DNA from: an uncultured Methanosarcinaceae archaeon
GTDB taxonomy: Archaea > Halobacteriota > Methanosarcinia > Methanosarcinales > Methanosarcinaceae
Assembly (NCBI GenBank): GCA_963833425.1
Contig: CAWHXP010000015.1
Span: 64,001 to 128,000 of the forward strand
Direction of reading: 5' to 3'
DNA length: 64,000 bases
The notes beneath the pieces are model-generated. The model was given only the letters and a program-made list of their open reading frames with translations, had not been told where the DNA came from and made no database searches. The position numbers and the translations under genes are program-made. Below, one piece after another: positions 1 to 64,000 of this stretch (position 1 is its first letter; every line of letters begins with the position of its first letter).

Positions 1-1000
1 ACTTGGTGCAGAAGGTATAGGGCTTTGTAGAACTGAACACATGTTCTTTGGGGATGACAGAATACCTGTAGTAAGGGAAATGATTCTGGCAGAAGATGAA
101 AAATCTAGAAAAAAGGCACTCAAGAAACTGCTACCGATGCAGAAGGCTGATTTCCTTGGAATCTTCCGTAGTATGGAAGGTTTACCAGTGACTATTAGGT
201 TGCTTGATCCACCTCTTCATGAGTTCCTACCGGACAAGGAGGAACTAGACGAAAAGCTTAGGGAACTTGAAGCATCAGGGGATTGGGAGAAAATCGGTGA
301 TGTGAAGAAAATTATCCAGCGTGTGGTTTCCCTTAAAGAACTAAACCCTATGCTTGGGCATAGAGGATGCAGGCTTGGAATCACCTATCCCGAAATATAT
401 GATATGCAGGTACGCGCAATTATGGAAGCGGCTTGTGAACTTGCAGCCGATGGAATGAAAATTGTTCCTGAAATTATGATCCCATTGGTGAGTCTTGCAA
501 AGGAACTCTCAGTGACCAGAAATGGAGTATGCAAGATGGCAGATAAGGTCATGGGTGAGAAAGGAATAAAGATCGATTATCATGTAGGGACAATGATCGA
601 ACTTCCTAGAGCCGTAATTACTGCAGACGAGATAGCAATGGAAGCCGACTTCTTCTCTTTTGGGACAAACGACCTGACCCAAACAACATTCGGATTCAGT
701 CGTGACGATGTATCCAAATTCGTGCCAATCTATCAGAAAGCAGGTATCATTGAGCACGATCCTTTCGCAGTCCTCGATCAGGAAGGCGTTGGCGAGTTGA
801 TGAAAATTGGAATTCAAAAGGGTCGTTCCGTTAAACCTAACCTCCAGATGGGAATATGTGGAGAACATGGTGGAGAACCAAAATCCATCCACTTTGCTCA
901 CAAAATAGGACTCAATTATGTGAGCTGCTCTCCGTACAGGGTTCCGATCGCGAGGCTTGTAGCTGCTCAAAGCACAATAGATTCCCGAAACGCAAAATAA
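1..1000 (+). CDS. ppdK: Pyruvate, phosphate dikinase, C-terminal part (gene starts before the window)
   Basis: Motifs [12 protein letters not shown] (frame open from the window start), [53 protein letters not shown]. Confidence 0.97.
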
Positions 1001-1033
1001 AATCTTTAAATTGAATATCGATTCAAAAAGCAC

Positions 1034-1063
1034 GCAGGATTAAAATCCTGCCTCAATTTTTTT
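1034..1063 (+). terminator. Hairpin plus T-tract after ppdK
   Basis: gcaggatt-aa-aatcctgc perfect stem followed by a T7 run. Confidence 0.6.
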
Positions 1064-1817
1064 CTGAAAAATTTCAATTGAGCTTAGCAATTCTAAAAAA
1101 AGTATGATTATCGAGGTATTAATTGTGAGTTTCTAAATAAATCATTTCTGTGGAATTATAGTGGCTATCCTGAAATCATTTCATGCCACTTTTGAGTCCA
1201 TATATTTTAACAAAACAGTTTTATGAGGTAGATCCGAAGCTAAATTAATCATTATGTTCAAAATGCTGTTTTACAGCAATGGCATCGAAATATTGGAACA
1301 GTTATCAAGATAACTTAATCACCTTGTTTGAAAACAAAAAGGGAACGGATTCAGGACAGTAAAATAATTTAAACTTGAGAAAATAAAACAAAAACCAGGA
1401 AAAGCCGAGATCTAACTTGGACAAAAAAGAGTAATAAATCACACTTTGGATGTATAGCTCGTATCACAATAGACAGGGATTATTGGCTAATCAGAAGATT
1501 AAAACATGACTTCCTCATTCCATTATTCTTAGGTGGATTTATCAGAAAATAATTATATAATTCTCACGTAGTAAGACTAAAAAACAGCAGGATTAGGCAT
1601 TTAATGGCGAGACTTTTATTATTTTTTTTAGTTTTTATTGATTACGGTCAATTGCTGGTGTAATTAATGGCAAATTTAGATAATCCCATAAAATATTAAA
1701 AAGTATCGAAAATGAAACGATTTGATTTTGAATAATTTCTTTATACCAGAGCATCACGAAACATTAATCTTGTGACGAGTTTTAAATTTTAACAAAACAA
1801 AAAACATGAGGTGTATT

Positions 1818-2486
1818 ATGAAAGCAATAGCGATAAACGGAAGTCCGAGAAAGAAATGGAACACAGCAACCCTTTTAGAAAAAACTCTTGAAGGTGCAGC
1901 CTCTGAGGGTGCAGAAACAGAAATAATTCATCTTTATGATCTCAATTTCAAAGGATGTATAAGTTGTTTTGCCTGTAAGCTAAAAGATGGAAAAAGCTAT
2001 GGAAAATGCGCAATGAATGATGAACTAACACCTGTACTGGAAAAGCTGAAAAATGCTGATGTAGTGATACTCGGATCACCCATCTACCTTGGAAATTCGA
2101 CTGGTGAGATGAGATCTTTCATGGAACGTTATATATTTCCATTTCTTGTTTATTCTGAGAATCCACGGTCATTATATCCGAGAAATACCCCTATAGGTTT
2201 CATATACACGACTGGTGCTAAGGAAGAAAATTTCGATTTATTTGGTCTTCATAAGACTATTGAATTAAATGAAGGGGTTGCAGCGAGAATTTTTGGGTAT
2301 TCTGAATCACTATATAGTACCGATACTTACCAATTCGATGATTATTCAAAGTATGTCGCGGATCGTTTTGATCCAGTAGAGAAAGCTAAAAGGCGGGAAA
2401 AAGTCTTCCCTAAGGACTGTGAGAAAGCCTTTGAGATGGGGATTAGGTTCGTAAAGCGACAAAAAGCTGCAGAAGAACATAAATAA
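1818..2486 (+). CDS. Iron-sulfur flavoprotein / flavodoxin-like NAD(P)H-dependent FMN reductase family
   Basis: INGSPRKKWNT, CISCFAC..C motif, GSPIY; gaggtg RBS before the ATG at 1818. Confidence 0.88.
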   Translation: MKAIAINGSPRKKWNTATLLEKTLEGAASEGAETEIIHLYDLNFKGCISCFACKLKDGKSYGKCAMNDELTPVLEKLKNADVVILGSPIYLGNSTGEMRSFMERYIFPFLVYSENPRSLYPRNTPIGFIYTTGAKEENFDLFGLHKTIELNEGVAARIFGYSESLYSTDTYQFDDYSKYVADRFDPVEKAKRREKVFPKDCEKAFEMGIRFVKRQKAAEEHK

Positions 2487-3289
2487 TACAAATTGTGAAG
2501 GAAAATGCCAGTAAATTTCTCCGATCTACCTGAATTTGATAGAAGCTCATTTATGCATTATAAAATTTGTACTTCTGTTAAGTTAGAGTTTCAACTACTG
2601 AATTTCCAATGCAAAACTGAACTCTCAAAACTTTTGACTATGTGTCCTTAGATTCATTCAATATTATATAGAAATAAACTTGTCAAATGAGGTCTCAAGT
2701 ATTCATTAAAAATTTTAGTCACAATTTCTACTAGTTCTTCAGAGTCATTGTCAAGAATACATTTCCGATAAACTTTTTAATTATTTTCTTATAATTTTAA
2801 ATAGTGACTCCAGATTCGTAAATTTCATTGATTACATCTTCATCAGGATCAATGAGTAGTGCAGCCTTTCTTGTAGTCAGATTTGTATATATTTTATAAG
2901 CCAGTTCTATATTTTCATAATTTCTCTGTAATTTGTATTTACATTTTAGGAGTTTAACATCAAATTCAAGCTCAACAGAATAAATTTTATTTTTATTCTT
3001 AAGTATATATATGAAAAGTACCGAATACTAAAACTAAAATTAAAAATAAAAAAATTATTTTTAAATTAAAATCTAAGAAGCTGGATTAAAAATTAAACTC
3101 TATTATTCTGTTATTTTTATTTAAGCATATAATTGCAAATTACTGTTATTTTTTTAAAAGAAAATCTCAATGAACAAATGTTATTTCGTATTATCAAATG
3201 CTAAATGAAAAACGAAGGCTATTCATTAAATGTAGGTCGAGATCGGATGAAAAAATTTAATCATTTTGTGACTCTCTCTAACCTGAATA

Positions 3290-3510
3290 AACTTTGATAG
3301 AATTTCTTTTCGAATTTCATTGACATCTTTGAAGACTATCTCAATGTTTTCATTTTTATTCTCTGAAATTGTATTAATTTTCCTGTATTCGCGCCTACCA
3401 AATCTTCTGGGAATCGTCTATTCAAAATCCAAATGCAAAACTGGCTATTTCCAGATTCAGCAGCATCATCAAATCGCTGTAGATTTTTTAAAGCCCTATC
3501 AGCATCGTAT
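3290..3510 (-). pseudogene. Degraded 3' fragment paralogous to the 6785-7218 gene
   Basis: Nucleotide similarity to 6850-7020 (tatctcaatgtt.tcatttttattctc.gaaa..gtattaatt.tcctgtattc); translates to AAESGNSQFCIWIL.RRFP. Confidence 0.7.
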
Positions 3511-3836
3511 TTGGATAGCCTGTATACTAGAACAATGAATAAGGGTCTCTTAGTCAGATTTGATTAAATAGGAGTTGAAGTAGTTTCAATAAATCTGTAA
3601 CAATTAGAATTGTAAAATAAACATTATTTAAACTATAAGTTATAAAATTTTGTCATTTATGTTTAATTCAAGACATAAATGCCGAATAAAATTATTCAGA
3701 AGTATAAATATAATTATATTTGCTGGAGAAAAATATATTTATGTTTTATATCGTTTTTTATAGGGCTAATAAGTCGATCTACTTTTGAAATTATAAAATA
3801 TTAGTTAGTGAAGTTCTGGTTTAAGATACCATTTAT

Positions 3837-4907
3837 TTAGGATATTATCTTATCCAGCTGATTCTTCTGCGCTGCAATTTTGATTTCCTGAGCTATTCTC
3901 CTTCCGGTTGAAAGGCTTTCTTGCATCAGGTCTGCATAAGGAGAGCCTGAAATATAAAGGTTTGTCCCAGCCACAATCCTGGCTGAAATTTCAAAAACCT
4001 TGATCTCAAGAGAATCAGTAAAAACTGTTTCAAGACAGAAGGCCCCTACCATCCCGCCAAAAAGATCAAGAGACTCTTCTACTACCCTTTCTCCAAGTGA
4101 AAAAATAAGAGGCAGAAGGGACTCTCTAACTACTAAGGGTACATTTCCTGTGACAACATATGTGGGACGAATGCCTGCTTCTATGAGTTCTCTGGGTGAG
4201 CCGAGTCTAAAGATTTCATCTGCATTAGACTCCACTCTGCGATCCATACTTAGGAGCTCAAGGATACCTTCGCTTAAGGCATATCCCTCGTTTCTGATCG
4301 GGGAATAAAAATAATGTAGGTAATAACGGGTCCCTGTGATAAATTCCTGAATTGTGAATTTTTGGGTTCGGTCTACGAGTTCATTGAATTCTTTATAGGT
4401 TTTTGCGACGAAAAAACCCTTTCCCCCTTTTGCTCCGTGGTACTTAACCATCACAGGCCCATTGATATCACGAGGATCTTCTATTTTTTCGGGCATGTGA
4501 ATACCTGCTCCAAGCAACCACTCACGTTCTTTATCTCTGTCAGATTCCCATTCGAGCACAGCTCTGTTTCCAAAAGTAGGAACTTCCAAATCTGCAAAAT
4601 TTTTCGTGCCCAGGTAAGCAACGAATGAGCCGTGTGGAATTATAATAGTGTTCTTCTTTCTAAGTTCTTCAGCCTTGGTCATTATATGTTCATACCTATC
4701 AACGATAAGGTACTCATCGGGTTTTGCCTTTGGAAATGCATCATAGAATTTAGGAGGTTTACCAACGCAGATTCCAAGAGTTCTGAATCCTTCTTTTCTC
4801 GCTCCGTCAAAGATTTGTAGGCTTGAGTGAGAACAGACTGTTGCGATAGCAATATTTTTTAAGTCATATTTTTTCAGAAATTCAAAAACCTGCGGTTTTG
4901 TGATCAT
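3837..4907 (-). CDS. purP: Formate--phosphoribosylaminoimidazolecarboxamide ligase (ATP-grasp)
   Basis: IAT.CSHSSLQI, IPHGSFVAY, VFEISARIVAGTN; likely start MITKPQ at 4907. Confidence 0.93.
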   Translation of the reverse strand: MITKPQVFEFLKKYDLKNIAIATVCSHSSLQIFDGARKEGFRTLGICVGKPPKFYDAFPKAKPDEYLIVDRYEHIMTKAEELRKKNTIIIPHGSFVAYLGTKNFADLEVPTFGNRAVLEWESDRDKEREWLLGAGIHMPEKIEDPRDINGPVMVKYHGAKGGKGFFVAKTYKEFNELVDRTQKFTIQEFITGTRYYLHYFYSPIRNEGYALSEGILELLSMDRRVESNADEIFRLGSPRELIEAGIRPTYVVTGNVPLVVRESLLPLIFSLGERVVEESLDLFGGMVGAFCLETVFTDSLEIKVFEISARIVAGTNLYISGSPYADLMQESLSTGRRIAQEIKIAAQKNQLDKIIS

Positions 4908-5390
4908 GATTATTACCAGCGAAAAATTTAGACTAGAATGTACAATGTTATATTTAACATTAAGGTTTAATTTTACATAAATATATAACAGTGTGCATAT
5001 ATTAACCCATAATAAATCAAAGTTGTGGTTGCACACCCACTAGCAAACAACGGGGTATTTTAGTAGTACATAAATGGATTGAAATGAATTATTCAAAATC
5101 AAATATTTTAATTTGCCTTATACTCATTTTTCTTCTTTGTTTCCTGATTTTCAGTATAGTTTTTAATGATTCAGAAGTTGTGCCGTCATAAACACTTCCA
5201 ATGTAACTCAATCACTCCACAGTTTCTGTCTATCCTAAAAGACTCGATCACGCCGTAGAGATTCATGGATTTCGTGATTCTCTATCTCTTCACCCTGCAG
5301 TCGGTTCCTTTTTGGATGTATTTATATAGTATTTCTGATGATGTAAGAGAAGTTTATTAAATAAAAAAAGCCAAATAATCGGAGATTGGT

Positions 5391-6200
5391 ATGAGGGTCG
5401 CTTTAAAGCTTGCATACATAGGCACTGAATTTCACGGCTCCCAGATCCAGCCCAATGTCGTGACAGTAGAAGGAGAACTCTTCAAAGCACTTCGTAATTT
5501 AGGAATCATAGAAAGCCATAAGTATGCTAATTATACCTGCGCCGGCAGGACGGATGCAGGAGTTAATGCCTTCGAACAGATCGTATCTTTTGATACTGAC
5601 AAAACAAATCTAGCAATTCCCAGGGTCATAAACTCCGAACTTCCCCCAACAATCTGGGCCTGGGCTCACGCGGAGGTACCTAACCACTTTGACGCTAGAA
5701 GAGACGCGATTTCAAGACACTATCGCTATATAATTAGTGGGGAAGGATACAATATTTCAAAGATCCGTGAGGCTTCAAAATTACTGGTCGGAAGACATGA
5801 TTTTGAGAACTTTTCAAAAATCAGTGGAGAAAAGAGCACAATTCGCACCTTGTTAAGGATTGATGCTCGCGTAGACGGGGATGTTACAAAAATCGATGTT
5901 ATTGGAAATAGTTTCCTTTGGAACATGGTCAGGAAAATAGTAACTGCACTTTCAATGATCGGAAAAGGTTTACGTGATAATGACTGGCTGCTCCAGATGC
6001 TAAACCCTGATATTTATGAAGAAGGAATTGAACCTGCTCCTGCCTGTGGTCTAACCCTGATGAAAATAAATTACGAAAAAAAAATAGATTGGATCGAAGA
6101 TAATTATTCTATCACAAGAGCTGGTTTGCAAAACAAGAAGCTTATTATCAAACATAGAGTTATTGCTGAGGTGCTGGATGAACTGATTTCCCATGAATAA
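5391..6200 (+). CDS. truA: tRNA pseudouridine(38-40) synthase
   Basis: AY.GTEFHGSQ.QP, AGRTDAGV, FLWNMVR. Confidence 0.95.
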   Translation: MRVALKLAYIGTEFHGSQIQPNVVTVEGELFKALRNLGIIESHKYANYTCAGRTDAGVNAFEQIVSFDTDKTNLAIPRVINSELPPTIWAWAHAEVPNHFDARRDAISRHYRYIISGEGYNISKIREASKLLVGRHDFENFSKISGEKSTIRTLLRIDARVDGDVTKIDVIGNSFLWNMVRKIVTALSMIGKGLRDNDWLLQMLNPDIYEEGIEPAPACGLTLMKINYEKKIDWIEDNYSITRAGLQNKKLIIKHRVIAEVLDELISHE

Positions 6201-6784
6201 GAAATGTCTTTTAAGTGACATACACTTAATGTTCAATGCACCGTTCATTTTCAATCGCTTAGTTTTACCTAATATAAACTATAGTTAATTAAAGTTTTCA
6301 ATATTTCACTCATAAAACATCAAGGCATTTAATATTTAGGCCTTTCCATACGATTCTTGGCCATCTTCCAAATAGGTAATGGCTACTTAAATCAACAGGG
6401 GATATGGCACTGATACGCGCATAGTAAGGTTCTTATTCGATGGCATTGGAGAAGCTAGCCATCATAAAATCGTTCTTAGAGTCGCTAAACTAATTGTGTT
6501 TGGTAAGGGCGATTTGATGAACTCAATGCCATAATGAAACATTGAAAATGGATTTAGCCCAAGCACGTCAGGATAAAGATGACATTAAAAAGACGTTTGA
6601 TAATTACATTATACAAGTTCAAATCCCTATTAATCAAAAAGCAGTTGAAGCTCAGGAGCAAAAAAGCCAAGGTGTCGATTTTTGTAATATTTGCTACAAT
6701 TATGCTACATAACAGAATGTGAAAGGAAAAATTTTCTAATAAAAGTAAATAGAGTTTTAATAAAAAAATTTAAACATTTTTTGG

Positions 6785-7218
6785 TTAATTTTCTTCTTTA
6801 ATCAATCCAAACTTTTCTAATATCTGTTGCCTTATTTTGTCCGGGTCGTTGATAATTATCTCAATGTTCTCATTTTTATTCTCGGAAACAGTATTAATTC
6901 TCCTGTATTCATGCCTTCCAAAGTCAGCAGGGAACCTTCGTTCCAAAATCCACATACAAACCTGGCAATTTCCTGAATCAGCTGCTTCTTTCAGGCGTTG
7001 TAGACACTTAAGGGCTCCTTCTGCATTGCATTTTTTGATATGTTTATAGAACCTAAAATCTCTCCAGATCTTGAATTTTTGCCTTTATTCATCCAATCAT
7101 TGAACGTTTGATACGTTATCCCTGCGGACGCTGCTGCAAGGGCATAAGTAAGCCCCAATGCAACGTTCTCACCAATTAGCTGTTGAATTTCATAGTTTAA
7201 TTTTGAAGGTCGTGCCAT
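6785..7218 (-). pseudogene. Frameshifted HTH protein resembling a viral terminase small subunit
   Basis: MARPSKL...AAASAGITYQTFNDW (HTH), frameshift near 7050, continues GNCQVCMWILERRFPADFGR to a stop at 6785; function inferred. Confidence 0.55.
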
Positions 7219-7935
7219 TTTCATCCCGTTTTTAATTTCTTTAATAAATATAATTGAGTGTCATGCTTAATATTTTTTTACTTTTCTTATCTATGGAACC
7301 TACTACGAACTCACAAATTGAATGAGTATTATGAGCTTTGAACTGCTTATAGCTTTGACAAATCCCACTAATGACGCTTTTCACAGGAATGAGCATGGGG
7401 CGATTCTAGGGGCTTTCAGGACTCGGGTAATGATATAGCATGTCTAACATCAAAAAAACTAAACTAAAGGACCCAGGATCAGCCAGGTCGATACTCTCTT
7501 TAAGAAAAATTAGGGACAAGGTTCACAATATAGTCCAAACTATGAAAAAAGTGAGTGAAATCTTATTTTGATTTAAGAATATGAGTAATCCATTATTTTT
7601 GATACTCTTAGTAAACAAACGCTATTGATACCGATTTAGTGAATATTAGTAAGTCGAATAGTCATCCTTTAACCTATTCACTTTCGAAATCCTAAGTGAG
7701 TTCATGATAGTGTTAATAATAATTTTTATTACTTTATTAATATAATTATTTTTTATGTTTTTAGCCTTCTTTTTGTTAGACATTACTTCAAATCGAAAAA
7801 AGAGATACATTATATAAAAAAAATGACCAGATAACTTAAAATCTAAAAGTTGCCATATCCAGATTTTTCATGATTTTGAGACTATAATTCTTACCTTTAT
7901 GTGCCATTCTCCAGTATAGATTCACTAGTTACCAT

Positions 7936-8036
7936 GAACAATAAGGTTCTGCGTAGCGGGGGTCAGATTGATATTCTGTACGCGCTGAAGTTAGTTTGAC
8001 GGTTAACCACACGAACTACACAGAACCGTATTGTTC
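7936..8036. repeat. 21-bp inverted repeat (19/21) with a 59-bp spacer; MITE-like or structured RNA
   Basis: gaacaataaggttctgcgtag ... ctacacagaaccgtattgttc. Confidence 0.75.
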
Positions 8037-8349
8037 CACGGAAAATGGGGGATCTATATAGACAAAGGTTAATATATATGAGAAAATTTTACCAAAAATA
8101 GTTATGGTTTTAAAAATTTGCTTTTGTATAATAAGTGTAAACCTTACAGTTAAGAAAGTTAATAGATCTAAACATCAGGAAAATGGTATACATAGGTAAG
8201 AATTCTAACATCAAATTGAAGAAATAATATAACAGACAGAAACTAAGCCTCTGGCAATCGGCACTCAATTCTTCCAAGAGAAGAAAAGATTGAAGAGATT
8301 GCATACTATAGATTTGGTTTTGAATTTTTAGTCAATGTGAGGTAACTTT

Positions 8350-9390
<1,041 letters not shown>

Positions 9391-9958
9391 TCGTAGCATA
9401 AACGTCTTCAAGGCTTGAAGATCTTCAAAAAATTAAAAGTAAAATAAACTGACCCAAAAGTTCAATTATTCCCCCACAAGCCTTTTAAATTTTTATTGTA
9501 ACTTTTGAGCTCTTCTCTGCCCGCCTTTCAGCAGTAATTATCCCTAAGCTTACTAATTCATGGAGAGCCCTAATGAAATTGCTCATACTTGAGTTTGTAT
9601 TCCAAGTGCGAATTGATTTTAAAGAGAAATCAGTTAAAACTTGCTGATAGAAGAAGGGGGGATTCGATCAAAATGATTAACTTACGTGAAATTAGTTTGA
9701 AGATTGAATTACTGTATCACACAATTTCCCCGGTCAAATAGTAAAAAATGTATCCTATACTTTGGTATCCTGCGACAGACTAGCTCCATAATGATTGAGA
9801 TTTTTAGATACTGAGTATTAAGTTTTATTGAAGAATTCATTCTTTCTGCAAATTCAGCAGTTCAATCCAAAAAAATACAAAAATAGTTATATTTTGAACC
9901 AGATTCGAGATCGTATCATCTAAAATCTGGTTATACTTGTCAGGTCAATATTCCAAAG

Positions 9959-10755
9959 TTAGGTACTCCAGATTCCCTGCAAGAGCTGCTCCATTACTTT
10001 GTCGAGGGTAAATGTTGCAGATTTCTGGCGAGGAGGAAATTCCTTGAAGGTTGCCAAAAAATCGCCTAGAATGCTCTGTGCTGGCACCATCATGAAAGCG
10101 TGATCGATTAACCAGTCGTAATAGGTATTAGAGGTCTGATCTGCTCGTTCATAGGGATCGGTGCGTAGGTTAAATATTTTTGGTACGCGTAGATGGACAA
10201 AAGGTTCAGCCCAAACCAGTAGCGTACCTCTGGCGCGCTGCTCCATAAAGACGAGCTTCCAGTTATCATACCGTACAGCTACAAGATCTCCATCATCGGA
10301 AAAGTAAAAAAACTCGATACGTGGGGATTTATTCTCTTTCCCAATTAGATATGGTAGCAGGTTATAGCCATCAAGATGCACCTTGAAATTCTTGTCTCCT
10401 GCTTTGTAACCTTTTTTAAGTTTTTCCTTAATATCCGGTTTTCCTGCAGCTGCAAGCAAAGTAGGTAGCCAGTCAAGTAAACTCACCATCTCGTTAGAAA
10501 TCGTACCTGCCGGAATCTTCCCTGGCCAGCGCACTACCTCAGGAATTCGGAAAGCTCCTTCCCAACATGAATTCTTTTCGTTGCGGAATGGGGGTCATAC
10601 CTCCATCAGGCCAGGAGTTCATGTGTGGCCCATTATCTGTGCTGTAGACTACGATGGTGTCTTTTGCAATGCCAAGTTCGTCTAGTAAATTAAGTAACAT
10701 ACCTATCTGTTGATCGTGCTCAATCATAGCATCATGGTATTCCGACTGCCAGCGC
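9959..10755 (-). pseudogene. Arylsulfatase, C-terminal half only, frameshifted
   Basis: YSTDNGP, WEGAFR.P..RWPGKIPAG, SLLDWLPT, LDGYNLLPYL, FNLRTDPYE; the N-terminal CxxxR motif is absent. Confidence 0.88.
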
Positions 10756-11252
10756 CCACAGCAGCAGGCGGGCTTCCACATTTACGGGGGAAGCGCCCGC
10801 TATCCATAAAGGCGTCGTGGCGATCACCCAGAGAAGCGTCCGGAAGTAGTGGTCTCGGAACACAGCATTTGTTGAATTTACGAGCGTCCATACAGTGCGC
10901 TCCAGTTGGATCAGTAGCAAGGGAATGACGAAGGCCCAGCCGGAGGTGGTGAAGGCCATGGTCACCGAAGCGTTCATGAACAGGCTCAGCAGCATCACCC
11001 CCAGAACCAACCAGCGGGTCCGAGATTGATCGGCTCGGATCATGGTAGCCGACCAGCTTGTAGTAAGCCATACCGTGAATATAGCCAACATCATCACCAG
11101 CGTCTAAGCCGCACCATGCCATGAGAGGTGAGTCAATAGATAAAGTGTGAGAGCTGCGATACTGCGAACACGAACACGAGGTCGAAGAACAGCTCCAATG
11201 GATTGACCTCATATTTTTGTTCAGGGATGATGTGAATGGGATGAGCAGTCAT
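10745..11252 (-). pseudogene. Low temperature requirement protein A (LtrA family), N-terminal fragment
   Basis: EVNPLELFFDLVFVFAVSQLSH signature; stop and frameshift; truncated at the sulfatase junction. Confidence 0.8.
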
Positions 11253-11474
11253 ATATCTTCACTTGCTTAGTGCAAAAATCATTTTACAAATCATTAGCTG
11301 TTTCCCGGTACGTCTACTTGTCCAAAACCACTCGAATCGGTACTCCAGTTAGGCAACTAGCAGCGTGAACGACTCGGCATATCTGGGCGATTCAAAGGGG
11401 CTGGCATCCACAGGATCGGAAAGCACATCGCTAATCCGCCCGGAGACCAGTTTATGCTTGGAGTAGAAGAAGGG

Positions 11475-12580
11475 GACAACCCGAAAATAGAGCATTCTAA
11501 GGACGCATAATCAGGCTGACATCGAATGCGATATGTGAAAGCGATATTCACATGTACGAGGGAAGAACTCCCATAAATCCCGGAAGGATTTTAGGCCATG
11601 AGCCCCTAGGAGTAGTTGAAAAAACAGACGACGGGATTGAATCGATAAATGAAGGCGATAGAGTCGTTATGACCTTTAATGTCGCCTGTGGTTATTGCTA
11701 TAACTGCATGAGAGGGGTATAACTATGCATGTTTGAACGGTGGCAATTTGGGTTATGTTGGGCCTTTTGCTGGCGCTCAGGCAGAATACATCCGCATTCC
11801 ATTTGCGGATTTTAATTGCATAAAGCTTCCTGGGTCTCCAGGAGATAAATGGGAAAATGATTTTGTATTGCTTGCAGATATCTTTCCAACAGGATTTCAT
11901 GCGACTGAGCTGGCCATGGTGAAGCCTGGAATGAATGTTGCCATTTTCGGTGCCGGTCCAGTCGGTCTGCTTTCGGCCTACAGCGCAATTTTGAAGGGCG
12001 CAAACCAGGTATATGTGGTGGATTATATCCCTGAACGTCTTAAGAAAGCCAAGCAGATTGGCGCTATTCCAATTGATTTCACAAGGGGAGATCCCGTAGA
12101 TCAAATCATGGCTATAAAGGCAAAAAATCCAGCAAATCTTCTAGGTAAGGAGAAGATGTCAGGCGTCATGTGCGGAATAGATGCAGTGGGCTATCAGGCG
12201 AGGGATAGAAAGAACCCTAAAATTGAGAATCCAACGCAGGTTCTAGAAGACCTTGCGAGGCTTGTCAATCCAACAGGCCATCTTGGAATGATAGGAGTAT
12301 ATGAGGCGGAGGATCCCGAGGCGCCAACAGAGGATAGAAAGCAGGGTAGGTTCACGATACCCTGGGGACTATATGGGGCAAAGGCCTCACTATTGGAACT
12401 GGCGCAACCTCAGTCAAGAAGATTGCCTTAAAGCTTCTGGACCTTATAATTGATGAAAAGGCTAAGCCTAGCTTTATTGTGAGCCATAGAATACCTATTG
12501 AGGAGACGCCAGATGCTTACAAGAAGTTCGCTGAAAGATATGATGGGTATACGAAGGTGGTAATAAAGTTCGGGGAATAA
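11475..12580 (+). pseudogene. Zn-dependent (glutathione-independent formaldehyde dehydrogenase-like) dehydrogenase
   Basis: HMYEGR, LGHEPLG, ACGYCYNC, LADIFPTGFHA, GAGPVG, GIDAVG; 5' truncated; frameshifts near 11730 and 12370. Confidence 0.85.
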
Positions 12581-12907
12581 TCAGGGTAACTTCCTGGCAT
12601 ATTTTCGTAATCCTTTTTCTATTTTCTTATCCCAGCATTCATTCATCGATTACCCAGTTATATTTATATTTTTTTTAAGAATAATGCCCAAAGTATCAAT
12701 CCTGTTCGTATGTACCGTATATGACCGTTCACACTATTTATGCAAAGGACTGAAAAAGTCGCTATTGTTGATGGGCAAAGCATATCGCCATTTACAATAT
12801 ACCGAAATATGTAGATCAGGCTGTAACCAAGTTAACAGAGTTTTTTGGTAAAAATTTTTAACAATCAAGAAAGTAATTTCATGAAAAAATTTGAAGGAGA
12901 ATAAAAC

Positions 12908-13345
12908 ATGAATAAATCAAATAATTTAAATGAAAGTGTAATTTTCCCAAAAGGCGAAAAAATTACGAATGATTATTTCATAGGGACAGCATGGCTTGAA
13001 ATGCTGGTTTCTAATGACAGCATCTTTAATTGTCCGATAGGTAATATAACTTTTGAACCAGGCGCAAGAAATAATTGGCATAAACATCCTGGTGGGCAGA
13101 TTCTGCTTGTTACCGGCGGCAAAGGATATTTTCAGGAAGAAGGCAAGCCTGTAAAGGTGATTCAGGAAGGAGACGTAGTAAAAATCCATCCAAATGTGAA
13201 ACATTGGCATGGTGCTAAACCGGATAGCTGGTTTGTACATATCGCGATAAGTACTAATCCCCAAAAGGGAGACGCTGAGTGGCTGGAACCAATAACGGAT
13301 GAAGAATATATCGCTTTGAAAGAGAATGGAAACAATAATTTATGA
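12908..13345 (+). CDS. Cupin domain protein
   Basis: TFEPGARNNWHKHPGGQIL and HWHGA cupin motifs. Confidence 0.88.
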   Translation: MNKSNNLNESVIFPKGEKITNDYFIGTAWLEMLVSNDSIFNCPIGNITFEPGARNNWHKHPGGQILLVTGGKGYFQEEGKPVKVIQEGDVVKIHPNVKHWHGAKPDSWFVHIAISTNPQKGDAEWLEPITDEEYIALKENGNNNL

Positions 13346-13427
13346 AATATTGTATTTTCCTGAGTAAGAATAATTATTATTTAAAATGTTCGGCAACGAA
13401 TACGCAAAAAAAAGCGAGGAACAAGAA

Positions 13428-13967
13428 ATGATGAATTTAAAAGAAAAGAAATGTCTGATAGCCTATTATTCACGTGAGGGGAATAACTATGTTAGTGGAA
13501 GGATTGTTAATTTGCCAATCGGTAATACAAAAGTAGTAGTAAAGATGATTCAGGAAATGACAGAAGGCGATGTTTTCCGTATTGATACAGTAAAGTCTTA
13601 TCCTGAGGATTATACCGAAACCACCAACGTGGCAAAAAAAGAACAGCATGACAATGCCAGACCTAAGCTTTCCAGCCATGTAGAAAATATGGATTCTTAT
13701 AATGTGATATTCATTGGCTATCCGATTTGGTTTGGCACAATACCAATGGGAGTATTTACATTTTTTGAAGAGTATGATTTTTCCGGAAAAACCATTGTAC
13801 CTTTTTGCACGCACGAAGGTAGCGAATTGGGCCGAAGTGAAAGGGACATAAAGAAACTTTGTCCAAACTCCGGTGTTCTTAAAGGCTTGGCAATCAGAGG
13901 CAGCGATGTAAAAAATGCGCAGAATGAGGTATCCAAGTGGCTGCATGAACTTGAAATGACAGGATAA
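13428..13967 (+). CDS. Flavodoxin
   Basis: IAYYSR.G, GNT, IGYPIWFG, PFCTHEGS. Confidence 0.88.
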   Translation: MMNLKEKKCLIAYYSREGNNYVSGRIVNLPIGNTKVVVKMIQEMTEGDVFRIDTVKSYPEDYTETTNVAKKEQHDNARPKLSSHVENMDSYNVIFIGYPIWFGTIPMGVFTFFEEYDFSGKTIVPFCTHEGSELGRSERDIKKLCPNSGVLKGLAIRGSDVKNAQNEVSKWLHELEMTG

Positions 13968-14491
13968 AAATTTGTTGACAATCAAAACACTAGGAAAGGC
14001 GGAAACTCCGACATGTTGTGCGATCAGTTTATGCTTGGAGCAAAAGAAGCAGGCTATCAAGCAGAGATTTTTTTTAAGAGATAAAAATATCAATTATTGC
14101 CTGCGCTGTCTTGCTTGCCAGAGTAATGGTGGCAGTTGTGCACAGAGAGATGATATGGATGAAATCTTGGATAAAATGATTGAAGCAGACGTTCTTGTAA
14201 TGGTAACTCTTGTGTATTTTATTGTAAGAGTGCACAGATGAAGACATTAATTGACATAACTTGTCCAAGATATACATCCATTAATGACAAAAATTCTATC
14301 TAATTGCAACTACTAATGACAGCAGCAAAAATGAAATGAGTGAGAAGATTGCAGGTTTCAGGGAATTTCTGCGTTGCCTTTATAATGCAGAAGAATCAGG
14401 CACCATTTATGGTATCGGAGTATATGACATAGGAGATATTAAAGGACATCCTGCAATGAAGCAGGCTTATGAAATTGAAAAGAATGCATAA
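13956..14491 (+). pseudogene. Flavodoxin-like Fe-S flavoprotein, multiply frameshifted
   Basis: RKGGNSDMLCDQF, INYCLRCLAC, EADVLVM, QMKTLID, AMKQAYE spread across frames. Confidence 0.75.
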
Positions 14492-14522
14492 GCTTTAAAC
14501 TGCATAACAGAAGGGATAAAAT

Positions 14523-15368
14523 ATGACACCGAAAAATAATCAAGTATGGTTTATTACAGGAGCAAACAAGGGTCTGGGCTCTGCAATCGCCAAAGAAGCT
14601 TTAGACAGAGGATACAAGGTTGTCGCTACGGCACGTAAACCAGAAGGAATAGAAAAAACTCTTGGTAACTCTCCAAACCTGCTGACCCTCAAGCTTGACA
14701 TAACAAATAATGAACAGGTGCAGTCATCTGTTGATGCCGCTTTGGAACGGTTTGGACGTGTTGATGTGCTGGTCAACAGTGCAGGATACGGGTTACTCGG
14801 ATACTTTGAGGAAATATCTGAAAAGCTGATCCGCCAACATATAGAGACCAATATTTTGGGGACAATGAAAATTACCCGCGCTGTGCTGCCGTTCATGCGC
14901 AAGCAGCGTTCAGGCTGGATAATCGTTATTAGTTCCACTTCGGGAATCAGAGCTGTTGAAGGCAACTCCGTGTACAGTGCCTCCAAATTTGCACTGGAAG
15001 GCTGGACTGAAGGCATGAGCACTGACCTTAAACCATTTGGGATCCGGTGCATGATTGTTGAGCCAGGCGCATTCCGTACAGAGTTTTTCAATGAAAAGAC
15101 ATCCCTCATTATCTCAGATATAGAGATTGACAACTATAAAGATAGACGTGAAATTTTACATGATAACGCAGTTTTATGGCATCAGAAACAACCAGGTGAC
15201 CCCGCAAAACTCGCCAAGGCACTGATGACGGCATTAAATGCTCCCAATCCACCTCTGCGCTTGTTAGTTGGCAATGCCGCCGTGGACTCCATTGACAAGT
15301 ATCTCAAGGAGCGCCGCTCCGAGTTTGAAATCTGGCGTGAAGTCTCAGCTAACACTGATTTTGATTAA
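14523..15368 (+). CDS. Short-chain dehydrogenase/reductase
   Basis: WFITGANKGLG, LVNSAG, YSASK, VEPGAFRT. Confidence 0.92.
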   Translation: MTPKNNQVWFITGANKGLGSAIAKEALDRGYKVVATARKPEGIEKTLGNSPNLLTLKLDITNNEQVQSSVDAALERFGRVDVLVNSAGYGLLGYFEEISEKLIRQHIETNILGTMKITRAVLPFMRKQRSGWIIVISSTSGIRAVEGNSVYSASKFALEGWTEGMSTDLKPFGIRCMIVEPGAFRTEFFNEKTSLIISDIEIDNYKDRREILHDNAVLWHQKQPGDPAKLAKALMTALNAPNPPLRLLVGNAAVDSIDKYLKERRSEFEIWREVSANTDFD

Positions 15369-15517
15369 TATTTATGCAAAGATAAACGGCTTTTTCTGCT
15401 GAAGCTAGAGTATTACTGACAATGAGCTCGGAGTTAATATGGCTTTCCAAGAACTTTAAACGCACTGAATTTGAAATGAAATTAAGAAAGAGGTTTAAAA
15501 CAGTGTAGATTTTTTAA

Positions 15518-16890
15518 TTAGGATACCTGGACGATTTGAATAGCAAAGGGACCTGCTGAAATTTCAGAATTGAAGGCAAGAATTGAAGAAAAAGGGGAAT
15601 CAAATAGAGGATAAAAATCGACATATTTAAACATCTCAGGGAAGATCACGCTTAAAGCATAAAGAGTAGAAACAATAATTATAATAAATACAATCAAAAA
15701 ACCCAATAAATTTTGCATTAAGGTATTCTTATATTTCCCCATCATCTCTTCATTGTTAAGCAGAAGTAGCAGAAAAACCAGAGTTTCAGGAAGAAGAATA
15801 ACAGTTATCACTTGCACGAAAAGAGTTATCAGCACCAACGGGGCCCCTGGAGTTATTACAACCAAGCCAGCGAAAATCAAGCTCAGGAAATAAAAAGCAT
15901 AGAACATAGGTGCTTCTGAAACCTTGTTGTTGATGGAATGAGCCCATCCAAAAACCTCACCCATAGCCCATGAACTTGCCAATGATATACACATAGCACC
16001 AAGAAGTCCGGCATCGAAGAGTCCTATGGCGAGAGCAGAACCAACGATTGGGGAACTGCTCATGATTGCAATTGCAGCTTGAGCAGCACTTTCTATATCT
16101 ACTCCACCGGGCTTGAAGAGCAACGTGCCTGTGAGAATTACACATGCTATTGCAACTACAACTGTAAAGAATGCACCAACTGCAGTATCGAATTTTCCAA
16201 AAGAAATATCTTTCTCAGTCATGCCCTTATCTACTACAGAGCTCTGCTGGAAGAATATCATCCAGGGGGCTATTATAGTTCCTATATTCGCCATGGAAAA
16301 GAAGAAAAAATCACCTGTGAACCCTGTGATCGGAATACTTGGAATCAAACCTTTGATGACATCGCTATAATTGGGGTGAATAAGCAGAATCGCAGGAATA
16401 TAGATTAGATTGAGTAAGCAGAAAAGGAGTACTATCTTTTCCCATGTCCAGTATCTCCCGTGAACGAATATGGTGACCATCAAGATGGAGACAGCTATTA
16501 TCGTCAATATAGGCGGTATACCAAATATCTTTAGAGCAGCTGTCATTCCTATAAACTCAGTTACCATCGTAAGAAAATACAAGGAGTCCAAGTCTATTAA
16601 CGAGAACCAGCCCCAAAAAGAGCCAAAAGCATCGAATATAGCCTCTGCATGTCCTCGTTTGGTGACTGCGCCTAATCTCACAGTCATTTCCTGAACATAT
16701 ATGCTACTGGACCACGTAGAATTAAGAGCCAGATTAAATTAAAGCCGAATTTGGCACCTGTTGCTGTATAGGTTGTGATACTACCTGCATCATTGTCTGC
16801 TACCATCACAATTATGCCTGGCCCAGCAATTACCAAATATAAACCCAGCCATTTTATTAATCGGCGACATTTGTAGTAATACCATGCACC
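15518..16890 (-). pseudogene. NRAMP-family divalent metal transporter with a 1-bp frameshift near 16700
   Basis: GPGIIVMVADNDAGSITTY lies in a different frame from QEMTVRLGAVT; also ANIGT.IAPWMIFFQQS. Confidence 0.82.
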
Positions 16891-17392
16891 TTCAATGATT
16901 AATCAGCTCCTCAGTTTGATTTCCTACTGAATTAAATAAATTTCATTTGTTGCCCAGTTGAATAGAAAAACAGTAATATTAAGCACTTAATGGTCTAGAT
17001 CTCAATATGATAAGTACATGGGATTTGTTTATCTGGTAATTCGGAACAGTTGCTCAAAAAGCTTCGAGCCATAAGTTTTAACCTGTTTTTGCTATTTGAT
17101 TATCGGGAGTGGGATAAAGAAGGCTCAATATGTACAATTACATCAGAAATATCCTTACACTATTCCCTCAGCTTTTTGCTGACCTTGTAAAAGATAATAT
17201 GGGCATCTCTAAGAGACATCTAAGATACAACAAGTAGGTGCATATCGACCTTGATATCTCCCATGCTTCCACGTGTCCGAATTTTATGACAGTCGTTTAC
17301 GCCATCCATTCTGATAATTAATTTCCTTATTTCCTTCCTTATTTTTTCCTTAACATTCTTAGTTTAATCGTGTTTTTGCTGAAAAGAACATT

Positions 17393-17660
17393 GAGAATTT
17401 CGATAAACTCCTATGCATTTGAGCATTCAAGATTTTAAATCTCTTAACAATATAATTTCTATTTATGAAAACTCTTACTGATTTTGCTCTTAACAACAAT
17501 ATTGAAGCTCTAAAGAAGATGAATGCGGATCTGGAATTATATTCTGCAGATGGAAGCCATGATTCATTCATGATCCATTATTTTCATCTGAGACTCATTG
17601 GTTGCTGTCTTGAGATTTTTTAGGTGCACTTCGTGCAATTTAATAGCTTTCTCAAGCTAG
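17393..17660 (+). mobile_element. IS5-like transposase relic with one terminal IR
   Basis: Begins gagaatttcgataaactcc (matches the MITE IRs at 32037, 50315, 53430); fragment IEALKKMNADLELYSADGSHDS resembles a DDE ADGGYDS motif. Confidence 0.5.
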
Positions 17661-17745
17661 AAAAGAGCGCTTTCAACATTAATTTTGGGTAGTTCCATAT
17701 GTGAAGAATAAGGTTTCTAGAAAATTCTTAGTGGAAGCTGTAACA

Positions 17746-18216
17746 TTAATAATAAATTGCTATTAACACCATCAAAGTGGATAGGGTCACGTATAAAGCT
17801 CCAGGTATAAAATGAGCCCAAAAATCTGGATGAAGGAAGCGTGCTTTTTGTATCGTTTCTTCATCTGCGAAAAAAGATTCTGGATACCTGTGCAAAAAAG
17901 CTTCATATATTCTGAAATAACCAAACTCAAAAAATGAACCTAGGCCTATTAAAGTAACATTTAAAATACCTCTTATAGTCATATCGAATCGAACATCAAT
18001 TAATCCAAGAAGAGCAAATAAAATTGCAAACTGGAATAGTGGTACTATGAATAAAATAATCCATGCCATTAATAAACGATTAATATTATGAGACTTTCCT
18101 TTCCAGGCATTATAAGTGTCCCAAGGTTTATACATTTCATGAGAGCGGTCTATTATCAGAGAGAAATAAATTGCAAAGAATAATGAAAACAGCTCTTGTG
18201 CTTCAGTGAAAGGCAT
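17746..18216 (-). CDS. Hypothetical membrane protein
   Basis: 156-aa ORF with about four hydrophobic segments. Confidence 0.7.
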   Translation of the reverse strand: MPFTEAQELFSLFFAIYFSLIIDRSHEMYKPWDTYNAWKGKSHNINRLLMAWIILFIVPLFQFAILFALLGLIDVRFDMTIRGILNVTLIGLGSFFEFGYFRIYEAFLHRYPESFFADEETIQKARFLHPDFWAHFIPGALYVTLSTLMVLIAIYY

Positions 18217-18313
18217 TTTCTACCAAATTTTTAATCTATTCAGGCTCAAAGCATCGATAAAGGAATAAAAGGGGATAGAATAATAAAGGGTATTTATTGC
18301 GTGTAACCATAAA

Positions 18314-18991
18314 TTAAACTTTCTTCTCTGGAGGGACCATCTGTCCATTGCTATAGGCCGTCGCTGTATCCAGCAAGTGGCCCCAACTAGGCAGATGCTC
18401 TCTAAATACCATAGCATAAGGCCATCCTTTTGCTTCATCTATGCGCCAATCAGCTTGAAGTTCAGCACCAATTGACCACCAGTTACGCACCTTCACACCC
18501 GCCGGAGCAAGAGTTGCTATGGTAGCCTCACGTTCAAGAACACTCACTGCTCCACTCGCATCTATGACAGCATGGATGTCAAACCCCTCAAGAACCGCAT
18601 CTAATGAAGGAAACTGCAAGCATGTTGAATCACTGATCCCGGCGATTATGAGCTTCCCTCGTCCAATACTATCAACTGCTTTCCTAAATGCTGGCCAGCG
18701 CCAGGCATTGATAACACCAGGACGACGAATGACCTCTACATCTGGGAACAGAGTCTTCAATTCAGGAAGAATAGTGCCGTTTGGTCCCCAGTCTACACTG
18801 GTGGTTAGGATTACGGGAAGACCAAAAATTTTTGCTGTTTTGGCCAGACCCACTACATTATTTTTGAACTCCTCTGGAGTCATATCTCGTACCAACTGCA
18901 TGAGGCCTACTTGGTGATCTATCAGCAATAGCGCTGCATTTTCCGGCGTGAGAGTATCACGAGGCCCTACATTCTCTTCATACTTGTTCAT
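18314..18991 (-). CDS. Isochorismatase-family (YcaC-like) cysteine hydrolase
   Basis: LLLIDHQ, INAW, IIAGI...CL, VIDASG. Confidence 0.9.
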   Translation of the reverse strand: MNKYEENVGPRDTLTPENAALLLIDHQVGLMQLVRDMTPEEFKNNVVGLAKTAKIFGLPVILTTSVDWGPNGTILPELKTLFPDVEVIRRPGVINAWRWPAFRKAVDSIGRGKLIIAGISDSTCLQFPSLDAVLEGFDIHAVIDASGAVSVLEREATIATLAPAGVKVRNWWSIGAELQADWRIDEAKGWPYAMVFREHLPSWGHLLDTATAYSNGQMVPPEKKV

Positions 18992-19371
18992 TTTTTACCT
19001 CTTTGCTATTTGTTGTATTTCCAAATCAGTTATGCAATTCTAATTGATTCGGGCAATAGCCACTGAAATTATATTATTAAAGTCCGATCATTGCACCGTA
19101 ATTTGAATAAACTTCTTTGACCAACTCGCCTGCTTTAGGATTGTTCCAATCATGCATCCACATAAATATGCGGAAAGTGGGGTGTTGCTATAATAAACAC
19201 CAGCGATACTTAAGTACAATCGATATTGGGTAATTGTCGAAAGACCATTTGAGGAGATATTTTGATGGTATTAAGATGGATTGCCAGCGCAATTACTGCA
19301 AACCTATGCCAACAGAGATAAAATGCAAATCTAAACTCCTTTTGCACTCGCATCCATTTTTTCAATCTTTT

Positions 19372-20078
19372 TCATCTCTTCACATGACTGCCATCACAGA
19401 ATGGTTTGTTCTGTGATTCCCCACATCCACAGATAGTGACCCGATTCCTAATCTCGTACTGTTTGCCGTCTGCGGATTCTATCGGGATGCCACCGCGTAT
19501 CCAGAAAGGACTGTGCTGGGGGGAGGGTACTCAACGAAGACAATGGACTTCTCAAGTTCAGGCTCAATCGCCTTCCCGGTGACGTTGTCAAGGATTACCA
19601 ACCTACCTGAAGGGCAATTGCATGCTTCCTCAATGGCAGTGTCCCAAGCCTCTGGATTTTCGGATTGTCGAACAAGGTTCCAGATGCTCCCTTCCCGCAT
19701 GCAGAATCCAGTGTGGACACAGAGGTGTTTATTGTCAGTCAGAGTCAGCATAGAGCCAGGGATAACTTTAGCACTTTCTATATAAGGCTCATAGTCCCCA
19801 GCCTCGGTTCCATCAAAGTGAATCTTTGCATGTGTCCCATCACAGAAAACTTTGTTATCTGAGTGACCACAACGGCATAGAGCATACTGTTCCTGCACGG
19901 GGTATCTTTTGACTTCACGCCAACTTCGGCGGTAGCCTTCTTCATCGTTGCGAATCTCCGAGGTAATAAGGGGAACTCCACCGATTACGATATATGGACC
20001 ATTCTTAATCACAGTGATCTTCATGGAGTTGTCCGATACATTTGATTTTGTTTTCATATTTTCCGGCATGATCATCAT
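19372..20078 (-). pseudogene. CDGSH iron-sulfur domain protein (two CDGSH motifs), frameshifted near 19520
   Basis: ALCRCGHSDNKVFCDGTH; second frame gives [37 protein letters not shown]. Confidence 0.85.
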
Positions 20079-20297
20079 CTTTCAGCTTCTCTATGTCCCA
20101 ATTTCTCAAAGTTTTTTATGGCAGAACCACCAATCTTAGCAGGTAATATCTCCGCCGTTTTACACGTGTCTTGGCAGTCTTCTCGTCCGATGGTAGGGGT
20201 ATCATTACCTCGTCTTTTATCTTGCTCTATCATGAGCAGAAGCCCCTATTTTAAGCCAGTGTTTTCAGTCTTCTAGATCTTATGGTCTCATATTAAA

Positions 20298-20903
20298 TCA
20301 GGAAGTTTCTGCTATGCACTGACTATTTGCCCGTAGATTGGTGTTTACCCGACCGGGAGCAACAGCATTGGTGCGGATATTTCTGCGCATATAGTTGAAA
20401 GCGACATTCTTCGTCAGCCCAATGATCCCGTACTTTGAGGCTACATAAACGGCTCCGCCACCGCGTGCGGCAAACATTTCAGCAATATACGCCATGTTAA
20501 CGATGACCCTGCAGCCTTGCTTTTCTAACATCGGAAGAGCTTTTCGGATGGTCTGCATCGGCGCGGTCAGGTTGATGTCGATCACTTTGTTCCAGAGCTC
20601 ATCACTCACATACCCTGCCGGCAACAGCATGTCAAAAATGCCGGCGTTGTTGACCAGGATATCCAAACTGCGAAACTGCCTTATCGACAATCCTTTGCAC
20701 ATCATTTTCTTTTGTGACATCCGCTTGAACTGCAATGGCCATGCCATGCTCTGAGGTTATTTCGCATACAGTAGCCTGAACGCCGTCTTCGTCCAGATCA
20801 ACATCTACAACTTTTGCTCCTTCTTTTGCATACAGTTTGGCAATGGCTTTGCCGTTTCCAGAAGCGGCACCTGTTACCAAAGCAACTTTACTTTAAGTCT
20901 CAT
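20298..20903 (-). pseudogene. SDR oxidoreductase, frameshifted and 3' truncated
   Basis: VTGAASGNG, LVNNAG, YVASK, NAVAPG in different frames. Confidence 0.85.
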
Positions 20904-21079
20904 AATTAGGATACCCCTTCTTTAGGCAGCATGAAATAATAAACATCCGCACCCTATAAGGGTACGGCTTTGATCAGCTCCCCCAAAGGAGGCAGGGCAG
21001 CACAGGTTGTGCTACAATTATGTTTTTTCATAACAGTTCGGCACTGTCACACATTTGGGAATTTGCAAAAAAAGACTCA

Positions 21080-21245
21080 GGTTACCCCAATTTCATTGAT
21101 TTTTCCATCAACACAGCACTGACCGATAACCAGTCCTGCTTCATGAGCATAGTTAGAAGGAACGTGCAGAGCTTTCTCATGTCTGTCGTCCGTCGTTCCC
21201 CACGCATCGTTTTGCCATCAATGACAACAACTTCTTTTACGATTC
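21080..21245 (-). mobile_element. ISAs1-family transposase fragment
   Basis: Minus strand reads VVVIDGKTMRG, then LHV...AHEAGLVIGQCCVDGKINEI (ISAs1 IDGKTLRG and GLVLGQ..KSNEI motifs). Confidence 0.78.
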
Positions 21246-21304
21246 CGATAGGGCTCTATCAACCCGAAGTGCTTAAGCCCTCTCTAGGTTAGCGTTGTCA
21301 AATC

Positions 21305-21949
21305 TTAGTGTCCGCCACCAATGGCCTTTAAGTAGGCAATGCCAATCCCATAGGCACCCCCCAGTTTCGTTACAAGGCCAGTAACGGCTTCGTAGGTACC
21401 AACGCGCGCCCAATCTCGCTGTAACTCAAGCAAATATTGCATCGACGTCATCGGCCTTATGCCGCATTGAATCATACGTTCCATAGCCACCTCATGCGTT
21501 TCATCCGTGATATCTCCGCAAGCATCGGCTATTACATACACTTCAAAACCTTGATCGATTGCCGAAAGTGCGGGACCGGCAACGCAAACTGAGGTCCAAA
21601 GTCCAGACATAACTATTTTGTCTTTCCCATATTTATTGATGCGGTCCGTGATGCGACTATCCTCCCACGCGTTTACCGTCGTTCGATCAATGACCTCGAC
21701 ATCGGGATAAACCCCTTTAATCTCATCAAACATGGGACCAGAGAACGATTTCTCGGCCACAGTCGTGAGAACGGTGGGGATTTTAAATATAGCGGAGGCA
21801 TGCGCCACAAGAGCGGTATTATTGCGAAGCATTACTGGATCAATAGACTTCACCGCAAAAGCCATTTGCGATTGATGATCAATCATCATTAGCACGTGAT
21901 TAGCGGGTGACAGCAGAGTGTTACCGGGTGCAGGGGTTGCCTTAATCAT
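21305..21949 (-). CDS. Isochorismatase-family (YcaC-like) hydrolase
   Basis: MIDHQSQM, NAWED, GLWTSVC, IADACG, LLELQRDW. Confidence 0.92.
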   Translation of the reverse strand: MIKATPAPGNTLLSPANHVLMMIDHQSQMAFAVKSIDPVMLRNNTALVAHASAIFKIPTVLTTVAEKSFSGPMFDEIKGVYPDVEVIDRTTVNAWEDSRITDRINKYGKDKIVMSGLWTSVCVAGPALSAIDQGFEVYVIADACGDITDETHEVAMERMIQCGIRPMTSMQYLLELQRDWARVGTYEAVTGLVTKLGGAYGIGIAYLKAIGGGH

Positions 21950-22159
21950 GAGAACACCCTCTCAAACTTCTTTCATCAATCATTTTTTCCGCATTCTCTT
22001 CTGCTCTTTTGATTTCAGATAAGATTTCATTTTTAGTCATATGAATCTCCATCTCTCAAAATTTAATATATAAATTAATAATTAATAGCCAATAGGGGAT
22101 TTCAACAAACCCAAATTTTTGGTTAATTACTTATATAAATGAATGTGAACAATTGTAGA

Positions 22160-22455
22160 CTGTACCATTTGGATGCATCTCACGAGCCATATACTGGACA
22201 GGATAAAAGGAACAGTTGGGACTGGCAGTTGGAATACCATGATGCTATGATTGAGCACGATCATCCAGGTAGGCATTGATACTGAATTTGCTGGACGAAC
22301 TTTGACATTGCAGGAGACACCATCGTCATCTACAGCACAGATTACGGCCCACACATGAGCTCCTCGCCTGATGAAGTATGACTCCATTCCGCAACGAAAA
22401 GAATTCATGTTGGGAAGGAGCTTTTCGCAATCCTGAGGTATTGCCTGCCAAGATT
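22160..22455 (+). pseudogene. Second, more degraded arylsulfatase fragment, inverted relative to 10535-10750
   Basis: ggaataccatgatgctatgattgagcacgatca and ccattccgcaacgaaaagaattcatgttgggaaggagc match the reverse complement of 10535-10750. Confidence 0.88.
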
Positions 22456-22514
22456 TTCTAAAAAAATTTAGATCTATGAGCAGGAAGCCCTCTCATTTAG
22501 GATATGGGAAAAAG

Positions 22515-23055
22515 TCATAGCGATTCCTGACAGACCGGGACAAATACTATTTTCTCTTTACCCTGAACTTCTTCTTGAGTTGGTGCTTCCCCTTCGATTT
22601 TTTCCTTTCCGGTTTCTTTTCCAGAAACATCCGTTGCTTCTCTTGGGTATATAGTTCGTGAGTTTATCTGCCAGAATAATTGATAAAGTCGGTATGACTT
22701 TTGAAACAGTGATTTTGCCTCTTCTATTTTACCTTCTTCAAGCAGTTTTGTTCCAGTTTCCATTAAATCTCATGGAGGCCGAAAGCAAGTGTTTGCTGAT
22801 GCACCAAACCTCACCTTCGTATTCCTTGATGATTTTCTTGAGGAGTTCTATTCTCATTTTCCTAACTTCTTGCAATAGATCAAAATATTCATCTTTATCG
22901 GTCTCTTCAGCCGTAAAGAACAAATGCCCTTCTAAGGCGATGAGATTCATTATACCGATGCTCAAATCCGCATCGGTTGATAAATCCATTTCCCTTTTCT
23001 TCGTTACCTTTTCTACTTTATCGACTAATTCATTTACATCTGACTCTGTAACCAT
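22515..23055 (-). pseudogene. Conserved hypothetical helical protein, frameshifted near 22765
   Basis: Two overlapping ORFs join as EGEVWCISKHLLSASMR-LMETGTK. Confidence 0.65.
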
Positions 23056-23704
23056 TAAGTTCGCTCTCCGTTAACTACTGAAAGCCCAGAGGCATTGAAT
23101 AAGTTCATGTAGTCCCAATACAATCTCTCCGAATATACTACGCTCCCACAAATATACCCATTCGAAGAAGGATTAGCGACCTTCAGGAGAATTATTTGTT
23201 GTGTCTGACCCAGTTTACTCTATAACTCTTGATAATATCATAATTAATTTATATTAAATTAATTCTGGAAAAAGTTAGTTTAAAGCAAAAAATAGTTTGA
23301 CGTAAAAAATTTCAAATCTATCAAAAACTTTAACCATTAATTTAAAGCATCATTTGCATTAAGTTAAATTACCCTTATATCAAAACCCTTCTTTTTGCTT
23401 CAGCTAACAATTTGTGAAGAGACATTAACATTAGTTTGAAATCAGTATTTACTTAGGACTATTAAGAATATTTTTATAGTCCATCCGAAAGTCTGAACAG
23501 TTTTAAGGCTGATATCAACAAATTTAATATACTCATTTGATTTCGATATACGGTGCTCCTTCGTTTTTTGTGGGGACAAAAAAATAAAAAGCAATTTTCG
23601 AATCTAAATTTTATAAATTTTTGGGATAAAAATGTAATTTAGAGAATTTATACAAGCCGATATTTTAGCTAGCTAGCTAAAACAATAATTAAACGAGGGT
23701 TAAA

Positions 23705-24472
23705 ATGAAAAATCCATTTGATTTAACAGGAAAACTTGCTCTTGTAACAGGTGGCTCATCAGGTCTTGGAGTAGAGTTTGCCAAAGCTTTGGCAAATCAA
23801 GGTGCAAATATTGCTTTAATTGCACGTCGTGAAGAAAAATTAAAGGAAGTACAGAAGGAAATTGAAGAACTTGGCGTAACTTGCCACTATTACGTGTGTG
23901 ATGTAATGCAAACAGAACAAATTGAGAATGCTGTGGAGCAAGTCGAAAAAGACTTCGGCAGAATTGATATTCTTGTAAATAATGCTGGTCTTGGACTTTT
24001 TGACAATGCAGACAAAACAACTGATGAAATGTGGCGCAAAATGATTGATACTAATCTGAATGCTGTTTATTTCTTTGCCCGCGAAGTTGGGAAAGTAATG
24101 TTGAAGCAAAAATATGGAAGAATTATTAATGTTGGATCAATTCACTCTACAGTGGCAATGAACGGATTGCCACTTACAGCTTATTGCTCAACAAAAGGTG
24201 GAGTTTTAATGCTCACCAAGGCTCTGGCAAATGAATGGGCAAAACACGGCATTACTGTTAATGCAATTGGACCTGGTTATTTTGATCTTGGAATGGCAGA
24301 AAGACTTGTAGCTGATCCGAAATTTGCAAAAACTGTTGAATTTATGTGTCCGATTGGACGTGCAGGAATGTCTGGAGAGTTGGATACAACATTTCTTTAC
24401 TTTGCATCCGATGCATCAACATATACTACAGGTCAAATAATTATAGTTGATGGCGGCTGGACAACAATTTAA
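23705..24472 (+). CDS. SDR oxidoreductase (gluconate 5-dehydrogenase-like)
   Basis: LVTGGSSGLG, LVNNAG, YCSTK, NAIGPG, VDGG. Confidence 0.92.
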   Translation: MKNPFDLTGKLALVTGGSSGLGVEFAKALANQGANIALIARREEKLKEVQKEIEELGVTCHYYVCDVMQTEQIENAVEQVEKDFGRIDILVNNAGLGLFDNADKTTDEMWRKMIDTNLNAVYFFAREVGKVMLKQKYGRIINVGSIHSTVAMNGLPLTAYCSTKGGVLMLTKALANEWAKHGITVNAIGPGYFDLGMAERLVADPKFAKTVEFMCPIGRAGMSGELDTTFLYFASDASTYTTGQIIIVDGGWTTI

Positions 24473-24787
24473 GGCAAAAGGCATCTATTTTCTAGTTTTG
24501 GCAGTGTGTTGAATTTTCCATACAATAACTTCTTGAAATTTGTGATTTTACGGACAAATTATCACACTGTCAAATTATTAAATACATTCTCTAAGGCCAT
24601 CTTCATCTTTGGGGATAATAACAACATAATCAATATTAAATAATTGTTTTCTCCATCTCACAAAAACTTGTCTACCCAATACAATTGCAATAGGAAGTGT
24701 CAAAATGGAAGTAACTAGGAACACTAAATCTGTAAGTGCCTTATAGTCATAAAATTTTAATTTTGAAAAAAATATCAGTGATCGGTA

Positions 24788-25343
24788 TCATTGTATTTTT
24801 ACTTCTATTTTCCCTTCAGTCTTACACGCATCAAGCTCACAGGGACATGCAGAAATAGCAACTGTGCAATTTTTAAGGACATAGAAACTTACTGAATCTC
24901 CACATTTTACTCTTGAAGTCCTAGTCTTAAACTCATAATTATTGCTATCCAGCTCGAAATCCATAAACAGGTTTATTGTACTGGGGAGAGTTATAGTTGG
25001 AATTCCCAGAGCAAATGCTAGGAGATCTCTACATCCGGATTTATCTTTTCCATATTTTTCAACATATAGTTTTTTTCGGCATCCTGGATATATAATGTTT
25101 GTGTCTGCTTCGGAATCTATTGACAGCACTTGAAGAACCCTTTCTTCATTTGAATCAAACAATTCATCTCCATATTTTAGAACCAATCTACGTAACCTAT
25201 CGAGGGTTATACCTGATTATAATCAAGAAAAACTAGGTCAGCTAACTGCTCTCCATTTATACAAGAAATTATAATTTTTTGCCCTTTGGACACTACAATC
25301 CCTTTAGCTTCTCCTTTATTAAGAATAAATTCCAGTTTTTCAA
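24788..25343 (-). pseudogene. Urea carboxylase-associated (DUF1989-like) protein, frameshifted near 25215
   Basis: GEQLADLVF upstream, then PGC, GC, INLFM, GD.V, VAISACP. Confidence 0.65.
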
Positions 25344-25976
25344 CCCCTTGTTTTTTTTAGATAGCACTTCCAAGAATTATTAATTAATCCTATAAATTAT
25401 GGGAAAAATAAGATAAAGAGATCTTCAATCAATGAAAATTATCATTTAGATTAATATTCGAGATCTAATCCCTTTGAAAATTCCCAAATTCTGTGTTCGG
25501 TCTTAAAAATCAACTTCTTTCAACGATCTTAATTTTGAATTAATTTTAATAAGTTGTTATAATCTCTTGATAATTTTTGTACCATGTTAATCAGGATTAG
25601 GTATTTAAGTAGAACATTTATCCGCTTGTATTCGATTAAGGAAATCTATTAACGTCAAAATGATTACTGCAATAATTCACCCATTTGACTTACATTTATA
25701 GGTTTACAGAAAAAAGAAACAAATCGAATACATCTTATACGGATTTTCAGTAATTATCTTCGTTTTGTTCATACTTAACTCTTACTATGTGCTTAAAATT
25801 TAAAAACATGTCTAATTAGTATTATTTTATTCAGTTATCCTAAATCAGTTTAGTGATGAAGATGATTTTATAGAACTCATCTATATTTTTACCATGAAAT
25901 ACGGATACATAGTTTTTATATGGCATTTAATAAAAAGTCTCTTTTTGAGACACTAAAAACAGAATTGGTATATCTA

Positions 25977-26603
25977 TTAAACTAATTCAAGGTATTGCAA
26001 AATAAGATGCACACTATTATCTACTCCTGTTTTACTTGTATCTATTGAAAGGTCATACTGCCTTGCATCAGTCCATTCCTTTCCAGTAAGCTTATAGTGA
26101 TAACGAGATCTCTCACTATCGCTTTCAGCAATCCTTTTACTGGAAACTTCCTGCGAAACATTATATAACTTTTCAATACGTCCCTTACGGAATTCAATAT
26201 CCGCATGTAAAAATATGCTGGTATGATTCGGACAGGCATGCAATATATAAGAGCCACATCTTCCGATAATTACCGCTGAACGATCATTAGCAATGCGCTT
26301 TATTATTTCTGCTTCAGTCTCAAAAAGCTCCCTGTCTGTTGGAACAAAAATGTGTGGTGGTATATACACATCGGGGCCAATATATCCTTTTGATTGAAAA
26401 AAGGATTCCCAAAAAGACAGTATTCTTTCATCATGTGGTTCCAACTCATCTTCTAATAATGAGAGCTTTTTAGCAGCCAATCTAATGATTTCGTGATCCA
26501 AATAAGAAATATTCAATTTTTTTGCCAGTTGCTGCCCTATATACGCTCCCCCACTTCCTAACTGGCGGCTAATTGTAATTATAATTTGTGAATTATCTTT
26601 CAT
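25977..26603 (-). CDS. Cytidylate kinase-like family protein
   Basis: ITISRQLGSGG, VIIGRCG, YDLSIDTS. Confidence 0.88.
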   Translation of the reverse strand: MKDNSQIIITISRQLGSGGAYIGQQLAKKLNISYLDHEIIRLAAKKLSLLEDELEPHDERILSFWESFFQSKGYIGPDVYIPPHIFVPTDRELFETEAEIIKRIANDRSAVIIGRCGSYILHACPNHTSIFLHADIEFRKGRIEKLYNVSQEVSSKRIAESDSERSRYHYKLTGKEWTDARQYDLSIDTSKTGVDNSVHLILQYLELV

Positions 26604-26939
26604 TCAAGTATCCCTTTTACTATATTCTTTAATAAAATGAAAATTTTATATATTTAAAACATACATTATACAAAAAACTTAACTTTGAAGTTACAGCAAA
26701 GTCGTAACACTGCTCTATTTCTTACTTCTCGGTTTTATTTAAAAATATATAGTCATTATTTTAGTGGATTTCCACCAGGATTCGTATACAGTTTTTTTGT
26801 GTCTAAACATATGCACAAAATATAAACAAAAGGCATATCAAATTAAGAACAAAAATTGCCTTTAATAGATTATATTCAATTTTATATATTTTGATAAAAT
26901 ATTTACATATCTGGAATTAAAGAAATCATCATCTTTTCT

Positions 26940-27386
26940 ATGGAAAGGAGTCAAATGAGAGCTAATTATAATATATTTATGGTAGATCAGCTTAAAATAT
27001 TTAAAATGATAATTAATTTCATTACTATTATCATTCTTTATGTATTGCTATTGGCACTAATTGTGGGAGTGGCAAATATCCTCTTTAATATCAAATCAAT
27101 TATATTTGGGACTTTTGGGGGGGGCTTTAGTCATATAGTATCCGATGTCCTCACAGTTTTTGTTCTTATCGACCTTTTCAGGACTTTTGTTGATTATCGT
27201 GTACATGAAGAAGTTAGAATTACATATGTAACTAATGTTACAATTTTAATAGTCCTGCGTGAAATTGCGACAGGATTATATGCCCAAAGATATGATTCTC
27301 AATTTATTTTAGGCCTATCAGCATTGCTGTTGATATTAGGTATAATGAGAGTTCTAACTATCAAATATCCCTCAACGCCCACGTAA
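26940..27386 (+). CDS. PsiE-family membrane protein
   Basis: Four TM segments, LTVFVLIDLF and LRE motifs; start uncertain. Confidence 0.75.
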   Translation: MERSQMRANYNIFMVDQLKIFKMIINFITIIILYVLLLALIVGVANILFNIKSIIFGTFGGGFSHIVSDVLTVFVLIDLFRTFVDYRVHEEVRITYVTNVTILIVLREIATGLYAQRYDSQFILGLSALLLILGIMRVLTIKYPSTPT

Positions 27387-27759
27387 ATCACTTTAGTGAA
27401 TCTAATATCTATTTTTTGATGGCTAGTATTCATTTTCATTAAGTATAGTGATATATACTTAGGATTTATCCATTTGGAGTAAAAAATCAAGTAAATTAAA
27501 AGTTTTTATCCAGTTATGCATTTTAGCTAATTAAAGCTAAATTCTAATGATTTCTCAGTTAAACTGCATAAGTTCTTTTTTATTCGTTTCGTAAAGCTAG
27601 GCGGACAATTTTGTTATCCTGACGTAACTCGACTTGAGCACGCTTTGAGATGTATACATAAATATGATGATTTCAAACCTGAACATCCGGTTATAAACGT
27701 GTAAAGAATCCTTTTAAAATTAAGAGTCTCAACTCTAAACAAGGATCAAACACGACACA

Positions 27760-28128
27760 TCATCTATGTACTTTCAGCCCATCTCCATGGTCGAAATTTA
27801 AAGTGGGATATTCTTCATAACAATTGTCACATAATACAGTTACAGTAGGGCTTTTACCCTTTTGTCGGATCGTTTTTATCATTCCACATTTTTCTAACTC
27901 ATCCAATGCTTTCGGAAACGTCCAACCTGGAACAGGTAGAAATGAGTTTATACCCTTCAGGGTGACTACTAAGTCTTTAGTAGATTTCTTCACCCCTTTT
28001 AAATGCCAAATATACATAGCCACCCTGTATGTATGCCCCAATGAATTGGAAGGTAACTTTACAACCCATTCTGAAGGCATTTGAGCTATAAAAGATCCTT
28101 TTATTTTATCTTTAGGATTCACCGGCAT
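27760..28128 (-). CDS. Hypothetical winged-helix-like protein of probable mobile-element origin
   Basis: ALDELEKCGMIKTIRQKGKSPTV resembles a wHTH wing; co-oriented downstream of the polA relic. Confidence 0.55.
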   Translation of the reverse strand: MPVNPKDKIKGSFIAQMPSEWVVKLPSNSLGHTYRVAMYIWHLKGVKKSTKDLVVTLKGINSFLPVPGWTFPKALDELEKCGMIKTIRQKGKSPTVTVLCDNCYEEYPTLNFDHGDGLKVHR

Positions 28129-28227
28129 TATCTTACTCCCATTTAATATTATTATCAAATATTAAGAAGAAATAAAGTAGATATAATAAAGAAATATAAG
28201 TAGTAAAACCGAGATCATGAGACCTTA

Positions 28228-28316
28228 GAATTTAGCTGTACAGCTAATTAATTTTAGCTGGAGAGCGAAATATATTTTGCTGTGCAGCTAATTAATATTG
28301 CTCTACAGCTAAATTC
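28228..28316. repeat. Nested inverted repeats of (t)agctg/cagcta units
   Basis: Perfect 13-bp outer IR gaatttagctgta / tacagctaaattc; 16-bp palindrome ttagctgtacagctaa. Confidence 0.8.
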
Positions 28317-28357
28317 AAATTTAGGTCTTAACAGAAATTATTGAAATTAGTATGTTC

Positions 28358-29048
28358 TCAGAGTCCTTCTTCTTTAATTTCTTCTAAAATCTTCATAATC
28401 AAACGCCACGTTTCTGCACCTTTCTCATCTATATACCTGCCAGGATAGCAGATAATACTGGCATCTGTTTTCAATCTGTTACCAGTACCTAGAACAATTT
28501 CAGATGCATCACACATTAGCTTTCTTGCCATCTCTATCTCTTTGTCTGCCACTTTTTCATCGCACTCAATCATAACCGCATCGTGGACTGGAGCAACAAT
28601 TTTAGTATTATTCTCCGAGAGAAGGATGCATGCCACTCTAAGAATTTCTGCTCCAGTGGCTTGAATTGGGAAATTTCGGACGGTCAACATTTCCTTATTG
28701 CTGGAGCCTGAGACAATCATTTTCCATTTATAACAGGTTTCAATCCTTTTCATTAAACAGGCTTGAGTCCAGATCTATATCTACCCAACGCCAATAATTT
28801 TTGAAAATTCTTTTATGATGGTTAAGCAGTTCTTTTGCATAAGGCGTAGGCTTACCAATTTTGAACCCAAGTGATTCTGCACCCAGACCATACTGAACGC
28901 CGAGCACACAGGATTTAAAGAGCTGTCTCAAACTACCATGCGTTTCTTTTGTAGCGTCTTCTGGAACTGCACCTGCTAATTTTGCAAAAGCCAGATATGG
29001 ATCTCCGCTCTTATATGCCTCAATCATATTAGGGTCCTTAGAGAGCAT
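28358..29048 (-). pseudogene. Family A DNA polymerase, C-terminal polymerase-domain fragment, frameshifted near 28775
   Basis: LSKDPNM..AY.SGDPY, motif B RQLFKSCVLGVQYG, NFPIQATGAE, motif C PVHDAV; motif A missing. Confidence 0.9.
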
Positions 29049-29076
29049 TTTTCATATTTCAGATCTAAGATTCCAT

Positions 29077-30114
29077 CTATTTTTGAAAAATAGTTACTCT
29101 CCTAGTAAGACTTTTATGCACTCTCTGGAAATAAATTTCAAGAACCTTAAGTCCGACCAGTTTTCCGTATTCAGATGCATCCTTATCAGAGACTACAACT
29201 GCAATACCTCCTGGCTTCAAAACACGTTGAATATCCTTAAGAGCACAGGAATAAAGATTCTCTAAGGATTCGGCAAGAACTGCTGCCGACCGTCCATATG
29301 GTGGATCAGTCACGATTGCGCTTATTGTCCCTTCCTTAAAAGGCATCATACGGGCATCTCCTTTCACCAAGGTATAGTCCAGCTCAAAGGCACTAAGGTT
29401 CATACAGGCACCTCTAACAATTTTTTCTTGGGCATCGATTCCCAAAACTCGTGCTCCCAAAATTCCGGCCTCAATAAGTATGCCAGCAGTACCACAAAAA
29501 GGATCCAGGAATAACTCCCCATGTTTTATTTTGGAAAGATTTGTAATAGCACGTGCTACCCTGGGCATAAGGACTCCAGGATGGAAAAAAGGTTTATTTT
29601 GGGGATTTCTGGTTTCATATGCACTTCTGTTGATGGAAGATGTAAGCGTTCCTAAAACAGCCTTTCCACTTAAGATCAGCCGAAATTCCACATCTGGACT
29701 TTTCAGGTTCGCTTGAAAGCCTTTTTTATTGATGAATCCTCCTATTTTTGATTCCAGAAGATTGGTGGAAAAGTTCACGTGATGTTTAACACTTTTTGCT
29801 CGAACTACAAAACTTTGACCTTCCGTTATAAAACATGAGAACTCAAAGGAGTTTGTAAGTACCAGAATCGCATCCACGGTGTTTTCAGTAATCCCTATAA
29901 CTTTTAGGATATGATGGGTCATTGCGAGCCTTTCAGTTATAGGACCTTTAAGAATTTTTTCTACGTCTTCTTCTTTACCTGCTATATCAACCACCAGGCA
30001 TTGGTCAACCCTGGTATGTGGCTGGAAATCAAGCTCCTCTATTTTGAGGCAAGCAAGAACTTCAGCAGCTGGCAATTCTTCATGCTCTCCAGAGAGTTCA
30101 AAAGCGTACAGCAT
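29077..30114 (-). CDS. tRNA (guanine(10)-N2)-methyltransferase (TIGR01177 / Trm11, THUMP domain)
   Basis: ELSGEH, PFFHPG, LDPFCGTAG, VTDPPYG, VHKSLTR. Confidence 0.92.
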   Translation of the reverse strand: MLYAFELSGEHEELPAAEVLACLKIEELDFQPHTRVDQCLVVDIAGKEEDVEKILKGPITERLAMTHHILKVIGITENTVDAILVLTNSFEFSCFITEGQSFVVRAKSVKHHVNFSTNLLESKIGGFINKKGFQANLKSPDVEFRLILSGKAVLGTLTSSINRSAYETRNPQNKPFFHPGVLMPRVARAITNLSKIKHGELFLDPFCGTAGILIEAGILGARVLGIDAQEKIVRGACMNLSAFELDYTLVKGDARMMPFKEGTISAIVTDPPYGRSAAVLAESLENLYSCALKDIQRVLKPGGIAVVVSDKDASEYGKLVGLKVLEIYFQRVHKSLTRRVTIFQK

Positions 30115-30509
30115 CTGTAATCCGGAATATATGATTTATATAGATTGGATTGATATTCAAATTATATAATTATTTATATCTATCTTAAAATATACATAAA
30201 ATGTAATGCTAATTGCCAACTTGAAAGAACTTGCTAAATAATTATTTAATAAATAAAATCAGGGCCTCCTCAATTATTTGGTTTATTTAATTTTCAAAAT
30301 CATTTAGTTCCATTTTTCCTGATTTTGTTCGCATCTTACGAGATTAGTTAGAGTGAATTTGTTTCAGTGAATGAAAAAGCAAATATTCGTACACTTGAAA
30401 CTTAATCATGAAAGCTTAATCATTCAGTGAGGGACGAGAAGGTCGTATATCTGAAATAGATTGTATGGATAAGTTTATCCTTAAAAGCAATTTTTCAAGT
30501 ATTTTTTCC

Positions 30510-30797
30510 TCAAAACATCTTCTCCAGAGCTTCTCTGCCAATCATCTCTGGCTTAATCCCAAGTCTTCTGGCCATTTCAGTTACTTCCACTACCTGGGCT
30601 TTGAGCATATCTTCAAAGCTTTTTACGCCTTTTACTTTCGCTGCTATATCCCCAAACTCCTCAGCAGCATTTACATTCAGGTATCCGCACATTAGGAACC
30701 CTTTATCAGTTCTTATAACCAATAGAGTATATTTTTGCATCTCAAAGCTGAGGCCCAAAGCACACCCATTTTCAAGCTGAATTTGTTCGATGAGCAT
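30510..30797 (-). CDS. YunC / DUF1805 family protein
   Basis: KGFLMCGYL, AAKVKGV, A..LGI...M.GREAL. Confidence 0.85.
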   Translation of the reverse strand: MLIEQIQLENGCALGLSFEMQKYTLLVIRTDKGFLMCGYLNVNAAEEFGDIAAKVKGVKSFEDMLKAQVVEVTEMARRLGIKPEMIGREALEKMF

Positions 30798-31659
30798 ATT
30801 TTTTAGAATTAGCTTCAAACCAAATTAACTTTTTGGACTCAGCAAATTTATAATTTTTTGTGGTTCAGATTCTCAGATTTACTCGTTTCTTCAGATCTTT
30901 TTTGGAAATCCTGTTCTTCACAATGATCTAAGACACTTTTGTAATCTCGTATGTTAAATATCTTTTTTTTCATGATTTTTGGCACTTAAAAAAGGTAAGA
31001 ATCTAAATATTTAGTAGTCACCATGATAGGTATAAATTCATTTTTACCTGTCCAACATTGGGCTTTTTCGAAGATCTTGACGAATTAGAAAAATATTAAA
31101 TGCTAAAAACGATAAGATAACGAGGTCAAAGTTCCAAATTAACTCTGTTATGTGACAATTGTTGTGAAGGATATCCCACTTTAAAAATCCTTAATAGGTT
31201 CGAAAAACACGCATATGAAATGAAAATCAAATACTTTAGACATTGTAGTGTGATCAAAAAAGATGATTGAGGAGTTTATAGCAGATTTTACAGAAATTAT
31301 GACACTGCATCTCAGATTAATCTTCATCATTTTTAGGAAAAATCTCAATGTTAAATTTATGAATATTTCCTAAAATAATAAAAATATGGTTAATATGGAA
31401 TTATATTTTGATTTTAAAAAATTTTATGGGGGAATTAATTTTATTCAGAAACTGCGTTTTATATAATTAATTTCAAATAACGAAGGAGATAATTGTACAT
31501 GTAGCTTGAAGTAACAGATAATGAATTAAAAAGTGAGAAATTTTCCAACACTTCCAAGATTACTATTATTGGGTTACATTTGAATTGTCATTGATTATAG
31601 TTTACAAGGATATAAAGCCAATGAAGTAAGCATTATAGTGGTAAAAATAAAGAGGTTAA

Positions 31660-31950
31660 TGTATGCTTGATCTTGGAGAATTAACCTTTTCGATTCTAAT
31701 TTTAAAATAATTAACTTTTAAAGGGCAAACCTTGTAGGGACTAATCTTGAAAAAGCTAACCTTAAAGAAGCTAATCTTCAAAAAACTAAATTATTTCGGG
31801 CTAATCTTTAAGTAGCTAACCTCAATTAGTTGACCCTTAAGGAGCGGTCAATTTATCTATTAACAGTTGTCTGGGGTGAGAACATTTTATAATGCAAAAT
31901 TAAACAACGAGCTCTCATGCCATTAAAAGAAGAGTTTCAGTTCCTTTTTA
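31660..31950 (+). pseudogene. Pentapeptide-repeat protein fragment
   Basis: 15-bp periodicity encoding ANLVG TNLEK ANLKE ANLQK TKLFR ANL*; stops in frame. Confidence 0.7.
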
Positions 31951-32036
31951 TTCACTAGAGCAGAATTTTCTAGAATATCAGAGCAACTTTTTAGAAGCTA
32001 ATGCAGACAAAAATCTCTAGAAATACCAAACCTATA

Positions 32037-32125
32037 AAGGTTCAATAAACTCCTTATTTTCACGAGTCATATACTACATCAATTATAAGCATATGATGAA
32101 ATTTAGGGGTTTATCGAAATCCCTC
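32037..32125 (+). mobile_element. MITE-like unit, copy A (about 85-90 bp)
   Basis: Right IR gaaatttaggggtttatcgaaatccctc, degenerate left IR; similar to 50315-50403 and 53430-53514. Confidence 0.7.
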
Positions 32126-32344
32126 TTTTTGAAACAATATTTTTAGGACAGCAAGTTTTTAGACACAGTTTTTGTTGAAAAAGGGTTCAAAAAAATGAAA
32201 AATTATATTCAGCAGCTTACAATAGAAATGTTTATTCAGATATAAAAAGTATCATTCATCAAGTTAAAGACTAAATTAATTCAGAGGTAGGTTTTTATTA
32301 CCCAACTATACAGGTATGTATTAAGTGCGTTCTTTTTACTGTCG

Positions 32345-32974
32345 TTGTTGGTACTTATTTTATCCATAACCTCGAAAGCTTCTGAATTTAGTTATCCAAG
32401 AGTTTTAGATCACCCATGGGATCATTTCCCTATCACTGTATATATAGATAACAAGACTGTTCCTTTCCATTATAGTCACACCTATTACACAGATATTAAA
32501 AAAGCTCTGAATTACTGGGCAGGAGGTGGGAATGGGAAACTGAAATACATTCCTCTTTTTGAGATTGTGGATTCAGAAAGTGCTGATATAAGGATGAGAT
32601 GGGATGCAAACCTGCAGAAAGATCAAGGTGCTCCTCACGAAGCTGCAGGTGAAACAATCCGGCATACTGCAAATGGTCGATTTGTATACGTAGATATTAT
32701 ACTTGGAGTTGGGAATTATCAATGGATGGAATGGGTACCTTACAGTGATACTGCAATGATTGCAATTGCTGAGCATGAATTGGGCCACGCTTTAGGGTTG
32801 GATCACAGCAATGATCCGCATGATATTATGTATCCATCCAATGAGCAGATAGATAACCCAAATTCTTTCATTCAGAGTAAATACTATTCTATTTTGCTTA
32901 TCGCGTTTTACACGGCTATTGCAGTTATCTTCTTCATCTCTGTAAGCTCGCTGCTTAACAGGAAAAAAAAATAA
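32345..32974 (+). CDS. Matrixin-family (M10) metalloprotease, membrane anchored
   Basis: HELGHALGLDH plus Met-turn IMYP; C-terminal TM helix; start uncertain. Confidence 0.88.
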   Translation: MLVLILSITSKASEFSYPRVLDHPWDHFPITVYIDNKTVPFHYSHTYYTDIKKALNYWAGGGNGKLKYIPLFEIVDSESADIRMRWDANLQKDQGAPHEAAGETIRHTANGRFVYVDIILGVGNYQWMEWVPYSDTAMIAIAEHELGHALGLDHSNDPHDIMYPSNEQIDNPNSFIQSKYYSILLIAFYTAIAVIFFISVSSLLNRKKK

Positions 32975-33550
32975 ACACTTGAGGATTAATACTTTAAGTA
33001 AGGATTTCTCGACAGCTAATCAATTTTCTATATAATTATAAAATTTGAGTTGCCTATATAAATCTTCTATAGATTAGTCTTATTAGGTTCAATTTATCCG
33101 ACATTCCATATATGTACAAAGATATAGAATTTGTTACCTATTTGTCTACTATTATTGATTGAAGATTATATTAATTTTTAAGCTACTGCCATATTGAGAA
33201 AATATCTGCCATTTTTGCGTGCATTCACGTAAAATAGGACTTATGGTAAACTCACTAATTAGTTACAATTCTAAAAAACGGGTTTAACTTTGGAAGCTTT
33301 CGATGAATCTAAATTTGCAAATATGCTTATAAGCGGTGTATAAATGATTCATGAAAATCAGTATTTATCAAAATGCTTTCTAATGTAGGCCTCTAGAAAG
33401 GGATTGAAAGATAAAGTAGGCATAAAACCATTGAAATGATGGCGAAAATTAAGCCAAAGCGTGAATGAGAGGTTTACGTTTCTTAGTCAAAACCAAAAAT
33501 GCAATATAGGGTCTATATTATTAGCAAACAAACGAGTATCGAGTACATGT

Positions 33551-33760
33551 TTAAAGTAGGATGCCTCTCTCAGATGCAAGCATTTCCAACACTTGCATCC
33601 GTATTTTTATTAACTCATCCTTTGATGTGCCGGATGGATATTTTTTTACATTGTTAAATTCGCTCATGAGTTCTTTGTTGTTTAATTTCTTCATACGATT
33701 ATAATACGAAGTGCGATATGTATTGCTATCTATATCTGATTCTTTTGTTATGAACATCAC
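33551..33760 (-). CDS. Small hypothetical protein
   Basis: 69-aa ORF with a ggtga RBS-like signal; no recognised motif. Confidence 0.4.
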   Translation of the reverse strand: MMFITKESDIDSNTYRTSYYNRMKKLNNKELMSEFNNVKKYPSGTSKDELIKIRMQVLEMLASERGILL

Positions 33761-34125
33761 CTTGTCTTATGTTAGGTTCAATTACTAATAGCATTATTTT
33801 TGACAAAATATATTTATTTGTGATTATGCTATCAGATTACATTTTTCACATGATACTGAAATAAATATAGAACGGTATAATAAGCTTTATAAAAAGGAAA
33901 TTGAGATTATTTATTTTTTTAAATGCGAGATAATTCCTTTTTACATATATTTTTATTGGGGGGACAACGACATAACATCTGATTTAGAAACTGGGCTCAT
34001 TAGCTATTAAAAATCTAATTAAGTTTTGAGGACATTAATATTTTTTTCATATCAATGCTTTTAACCAATTTTTCAAAATAAAGGTTTCAGCTATTTAATA
34101 TTCAATTTTATCATCTAAACAATTT

Positions 34126-34322
34126 CTTAATCCTCTATGAGTTCTGTTGCGTTTGTAGGACAGACCTGTACTCACTGCTCGCACTCTGTACAGTCTTCAG
34201 GGCGTGCTACAATGCCTTTGTCCTTCTATTGTTTCTTCCGTATCAAACACGTTTGCTGGGTAGATACCGTAGCATTCTAGTAAACCTACACATTTATTAT
34301 AATCAATTATGAGATGTACTAT
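34126..34322 (-). pseudogene. 2[4Fe-4S] ferredoxin pseudogene
   Basis: IDYNKCVG..EC and ARPEDCTECEQ*VQVCPT (Cys codon replaced by TGA). Confidence 0.8.
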
Positions 34323-34705
34323 TTTTAACCACTTTTTAGAAGTTGAATTTTGAACAGTTGGTGTTTGAGCTATTGATTTTTCAATTCAACTTCATCATCA
34401 TCAATTAATGGATAAATCTATTTTCTTATGCGTGCTTTTATAATATTCCTTTAGCAAAGAATTGTAATCATAGGATCTCAAATTGGCTATCGGGATCCTT
34501 AATCTAATTGATGCTCGTTTCTTTAAATATTCATTTCCGAGCGATAGCATCGGTACATATCGAATATTTCGGCAGTTTATTTGCCCAGTTGGTCAGAGAT
34601 CTCCGCAAATTCGTGCAGATGAGCAACAGTCAGCTCATTGTTCTGAGCGTTGTCTTTTCTCTGCTGCTGGCCAAGTTTATACTCCTGTAAAGCTAAAAGG
34701 AAAAT

Positions 34706-35245
34706 TTATTTTTTCTCGATGACCCCACAGATAATTCGTACGCCACTGTTTCCAGACGGATTTGTCATCTGATCATCAGGATTAGCATGGATAACCAGTG
34801 AAGTGCCGTTGGCTGTGAATAGCGTGGTTGGCCCAGGTGACAATGTCACAAGGTTATTGGTTGTATTCATATGTCCCATACCATCCTCGCCCACTTCGAT
34901 GTTGGGGAGGTCACCTGCATGGTGGCCTTTCGTGTTGTTGAAGCCATGCTCTTTGTCTAGAGGGTTGTAGTGTTCGCCGGCAGAAATGAAAGACGGCACA
35001 GTGCAGTTTCCTTTATTATGAATGTGGATTCCGTGCATGCCCGGCGTCAGGCCACTCGCATTGACGTTGATGCGAACCAAGCCATTGGGGTCTTCGGTAA
35101 GGGTGGCCAGTCCCACTGTATTGCCTTTCGCGTCCTTCATGATAGCTATGGCATCATGTGTTGCATCTTCATAGGCATAGATCGTAGTTGCAGCCATCAG
35201 CATCGCCGAGATAATTATTGGTAATAACAATCCAGCTTTCATCAA
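34706..35245 (-). CDS. sodC: Cu/Zn superoxide dismutase with signal peptide
   Basis: HGIHIH, HYNP, HAGDLPN, VIHANPDD, GNSG.RI.CGVI. Confidence 0.95.
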   Translation of the reverse strand: MMKAGLLLPIIISAMLMAATTIYAYEDATHDAIAIMKDAKGNTVGLATLTEDPNGLVRINVNASGLTPGMHGIHIHNKGNCTVPSFISAGEHYNPLDKEHGFNNTKGHHAGDLPNIEVGEDGMGHMNTTNNLVTLSPGPTTLFTANGTSLVIHANPDDQMTNPSGNSGVRIICGVIEKK

Positions 35246-35464
35246 CTTATTCTCCAGAAATATTTCTATAAATTAATAATCAGAATTATCTAGTGCGTCA
35301 GAATGGATTTAGCCAGCTGATTTTTTTGTAAAATAAATAGTTACGAACAGATTTATATTTATGTTGTAACCTGAAAAAACTGGGCCATTATCCAAAATTG
35401 TTTTATTTTTCAGTCGCTCTAGCACGCTCTTCCGTGGTCATGTTAGCAAGGCGTTCCACTTCCT

Positions 35465-36320
35465 GGTTCCGTTGCAAAAATTTCGAAATAAGCATGTAAA
35501 TCTATTAGTAATGAATAAAAATCAAAATATTCAAGGAAAATGTACTAACATTATAAAACTATACCAAATAATTGATTAACGTATTTGACTTCATTAAGAA
35601 CAGAGTAATTTAGATCGATTACTTGTCCTTTTTTGATCATATTTATAGCTTCAATTCCTTTTAAAGTCTTATTAGCAGATCGAAAAGACTGAAATCCTAA
35701 CATTTGATTAACGATTCTCTTTATAGATCTGTGATCTTGTTCTATAATGTTATTCAAATACTTTATTTGTCGAATGCCTACGTTTTTAGGTAATATTTTC
35801 TCGTTTTTCAGTTTATCTATAGCAGGTGGATAAGCTGGATTCTTATCAACGGTTATTAATCTTGGAATTTGATTATGATTAGAACTTAAAGCTTTCTTAA
35901 AGAATCTCTTCGCTGCTTTTCTATTTCGTTTTGAACTTAATCTGAAATCAATTGTATCTCCATTTGAGTCAACTGCTCGATAAAAATAGTCCCATTTACC
36001 TTTTACTTTGATATAGGTTTCATCAACTCTCCACGAATAGTTTGTTAGCCTTAAATGTCTTCTTATCTTCTTTTCTATTTCAGGTGAATATTGATGTACC
36101 CATCTCATGACTATCGTATGGTAGACTTTTACTCCCCTTTCTGCCATCATTTCCTTTAAATTTCTATAACTTAATGGATATTTTAAGTACCATCTTACAT
36201 TTAATAGAATAATTTCCCCTTCATAATGCTTCCATTTAAAGGAATTAGATAGCATATTACTATCTTTGGTTTTTCTTTTCATTCTATTTATCATTAGAAA
36301 GGATTTTTTGCAACGGAACC
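35465..36320 (-). mobile_element. IS6-family element, complete (856 bp)
   Basis: Terminal IRs ggttccgttgcaaaaa / tttttgcaacggaacc; no flanking target duplication seen. Confidence 0.95.
35551..36294 (-). CDS. IS6-family DDE transposase
   Basis: LSYRNL.EMM.ERG, WRVDETYIKVKG, TVDKNPAY, LNNIIEQDHR. Confidence 0.95.
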   Translation of the reverse strand: MINRMKRKTKDSNMLSNSFKWKHYEGEIILLNVRWYLKYPLSYRNLKEMMAERGVKVYHTIVMRWVHQYSPEIEKKIRRHLRLTNYSWRVDETYIKVKGKWDYFYRAVDSNGDTIDFRLSSKRNRKAAKRFFKKALSSNHNQIPRLITVDKNPAYPPAIDKLKNEKILPKNVGIRQIKYLNNIIEQDHRSIKRIVNQMLGFQSFRSANKTLKGIEAINMIKKGQVIDLNYSVLNEVKYVNQLFGIVL

Positions 36321-36505
36321 CAAGTTTCTTCTACGAGCTGAGATCTAAAAGAAGAATAAGGTATTTGCCATACCAATATTTTTAATGTAAATTTTACAAA
36401 TTTGTTTACTCTAAGGTGATCAATTTTTTACCATTATTTTCTTTTCTTTTGTGACAGAATATTGCTTTTGGCAGCTAAAGTTGAATATAAAGCCCTTCAA
36501 AAACG

Positions 36506-36856
36506 TTACTGGTTTTCAATATTTGACGCCCAAATTGGTGTTGTTCCGTATATTACAAGAGTCCCGTCGTCCTGCAAGACTATAAATGCCCCATCTTGAT
36601 AATGCGTATTTGTATCCCATATTGGATCCGGATACCCATATATAACAAAGTTTCCATCACTTTGCATAATTGCCCGCGAAACAGCCATATTATGTGTGTT
36701 AGAAACCCATATAGATTCCCGACCAAGATTCAAATCATAAAGTACTAAATTTCCATCATCCTGCAGATTTAGTGTATATAGGTTATTATGTGAAGTAAGG
36801 AAATCACCCTTCTCTAAATATTGGTTTGGAAAAAGACAGCTACCTTTATTAACCAA
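36506..36856 (-). CDS. Bulb-type (GNA-like) mannose-binding lectin domain protein
   Basis: Three QxDxNxVxY-type sites: QDDGNLVLY, QSDGNFVIY, QDDGTLVIY; ggagga RBS before the TTG. Confidence 0.9.
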   Translation of the reverse strand: MVNKGSCLFPNQYLEKGDFLTSHNNLYTLNLQDDGNLVLYDLNLGRESIWVSNTHNMAVSRAIMQSDGNFVIYGYPDPIWDTNTHYQDGAFIVLQDDGTLVIYGTTPIWASNIENQ

Positions 36857-37328
36857 CTAAGATTCCTCCAATATATTTCTATAGATTTATAATATAAATG
36901 ATTTTTGCGTCAAAATATCTGCCCAAGATTCAGATTTTTCCGGTTGAAAGATTTTGGTCGTACACAATTATATGATTGATGTTTTCAAATACCTAAATGT
37001 AAGCAAATCTCTTAATATCTAGTTTGACTATGTAATTTCACATCTCTCACAGATGTGTTTTTAAATCTGATTTTCCTTCGTCTTTATATTTTAATTCACC
37101 TTGCTCACTGCAAACATTAAAATGTGTGCAGTAGAGCCTCAAACGATTAATTGGCAAGTCTTTTTGGCAATGTACCAAAAATTCTGTTAATTCCAATTGC
37201 CCCAGTACCCTTTCTCTTTGTCATACAAAATAGAATTCATCGTTTTTATTGACATACAGTTCTTGTACTAAAACATGTGAATGCGAAAAAAGCGGAAATA
37301 TAAAGCAATTGATATTTCTGCACTCGCA

Positions 37329-37640
37329 TTAATGATTTATATTAGACTTTGTACCTTTCTTTACAGCGTTGTTCAAACTCTGTCCGTGAACTGTATTCTG
37401 TATATTTGAACTGGGTCCAGTACTGTTTCTGTTCACAGGCTGGCCATGAACTGTATTCTGTATACTGGAGCTGGTGTTGTTTCCAGCTGATGTTTGAGCA
37501 GGCGTTAATGTGCTGGGAGTTTGTGTTGTGGGCGCGTTCATATTTACATTACCATTACCCGATTTACTAGTGCAACCTGCCATAACCACAACGGTTGCAA
37601 GCACAAGTAGAATCATGGCAAATTTATATGTTTGATTCAT
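37329..37640 (-). CDS. Putative small lipoprotein, T/S/N-rich, with internal repeat
   Basis: Hydrophobic N-terminus with lipobox-like MAGC; IQNTVHGQ twice at a 60-bp period. Confidence 0.7.
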   Translation of the reverse strand: MNQTYKFAMILLVLATVVVMAGCTSKSGNGNVNMNAPTTQTPSTLTPAQTSAGNNTSSSIQNTVHGQPVNRNSTGPSSNIQNTVHGQSLNNAVKKGTKSNINH

Positions 37641-38708
37641 GGCTTAACCTCTGTTTGTTTTAGTATCATCACTATTTTATTTCCATCAATAACGATTTTA
37701 ACCTTCTAATCATCTTAAAATTGAGCAAGATATAGCTTATTTTACCTACGATATCTTCAATTTCTCTGCTTCAATGAAATTTAGGATAATTAACTACCCA
37801 AAAATCAGGGTCAATTATAATTGGATACCTAACATTTAACCATTCTGTGATGTCACCTTGCTTGGCAAATCTTTATTATTTTTAATATGCCACGCCAACA
37901 GCTCTTTATTGAATTCATTAACAGAATCATGCAACGGCACATTTATTTTTGGTACACTGCATTGGAAACTGCCTTATTAGCTTTCATGGAGCAAAAATTT
38001 AGTTCGGTGGGCAGAGAAAGCAGGCACAAAACCAAAGTAGGTATCTAATCACAAAATGGGGAAAAAAAAAATCTTATCCTAAGGATTTTGCCCGAAGGTG
38101 CTCACGTGAATGTAACTAACTATGTGGTTTTTTTATTTACATCTCTTCTTCGTATAAAAATATTGAGAATGTATATAAGTAAGTTTAGCAAACTAGGACA
38201 TTTGGCGCAAAGCGCATTCCAGATAAAAATATCAATCAGCTAATTAAACTATTGAATCAACAGGGGGAACATAATTCGATCATGCTTTTTGAGTGAAAAA
38301 TTAAATGTTCAATTTGTGAAGATTTCCAGGAATAATAAAAACATAATTAATATAGAACTGTTGTTTGATTTTAAAACGTTTTATGGGAAATAAATTTTAG
38401 TCAAAAATTATTTTTCAGAATATAATTAAATTATATAATAAGATAATCGAAGGATAGCCATTGATAGATTAAAGGTAAGTTTCTCTTCACTAGCATAAAT
38501 ATAAAATTAAATAAAAAAAGGAATATTATTATAGCACTCTACTGTTTATTCAATAACATTGATGCATAATACATCTACAATGTGTGAATATTTACCTCTT
38601 AAAAAGATGAGCATGTTCTTTCCTAAGTGAATCGAGAAGCTCTGCATTTAATTTTGCATCATAAAGTGTTTTCACTTTAGAAAGCTGGTCAAATGTTAAA
38701 AGCCGACA

Positions 38709-39363
38709 ATACAACAATCATGAGATGGGTACATCAATATTCACCTGAAATAGAAAAGAAGATAAGAAGACATTTAAGGCTAACAAACTATTCGTGGAGA
38801 GTTGATGAAACCTATATCAAAGTAAAAGGTAAATGGGACTATTTTTATCGAGCAGTTGACTCAAATGGAGATACAATTGATTTCAGATTAAGTTCAAAAC
38901 GAAATAGAAAAGCAGCGAAGAGATTCTTTAAGAAAGCTTTAAGTTCTAATCATAATCAAATTCCAAGATTAATAACCGTTGATAAGAATCCAGCTTATCC
39001 ACCTGCTATAGATAAACTGAAAAACGAGAAAATACTACCTAAAAACGTAGGCATTCGACAAATAAAGTATTTGAATAACATTATAGAACAAAATCACAGA
39101 TCTATAAAGAGAATCGTTAATCAAATGTTAGGATTTCAGTCTTTTCGATCTGCTAATAAGACTTTAAAAGGAATTGAAGCTATAAATATGATCAAAAAAG
39201 GACAAGTAATCGATCTAAATTACTCTGTTCTTAATGAAGTCAAATACATTAATCAATTATTTGGTATAGTTTTATAATGTTAGTACATTTTCCTTGAATA
39301 TTTTGATTTTTATTCATTACTAATAGATTTACATGCTTATTTCGAAATTTTTGCAACGGAACC
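38709..39363 (+). mobile_element. IS6 copy, 5'-truncated, right IR present
   Basis: Near-identical to the reverse complement of 35465-36119; ends tttttgcaacggaacc. Confidence 0.93.
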
Positions 39364-39587
39364 ATTTTGGTTTATTATCTTAGTGGAACTAAACTTCCCA
39401 ACATATATTCTATATTTATTCTGCTAAAATTTTTTAACGAGAATATATATATTTTAAAAATTTATTGCACTATGACTTATGATATTAATTATATAGTAAC
39501 AGCTATGTGAGCAGTAATCACTAATGCTTCATTGGTCGCCACGGCGTGAATAGTCAAGGTTCTAATCAAAAAAGAAGGGATAAACAA

Positions 39588-39833
39588 ATGAAATTAAAAA
39601 AGACAATTATAATTTTGGTAATAGTTTTTATAATAATTTCCCTGGGAGCTTTGACGGTAAGTGCAGGCTATGGAAGACATCATGGACACAGTCCTAGGGG
39701 TGGATATGGTCCTGGGCGTGGATATGGCCCCGGGGGGGGATATGGGTCGTTTAGAACTGATTTGATGGCTCGAGTATTTGCCAATACAACTACATGGGAC
39801 CAGGATACACTCAAAATAGCAAGCAATAGATAG
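39588..39833 (+). CDS. Small secreted glycine-rich protein (3' part possibly degraded)
   Basis: Signal peptide, then GGYGPG/RGYGPG/GGYG 18-bp repeats. Confidence 0.55.
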   Translation: MKLKKTIIILVIVFIIISLGALTVSAGYGRHHGHSPRGGYGPGRGYGPGGGYGSFRTDLMARVFANTTTWDQDTLKIASNR

Positions 39834-40312
39834 TTGAAGCGGCAAAGCTATCGCAGATAGCATAGCTATTTAATTTTTAACAGTTCACTGCTACTTTTGA
39901 TATTATTGATGAAGATCAACTGTTCAGCTGCATTGTGGATGCAAAGCGCTTCCCATTATCCTTTAGCTTTCAGAATGCCGAAATGGATAATATTTGATCT
40001 CGCGTTTTTAAACACATGACTGAGTCGTGAAGGGCAATAGAAAGTTAAGAGACTGAAATATGGATTCTTTAAAGAATAAAATAATATGATTTCGATATTA
40101 AGTTGATTTTCGCAACAATTATAAAAATAATATTTTATTGTTCTCATCTTTAAAGTGTCGCCGCTCTTTTCAGTATTTATTAAAAAGAGCTAGTAGCCTA
40201 AGTTTACGAGCAATAATGACCGGTCATTGAGTTATTTATGTTGTCAATCATTCTTTTTAGAGTCTTCTGCAGATATCACCAACTCAAATATAAAATCAAA
40301 ACCTACAATGAT

Positions 40313-41354
40313 CTATTCAAACCTATTTTTGAATTTTTTAGTTTTGTCTATGAGTGTTATTTTTTGAGACTGTGAATTTTGAAGAACCTCGATATCATGA
40401 TTTACTATTTTTTTAACTTTTAATTCTGAATTTATATTTAGATGTAAATCATTAGCTTTCTTCAAGTATTCTTGAGTCTTGTTTTCATTTTCTAATATAT
40501 AATATGTTAACGCTATGTTATAATAAAAATAGTATTTTTTTCTCATCATAAGTAATTAAATAAACTGGCTCATTTTGATTAATAGGGTACATAGTAGGCA
40601 CTTGATTAATTGTTAGATCTTTTGTGTCATTCTGTTCCATTATTTTGATTTGTTGCTCTTGAGATTTACTAGCATCTTTGAACTCGCCTAGACATCGGAG
40701 AGAATTAGAAAGACCGATGTATGCATCTAAATATGCCGAGCTTAGGGTTACTGTATCAAAATACCACAGTGTGGCATTTTTATAATCTTTTGCCTCATAA
40801 TATGCTTCTGCAAGGTAATTTCGATAGATCCTGTTCCATTTTGATATCACAACAGCTTTCATAAACCATTCCAGTGCGAGATCAGGTCTCTGTTTTTTAG
40901 TTTCTATAAGCCTCAGACCGATGTATGCAGCAGCAACTGAACCATTCGATAGATTGATAGATTTATTATAGTACTCACCAGCATTCTTAAGCTGATCAAT
41001 ATTAAAATAAAAATCCCCTAAATATAAGTATATAAGTGGATATTTTTTGTTTTCTTCTTGAAGTTTAGTTAACTTGGTTCCCACTATCGCTGGATCACAG
41101 CTTTTATTAATAGCTTCGCTAAACACTTCACATTCAACTAAGTGCCTGGTAGCATTTTGATTTAAAGGATCTACTTTCAAAACTTGATTAAATTCGTTTC
41201 TGGCTGCATCTACTGTTTCAATATATAATAATTGAATGCCTAAATTGTTATGGAAGTTAACAAAATTTTTTTTGATGTTCTTGTTCGTGCTGATCTCCAA
41301 TAACATCAAGACGATATTTAACTTCTTCAAAAGTATAGAAGGGATTGATTCCAT
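40313..41354 (-). pseudogene. Tetratricopeptide repeat protein, frameshifted near 40545
   Basis: TPR-like units (HNNLG, VLKVDPLN, YLYLGD, AYIGL); C-terminus continues in another frame. Confidence 0.75.
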
Positions 41355-42147
41355 AATGAAAATAACCTACTAAAATACAAATAAGTGATATAACTGCAAG
41401 ACAAAATGTAAAATTGGAAGTGATAAAACTAAACATCTTGGTACAAGCTTTAAGAATATTATCTATGCTTAGTATGGTATTTCACAACCCTTTTTTTCCT
41501 TTTGCCTTTTTACAAAAAATATATATAAAATATTTTTAATGTAAAATATGATTATAACAACTTTATTGTGACTTAAGAAAATTAATATATAATTAGTATA
41601 TGAATACTATGATTTAATTTCCATTTATTTTTATCCATCGTGAGAGGAATATAACAACTTTTTTAACAACTTTTTCGGAGTCGTTGCTATCAGACCAGCT
41701 CATATTGTGTCAGGTCATAAGAAAGATATTCCTACATATACTGGAATAATTGAGTTAAGTGAAACCTAGGTACTGAATAGTAGTCTGAAAAGTAAGATTT
41801 TAACTTTTTTAATTTTAGAATATAATGTGACAAAAGTTCTGTAAAATTTGATTGTAGCTGTACCCTTTTTTCTTTCATCACAAAAAAGAAGGATACTGAG
41901 CTAAAGGTTATACTAACAAAGTTATGTTTCTATTTTCTCATTGATGCACAGTTTTTGTAATAAAACATATGTATATTCTCAACTTGGATGCATCCTCGCT
42001 CTTTTTGCACTATTCTTACATCACAAACCTAAAGAATATGAAGAACCCTATTCATTTATTTTTAACAAGCTTATTACTTTTAATACTTCTTTTGCACTTA
42101 TTGGGGCGTAAATCGATAAAAACTTGTATATTCCCATATGTTATGAA

Positions 42148-42924
42148 ATGATCAAGTTACCAAAATCCAGGAAAGCTGAGTCCAACAAGATGATCTACGA
42201 AGAAAAATTAGAAGAAAAGAAAGAGAATCAAGAATATCTGCTTGAAAAAAAAGAGAGACTTATTCAAACATATATTGTAATGTATGGACTATTGCTAGCG
42301 TGCACTCAAAATTTGGATAAAGTGACACAAGTCATATCACTATGTATATTAATCCGTTTCTTAATTTGTGCGATTACATATTACACAGCAATAACTATAA
42401 AAGACGATAAAATAAAAATTTCATTCATAAGATTAGTGCCCCGAATTGAAGCTATAAAAAGCAGCGCTGAAGCAACATCAAAAAATTTTGGTCTTGCAAT
42501 AACAATTTACCTATCCAAAGCTATTTTCTCGTTATTTGACGTTCATAATGTTCCCAGACTCTCATCATGGGTTGTAGTTATTTTATATCTTACCTTTTTT
42601 ATACCAACTAAGTTAATGCATATTATCAGAGAAGCATTCACAATGATTGAAGTACTCAGAAAAAAATTCACAAAAACTGAAGTACTCAAAAAAGTATTCA
42701 CAATAATTGAAGTACCCAGAAAAACATTTATAAAAATTAAAGTACTAAGAAAAGAACATGTAGCTTTATTCTCACTAATTTTCTTTTGTACATATTGTGC
42801 ATTAGCAATATTAATTCAAACATTCTTACAAATACCATTGTTTTTCTTTTTTATTAATATAGCATTGGCTTTATCTGGAATATTTTTAGCAGACACAATG
42901 GCAAAATCACTAAAAATAAACTAA
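42148..42924 (+). CDS. Hypothetical multi-pass membrane protein with a tandem repeat insert
   Basis: Hydrophobic segments; 4x30-bp repeat at 42631-42750; start uncertain. Confidence 0.6.
   Translation: MIKLPKSRKAESNKMIYEEKLEEKKENQEYLLEKKERLIQTYIVMYGLLLACTQNLDKVTQVISLCILIRFLICAITYYTAITIKDDKIKISFIRLVPRIEAIKSSAEATSKNFGLAITIYLSKAIFSLFDVHNVPRLSSWVVVILYLTFFIPTKLMHIIREAFTMIEVLRKKFTKTEVLKKVFTIIEVPRKTFIKIKVLRKEHVALFSLIFFCTYCALAILIQTFLQIPLFFFFINIALALSGIFLADTMAKSLKIN
42631..42750 (+). repeat. 4 x 30-bp degenerate tandem repeat
   Basis: Unit about aaagcattcacaatgattgaagtactcaga. Confidence 0.85.
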
Positions 42925-43381
42925 AAAAGGACCTTTGCTATTTTGAGTGAAGAATTTATAATCACTTTTTAGTTATGGCACAACGCGTGTAATTTATGAA
43001 AACGTCTTGTGAAAATCACATGCAATATTGATATACATAGTTTTTGTAGTAAAATCTATGCAGTAATTAAATAAGAAAAACAGAAGTTTTGTCAGTATAA
43101 GCAGTAACTTTTCATCCTATTATATTTTACAAAACTTTGGGTACGCTGTCAACCGAAGCATAGTAATGAGATTATTAACAAATTCCCAATCTAATTTTTA
43201 TTCAGCGAGTTGGTACTTGATAACAGCTATGCTGGTATTACCCTATATGGATAGGTGGATTGCATGACGAATTCCAAGTATGAGCTAACTACTTTGCGTC
43301 TGGTTTTAGCAACGTTGGTATTACCCCCAATAGAAGTTTATGTTCCTAAAAAAGCTAAATTAAGGCTTCAATGAATTAAAT

Positions 43382-43805
43382 TCAAGATAAGATTAAAGTT
43401 TCTTCAGGAGTTACTGCCTCAATATTTTCTATGCGAAAGAAATGTTTTTTGTTTTTGGTTACTACTCTATTTATGCCCAGAGAAAGGGCTGTTGCTGCAA
43501 TCAGACAGTCATTTAACTCAATTCTCTTTCCACTTCTTACGAGGTCTGCATAAATTTTCCCCGTATCTATTGCTATCCTCGAATCAAGATTTATTACTTA
43601 TACAATATTAAGTAGTTCAAGTGTCCTTTCAAGGGCATCCGGGGATTTTGAAAGGTGCGCTCCGACACTCAGTTCGGCAGCTGTAATTGATGAAGTGTAG
43701 CCCGAATATTCATCTCCCAGGCGTTCTAGAAAATTTATGGAGGAAGGAATGACCATCTTTTCGGAGGCAGTCTACAAATATCGATGTGTCCACAAAAAAC
43801 TTCAT
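43382..43805 (-). pseudogene. VapC-type PIN toxin, inactivated
   Basis: MKFFVDTSIFVD, SSITAAEL, DCLIAATAL, VTKNKKHF; frameshift near 43757 and an internal stop. Confidence 0.85.
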
Positions 43806-44010
43806 TCTACCCAATCCAGACGTGAAGATTTCCGCAGCCGATCAACAAACTCTTCGCTCTCGACATCGTAACCCCAAGCCCACAAGCCGACTCTACAAGT
43901 TCCTTTGAGCTTCGTCTTTCTTTTTTTCGAACCATGTTGAGGATGGAATGAATTTCCCGATCGAGTTCAATAAGTCTCTTTTCGATGTCTCCTGTCGATT
44001 CCATAAACAT
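43802..44010 (-). pseudogene. Putative antitoxin upstream of the PIN toxin, frameshifted
   Basis: Short ORF whose shifted C-terminus (WGYDVESEEFVDRLRK..DWVE) ends in an ATGA overlap with the toxin start. Confidence 0.7.
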
Positions 44011-44413
44011 CAATTAGTCTTAATGCCGTATAACTTTATCTTGAAGGCAGAAGTATCTTTTCTAAAGCCTTAGAAGTCCACGCCAGAATATCTTATCAGG
44101 CCTGCAAATGGTCAAATCAGGACCCAGGGCTCTAGATCCGGGAGAGGGCCTTCAAGAACTTGCAGGATATTCTGATTATTCCAAGGAAATAATTATAGTT
44201 ATTTACACAAAAAAACAATATCCAAAGGAATTATCCAAAATAACCTATGTGTTTCTCATATCATTTTTGTGTTTACTGGGCATTTAATCGATAGAAACTT
44301 GGATATTCCTATATGTAATGAAATGATCCAGTTAACAAAAACATAGGTAGAAAAGAAGAACTCTCAGTTGGGATTTTAACGAAAAAAATGATTAACTGGA
44401 TTTTGTAGTCACA

Positions 44414-44668
44414 TTGATGCAGAGATTTTGCTATAAAACATATGAGGCTCTAGACGCATATGACCAGGCAATTGAAATTGATCCCAATAATTCATTAGCT
44501 TGGTACGATCGCGCATGTATTTATTCTCTTAGAAATAACAAGGATCAATCAATCCTTAATCTAAAGAAAGCTATTGAGCTTTATTCAGCGTATAAAGAAA
44601 AAGCAAAGAACAGCGACGACTTTAAAGGACTATGGAAAGACAAACAATTTAAACAATTTATTAAATAA
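44414..44668 (+). pseudogene. TPR protein C-terminal fragment
   Basis: EALDAYDQAIEIDPNNSLAWYDRACIYSL; no convincing start. Confidence 0.7.
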
Positions 44669-44897
44669 AATTTAATGTTTATATGATGTCTTTGAATCAT
44701 GATCAAATTTTGAAAATCTTTAGTATTAACATAACATATTACATATTTTTATTTTTTAAAAATATATATTATTTCTATTTAAATATTTCTTTGTGAAATT
44801 ATAAAATAAAAAATTATAAATAAAATAATTATGTAAATAGATTGACACTATTTTTGAATATATTAATTAGTATATTATTAATACAAATTTATTAATA

Positions 44898-45046
44898 GGT
44901 TCCGTTGCAAAAATAATTTTACTGCCTTTTTAGGCCATAATTAATGCTTTTTGTATCATTATTGACCTGTTTTTGGTACATCAATATCCCATTTGTGATG
45001 TTTTTCACTGGTTTTGTAAAATAGCCAGATTTTTTGCAACGGAACC
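44898..45046. mobile_element. 149-bp non-autonomous element with IS6 terminal IRs
   Basis: ggttccgttgcaaaaa ... tttttgcaacggaacc; interior unlike the resident IS6. Confidence 0.9.
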
Positions 45047-45350
45047 GGTTTCATCAACTCTCCACGAATAGTTTGTTAGCCTTAAATGTCTTCTTATCTT
45101 CTTTTCTATTTCAGGTGAATATTGATGTACCCATCTCATGATTGTTGTATGGTAGACTTTTACTCCCCTTTCTGCCATCATTTCCTTTAAATTTCTATAA
45201 CTTAATGGATATTTTAAGTACCATCTTACATTTAATAGGATAATTTCCCCTTCATAATGCTTCCATTTAAAGGAATTAGATAGCATGTTACTATCTTTGA
45301 TTTTCTTTTTATTCTATTGTATCAGTAGAAAGGATTTTTTGCAACGGAAC
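45047..45350 (-). mobile_element. IS6 copy, left end plus 5' third of the transposase
   Basis: Near-identical to 36016-36319; cut at WRVDET by the mini-element. Confidence 0.92.
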
Positions 45351-45544
45351 AAAAAAAACCATATCCTTTTTTCCAAAAAAAGATCCGGAATCATAAACTT
45401 CAATTTTAACTGGTTCTACGATAAAAATGTATTCTAAACTTTTATATCCAAGTTTTGACTTTTCGGAAGAGAACTTAAATGGAGAATTTTACTTTAATGC
45501 TCAATTTTTTTCTTCCGGTCACTAAGATTCTTTTGGGTTTCATT

Positions 45545-46240
45545 TTAATCCATAATCCAGGTTCCATAGGATATCGGAGATTTTTTGATCACCTCTTCAT
45601 CGAGAACTTCTCCAAGCATGGCAGGGTCCCGAGCATCCATAACAAGTGCATCGAGCTTGCAGCGTTCTAGAATCTTTGCGGCTACAGGATCTACAGGAGA
45701 CTTGGAGCCTGCTTTCATTTCGATTGTCATAACTATATTTATGAGTTTTTTAGGAGAAATTTTATCGTATTTTACCGCAGTTGGATCACAGTTTGGATCT
45801 GAGGAATAAATCCCGTCAATAGAAGTTGCAATTGTGAGCAGATCTGCCCGCAAGTACTCTGCAAGGATTGCAGCAACAGCATCTGTGGTTTGGCCAGGAG
45901 TAACTCCCCCCATGACCACTACTTTCCCTGAATGCATAGCCTCTGCAGCTTCAATATAGCTTGTTGGGATCTTCGGATAGGCATCTGATCCGATAGCTGC
46001 AATAAGCAGCCGTGCGTTTAGACGAGTAATCTCAATGCCTATATAGTCACAGGTTACTTCATCGGCCCCCATAATCCGCGCAGCATTAATGTAACTCCTG
46101 GCTGCTTCTCCGCCACCCGTTATTACTATTATATTATGTTTTTTTGAGAGGTTTCGGAGAATTACTGCGTATTCTAAATAATGATTCGCATCAAGGTTGT
46201 TTGCGAGAATTGAACCGCCTAATGAGAGTACAATAAGCAT
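45545..46240 (-). CDS. pyrH: UMP kinase
   Basis: VLSLGGS, TGGG..AR.YI, PGQTTDAVA, DGIYSSDP. Confidence 0.95.
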   Translation of the reverse strand: MLIVLSLGGSILANNLDANHYLEYAVILRNLSKKHNIIVITGGGEAARSYINAARIMGADEVTCDYIGIEITRLNARLLIAAIGSDAYPKIPTSYIEAAEAMHSGKVVVMGGVTPGQTTDAVAAILAEYLRADLLTIATSIDGIYSSDPNCDPTAVKYDKISPKKLINIVMTIEMKAGSKSPVDPVAAKILERCKLDALVMDARDPAMLGEVLDEEVIKKSPISYGTWIMD

Positions 46241-46425
46241 GATGATATCTACACATAATTCTGATTTTTAAATGTATCGCTAGACGTTTTTTCTTAAGTC
46301 ACCAAAAATCCCATATAAAGAGAAAACCTAAAGATCCCCAAAATGATAAATAATTTCTCAAGGCAGATATTGTTTAATTTGACTATTGCCTGAAGCAGGT
46401 AAATCTTTTAGATGCGGGGTTGTAC

Positions 46426-47241
46426 ATGGATCTTACTGACATACTAAAGGCTGTTAAAGAAGGGAAAATGGACATTAAGACTGCAGAACAGCAGACCCGT
46501 GGTCTGGGTTTTGTCTCGTATGCAGACATTGCAAAACTTGATTCCCATCGAAAAAACAGGACAGGAATAGGAGAAGCTATCCTTGCCGACTGCAAGGAAC
46601 CTAAGGACTTAGTGGAGATCGCAAGAGTCATGGTTGTAGAAAGTAGAAGAGCCCTTATTACCCGTGTTTCTGCAAGGCATCTGGAAGCTTTAAGGGCAGC
46701 ATTTAGTCAGGATAACATTGAGTGGAATAGTCGAGCTCGTACAGTTGTTATCCATGACGGTACTCCCGCCCCTAAAACAGGTGGAGTTATAGGAGTGATA
46801 TCAGCAGGCACAGCAGACATCCCAGTTGCGGAAGAGGCACGAGTCGTTGCCTCAGAGATGGGCTGCGAAACTATCACTGTATATGATGTAGGAATTGCAG
46901 GAATTCACAGACTCATTCCTGAGATCCAGAAACTGAAAGCCATGATGTTAGGAGCAATCGTTGTTGCAGCTGGAAGGGAGGGGACACTCCCCACAATAAT
47001 TTCAGGACTTATTGATGTACCTGTGATTGGGCTTCCGGTATCTATAGGTTATGGGGCTGGAGGTGAGGGAAAAGCTGCCCTGCTGGCAATGCTCCAATCC
47101 TGCTCTACCATTGCAGTAGTGAATATTGACGCAGGTTTTGTTGCAGGAGCTTACGCAGCTAGAATCGCAAACATGGTTGCAGCTGCTGGTAAACGAGAAA
47201 AAAGGAAAAAACAGAAAAAGAATGCAGTTAATAGCGGATGA
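46426..47241 (+). CDS. larB: Nickel pincer cofactor biosynthesis protein LarB
   Basis: D.HR..RTG..E, SAGTADIPVAEE, DVGIAGIHRL, AGREGTLP, PVSIGYG, VVNID. Confidence 0.92.
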   Translation: MDLTDILKAVKEGKMDIKTAEQQTRGLGFVSYADIAKLDSHRKNRTGIGEAILADCKEPKDLVEIARVMVVESRRALITRVSARHLEALRAAFSQDNIEWNSRARTVVIHDGTPAPKTGGVIGVISAGTADIPVAEEARVVASEMGCETITVYDVGIAGIHRLIPEIQKLKAMMLGAIVVAAGREGTLPTIISGLIDVPVIGLPVSIGYGAGGEGKAALLAMLQSCSTIAVVNIDAGFVAGAYAARIANMVAAAGKREKRKKQKKNAVNSG

Positions 47242-47271
47242 ATTGAAACCAAAATTCAGGAAGTAGTATTT

Positions 47272-48462
47272 ATGAAATCACTTGTATTCAATCCTTATTC
47301 AGGGGCATCAGGAGACATGATCCTGGGGTGCGCTATCGATCTCGGGGCTGACAGAAAAATGGTCAAAGAACTGATCGAAGCTTCCATACCAGTATCTTTA
47401 GATATTAGAGAAGTCATAAAAAATGGAATAAAAGCTCTAGACGTCCGGATAAATGTACCTGAAAAAGAGTCCGTTCGCACATATCCAGAACTCATGGATA
47501 CCGTAAAGGCTGCGAAATTGCCCTTTCTGGTGGAGACAAGCACTATGGATATCTTTTTGAGAATGGCAGAAGCTGAAGCTTCAGTTCACGGACAGCCTGA
47601 CCTTGAGAAGCACCATTTCCATGAGATGGGACAGAGTGATGCCCTTGCCGATGTAATCGGTTCTTCGGTAGCTATCCATGCCCTTAACTGTGATTCTATT
47701 TATTGCACCCCTATCAACGTTGGCAGCGGAACGACGGAATGTGCACACGGGACCCTACCTGTGCCAGCCCCCGCTACCCTTGAACTTCTAAGAAGAGGAA
47801 AACTTTATTTCAGAGGAGGTAGTGAAAAAAAGGAACTTCTTACTCCAACAGGTGCTGCTATCCTATCCCATTTTGCAATGCCTGTTGAAGCTTTTCCTCA
47901 GGGCAGGGTGATTTTAATAGGCTATGGGGCTGGGGATTCCGATTTAGGTGGTCCCAATGTGCTCCAAGGAGTGCTATCTGAACTTGATTCCTGCTTGATC
48001 CCGGATGTAATTGAGATGCTCGAAACCAATGCTGATGATGTGAGCGGAGAAATCCTGGGTAACTTATTCGAGGAATTGCTCGAGATGGGGGCAAAAGATG
48101 TTGTGATTATTCCGGCGACCATGAAAAAGGGCCGGCCTGCTCATGTTATCAAGGTTATTGCAAAGCCTGAAGACACTGCAAAAATTGCCAGAAAAATAAT
48201 TATCGAAACAGGTTCTCTGGGAATAAGGGTCGTTCCCACAAGGCATAGGCTCATAGCTGCCCGAAAAACTGAAATCATTAAATTTGAGGTTGAAGGGCAA
48301 TTATATGAAGCTGCTGTCAAGATTGCCAGGGACTCGGAGGGGATTCTACTCAATATCTCTGCTGAGTTTGAGGACTGTAAGAAAATCGCGAAAACTAGTA
48401 GTGTTCCTATAAAAGAGGTAATCAGAAAGGCAGAGGAGGTCGCAAGGAATCTTTTTTCCTAA
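47272..48462 (+). CDS. larC: Nickel pincer cofactor biosynthesis protein LarC
   Basis: SGASGDM, HFHEMG..D, CAHGTLPVPAPA, TPTGAA, ETNADD, MKKGRP. Confidence 0.93.
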   Translation: MKSLVFNPYSGASGDMILGCAIDLGADRKMVKELIEASIPVSLDIREVIKNGIKALDVRINVPEKESVRTYPELMDTVKAAKLPFLVETSTMDIFLRMAEAEASVHGQPDLEKHHFHEMGQSDALADVIGSSVAIHALNCDSIYCTPINVGSGTTECAHGTLPVPAPATLELLRRGKLYFRGGSEKKELLTPTGAAILSHFAMPVEAFPQGRVILIGYGAGDSDLGGPNVLQGVLSELDSCLIPDVIEMLETNADDVSGEILGNLFEELLEMGAKDVVIIPATMKKGRPAHVIKVIAKPEDTAKIARKIIIETGSLGIRVVPTRHRLIAARKTEIIKFEVEGQLYEAAVKIARDSEGILLNISAEFEDCKKIAKTSSVPIKEVIRKAEEVARNLFS

Positions 48463-48608
48463 AATTATTGAGACGTAATAAACAAAAAATTGTGCTCTTT
48501 GATATCAGAAAATTCCGGATAATTGAAAAAAATTCAAGAAAAGTAAAGTGGAAAAGTAAAAATTTAGATATTTAGGGTTTTAACTTCTTATTTTTCTCTA
48601 TATAAGGT

Positions 48609-49637
48609 TCAGAGTTTGCCCATAGAATGAAGTAGTTCTGCATTTAGGACACTTGCCCCTGCAGCTCCACGGATGGTATTATGTCCCATTGCAATGTAGC
48701 GGATTCCTTCTCTTATCCGACCTACTGACACACTCATACCTTTTCCCATATTGCGGTCAAGGCGCGGCTGAGGTCTGTCTATTTCATCTCTTACGATGAT
48801 AACTTTTTTGGGTTCGGAAGGGAGTTCTCCCATTTTAGGGTCGAATTTCAGGAAAGCTTCCCTTACTTCTTCAGGCGCTGGTTTGCCCATCATCCCAGCC
48901 CATATAGCTTCTGTATGCCCATCGACAACTGGAACTCTGTGGCATGAAGCACTTACTCTTATCTCTGCAGGCACTACTTCAGAGCCATTAAACTCACCGA
49001 GGAGTTTCAATGTTTCGGTCTCCATTTTTTGTTCTTCGCTCCCGATGTAGGGAATTACGTTATCGTATATTGACATTGCCGCAACTCCGAAAAAACCAGC
49101 CCCTGATATTGCTTGCATTGTAGCTACATGTATGGTCTCAAGTCCAAATTGCATCAGAGGTTTTAATGTCAAAGACATGACGATAGTAGAGCAATTGGGA
49201 TTTGTGATAATATATCCATCCCATCCCCTTGTATCCTGCTGAACTTCTAGAAGCCCCAGATGTTCTGGATTTACCTCGGGAATCACAAGAGGAAAATCCG
49301 TTTCCATCCTGAAAGATGATGCATTGCTTGCCACCGCAAATCCGGCTTTTGCAAACTCTGGCTCGACTGTGAAAGCAAGATCCGCAGGAAGGGCAGAAAA
49401 AACCACATCCGCATTTACAGCTTTTGGGTCTACAGGAGAAACTTCAATATTTTCAACGCTTTCAGGCATAGCTGTATCTAATTTCCAGCCCACAGCTTCT
49501 TTGTATTTTTTGCCGGCGCTCCTTTCTGACGCTGCAAGGGCTGTAATTTCAAACCATGGATGATTTGCCAGTGCTTCCACAAATCTCTGCCCAACAGCGC
49601 CTGTAGCGCCTAAAATACCCGCTTTAATTGCCACCAT
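48609..49637 (-). CDS. asd: Aspartate-semialdehyde dehydrogenase
   Basis: [40 protein letters not shown]. Confidence 0.97.
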
Positions 49638-49728
49638 CTCAAAGCTCCCTCCAACGAGAGAAGAAATTATCTGATAAAAGAGAAAAAGAAAAAATTGGAT
49701 AAAAAATTATTCCAAGTTAATTGTCATT

Positions 49729-49911
49729 TTACTCTTCTACTTTGATTGCTTGGCTCGGACATGCCTCTTCGCATGCACCACACTCTACACACTCATCCTG
49801 GTTGACAACCGCACAACCTTTTTCTTCATCAATGGTAATTGCTTCAGAGGGACACTCATCGACGCAGCTTCCACACCCAGAACATTCATCTGCATTAACT
49901 ATCGCTGGCAT
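49729..49911 (-). CDS. 2[4Fe-4S] ferredoxin (60 aa)
   Basis: [12 protein letters not shown] and [12 protein letters not shown]; start MPAIVN. Confidence 0.93.
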
Positions 49912-50314
49912 ATTTTTTTCACTCTCCTTATTATTACTCGATATGTCCCTGGAAATCAGATATGCCGTTTTTGAAACTTCCATAGAATATCGAAAAGTTT
50001 GGTCATAACGCCATTGATCGATTAACATAAAAACTTATCGCTTTTTAGCAAAAGGCACCTTTAAAATCAGGATGTGGGTCAGGCATACACAATCTATATT
50101 TAATCATACTATATATATAGACCAGAAGAGAAATTAAAAATATTTACTCAACATATAGAGTTGTGCATAACAATTCCAGAATCCTTAAACGAGTAAATTC
50201 CATTTTCTAATTTCACTAATCCGTCTTTGAGCAGAAAATCAATATGGACTTAAAGAAGAAATCGTTTAATTCAGACTATTCCTTCACTTTTCCACATCTT
50301 TTTTGATGATTTAA

Positions 50315-50403
50315 GAGGATTTTGAGAAACCACTAAATTTAGTCATAAGCATATAAATATCATATAAATGACTTGTGAAAATCAAAGGTTTATCGAAATC
50401 TTT
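50315..50403 (-). mobile_element. MITE-like unit, copy B
   Basis: Reverse complement aligns with 32037-32125 including the interior. Confidence 0.7.
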
Positions 50404-50901
50404 TTAAATGGAATTTTTCCAAAGTTCTGGAGAGACTAACTTTAATCATTCTCCATCAACTAAGTCATAACTCTTAATTCACTTTAAGTACAGGTAATTC
50501 TAATATTTAATAATTTTACATTGTGAATTAACTTATTTTCGCATGTATAAAACCTATTTTCACTCAAATAATGAACACATTGATAATTTCTGCCTTTTCA
50601 TTTTTAATTTATCCATTTTAGTCTTAATTTTCAATACTTTCATTGATTTTACTTTAATATTTTTTTTCCCTAAAGCAAAATTGACACTTACCAGTAACAG
50701 TCGCAAGAATTCAATTTTTCTAATCAGAAAATTATTACGAATATTTCATTCTGCTCGCTCAACCAACTGGATATAAAGGAAATATCCATAATCTAAAAGA
50801 AATTTTTACGATAATTCATACACAAAATTACATAATACCTTATTTTATAGACTTAATTATTTGCGCATTTAGTCCTTTTATAGTGAAAAGAAACTGTTAG
50901 C

Positions 50902-50960
50902 TAATAACTTTTTACGGAGAAGTTTCCATCCCGTAGCAAGCTGCAGGGTATTAGACTGAA
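50902..50960 (+). repeat. IS200/IS605-like end hairpin (related copy at 55746-55803)
   Basis: taataactttttacggagaagtttccatcccgtagcaagctgcagggtatt; stem ccc.gtagc/gctgc.ggg. Confidence 0.6.
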
Positions 50961-51034
50961 GCACGCTATTTCTTTTCGAACCATCCTCAAAAAGAATTAG
51001 TAAGATTCAAAACCTGAATTGTATTCTGGGATGG

Positions 51035-52207
51035 TTACCAAAGTTCCCCCTGCAAGATCGCCAGGGTTTTATCGCTTGTACTTTTGTTTATTTTTTTAAT
51101 CTTTATCAAATACTCCTCTTCGACAGCTTGAGGCTCTTCAAAAATTACATCGACCCCAAGTCTTTTAAGATAATCTTCGAAGTCTTTTACAGTTTTCAAG
51201 TCTCTTACCCGGATTTTTGCCTCTTCATATAGCCTCTGGCCATCCTTTACACCCCTAATTGATTCTCTCAATGGGCTCAGTATGCTTTCCCCTAACCTCA
51301 TACACCGTTTTTTGAACTCTTCCTCATTTTCTTTCCACTCTACTGTCTGAAAACCTTCTCTTACAATGCGGGAGAGCATAAAGTCTCTGCCAGTATCATT
51401 GTAAAATTTAAAGGCATGCCTGAGATCCGAGCAATTACTCTGGGAAGAAGTATATTTCAATGGAGAAAGAACCATTTCAGGGTCTTTTATTACGACACCT
51501 TCATGCTCTTTTTCCCCAAGTTCCATGATAATTTTTTCGATTTCTCTGGGGACATTTTCAATGAGAATTTCCCCAAAAAATCTTACCTGGAAAAAACCAT
51601 ATTTTTCCAGAAGTTTTTGTTTTTTGTGTATCGTAAGAGGCTTACCACTGTTTTTCTCCCGAATGTCGAATATATAAAACCCTACAGATTCGACATCATA
51701 AATATCTTTAGAGATATAAGGGTTATCAGGGCCTATCATTTCCCCGTAAAGTACAAGTTTCGGGAAATCGTCAAAAAAATTCAGATTCAATTTCTCTTTC
51801 GCTTTTTGGGTTGTATAAGGGCAGATATATCCACTCCGAGTAATTGCAATTATCTCCTCATTTGCAGTTGCTATTCGGACATTGTATCCATTCATTTTTT
51901 CTTCGAAGGCTATCTTCTCAAGTCCAATGAAGTGTCTTTTAATAGTAGGATCCAGTACCATAGCTCTCCGGATCTTTGGAAAGCCCATGATTATCTCGAA
52001 AGAATTGCCCTTCTCATAAAGAACTGTCCCTCTCTCGATATGGGAAATTTCCTTATCGAAACGTAGCAAGTGCTCGTATTTTCCCCAGTTCCAGGTAAGA
52101 TAATTTTTCTCAAAAAGGTTATGAATCTTCTCCTTATCAAATCCCAGGCAATCGGCAAGTCGAGCTACAAATTCAGGATCATTTTCCTCATTAACCTTTC
52201 TACTCAT
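51035..52207 (-). CDS. ATP-dependent RNA ligase (Pab1020 / Rnl3 family)
   Basis: Motif I EEKMNGYN, TRSGYICPYT, GEM.GP.NPY, FDI, EGVVIK, KYT. Confidence 0.92.
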   Translation of the reverse strand: MSRKVNEENDPEFVARLADCLGFDKEKIHNLFEKNYLTWNWGKYEHLLRFDKEISHIERGTVLYEKGNSFEIIMGFPKIRRAMVLDPTIKRHFIGLEKIAFEEKMNGYNVRIATANEEIIAITRSGYICPYTTQKAKEKLNLNFFDDFPKLVLYGEMIGPDNPYISKDIYDVESVGFYIFDIREKNSGKPLTIHKKQKLLEKYGFFQVRFFGEILIENVPREIEKIIMELGEKEHEGVVIKDPEMVLSPLKYTSSQSNCSDLRHAFKFYNDTGRDFMLSRIVREGFQTVEWKENEEEFKKRCMRLGESILSPLRESIRGVKDGQRLYEEAKIRVRDLKTVKDFEDYLKRLGVDVIFEEPQAVEEEYLIKIKKINKSTSDKTLAILQGELW

Positions 52208-52899
52208 ATCTAATTATCCATCTTCAGACCTGAAATAAGTTATCATTCACATATCAATTTGAATATAATTAATAATTATAATTAATACATAAATAATCCG
52301 GGAATTTTTTCGAATTGATTTCAAAATCCACACTTTAGTGCTCCGCCAAACTACTTCCTCAACTTTTACATCAGCCATTTACTCAAACACTTCACTACTA
52401 TCTTGACCCCAACTTTCATCTTAGCCATTATTCATTGAAGAATTCAAAAATATCGAATATGAACTTTTTTAATCTATGACCTTAGGTCCTTATTTGATAA
52501 TCGTAAAATATTTTTTTCTTAGATTACAATAATTTGTCCAGGAAAGATATCATCGCATAAAGTATCTAATATCAACATTTTGAGATTATGTTCTTGATTT
52601 AACAACATTCGTTATACGGTAGATGACTCGATAACAGATCCTTTTCTGCAAAATGTTACTGGCCTTTCTTGGAGACGGCTTAAATCCAAAAATCACAAAT
52701 TAAGATTCTCACATTCTTCAGATTCTTTTTTCTTTCAGATACTTGAAGTCACTAACAATATTCAAAAAAACGTGGAACTATTCACAACATATTTTTTATT
52801 GATATCTTATTCCCCTTGAGGTTCTGAATTATATTTTTTCCTGTCCTAACAACTGGAACTAATGTGGAATATTGTCATTTTACAAAAAATTCAATTTTT

Positions 52900-53095
52900 T
52901 TGTGGCGCAACCTGATGCAAGCAACAGGATATTTTCGTGCCACGCTCTGTATAAAAGGACTAATTCAAACTCAAATTTTTTCACTTGCTTAGATGATTCT
53001 TTTTCTTCCTGATTTCTCTGATTTTCAACATACTTTCTAATTAAATTGGGAGTTGTTCCATCTCCAAGCGTTCCAATGTATCCACAGTCAATCAA
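52900..53095 (-). mobile_element. IS200 TnpA C-terminal relic with end hairpin
   Basis: GYIGTLGDGTT..LIRKYVENQ (Y...Q motif); hairpin gtggcg...gccac at 52902-52943. Confidence 0.75.
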
Positions 53096-53429
53096 TAGTT
53101 AGCTACAGAATAACTGTTTTTAATCCCAACAAATTCTTAAAAAAATTTCGATTTTGTAATACATTTTATAATTTGCATCACTGTTGAAGGATAATAATGA
53201 GGTTTATCACCAATGAAAAAATGTGATTATCATCATCAACATCAATTAAATAAAACTTAAAAAATACCTTTTACCAATTTTAGAGCATAACTATTTAAAA
53301 TAATTTATTATTCCATAGTCTAATTAGAAATTTTTACGACACCTAATGCAAAAAATTATGTGATCCTATAATATAAAAAAAGACGTTCACATGCAGCAGT
53401 TCCATTTTATAGTCCAAAAGTAACTCAAA

Positions 53430-53514
53430 GAGGATTTCGATAAACCCCTAAATTTCACGGTGATATGTATTCTTTATAAGCATACGAAGAAATTTAGAAA
53501 ACATCGAAATCTTC
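53430..53514 (+). mobile_element. MITE-like unit, copy C
   Basis: gaggatttcgataaacccctaaatttc ... gaaatttagaaaacatcgaaatcttc. Confidence 0.72.
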
Positions 53515-53909
53515 TTGAGGCTTTGTGAACAAAATTCTTGTTGACTGCTATACTCACAAATTTTCGGACTACGTTCAGACTTATATGAAGATAGGACATC
53601 ATGAGACGTTTTCACCGCATAAAAAGGTATATGGAAGTATCTTTTATTAGAAAGTAAAAATTCTTCAAGTACCGAATATATATATATTAAACAAAATTTT
53701 TAATAAGAGAAAAAAATCTAGAAAAAAGGTCGCGTCCGTGATTACCTAAAAACACAACTATAGGACTTTCACAATTTACTAAAACGTAGGAAGGGCGCTC
53801 ATTCTTAGAATTGATCAGCAACTTATAGACGCGACTAAAAAAAATGGAATAAAACAAAACTAGATAAAAAACTAAAAATAAAAAGGAACTAAATTCCTGA
53901 AAAATCTTC

Positions 53910-54770
53910 TCAGAACCTCATTGACCTCAGGCGTTTGACCCTATCTTCGGTTAAAGGATGAGTGCTGAAAAGAGACTGGATAATTCCTCCCTTGAGAGGA
54001 TTAACAATAAACATGTGTGCACTACCTTCCTTTGGCTGTACATCTGAGCTTTTTGGCTTGTAGTTGGAGTTCCCATATTCCAGCTTTTCCAGAGCATCGG
54101 CAAGTACCCAGGGCTTCAGACAAATTCGAGCTCCTTCAGAATCGGCTGCATATTCTCTTGACCTTGAGATTGCTAGCTGGATCAAGGTTGCAGCGAGCGG
54201 TGCCAGAACTATCATCGCGATAAAACCTACTATTCCCCCTTTATCATCATTCCTGCCACCAAAGCCACCGAAAATCGCAGCCCATTGCGCCATGGTAGCC
54301 ATCATCGTTATGACACCCGCAATTGTTGCAGCCACCGAACTAATGAGTGTATCTCTGTTCATTACGTGTGCAAGCTCATGTGCCAGCACGCCTTCGATCT
54401 CTTCATAAGAGAGAAGGTTAAGAAGACCAGTAGTAACGGCTACAGCTGCATTCTTCGGATCCCTGCCCGTTGCAAATGCATTTGGCATCCCAGAATCTAC
54501 AATAAATACTTTGGGTTTTGGCAGTTGCGCTTTCATAGCTAGTCCATCGACTATCCTGTGCAAGTTTGGGGACTCCGTAGGGGAGACCTCTCTTGCCCTA
54601 TACATCTTGAGTACTATCTTATCGCTATACCAGTAGCTTCCGAAATTGATGATTACTGCAAACAGTAATGCGATGATCATTCCGCCCCTACCACCAAAGT
54701 AATCTCCTATCAGAACCATGAGACCTGTAAGAGCAGCAAGCAAAATTGTAGTTTTTAACATGTTTTTCAT
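53910..54770 (-). CDS. htpX: Zinc metalloprotease HtpX (M48)
   Basis: [29 protein letters not shown]. Confidence 0.96.
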
Positions 54771-54908
54771 GACTTCTCACACGACGTCCTCTAAGGCTAA
54801 TTGCCCAGGTTTTCAGTCTTATCAGATACTTTCAATGACGAACTCCAGAGCGACTCTATGGTTATTACCCTATAGTAAGGGTTCTTTGTATTTAAATTTT
54901 TTTATTAT

Positions 54909-54997
54909 CGGCTTTGCACCTAAAGTCTGGTACCTGTACCTAATGTCCAACATTTGCATCTAAAATCGGACTAAATTTGGACTTTAGGTGCAAGCCG
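54909..54997. repeat. 89-bp IR-bounded MITE-like unit upstream of htpX
   Basis: cggctttgcacctaaagtc ... gactttaggtgcaagccg (14-bp perfect core). Confidence 0.75.
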
Positions 54998-55364
54998 GTT
55001 ATAACAGTAATTTCTATTTGCTATGGTTCCTAGTAACTATTCTTATCTCCAAACTTATTCCAATAATTTAAACTGAATATTAATGGATATTATATCTCCA
55101 ACTACAAATATATTTTGTTATTTCTCATCATGCCGATTAACATAATTGTACTATTAATTTAGCATATATCTATGTCTAAACATATTTACAATAGGTGTAT
55201 TTAAGTAACGGTTTTAGTTTCAAAACGGCTACTTTTTTGACTCAGATTATAAATCTACACATTGAAAGAATTAATTCTTTGGTTGATCTATTCAATAAAG
55301 AGCGCATTTGCTTCCCTATCTCAAGCAACTTGATACGTTCACTCCCATGTTCTGGATATAAAGG

Positions 55365-55665
55365 AATCATTCAAATTCAAATATTTCATTTGCTTATTAT
55401 GCTTCTTTTTCTTCCTGGTTTCCCTGAATTTCAATATAGTTTTAAATTACATCAGAAGTTGCACTATTATTCAAATTTCCAATAAAACTTCCATCACCCC
55501 ATAATTCACAACCAAATAACCATTTTTTAATCTCAAAGTACTCTTTAAAAATTGTTTTCCCTCCCCCGAAACTTTTTCTAATCTGCATAACTCTCGAAGT
55601 AGAATATTTTGGTTCACAACCAATAAAAAAAATCTACATACTCACAATCATAAACAATGGGACAT
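55365..55665 (-). mobile_element. Second IS200 TnpA relic
   Basis: Minus strand: EPKYSTSRVMQI, FEIKKWL..ELWGDG, TSDVI*NYIEIQGNQEEKE; HUH motif decayed. Confidence 0.7.
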
Positions 55666-56414
55666 CTTATATTATGGGCACGATGAATCGCATGAAGTAG
55701 TTCCAATTATTAGTGCAAAGGTAGCTAAGAAACAAATCAGTTAATTAATAACTTTTTTCGGATAAGTTTTCATCCCAGAGCAAAGTCCAGATATTTTACG
55801 GAAATAAAAAAGAATGGGACACTAACTTGAGTTATTGATTTCTTATATATATATGTTATAGATTCTATTATGATTTGGAGAGAGTTAAACTTGCTTCTGA
55901 GATCAGTTTCTCAGATTTTTGTTGCCTCAATATAACGATTCAACCAACCTAAAATCAGTAGAAAATATCTATTTTAATTAGACACTTTTGAGGACAACAA
56001 ATGAAATAAATGAAATATTATCTATGGCCTACAGTTAAAGAAAACAAACCCTTTTGATTTGCTCAGTGAATCCTATTAAAATTCCATCAATTTAAACAAT
56101 TTGGCATAAAAGTACATGAAGAAAATGATTCCTTAAATACTCTATCAATCATTTTTTCCATAACAAAAATTGATATATATATTATTTGAATATGTGCATC
56201 AAACTAAGAAGTTTCAATCCCATCAAACTTTCTCTTTCGAATTTCTCCCTTTTGATATCCTGTTTCATCTGTCATATTTCTCTTCATTTGTAATAAGACA
56301 CCATATAATTTTGGTAATTTTTTTCTAGATCAATAATTGCCTTTATGTGCCAAATTGACTTCTTTTTCCGGGTAAAAACTCTTTTAATTTGCCAAATTTT
56401 TCTTCTAAAATAAC

Positions 56415-56897
56415 AAATAAGAGAACAAATAAGAGAAATGATTTCCAACACAAATTTTCTTTTAAACTTGTTAGCGAGAACCAAGCAATAGCTATTGAAA
56501 CTCTGAATGTTAAATGCCAATTAAGAATCAACATTTCACACATTATATAGATGATTTGGGACGGAGTAGTTCTGTAACAAAATTAAAATATAAATCAGAA
56601 TAGCCAGGAAAAACCGTTCTTACGAGAGTATATTTGAACCGTCATAAAGACCTGCCATGTTAGGGATACATAACTCTGAGCTAACACTAAAAAATAGGGA
56701 ATGAAACTGTCCCGATTACAAGACAAAATATGATAGAAACATTGATACTGCAATTAACATCAAATAAATTTGCTTCCATTGATCAAAACCTAATTGGAGT
56801 CTAACACCCTTAAAATACAGAGGATTAGCTGGGACTTGTTCTCAAAAGAGAAAGAAACTAACCGAGAAGCTACTTCTTCAGCTGAGTGGCAGTCCAC
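56415..56897 (+). mobile_element. IS605-type TnpB 3' relic with right-end sequence
   Basis: RNDFQHKFSFKLVSENQAIAIETLNV (RuvC II), KLKYKSE, CPD...DRNIDTAINI (RuvC III); end gaagctact...gctgagtggcagtccac. Confidence 0.82.
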
Positions 56898-57271
56898 TAT
56901 TGCCAATGCATATTCCAGAAAATCTAACCGTTTTTTAGATCCAAAAGCCTATATAGTTGTGATTATCAATCTATGTTCATTGGGTTTTGATAAAGGATAT
57001 AACAAAAAGATATATGTCATTAGTGCCACTGCAGGGCCAACCATAAAATAAGAAGATACCCCTAACTTAATCAAGAAACTGAGACTTTTATTAGCTAAAA
57101 GAATCAATTACAAATTAAGAACATTTTCTACAAAGAAGTATCTTGGATTTAAAGTGAATTTGAGGGCTATCGGTCTCTTTAAAAATAAAATTGAGAGATT
57201 ATTAGCACTAAAATTATAATTATTGAACACAATGAAATCTTATCAGATTTTCATTATTTTAGAAGACAAAT

Positions 57272-59485
57272 TTGAAGAAGCACAAAACCCAGATTATGTG
57301 TGATAGCAATGGAGCGTTACTCCCAATTCATTGTGCAGATATTGATAGGTTAGTTATGGATGATTTTGAAGGAAATCAAGTAGAAGTTTCCAGCGTGTCT
57401 GACCTCAGTGATCCCTGTCTGTATACGGATCGCGAATATAGCTGGCTTCAATTCAATTACAGGGTGTTAGAAGAGGCTCTCGACAATCTTAATCCTCTAC
57501 TTGAGAGAGTCAAATTCCTTTCAATCTTTGGGAGTAACCTCGATGAGTTTTTCATGGTCAGGGTTTCAGGAGTTCACAAGAAAATAGCAGAAAGAATAAA
57601 AGAAGATCTAAAAGTTGAGCTCGCCCAGCAACAGCTTCATATCATCCGAGAAGAGCTTATTAGGCAGATTCCCCTCAATGACAGCTGCTGGAATGATGTG
57701 CTTGAGCCTGCTCTCAGAGAAAATGGAATCGACTTTGTAGATTATTTTAAATTTTCTGAAACGGAAAGAGAATGGCTCAGAGATTACTTTGAAAAAAACA
57801 TTTTCCCTTTACTTACCCCTCTAGGCTTCGATTCAGGACACCCTTTTCCACACATCTCGAACCTAAGCCTTAACCTGGCAGTACTTATTGATGATCCTGA
57901 CTACGGACAGCGTTTTGCCAGGGTCAAAATACCTCCAATGTTTGCGAGGATGATTTTAGTTCCTGAGGATGGTAGGGAAGAAACAACTTCAAGTTTTGAA
58001 AATTTAAAAACCGGTCGTTTTGTGTGGATCGAACAGCTTATTGCCGCAAATCTTGACATCCTGTTTCCTGGGCAGCACATTCTAGGGGCTTATCCATTCA
58101 GAATCACACGAGATGCAGACCTTGGATTCGATGAAGATGGGGATAAAGATCTTTTGACCGCTGTAAAGCAGAGGATTGGGATAAACTACTTTGGGCCAGC
58201 TGTTAGACTTGAAATTGACTATACAATGCCCCCTAAAGTCTATGATATCCTTCTTAATAACCTAGGCCTTACTGCTTCTCTAATGTTTAAATCGGCAGCC
58301 CCTCTTGGACTTTCAAGTCTCAATAAAATTATACAGATCAACCGCCCTGAGCTCAAATACAAGCCCTTTGAATCAAGGAAACATCCTCAATTGACTGATA
58401 AGAAAAATATTTTTACTATCCTTAAAAAGAGAGACGTTCTCCTCTATCACCCCTATGATAGTTTCGAATCAGTAATTGATTTCGTAGAAGAAGCTGCCGA
58501 TGATCCAGATGTTGTTACAATCAAAATGACATTATACAGGGTAGATGACAACTCCAAGATCATTCAGGCTTTGATGAAAGCTGCAGACAAAAAAAAACAG
58601 GTTGCAGTTCTAGTGGAGCTTAAAGCACGCTTTGACGAAGAAAACAATATAGGTTGGGCAAAAGAACTTGAGCGTAAAGGCGTTCACGTAGCCTATGGTT
58701 TCCCTGGGCGCAAGACTCATGCTAAGATGTGCCTAGTAGTCAGAATCGAAAAAGAAGGAATCAAGTATTATGTGCATATGAGTACAGGAAACTATAATGC
58801 CGTCACAGGAAAACTCTACACCGATTTTGGCTATCTGACCAGTGACTCATTGGTAGGTAAGGATGTTTCTGACCTTTTTAATGCTCTTACAGGTTATTCG
58901 AAAAAGGATCATTATATCAAGCTTCTTGTTGCCCCTCAGAACCTCAGATACCAGATTCTTGAGCGCGTCAGGCGCGAGATTGACATGCACGAAAAGTACG
59001 GAAATGGGCACATGATCTTCAAGATGAATTCTCTAGTGGATGATCAGTGCATCCGGGAACTTTACAGAGCTTCTCTCATCGGAGTAAAGGTAGACCTTCT
59101 TATCAGAGGAATCTGCTGCCTCAGACCCGGTATATATGGACTCAGTGAAAAAATAAGGATTACTTCAATAGTTGGGCGCTTTCTTGAACACTCCAGAGCA
59201 TATTATTTCCGAAACGGCGGAAAAGAAGAAATTTTTATGGGCAGTGCTGATCTCATGCCGCGTAATCTGGACAACAGAGTAGAACTTCTCTTCCCCATAT
59301 CAACTACATACATTCCTATTGTAAGGGACATCATACTTGGTATCCAGCTGAAGGATAACGTAAAAGCCCGTCTGTTGCTCCCTAATGGCAGAACTGAAAT
59401 GATCCACCCAAAACCCGGAGAAAAAGAACTGGATTCTCAGCTGTGGATGCTTGAGAATAGTAAAAACTGGGATCTCGTTCTTTAG
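57272..59485 (+). CDS. ppk1: Polyphosphate kinase 1
   Basis: RE.SWLQFN.RVL, NLDEFFMVRV, HPFP, HPYDSF, ELKARFDE, KTHAK, GRFLEHSR, SADLM.RNL..RVE; true start may be an ATG at 57296 or 57356. Confidence 0.97.
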   Translation: MKKHKTQIMCDSNGALLPIHCADIDRLVMDDFEGNQVEVSSVSDLSDPCLYTDREYSWLQFNYRVLEEALDNLNPLLERVKFLSIFGSNLDEFFMVRVSGVHKKIAERIKEDLKVELAQQQLHIIREELIRQIPLNDSCWNDVLEPALRENGIDFVDYFKFSETEREWLRDYFEKNIFPLLTPLGFDSGHPFPHISNLSLNLAVLIDDPDYGQRFARVKIPPMFARMILVPEDGREETTSSFENLKTGRFVWIEQLIAANLDILFPGQHILGAYPFRITRDADLGFDEDGDKDLLTAVKQRIGINYFGPAVRLEIDYTMPPKVYDILLNNLGLTASLMFKSAAPLGLSSLNKIIQINRPELKYKPFESRKHPQLTDKKNIFTILKKRDVLLYHPYDSFESVIDFVEEAADDPDVVTIKMTLYRVDDNSKIIQALMKAADKKKQVAVLVELKARFDEENNIGWAKELERKGVHVAYGFPGRKTHAKMCLVVRIEKEGIKYYVHMSTGNYNAVTGKLYTDFGYLTSDSLVGKDVSDLFNALTGYSKKDHYIKLLVAPQNLRYQILERVRREIDMHEKYGNGHMIFKMNSLVDDQCIRELYRASLIGVKVDLLIRGICCLRPGIYGLSEKIRITSIVGRFLEHSRAYYFRNGGKEEIFMGSADLMPRNLDNRVELLFPISTTYIPIVRDIILGIQLKDNVKARLLLPNGRTEMIHPKPGEKELDSQLWMLENSKNWDLVL

Positions 59486-59719
59486 AAAGACTGAAAAATA
59501 TATCCTGTTGTCTTTTTTGTCTACTCATAATCTCACTGTAAAAATATACGCTTCAAAAGAACGAAAGAAAGCATGGAAAAAAAGGAAAATTTGATCATTT
59601 ACCTCTTCCTCCCATGTTTTCCGAATTTATACAACGCAGGATTGCTTAAAATATGAATATTTATATTTGTGCCCATATCTATTTTTGAGAATTGTAATCA
59701 TTTAGTGGGTTTACAATAA

Positions 59720-60500
59720 ATGAACAATTAAGAACTTTCATTGTTTTTTACGGTTTCTTGCAGCAATTTCAAGACAACTGTCCCGAAGCCATTCAATCGT
59801 ATTCAGTTTCAGGTATGGAGGTTGTTGTGAAGTTTTTAGTAGGTGAAATAGTCCATTCTGAACCTCAATCATAAAAAGTTTCATAAGCTTTAGAGATCTT
59901 TTTTTCTACTATAAGACCTGAAAATTTCAATGGAATCTGCGAATTTACATATACTTCGAATTTTCATTTAAAATCGCACTTCGAAGATACTGTAAATTTT
60001 TCTTTTTCTGGAAACTTTACAGCTTCCAGGAAAAGGTTAATGCTTACAAACATTCTTATAATCAACATAGATTTCTACCTTTCCGTCAAAGACCTGAAGC
60101 TCTGCGTTTCTTCTTACAAACATGTACAGAACAAAAAATTTATTGCCAAGAAAAGAAATATAAAAGTCACTCGAAATTTTTCTTGGTTCATTATGAACAA
60201 ATTTAGAAGTAGAAACCTAACTAAGGGTTCAAGTTCTCCTTCTGAAAGGGTTCAAAAGGGATTTGATAGATTGTTCCACAAGCAGTTGAATTTACTCTTT
60301 CCAACCATTTACGAACTTGGGCATTCAGCTCTTCAAGATGGATAAACCTTCTGCCAAGGAAAAGAAATCATCATTGAAGTAAAATCTTAACATGGTTTTA
60401 ATTTTTTTCGTTTTTCTTAGGCCTATAATGCCTGCATAAGAGAGGAACGAATCCTTAATATGAAAACCTCCTCAAACCGTGAGTTCCATTCAGAATCTGA
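59720..60500 (-). mobile_element. IS21-family relic (istA 3' half plus istB start), heavily degraded
   Basis: Minus-strand pieces GFVPLLCRHYRP, LEELNAQVRKWLERVNST.CGT, ISFLGNK, then YLKLNTIE..LEIAARN. Confidence 0.75.
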
Positions 60501-60578
60501 AAGAATATTATGAAACCGATTTTAGAGTCTCTTGACCCCTCAAAGAGAACGGAAAACAGGACAGTTGGGTGGTAGTCA

Positions 60579-62156
60579 ATGGAACCTCATACAAATTTTG
60601 ATGGCCGAGTTGTTGCGTTTATAGATATCGGAACTAACTCTATAAGACTCCTCCTGGTTCGGATTAATTCAAATGGGTCCTACCAGTCCCTGACCAAGCA
60701 GAAGGAGACCGTTCGGCTTGGTGAAAAGGAATTCATAGATAATATTCTGCAAACTAAGGCGATGGAACGCTCAGTTATTGTCTGCAAAAAACTAATGGAA
60801 CTTGCAAGGGCTTACAGATCAGAAGAAGTGGTAGCAGTGGCTACATCAGCGACTAGAGATGCAAGCAATAAGGTTCAATTTCTCGAAATGTTGAAAAAGG
60901 AGGCAAATCTGGAGGTCTGCACGATTTCAGGAATTGAAGAAGCCCGTTTGATTTACTTGGGGGTTTCAAGCGGGCTCCGGATCGGATATTCAAAAGCTCT
61001 TTTCATTGACATCGGAGGCGGGAGTACGGAAGTATCTGTCGGAGATCAAAGGCAATATTATTTCCTTGACTCCCTTAACCTTGGAGCCGTTCGTCTGACA
61101 AATATGTTCATCCCAGAAGAGACTGGTCCTATTTCCGAAGAACAGTATGAACAAATTAAGGTTTATGTCCGAAGCCAAGCTGTAAATGTAATAAAAGAGC
61201 TTTCCAAATACAAGATCTGCTACGCTGTTGGAAGTTCAGGAACCATAGAAAATCTTGCCAAAATCGCTTTTGTTTACCTTCACAAAACGACCTATGAGAG
61301 CTATGAAAAGTTAGAGTATGAAGACTTAAAAAAGATTGTCAAAGATATGTGCTCCTTATCCCTTGAAGAGCGACGCAACTTTCCTGGAATCAACTCGCAG
61401 AGAGCAGATATTATAATCTCAGGAGCTGCGATCATCGAGACTTTGATGACGGAGCTGGGACTTTCCAAGATAATGGTCAGTAAGCTTGGGTTAAGAGAAG
61501 GCTTACTCGTGGATTACATCTCAAAAAGCGAATTTTCCTACATGATTACTCAAATGTCTGTAAGAAAGCGCAGTATTATGCAACTTGGACTCGCCTGTAA
61601 CTTCGATGAAGAACATGCCCATATCGTCACTAACCTGGCCCTTGAACTATATGACAGTATTCAGACGCTAGGAATATATGAATTTAGGGATGGAGAAAGG
61701 GAGCTTCTTGAGTATAGTTCAACTCTGCACGATATCGGGACATTTGTCTCATATGACACCCATCAGACCCATGCTTATCATTTAATAAGGGAGAGCAATC
61801 TTCCCGGTTTTCAGCCTGAAGAAATAGAAATAATTGCAAATCTTGTTTATTTTCACAGGAAAAACATTCCTAAAAAAAAACACTCAAATTTCACTGGGCT
61901 TAATAAAGATACAGTAAAAAGCATTCGGATCCTGAGTGCCATTCTACGCATAGCAGAAAGTCTTGACCGCTCCCATACAGGTAGTATCTATAATGTTCGA
62001 TTTTACATTGCCTCTACTGATAGCCTTGTGCTTGAAATACATGCCAATAGAGAGTGCCATCTCGAGATATGGGAAGTAGAGAAACATAAAAAGTATTTCA
62101 AGAAAATTTTTGGATACAGCATCCAATCCAAAGTTATTGTAGAACAGGATGCTTAG
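60579..62156 (+). CDS. ppx: Exopolyphosphatase (Ppx/GppA family, with HD domain)
   Basis: IDIGTNSIRL, VATSA.RDA, G.EEARL, DIGGGSTE, GLREG, LHDIG. Confidence 0.95.
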   Translation: MEPHTNFDGRVVAFIDIGTNSIRLLLVRINSNGSYQSLTKQKETVRLGEKEFIDNILQTKAMERSVIVCKKLMELARAYRSEEVVAVATSATRDASNKVQFLEMLKKEANLEVCTISGIEEARLIYLGVSSGLRIGYSKALFIDIGGGSTEVSVGDQRQYYFLDSLNLGAVRLTNMFIPEETGPISEEQYEQIKVYVRSQAVNVIKELSKYKICYAVGSSGTIENLAKIAFVYLHKTTYESYEKLEYEDLKKIVKDMCSLSLEERRNFPGINSQRADIIISGAAIIETLMTELGLSKIMVSKLGLREGLLVDYISKSEFSYMITQMSVRKRSIMQLGLACNFDEEHAHIVTNLALELYDSIQTLGIYEFRDGERELLEYSSTLHDIGTFVSYDTHQTHAYHLIRESNLPGFQPEEIEIIANLVYFHRKNIPKKKHSNFTGLNKDTVKSIRILSAILRIAESLDRSHTGSIYNVRFYIASTDSLVLEIHANRECHLEIWEVEKHKKYFKKIFGYSIQSKVIVEQDA

Positions 62157-62309
62157 GCTTAGTTAATTATTGAAGGAAGTACATAATTTGTGAAATATAG
62201 AAATTGAGATATCCACAAAAAATTAAAAATTTGTAATTTAAGAGAATTTCGGTAAATCTCTAATTTTCTTATTTTCTTATATATGCACAAATATGACTCA
62301 GGAAAAGCA

Positions 62310-62500
62310 AAAGTTATGATTTAACTATGTAAAGAGCAGTAAAAAATACCCTATAGGAATGAGTACTATATCAAGAAACAAGAAAATCAGCTCAAAAAGG
62401 TCTCAATAAGAACTAGTTTATTCAGTAACTAAAAAGATATTCAAGACTGAAAAAGTCCTTTAAGCTGCTGTTTAAGAGTGAATCATTGATCTTGGTATTT
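62310..62500 (+). mobile_element. Possible IS5-family transposase C-terminal relic
   Basis: Degraded RNKKISSKR...VYSVTKKIFK..KV...RVN. Confidence 0.45.
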
Positions 62501-63016
62501 ACATAATTTTTAAAATGTTGTAATAACAGAATCAATACATTCTTTTGACTTTAATTCTAGTTTAGGATCATATTCAGACTTATATCAAAGTAGATATATA
62601 TTAAAGCGTTTTACAGTAGCTAAAGATATCTGAAAGTGTCGTTTATGTGAAAGTGAAAATTAGTGAGGTACTAGCATCGAAAAATTAGGAGTTAACTCGA
62701 TACTTGTAAGAAAAAAATGTACTCCAATAAACCAAAAAATATAAAATAGTTTTATACACACCAAAGGTTCAAGAGGTTAGTTCGAAATCTTTGAGTAATT
62801 AATTCAATAGTAAAACAGGAGTATCAATAAGCCTTAAAATTCGAATAAATCGGATATTTCAAAGATATTTTCTGAAGAATATTGCCATTAGAAGCAGAAT
62901 TTAGAATCGTAGTTAGGTTGTTTTGGTTGTGAAAAATGGAAAAATAAAAAAGAGTTTCTAGACTAAAATCATTTCAATATAAAATACAAAAATAATCTGC
63001 AGGAAAGACTTAAAAA

Positions 63017-63640
63017 TCAGTCATCAACGACAAAAAAGTATCCAGGAGGTATCTTTTCTGCAAGTGCTATGTAATCTGTTGCAAGCTTTACAGAAATCCC
63101 ATCTTGATGGGCTTTTAAAGCGTCTATTTGAAGAATCAATGGATTTTCAGTGTGAATAAGAGCTACTTCTTTTGCCTTTTCATACGAAGTGCTGAGATGA
63201 ATATAGCGCTGTTTTATTGGAAAAATTCCGTTTTCCAGCAGAACATCGATTTCTTCAGGGCTCACACCATAGTATAAATATGGTAAATTGCTTTCCGGAT
63301 AGTCCAGATCAATACCGACAGAGTGACCATAACGTGCCCTGATTCTGGAATCATGAATTTCATACCTACCCTTTCTATCTGATTCTACAAGAGCATAAAG
63401 ATATTCCTTCCTCATCCAGTTGTACCGCTTCTCTATAACTTCACAAAAAGAGTTTAGATTTACCCAGCCGCGTTTGTCCATTTTGACCCCTACAGATGCT
63501 GGAAAATGCCTGAGAGTGCCTGATACAAACCTGCCAAGCTTTTCCTCCCTGCTATCATCCAGCAAGTATCTGCCAGGATGTTTACACTGCAGACAGCTGC
63601 CCCCTCTAAAATAGCCGTGCACAGTGCATTTTCGAATCAT
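63017..63640 (-). CDS. kptA: RNA 2'-phosphotransferase (Tpt1/KptA)
   Basis: SGTLRH, D.RGWV, DRKGRY, IRARYGHS, YIHLS. Confidence 0.93.
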   Translation of the reverse strand: MIRKCTVHGYFRGGSCLQCKHPGRYLLDDSREEKLGRFVSGTLRHFPASVGVKMDKRGWVNLNSFCEVIEKRYNWMRKEYLYALVESDRKGRYEIHDSRIRARYGHSVGIDLDYPESNLPYLYYGVSPEEIDVLLENGIFPIKQRYIHLSTSYEKAKEVALIHTENPLILQIDALKAHQDGISVKLATDYIALAEKIPPGYFFVVDD

Positions 63641-64000
63641 GATATCAGGTACATAATAAAACTTTACTATAAATAAGGTTTCCTCTGGAAAAATTGGTCA
63701 GCCAGAAACAGGAGTGGTGTATGCACCCCCTCCAGTTGGCACATCTACAATTATATCTAGCACGAAGAGAGTATCAATCATATCCTATTCAGCAACCTGA
63801 ATCGGAGAGGAAGTCCGATCAAATTTGACGGGTTTCGATATTTTTGATATTGTACTTTCACTTTCTTCATACATTTTCCTGTATTAGCGAATTATTTAAT
63901 ATGTAAAGAACTTTTCTTTCGAGTGTAAATGTGATTTTTTGATCCATCATCGTCTGTGTTCCTAAAAAAATTTTCAACCTTGAATTAATGGGTCTTTATA

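Follow-up and report, generated by a model that had tools for sequence, protein, structure and literature searches.

A decayed family-A DNA polymerase gene in a Methanosarcinaceae genome as the probable relic of a replication cassette from a small integrative element

Introduction

Archaea replicate with family-B and family-D DNA polymerases, so that a proofreading family-A enzyme in methanogens calls for explanation. The question arises at a locus of an uncultured Methanosarcinaceae archaeon (GenBank assembly GCA_963833425.1, contig CAWHXP010000015.1), of which a stretch of 64,000 nucleotides was analysed, referred to here as the window. Behind a methyltransferase gene lies a piece of a family-A polymerase gene (polA), followed by a small ORF. 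A sequence-only reading had taken the two for the tail of an integrated element that brought its own polA and regulator. Here we ask where the piece came from and how the intact form of such an element might work.

Results

The polymerase relic

Two features describe the polymerase part of the locus:

28358..29049, minus strand: pseudogene of a predicted CHEAP-type family-A DNA polymerase, frameshifted and 5'-truncated (Pfam and PHROG matches, colinear DNA alignment)
28776, minus strand: frameshift by a single additional base, which the intact copy of contig C5 does not have (DNA alignment blocks)

The relic is read in two ORFs of the minus strand: 28740-29048 (102 aa), which aligns with positions 170-255 of the Pfam DNA_pol_A profile (E 1.1e-6), and 28358-28753 (131 aa), which aligns with its positions 295-363 (E 5.6e-7). 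Both also match the DNA polymerase family PHROG 17 (E 3e-11 and 7e-11). Their translations show RQLFKSCVLGVQYG (motif B), NFPIQATGAE and APVHDA (motif C), which confirms the three motifs that the sequence-only reading had picked out on this strand. The DNA of the window from 29049 to 27782 is colinear with an intact paralogue elsewhere in the genome, on contig C5, which carries the same DNA at 84.7% identity over 1292 bp, so that the likeness is far above chance. The relic ORFs share 93% and 89% amino acid identity with the PolA encoded there (C5:68391-70157), and in the PolA tree the C5 copy is the nearest row to the window polymerase (92% over 216 columns).

What survives corresponds to codons ~362-589 (~228 codons) of the intact 589-aa gene. 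Homology begins directly past motif A (D352 in the alignment), hence the exonuclease domain and motif A are absent from the window copy; a check of the family-A motifs (PF00476) likewise found motifs B and C kept and motif A gone by truncation. The missing motif A had been noted before, as had a single frameshift, and this too holds in the comparison with C5: the extra base at 28776 is the sole indel within the reading frame, a further one-base indel lies at 28368 beside the stop codon, and one metagenome contig of a relative (run X3) does not have the extra base. The dN/dS ratio of the window copy against C5 is 0.06-0.20, which indicates that both lineages evolved as working genes before the window copy died.

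The winged-helix gene and the dyad repeats

Downstream of the relic, the window retains two further features:

27760..28128, minus strand: predicted winged-helix (wHTH) gene, intact, 122 codons, third gene of the cassette (profile and fold matches)
28232..28312, no strand: three dyad-symmetric sites of the TTAGCTGTACAGCTAA type in the polA-wHTH spacer (about 28298-28312, 28276-28291 and 28232-28247)

The small gene is listed mechanically as an ORF at 27760-28158 with an ATG at 28128, and is co-oriented with the polymerase fragment. It had been called wHTH-like by eye, and profile and fold comparisons bear this out. The family profile matches the wHTH domains of GntR/FadR, MarR, CRP and CodY (best E 3.4e-4), and the structure model (pLDDT 84), laid out as helix-helix-helix-strand-strand, matches the wHTH domains of CodY and ArsR/SmtB in Foldseek (probability up to 1.00, E 3e-3). 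Going by the model, the small partner is a winged helix protein. Over its full length it is 78% identical to its C5 counterpart, with a dN/dS of 0.14.

The TTAGCTGTACAGCTAA-type repeats recur in the C5 copy (family D4) and in the Methanosarcinaceae loci L037-L039. Dyads with arms of at least 6 nt occur in 35 of 48 PolA-wHTH spacers, where 200 shuffles gave 11.4 on average and at most 20; the count is based on simple shuffles and on related, non-independent loci. The dyads in this spacer are lineage-specific and enriched across loci, and are probably binding sites of the wHTH protein, predicted to act as operator and/or origin. In the window both the repeats and the wHTH gene are still whole.

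The join with host DNA and the empty site

Three features bound the insertion and its surroundings:

29034..29049, no strand: join of host spacer and polA interior (aligns to both the empty site of relative G031 and the C5 polA)
27744..27782, no strand: distal limit of the element DNA, common to other copies (blastn ends at 27744, 27782 and 27797)
30975..31263, plus strand: second wHTH-gene relic, fragmentary (blastn and tblastn matches)

The polymerase fragment starts 27 bp from the stop codon of a THUMP/UPF0020 methyltransferase gene (29077-30114), just behind which the cut had been placed from the letters alone. Host homology stops at 29034 and element homology begins at 29049, with 11 of the 12 bases of CTCTCTAAGGAC common to both sides of the join, and the ATG of the first relic ORF arises from the join itself. 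An illegitimate event at the level of microhomology probably fused what is left of polA, its last third, with the spacer that follows the methyltransferase gene, and the one-base insertion in polA would have come later. At the other end, a matching distal limit is found at C5 67807/67808 in six related loci.

In relatives G031 and G006 the methyltransferase gene directly adjoins a truA-like pseudouridine synthase gene, and this empty site is also present on contigs from three peat metagenome runs (X1, X2, X5). The sequence-only reading was right in expecting an empty site in relatives, although not in placing it at psiE, which is part of a 23-kb accessory block absent at this place in relatives. 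A colinear counterpart of this truA-methyltransferase block elsewhere in relatives was considered and rejected, as G031, G006 and G004 gave scattered paralogue or repeat matches only. The second wHTH relic lies in opposite orientation on the far side of the methyltransferase-DUF1805 gene pair, and host synteny with G031 stops at about 30982-31005.

The abrupt start of polA might also be an artefact, that is, a chimera of the assembly with no true junction. Repeats abound in the genome, the ends of contigs carry several of the element copies, and position 29049 is crossed by no read or contig of four public runs, which contain DNA of relatives and leave parts of the stretch without cover. Set against this, 11 of 12 shared bases are far below what assemblers need for joining contigs, and the window copy is unlike all other copies in the genome, the closest having 84.7% DNA identity; given this divergence from every other copy, a misplaced read pile of another copy is impossible. 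We therefore regard a chimera as very unlikely, and a wrong join would in any case leave the status of the fragment as a relic, with its frameshift and divergence, intact.

Intact and decayed copies in the genome and in other archaea

Intact versions, whose existence had been supposed, are indeed found: the same genome has open full-length PolA copies on contigs C5 and C18, next to split or partial copies on C21, C1, C7, C3 and C8 and solo wHTH relics. The PolA-wHTH pair is found again on C18, C21, C1, C7 and C3. On C5 the gene order is a tyrosine integrase (443 aa; Pfam Phage_integrase, E 4e-11), two unassigned ORFs, a 189-aa OB-fold ORF, the 589-aa PolA (Pfam family-A polymerase, E 4.4e-27) and the wHTH gene. 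With integrase, PolA and wHTH genes at one locus, this copy bears out the idea that the fragment in the window is the end of an integrated element equipped with its own polA and a small protein that binds DNA. We conclude that the polymerase stretch is very probably the relic of such an integrase-bearing mobile element.

The PolA-wHTH pair also adjoins integrases in Methanosarcinaceae and Methanoperedens genomes, and three archaeal elements (L037, L040, L043) sit just upstream of the nifH operon. Terminase and capsid families were not found in the archaeal loci examined. The distribution in the archaeal class is sporadic, with matches in 6 of 301 genomes including this one, and among 18 genomes of the same genus the sole other match is a 30%-identical PolA of a different type.

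Assignment to the CHEAP subfamily

CHEAPs are the family-A polymerase cluster #15 of Czernecki et al. (2023, NAR 51:4488; PMC10201439), a paper that describes them as cellular enzymes with 'no known partners' that do not replace the host polymerase, and notes members in Methanomicrobia within a range of Proteobacteria and Methanomicrobia. CHEAPs are reported there to be fast and proofreading, that of I. dechloratans has strong polymerase and exonuclease activity, and CcPol is their nearest relative (PMC10201439). The present polymerases resemble them in their length of about 580 aa, in combining a 3'-5' exonuclease with a polymerase domain in the absence of a 5'-3' exonuclease, in having all catalytic motifs, and in a Leu for Phe in motif B (KxCVLGVQYG; KSCVLGVQYG in the window), where equating this Leu with 'B3' is our own reading of the paper. 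The first 400 residues of the I. dechloratans reference from the supplement match our 14-member consensus block for block, as compared by eye only, and a second protein search, meant to name the reference enzyme, returned only metagenome proteins without names. Membership follows from the likeness to this reference, and by these sequence features the window polymerase belongs to the CHEAP subfamily. Unlike in the published description, the gene here stands in a conserved OB-PolA-wHTH cassette on integrase-bearing elements, and the window copy is a dead third. The polymerase subfamily is thus already published; its cassette and mobile context look undescribed.

The cassette across bacteria and archaea

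The cassette was surveyed in the best 80 of 533 loci in species genomes. Among these best loci 71 of 80 are bacterial, an OB-fold gene lies upstream of PolA in 76, and a wHTH gene lies downstream in 59 (by phmmer) or 65 (by clustering). A PolA start codon falls between -8 and +15 nt from the OB stop codon in 53 of 59 loci, where the two genes mostly overlap by 1 or 4 nt, and from this spacing the OB gene is predicted to be translationally coupled to PolA. Of the 80 best loci, 47 have tyrosine recombinase clusters. Serine recombinases were seen in four loci, and of 43 loci scanned, 13 have an integrase next to a tRNA or tmRNA gene. Within 7 kb on each side, the trio and the recombinase are the only conserved gene sets of the 80 loci. 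Members of the PolA family are 570-640 aa long, and both the exonuclease and the polymerase catalytic residues are invariant in 14 aligned sequences: D14/E16, Y149/D153, D352 (motif A), R403/K407/Y415 (motif B) and H517/D518 (motif C).

The OB protein has ~190-220 aa. Its model (pLDDT 91) finds its best fold matches in gp32 of T4 and RB69 and in other OB folds that bind single-stranded DNA. The scores are low, with a Foldseek E of 0.058 and a VIA Z of 4.8 (rmsd 4.6 over 141 residues), and at such values the likeness may extend no further than the general arrangement. Nothing matched it in Pfam, PHROGs, NCBIfam, PADLOC or a PDB sequence profile, and the ESM Atlas gave only clusters without names, below 0.9. 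The family comprises 5,521 representative clusters at E <= 0.001 and has no Pfam model. The OB-PolA-wHTH trio is a presumed three-gene DNA-copying kit common to thousands of elements in bacteria and to few in archaea.

Beyond the wHTH gene, five loci have excisionase-type HTH_17 genes (L051, L064, L075, L082, L109) and five others, all bacterial, have a small terminase gene (L055, L095, L098, L099, L113), with large and small terminase side by side in L055. The Polynucleobacter locus L098 spans about 5.3 kb and consists of tRNA-Lys, integrase, two small ORFs, OB, PolA, wHTH and small terminase, followed by host efflux genes. The Polynucleobacter-type loci L095, L098, L099 and L113 have the layout of a small PICI-like island, which combines an integrase with regulators, replication genes and a gene for packaging such as a small terminase, and has no full virion module.

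No helicase family was found among the conserved clusters (7 kb on each side, 80 loci) or in 156 scanned neighbouring ORFs. The cassette comes with neither a helicase nor a recognised primase, for which reason its self-sufficient replication is an assumption. The sequence-only reading had looked to the neighbourhoods of full-length homologs for an integrase, a primase and the same HTH partner; integrase and HTH partner are there, and no primase was recognised. It had also suggested a class of archaeal elements, of which the mobile context stands and the restriction to archaea falls with the bacterial majority of the best loci.

No close relative was found in 50,697 phage records, where the best CHEAP-like match reaches 31.6% over part of the protein, or in 72,556 plasmid records, in which no match reaches 60% and those listed have at most 28.3%. 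In IMG/VR, identity is at least 36% in only 14 of the 47 matching loci. Terminal overlaps were absent from 32 short cassette-carrying contigs, a scan for terminal inverted repeats, whose row filter may have been faulty, listed none, and nothing pointed to excision or circular forms. In the loci tried, searches with blastn-short, with exact words of 10-30 nt and with a repeat finder gave no direct repeat of at least 12 nt that would link the tRNA/integrase side to the far side. As no element ends were found, the size of ~7 kb for the archaeal form is an estimate from shared DNA. The stretch in the window is very probably what remains, in dead form, of such a small integrative element's replication cassette.

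In the PolA tree the archaeal copies form a single clade among bacterial ones. The label Pseudomonadota requires 10 changes, at least 5 of them forced by well-supported branches, and there are two pairs of identical PolA rows, one of which spans two phyla. These features bear on whether the window simply holds a cellular auxiliary or repair polymerase gene that decayed in place, as the description of the subfamily as cellular by Czernecki et al. would have it. Such a gene would hardly be carried by so few genomes of the class, occur in several copies, some decayed, within one genome, be linked to integrases and tRNA genes, be missing from an empty site in relatives or give a tree with these label changes and identical rows. 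We hold decay of a cellular gene to be extremely unlikely; the homologs are not ordinary chromosomal Pol I genes devoid of an HTH partner and a mobile context.

The trio might instead be anti-virus defence cargo, with the polymerase acting on invader DNA and the wHTH protein as repressor. Compact three-gene cassettes that spread horizontally and have a small wHTH repressor at their head or tail are characteristic of defence systems, genes for Trypco2/trypsin-TIR and TIR-NB-ARC-TPR proteins adjoin the C5 copy, and PADLOC gave one match, to model RTasPolA of the DRT group (E 2.4e-28). That match, however, covers the generic polymerase domain only (residues 186-542), and the OB and wHTH proteins match nothing there. 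In the annotated loci the trio lies between integrase or regulator genes and excisionase-like or small-terminase genes, the expected place for the replication genes of an island, and it is the sole conserved gene set besides the recombinase. A role in defence thus appears improbable, and a replication cassette of an integrative element is the reading that we carry forward.

Discussion

Comparison with known elements

Described phage satellites replicate with primase-helicase or Rep proteins, and in the accessible part of the literature we found no report of a family-A polymerase in a phage satellite. Some bacterial members, such as L098, resemble satellites of the PICI type, and several loci have excisionase-type HTH genes; unlike in satellites, terminase is confined to the five bacterial loci. 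Casposons and pipolins are integrative elements of archaea and bacteria with their own family-B polymerase; they differ from the present elements in polymerase family, and casposons also in their integration enzymes.

The closest studied analogue of the cassette is CcPol-MP of SCCmec and related Bacillota islands, a primase made up of a PolA and an OB-fold protein (Bebel et al. 2020, PMC7581432; Rice 2023, PMC10061031). Both are family-A polymerases on integrative elements paired with an unannotated OB-fold gene, and the SCCmec pair is proposed to be the island's replication module. In SCCmec the order is Pol, an OB protein of ~100 aa and a helicase, whereas here a gp32-like OB protein of ~190-220 aa is encoded upstream and a wHTH gene follows the polymerase in place of the helicase. 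SCCmec uses large serine recombinases and inserts at rlmH or ssrA; here the enzymes are mostly tyrosine integrases beside tRNA genes. CcPol is truncated, whereas the cassette polymerase keeps a full proofreading domain, and CcPol-MP forms a primer-independent complex, which the present pair of OB protein and polymerase may or may not do.

TV-Pols, too, are polymerases of the PolA superfamily; they occur in small elements together with genes for an integrase, resolvase or transposase, and are proposed to prime and copy the element (Iyer, Abhiman and Aravind 2008, PMC2579912). They are described there as minimal cores never carrying or neighbouring nuclease domains, while the 3'-5' exonuclease domain of the cassette enzyme is complete and its DEDDy residues are conserved.

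Proposed working of the intact element and its significance

An intact archaeal element would comprise, in order, a tyrosine integrase gene, a divergent ORF of 320-400 aa, one or two small ORFs, the genes for the ~190-aa OB protein and the ~585-aa PolA, the dyad spacer and the ~120-aa wHTH gene. The integrase would excise a circle, the wHTH protein would bind the dyads upstream of its own gene and so mark an origin and/or repress the cassette, the OB-fold protein would hold single-stranded template for the polymerase, and the CHEAP polymerase would copy the element. The OB protein may also permit the polymerase to start free of a primer, as MP does for CcPol of SCCmec, and in some bacterial members the small terminase suggests that a helper phage could package the copies. 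We lean somewhat towards the intact cassette being the element's own replicase, serving self-replication. That it primes by itself is a tentative suggestion drawn from the CcPol-MP analogy. Equally speculative is the full picture of a self-sufficient replicon, in which the wHTH protein would mark an origin at the dyads and the OB protein would make the proofreading PolA primer-independent, with copies that would have entered archaea from bacteria once.

In the window these functions would be lost, except possibly that of the wHTH protein, and the relic itself has no function beyond marking past invasions of a repeat-rich genome. For the methanogens, the explanation offered is that their family-A enzyme travels on small integrase-bearing elements from the bacterial mobilome. 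CHEAPs are thereby recast as the central part of a three-gene cassette that is conserved on mobile elements, which raises the question whether a full-length proofreading PolA with an SSB-like partner starts DNA synthesis by itself, as the truncated CcPol does with MP. If the cassette is a self-sufficient replicon, mini integrative elements and virus satellites that carry it would form a very large family across domains, hitherto taken for 'cellular' polymerase genes, and those in Methanosarcinaceae and Methanoperedens would be the first known archaeal mobile elements replicating with a family-A polymerase.

The window relic and its insertion site

The window carries a dead copy of a family-A DNA polymerase gene (polA), 5'-truncated and frameshifted, followed by a small gene in the same orientation:

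28740–29048, minus strand, polymerase ORF 1, 102 aa, covering positions 170–255 of the Pfam DNA_pol_A profile (E 1.1e-6)
28358–28753, minus strand, polymerase ORF 2, 131 aa, covering profile positions 295–363 (E 5.6e-7)
27760–28158, minus strand, small winged-helix (wHTH) ORF, limits from a mechanical ORF list, with an ATG at 28128

Both polymerase ORFs also match PHROG 17 DNA polymerase, and motif B (RQLFKSCVLGVQYG, by direct reading of the translation), NFPIQATGAE and motif C (APVHDA) are legible. The DNA is colinear from 29049 to 27782 with an intact paralogue on contig C5 of the same genome (G000; 21 contigs, completeness 80%). Relative to this paralogue, the frameshift is one extra base at 28776, the sole indel within the reading frame, and a further one-base indel at 28368 adjoins the polA stop codon; one contig from metagenome run X3, which holds relatives of the source organism, is without the extra base. 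The window gene begins at about codon 362 and has therefore lost the exonuclease domain and motif A. The Pfam, PHROG and C5 comparisons thus confirm the sequence-only reading of a fragment with motif B, NFPIQ, motif C and one frameshift but no motif A, and the small co-oriented ORF, described there as wHTH-like, does encode a winged helix, with no match in Pfam or PHROGs. Between window and C5 copies, dN/dS is 0.06 for one polymerase piece, 0.20 for the other and 0.14, at dS 0.83, for the small gene; both lineages therefore diverged as working genes and the window copy died late. The window relic itself is ordinary genome debris.

The surroundings of the relic, which also include a cytidylate-kinase-like gene, are as follows:

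6215–29034, 23-kb accessory block between truA-like and methyltransferase genes, delimited by synteny with relatives
26940–27386, plus strand, psiE
29077–30114, minus strand, THUMP/UPF0020 methyltransferase gene
30510–30818, minus strand, DUF1805 gene
30975–31263, plus strand, second, fragmentary wHTH relic, inverted relative to the first and beyond the methyltransferase–DUF1805 pair

In the related genomes G031, G006 and G004 the gene order is DUF1805, methyltransferase (92% identical to the window's in G031), truA-like pseudouridine synthase gene, DUF1246/DUF1297 gene, with about 1.9 kb between methyltransferase and truA-like gene in G004. In G000 the truA block (3510–6215) and the methyltransferase block (29034–30982) lie about 23 kb apart. 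The intervening block holds genes for SDRs, two isochorismatase-family proteins, Nramp, flavodoxin and cupin proteins together with peroxidase and sulfatase fragments; it is absent at the equivalent place in the relatives, and elsewhere in G031, G006 and G004 it has only scattered paralogue or repeat matches. Peat metagenome contigs from runs X1, X2 and X5 depart from the window at 29034 and continue into the truA-side sequence, so empty-site populations exist. An empty site between psiE and the methyltransferase gene had been named as a thing to look for in relatives; the empty site is present (G031, G006 and these contigs), but its other flank is the truA-like gene, not psiE.

The relic lies at the methyltransferase edge of the block. 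At the join, 11 of 12 bases are common to the host spacer GCTCTTTAAGGAC (G031) and the polA interior TCTCTCTAAGGAC (C5), and a similar word is present at the truA-side end of the block. The sequence therefore shows an illegitimate join at the level of microhomology. No contig in the public metagenome runs of relatives spans 29049, which leaves the join neither confirmed nor refuted by them. The second wHTH relic starts where synteny with G031 ends, so the methyltransferase–DUF1805 pair is bracketed by element debris. No tRNA gene is found within the 64-kb window. At 35464–36294 lies an IS whose DDE_Tnp_IS240 transposase has 247 aa; it recurs at well over 60 places in G000 with 77–99% identity, and MITE-like short repeats at about 23489–23660, 31330–31500 and 33100–33220 have dozens of further copies.

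Intact elements and other copies in archaeal genomes

There are 12 PF00476 matches in G000. In tblastn searches with the window peptides, the C5 paralogue is 93% and 89% identical to the two window ORFs, copies on C18, C21 and C1 are about 58–66% identical, and broken copies lie on C7, C3 and C8. A homologue of the small gene follows the polymerase on C5, C18, C21, C1, C7 and C3.

The C5 element comprises, in order, a tyrosine integrase (443 aa; Phage_integrase E 4e-11; PHROG 1), a divergent 318-aa ORF, a 127-aa ORF, a 189-aa ORF, PolA (589 aa) and the small gene (122 aa). C18 bears a complete element of a second subfamily (integrase, divergent ORF, small ORF, 190-aa ORF, 584-aa PolA, small gene, 140-aa ORF), and C21 has the same layout except that its polymerase is split; C1 and C18 share 98.5% identity across 6.7 kb, each at a contig end. 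The layout recurs in Methanosarcinaceae MAGs (loci L037–L043), in Methanoperedens (L049) and in genomes G070, G108, G116 and G299. The DNA common to related elements is the three-gene core only, and it stops at one identical point within the 3' end of the small gene. Such multi-copy elements with integrases and intact versions support the proposal that the relic is the tail of an integrated element with its own polA and DNA-binding partner. In three different Methanosarcinaceae MAGs, elements representing two polymerase subfamilies lie directly upstream of the nifH-nifI-nifDK operon (L037 14533–19594, L040 7579–12641, L043 14069–19129), which suggests a shared insertion site; no flanking att repeats were found at the loci examined.

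Solo copies of the small gene are mostly partial or frameshifted and include those at C8:210.7 kb and at window 30975–31263. Units made up of the last polA codons, a dyad-bearing spacer and the wHTH gene, lacking all other parts of the element, lie at C5:57368–58011, C7:98227–98754, C7:186056–186557, C7:292352–292700 and C13:83279–83700, and solo units are roughly as common as copies that include the polymerase. Such units may be what deletions left behind, or repressor genes kept for their own use. Separately, G000 holds decayed copies of a second, unrelated family-A type with canonical NFG motif B (C8:405225–406899, C7:286273–287037, C7:237928–238078, C13:128695–129269), 40–69% identical to an intact 580-aa gene (L013) of G018, a genome of the same genus; this type may correspond to the other PolA cluster that Czernecki et al. 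mention from Methanomicrobia.

The three cassette proteins

Across 14 aligned members from archaea and bacteria, the PolA exonuclease residues D14/E16 and Y149/D153 are invariant, as are motif A (D352), motif B (R403, K407, Y415) and motif C (H517, D518). For the reference enzyme of I. dechloratans, residues 1–400 as given in the supplement of Czernecki et al. 2023 (PMC10201439) agree by eye block for block with the alignment consensus, and we therefore file the polymerase under the CHEAP subfamily. In that paper, CHEAPs are cluster #15, found in bacteria (mainly Proteobacteria) and Methanomicrobia, with all motifs present, a motif-B Leu and, in the authors' words, "no known partners"; the I. 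dechloratans enzyme has strong polymerase and exonuclease activity, and the closest relatives are the SCCmec CCPols.

The 189-aa protein has no match in Pfam, PHROGs, NCBIfam, PADLOC or PDB sequences. Its model (pLDDT 91, built on 28 homologues) retrieved RB69 gp32, T4 gp32 and PRD1 P12 with Foldseek, weakly (best E 0.058), and VIA-align gave gp32 (Z 4.8, rmsd 4.6, 141 aligned residues) and RB69 gp32 (Z 4.4), followed by the OB folds of BRCA2, HIN, RPA and CST. These matches are weak but of one kind, and we assign the protein with moderate confidence as a predicted OB-fold single-strand-binding protein. The family is large: a threshold of E <= 0.001 gives 5,521 representative clusters, and one of E <= 1e-10 gives 4,109.

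Conservation of the cassette and its mobile context

A scan of one genome per species gave 533 loci with relatives, of which the best 80 were kept and their neighbourhoods counted within 7 kb on each side. Among these best 80, the OB gene lies upstream of polA in 76 and the wHTH gene downstream in 59 (phmmer, single queries) or 65 (clustering); tyrosine recombinases form the only other widespread clusters (40 + 7 loci). A polA start codon is -8 to +15 nt from the OB stop in 53 of the 59 loci with a full-length polymerase ORF. The OB–PolA pair is thus conserved and translationally coupled, and is followed by dyads and the wHTH gene. The spacer before the wHTH gene has a median of about 100 nt; dyads with arms of at least 6 nt occur in 35 of 48 spacers (mean 11.4, maximum 20 in 200 mononucleotide shuffles) and with arms of at least 7 nt in 19 (shuffle mean 3.6, maximum 12), an excess that is an indication and not a probability, since related loci are not independent. 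The dyad sequences vary by lineage. At 36% identity or more, IMG/VR holds 14 loci, 12 with the wHTH gene and eight with the OB gene; four of the six lacking the latter begin inside the polymerase at a contig end.

Of 43 loci scanned, 13 have an integrase next to a tRNA or tmRNA gene. Comparison of 156 neighbouring ORFs with Pfam placed downstream of the wHTH gene excisionase-type HTH_17 proteins (L051, L064, L075, L082, L109) and a small terminase, Terminase_4 (L095, L098, L099, L113 and L055, the last with a large terminase too), and also revealed serine recombinases (L063, L074, L079, L104) and additional tyrosine integrases (L078, L090, L097, L107, L111). In Polynucleobacter cosmopolitanus (L098) the order is tRNA-Lys, integrase, two small ORFs, OB, PolA, wHTH and small terminase; beyond these lie host efflux genes, which limits the unit to about 5.3 kb. 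This layout is that of a phage satellite. In Neobacillus mesonae (L093) an integrase, a cI-type HTH gene and an HTH_17 gene precede the cassette, with a ClpP-type protease gene further downstream. We infer a phage-satellite nature for some of the bacterial members. In the phage database, a CHEAP-like match is confined to one entry, CP017838.1, an unannotated 43-kb record (Silvanigrella aquatica), where the match (42127–43275; 31.6%, E 2e-34) lies at the very end.

Distribution and phylogeny

The distribution is sporadic and cross-domain. Within the 18 same-genus genomes of a first draw of 31, G018 alone gave another match, a PolA of a different type with 30% identity, and profile matches at E <= 1e-40 occur in six of 301 genomes of the class: G000 with several copies, its closest relative G031 with decayed copies only, and G070, G108, G116 and G299 with intact ones. 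The best 80 of the 533 loci comprise eight labelled Methanosarcinaceae or Methanosarcina, one Methanoperedens and 71 from many bacterial phyla. A class of archaeal mobile elements had been suggested as a possibility; intact elements do occur in relatives, but most of the family is bacterial.

A quick maximum-likelihood tree (LG+G4) was built from 70 rows: the proteins of C5 and C18, the window fragment with its frameshift written as X, an outgroup from G018, and 66 loci that remained of the 80 once 14 with polymerase ORFs below 560 or above 700 aa had been left out. The window fragment is the neighbour of C5 (92% over 216 columns). All archaeal rows lie on one side of one branch (SH-aLRT 95), amid bacterial rows, and the very long outgroup branch means that the direction of transfer is only suggested. 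Identical PolA proteins occur in differently labelled bins (L063 and L066, Nitrosomonadales and Verrucomicrobiota; L047 and L048, two Nitrospinota bins), which could reflect binning error or very recent transfer.

Proposed function of the cassette

We propose that the trio would be the element's replicase, a cassette without a helicase, in which the wHTH protein would recognise the dyads as origin and/or operator and the OB protein would serve the polymerase. By analogy with CcPol-MP, the OB protein may make the polymerase primer-independent: Bebel et al. 2020 (PMC7581432) and Rice 2023 (PMC10061031) show that CcPol with the OB-fold protein MP is a primase-polymerase, adjoining a helicase on Bacillota islands that carry serine recombinases.

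In the main rival reading the trio would be cargo, a cassette for defence. The C5 copy does adjoin TIR/STAND genes: at L009 6105–11892 (G000 C5:61105–66892) lie a Trypco2 gene, a trypsin-TIR fusion and a 1354-aa TIR-NB-ARC-TPR protein, likely a defence island, and PADLOC returned one generic polymerase-domain match. Across the best 80 of the 533 loci, however, the trio and recombinase genes are the only conserved gene sets, and at annotated loci the trio lies between integrase/regulator genes and excisionase/terminase genes; for these reasons we rate the defence reading lower than a replicase.

TV-Pols as described by Iyer et al. 2008 (PMC2579912) are minimal enzymes that lack nuclease domains and are found on elements with an integrase or resolvase, and the "PolA3" group lies in prophage regions without the OB-PolA-wHTH cassette (Kazlauskas-group, 2026, PMC12926913). 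Our literature search found no description of the cassette or its mobile context, of which subscription journals and supplements may hold more. The elements had been suggested to be little described; the polymerase subfamily already bears the name CHEAP, but the cassette, like its mobile, cross-domain context, looks undescribed, and both are directly testable.
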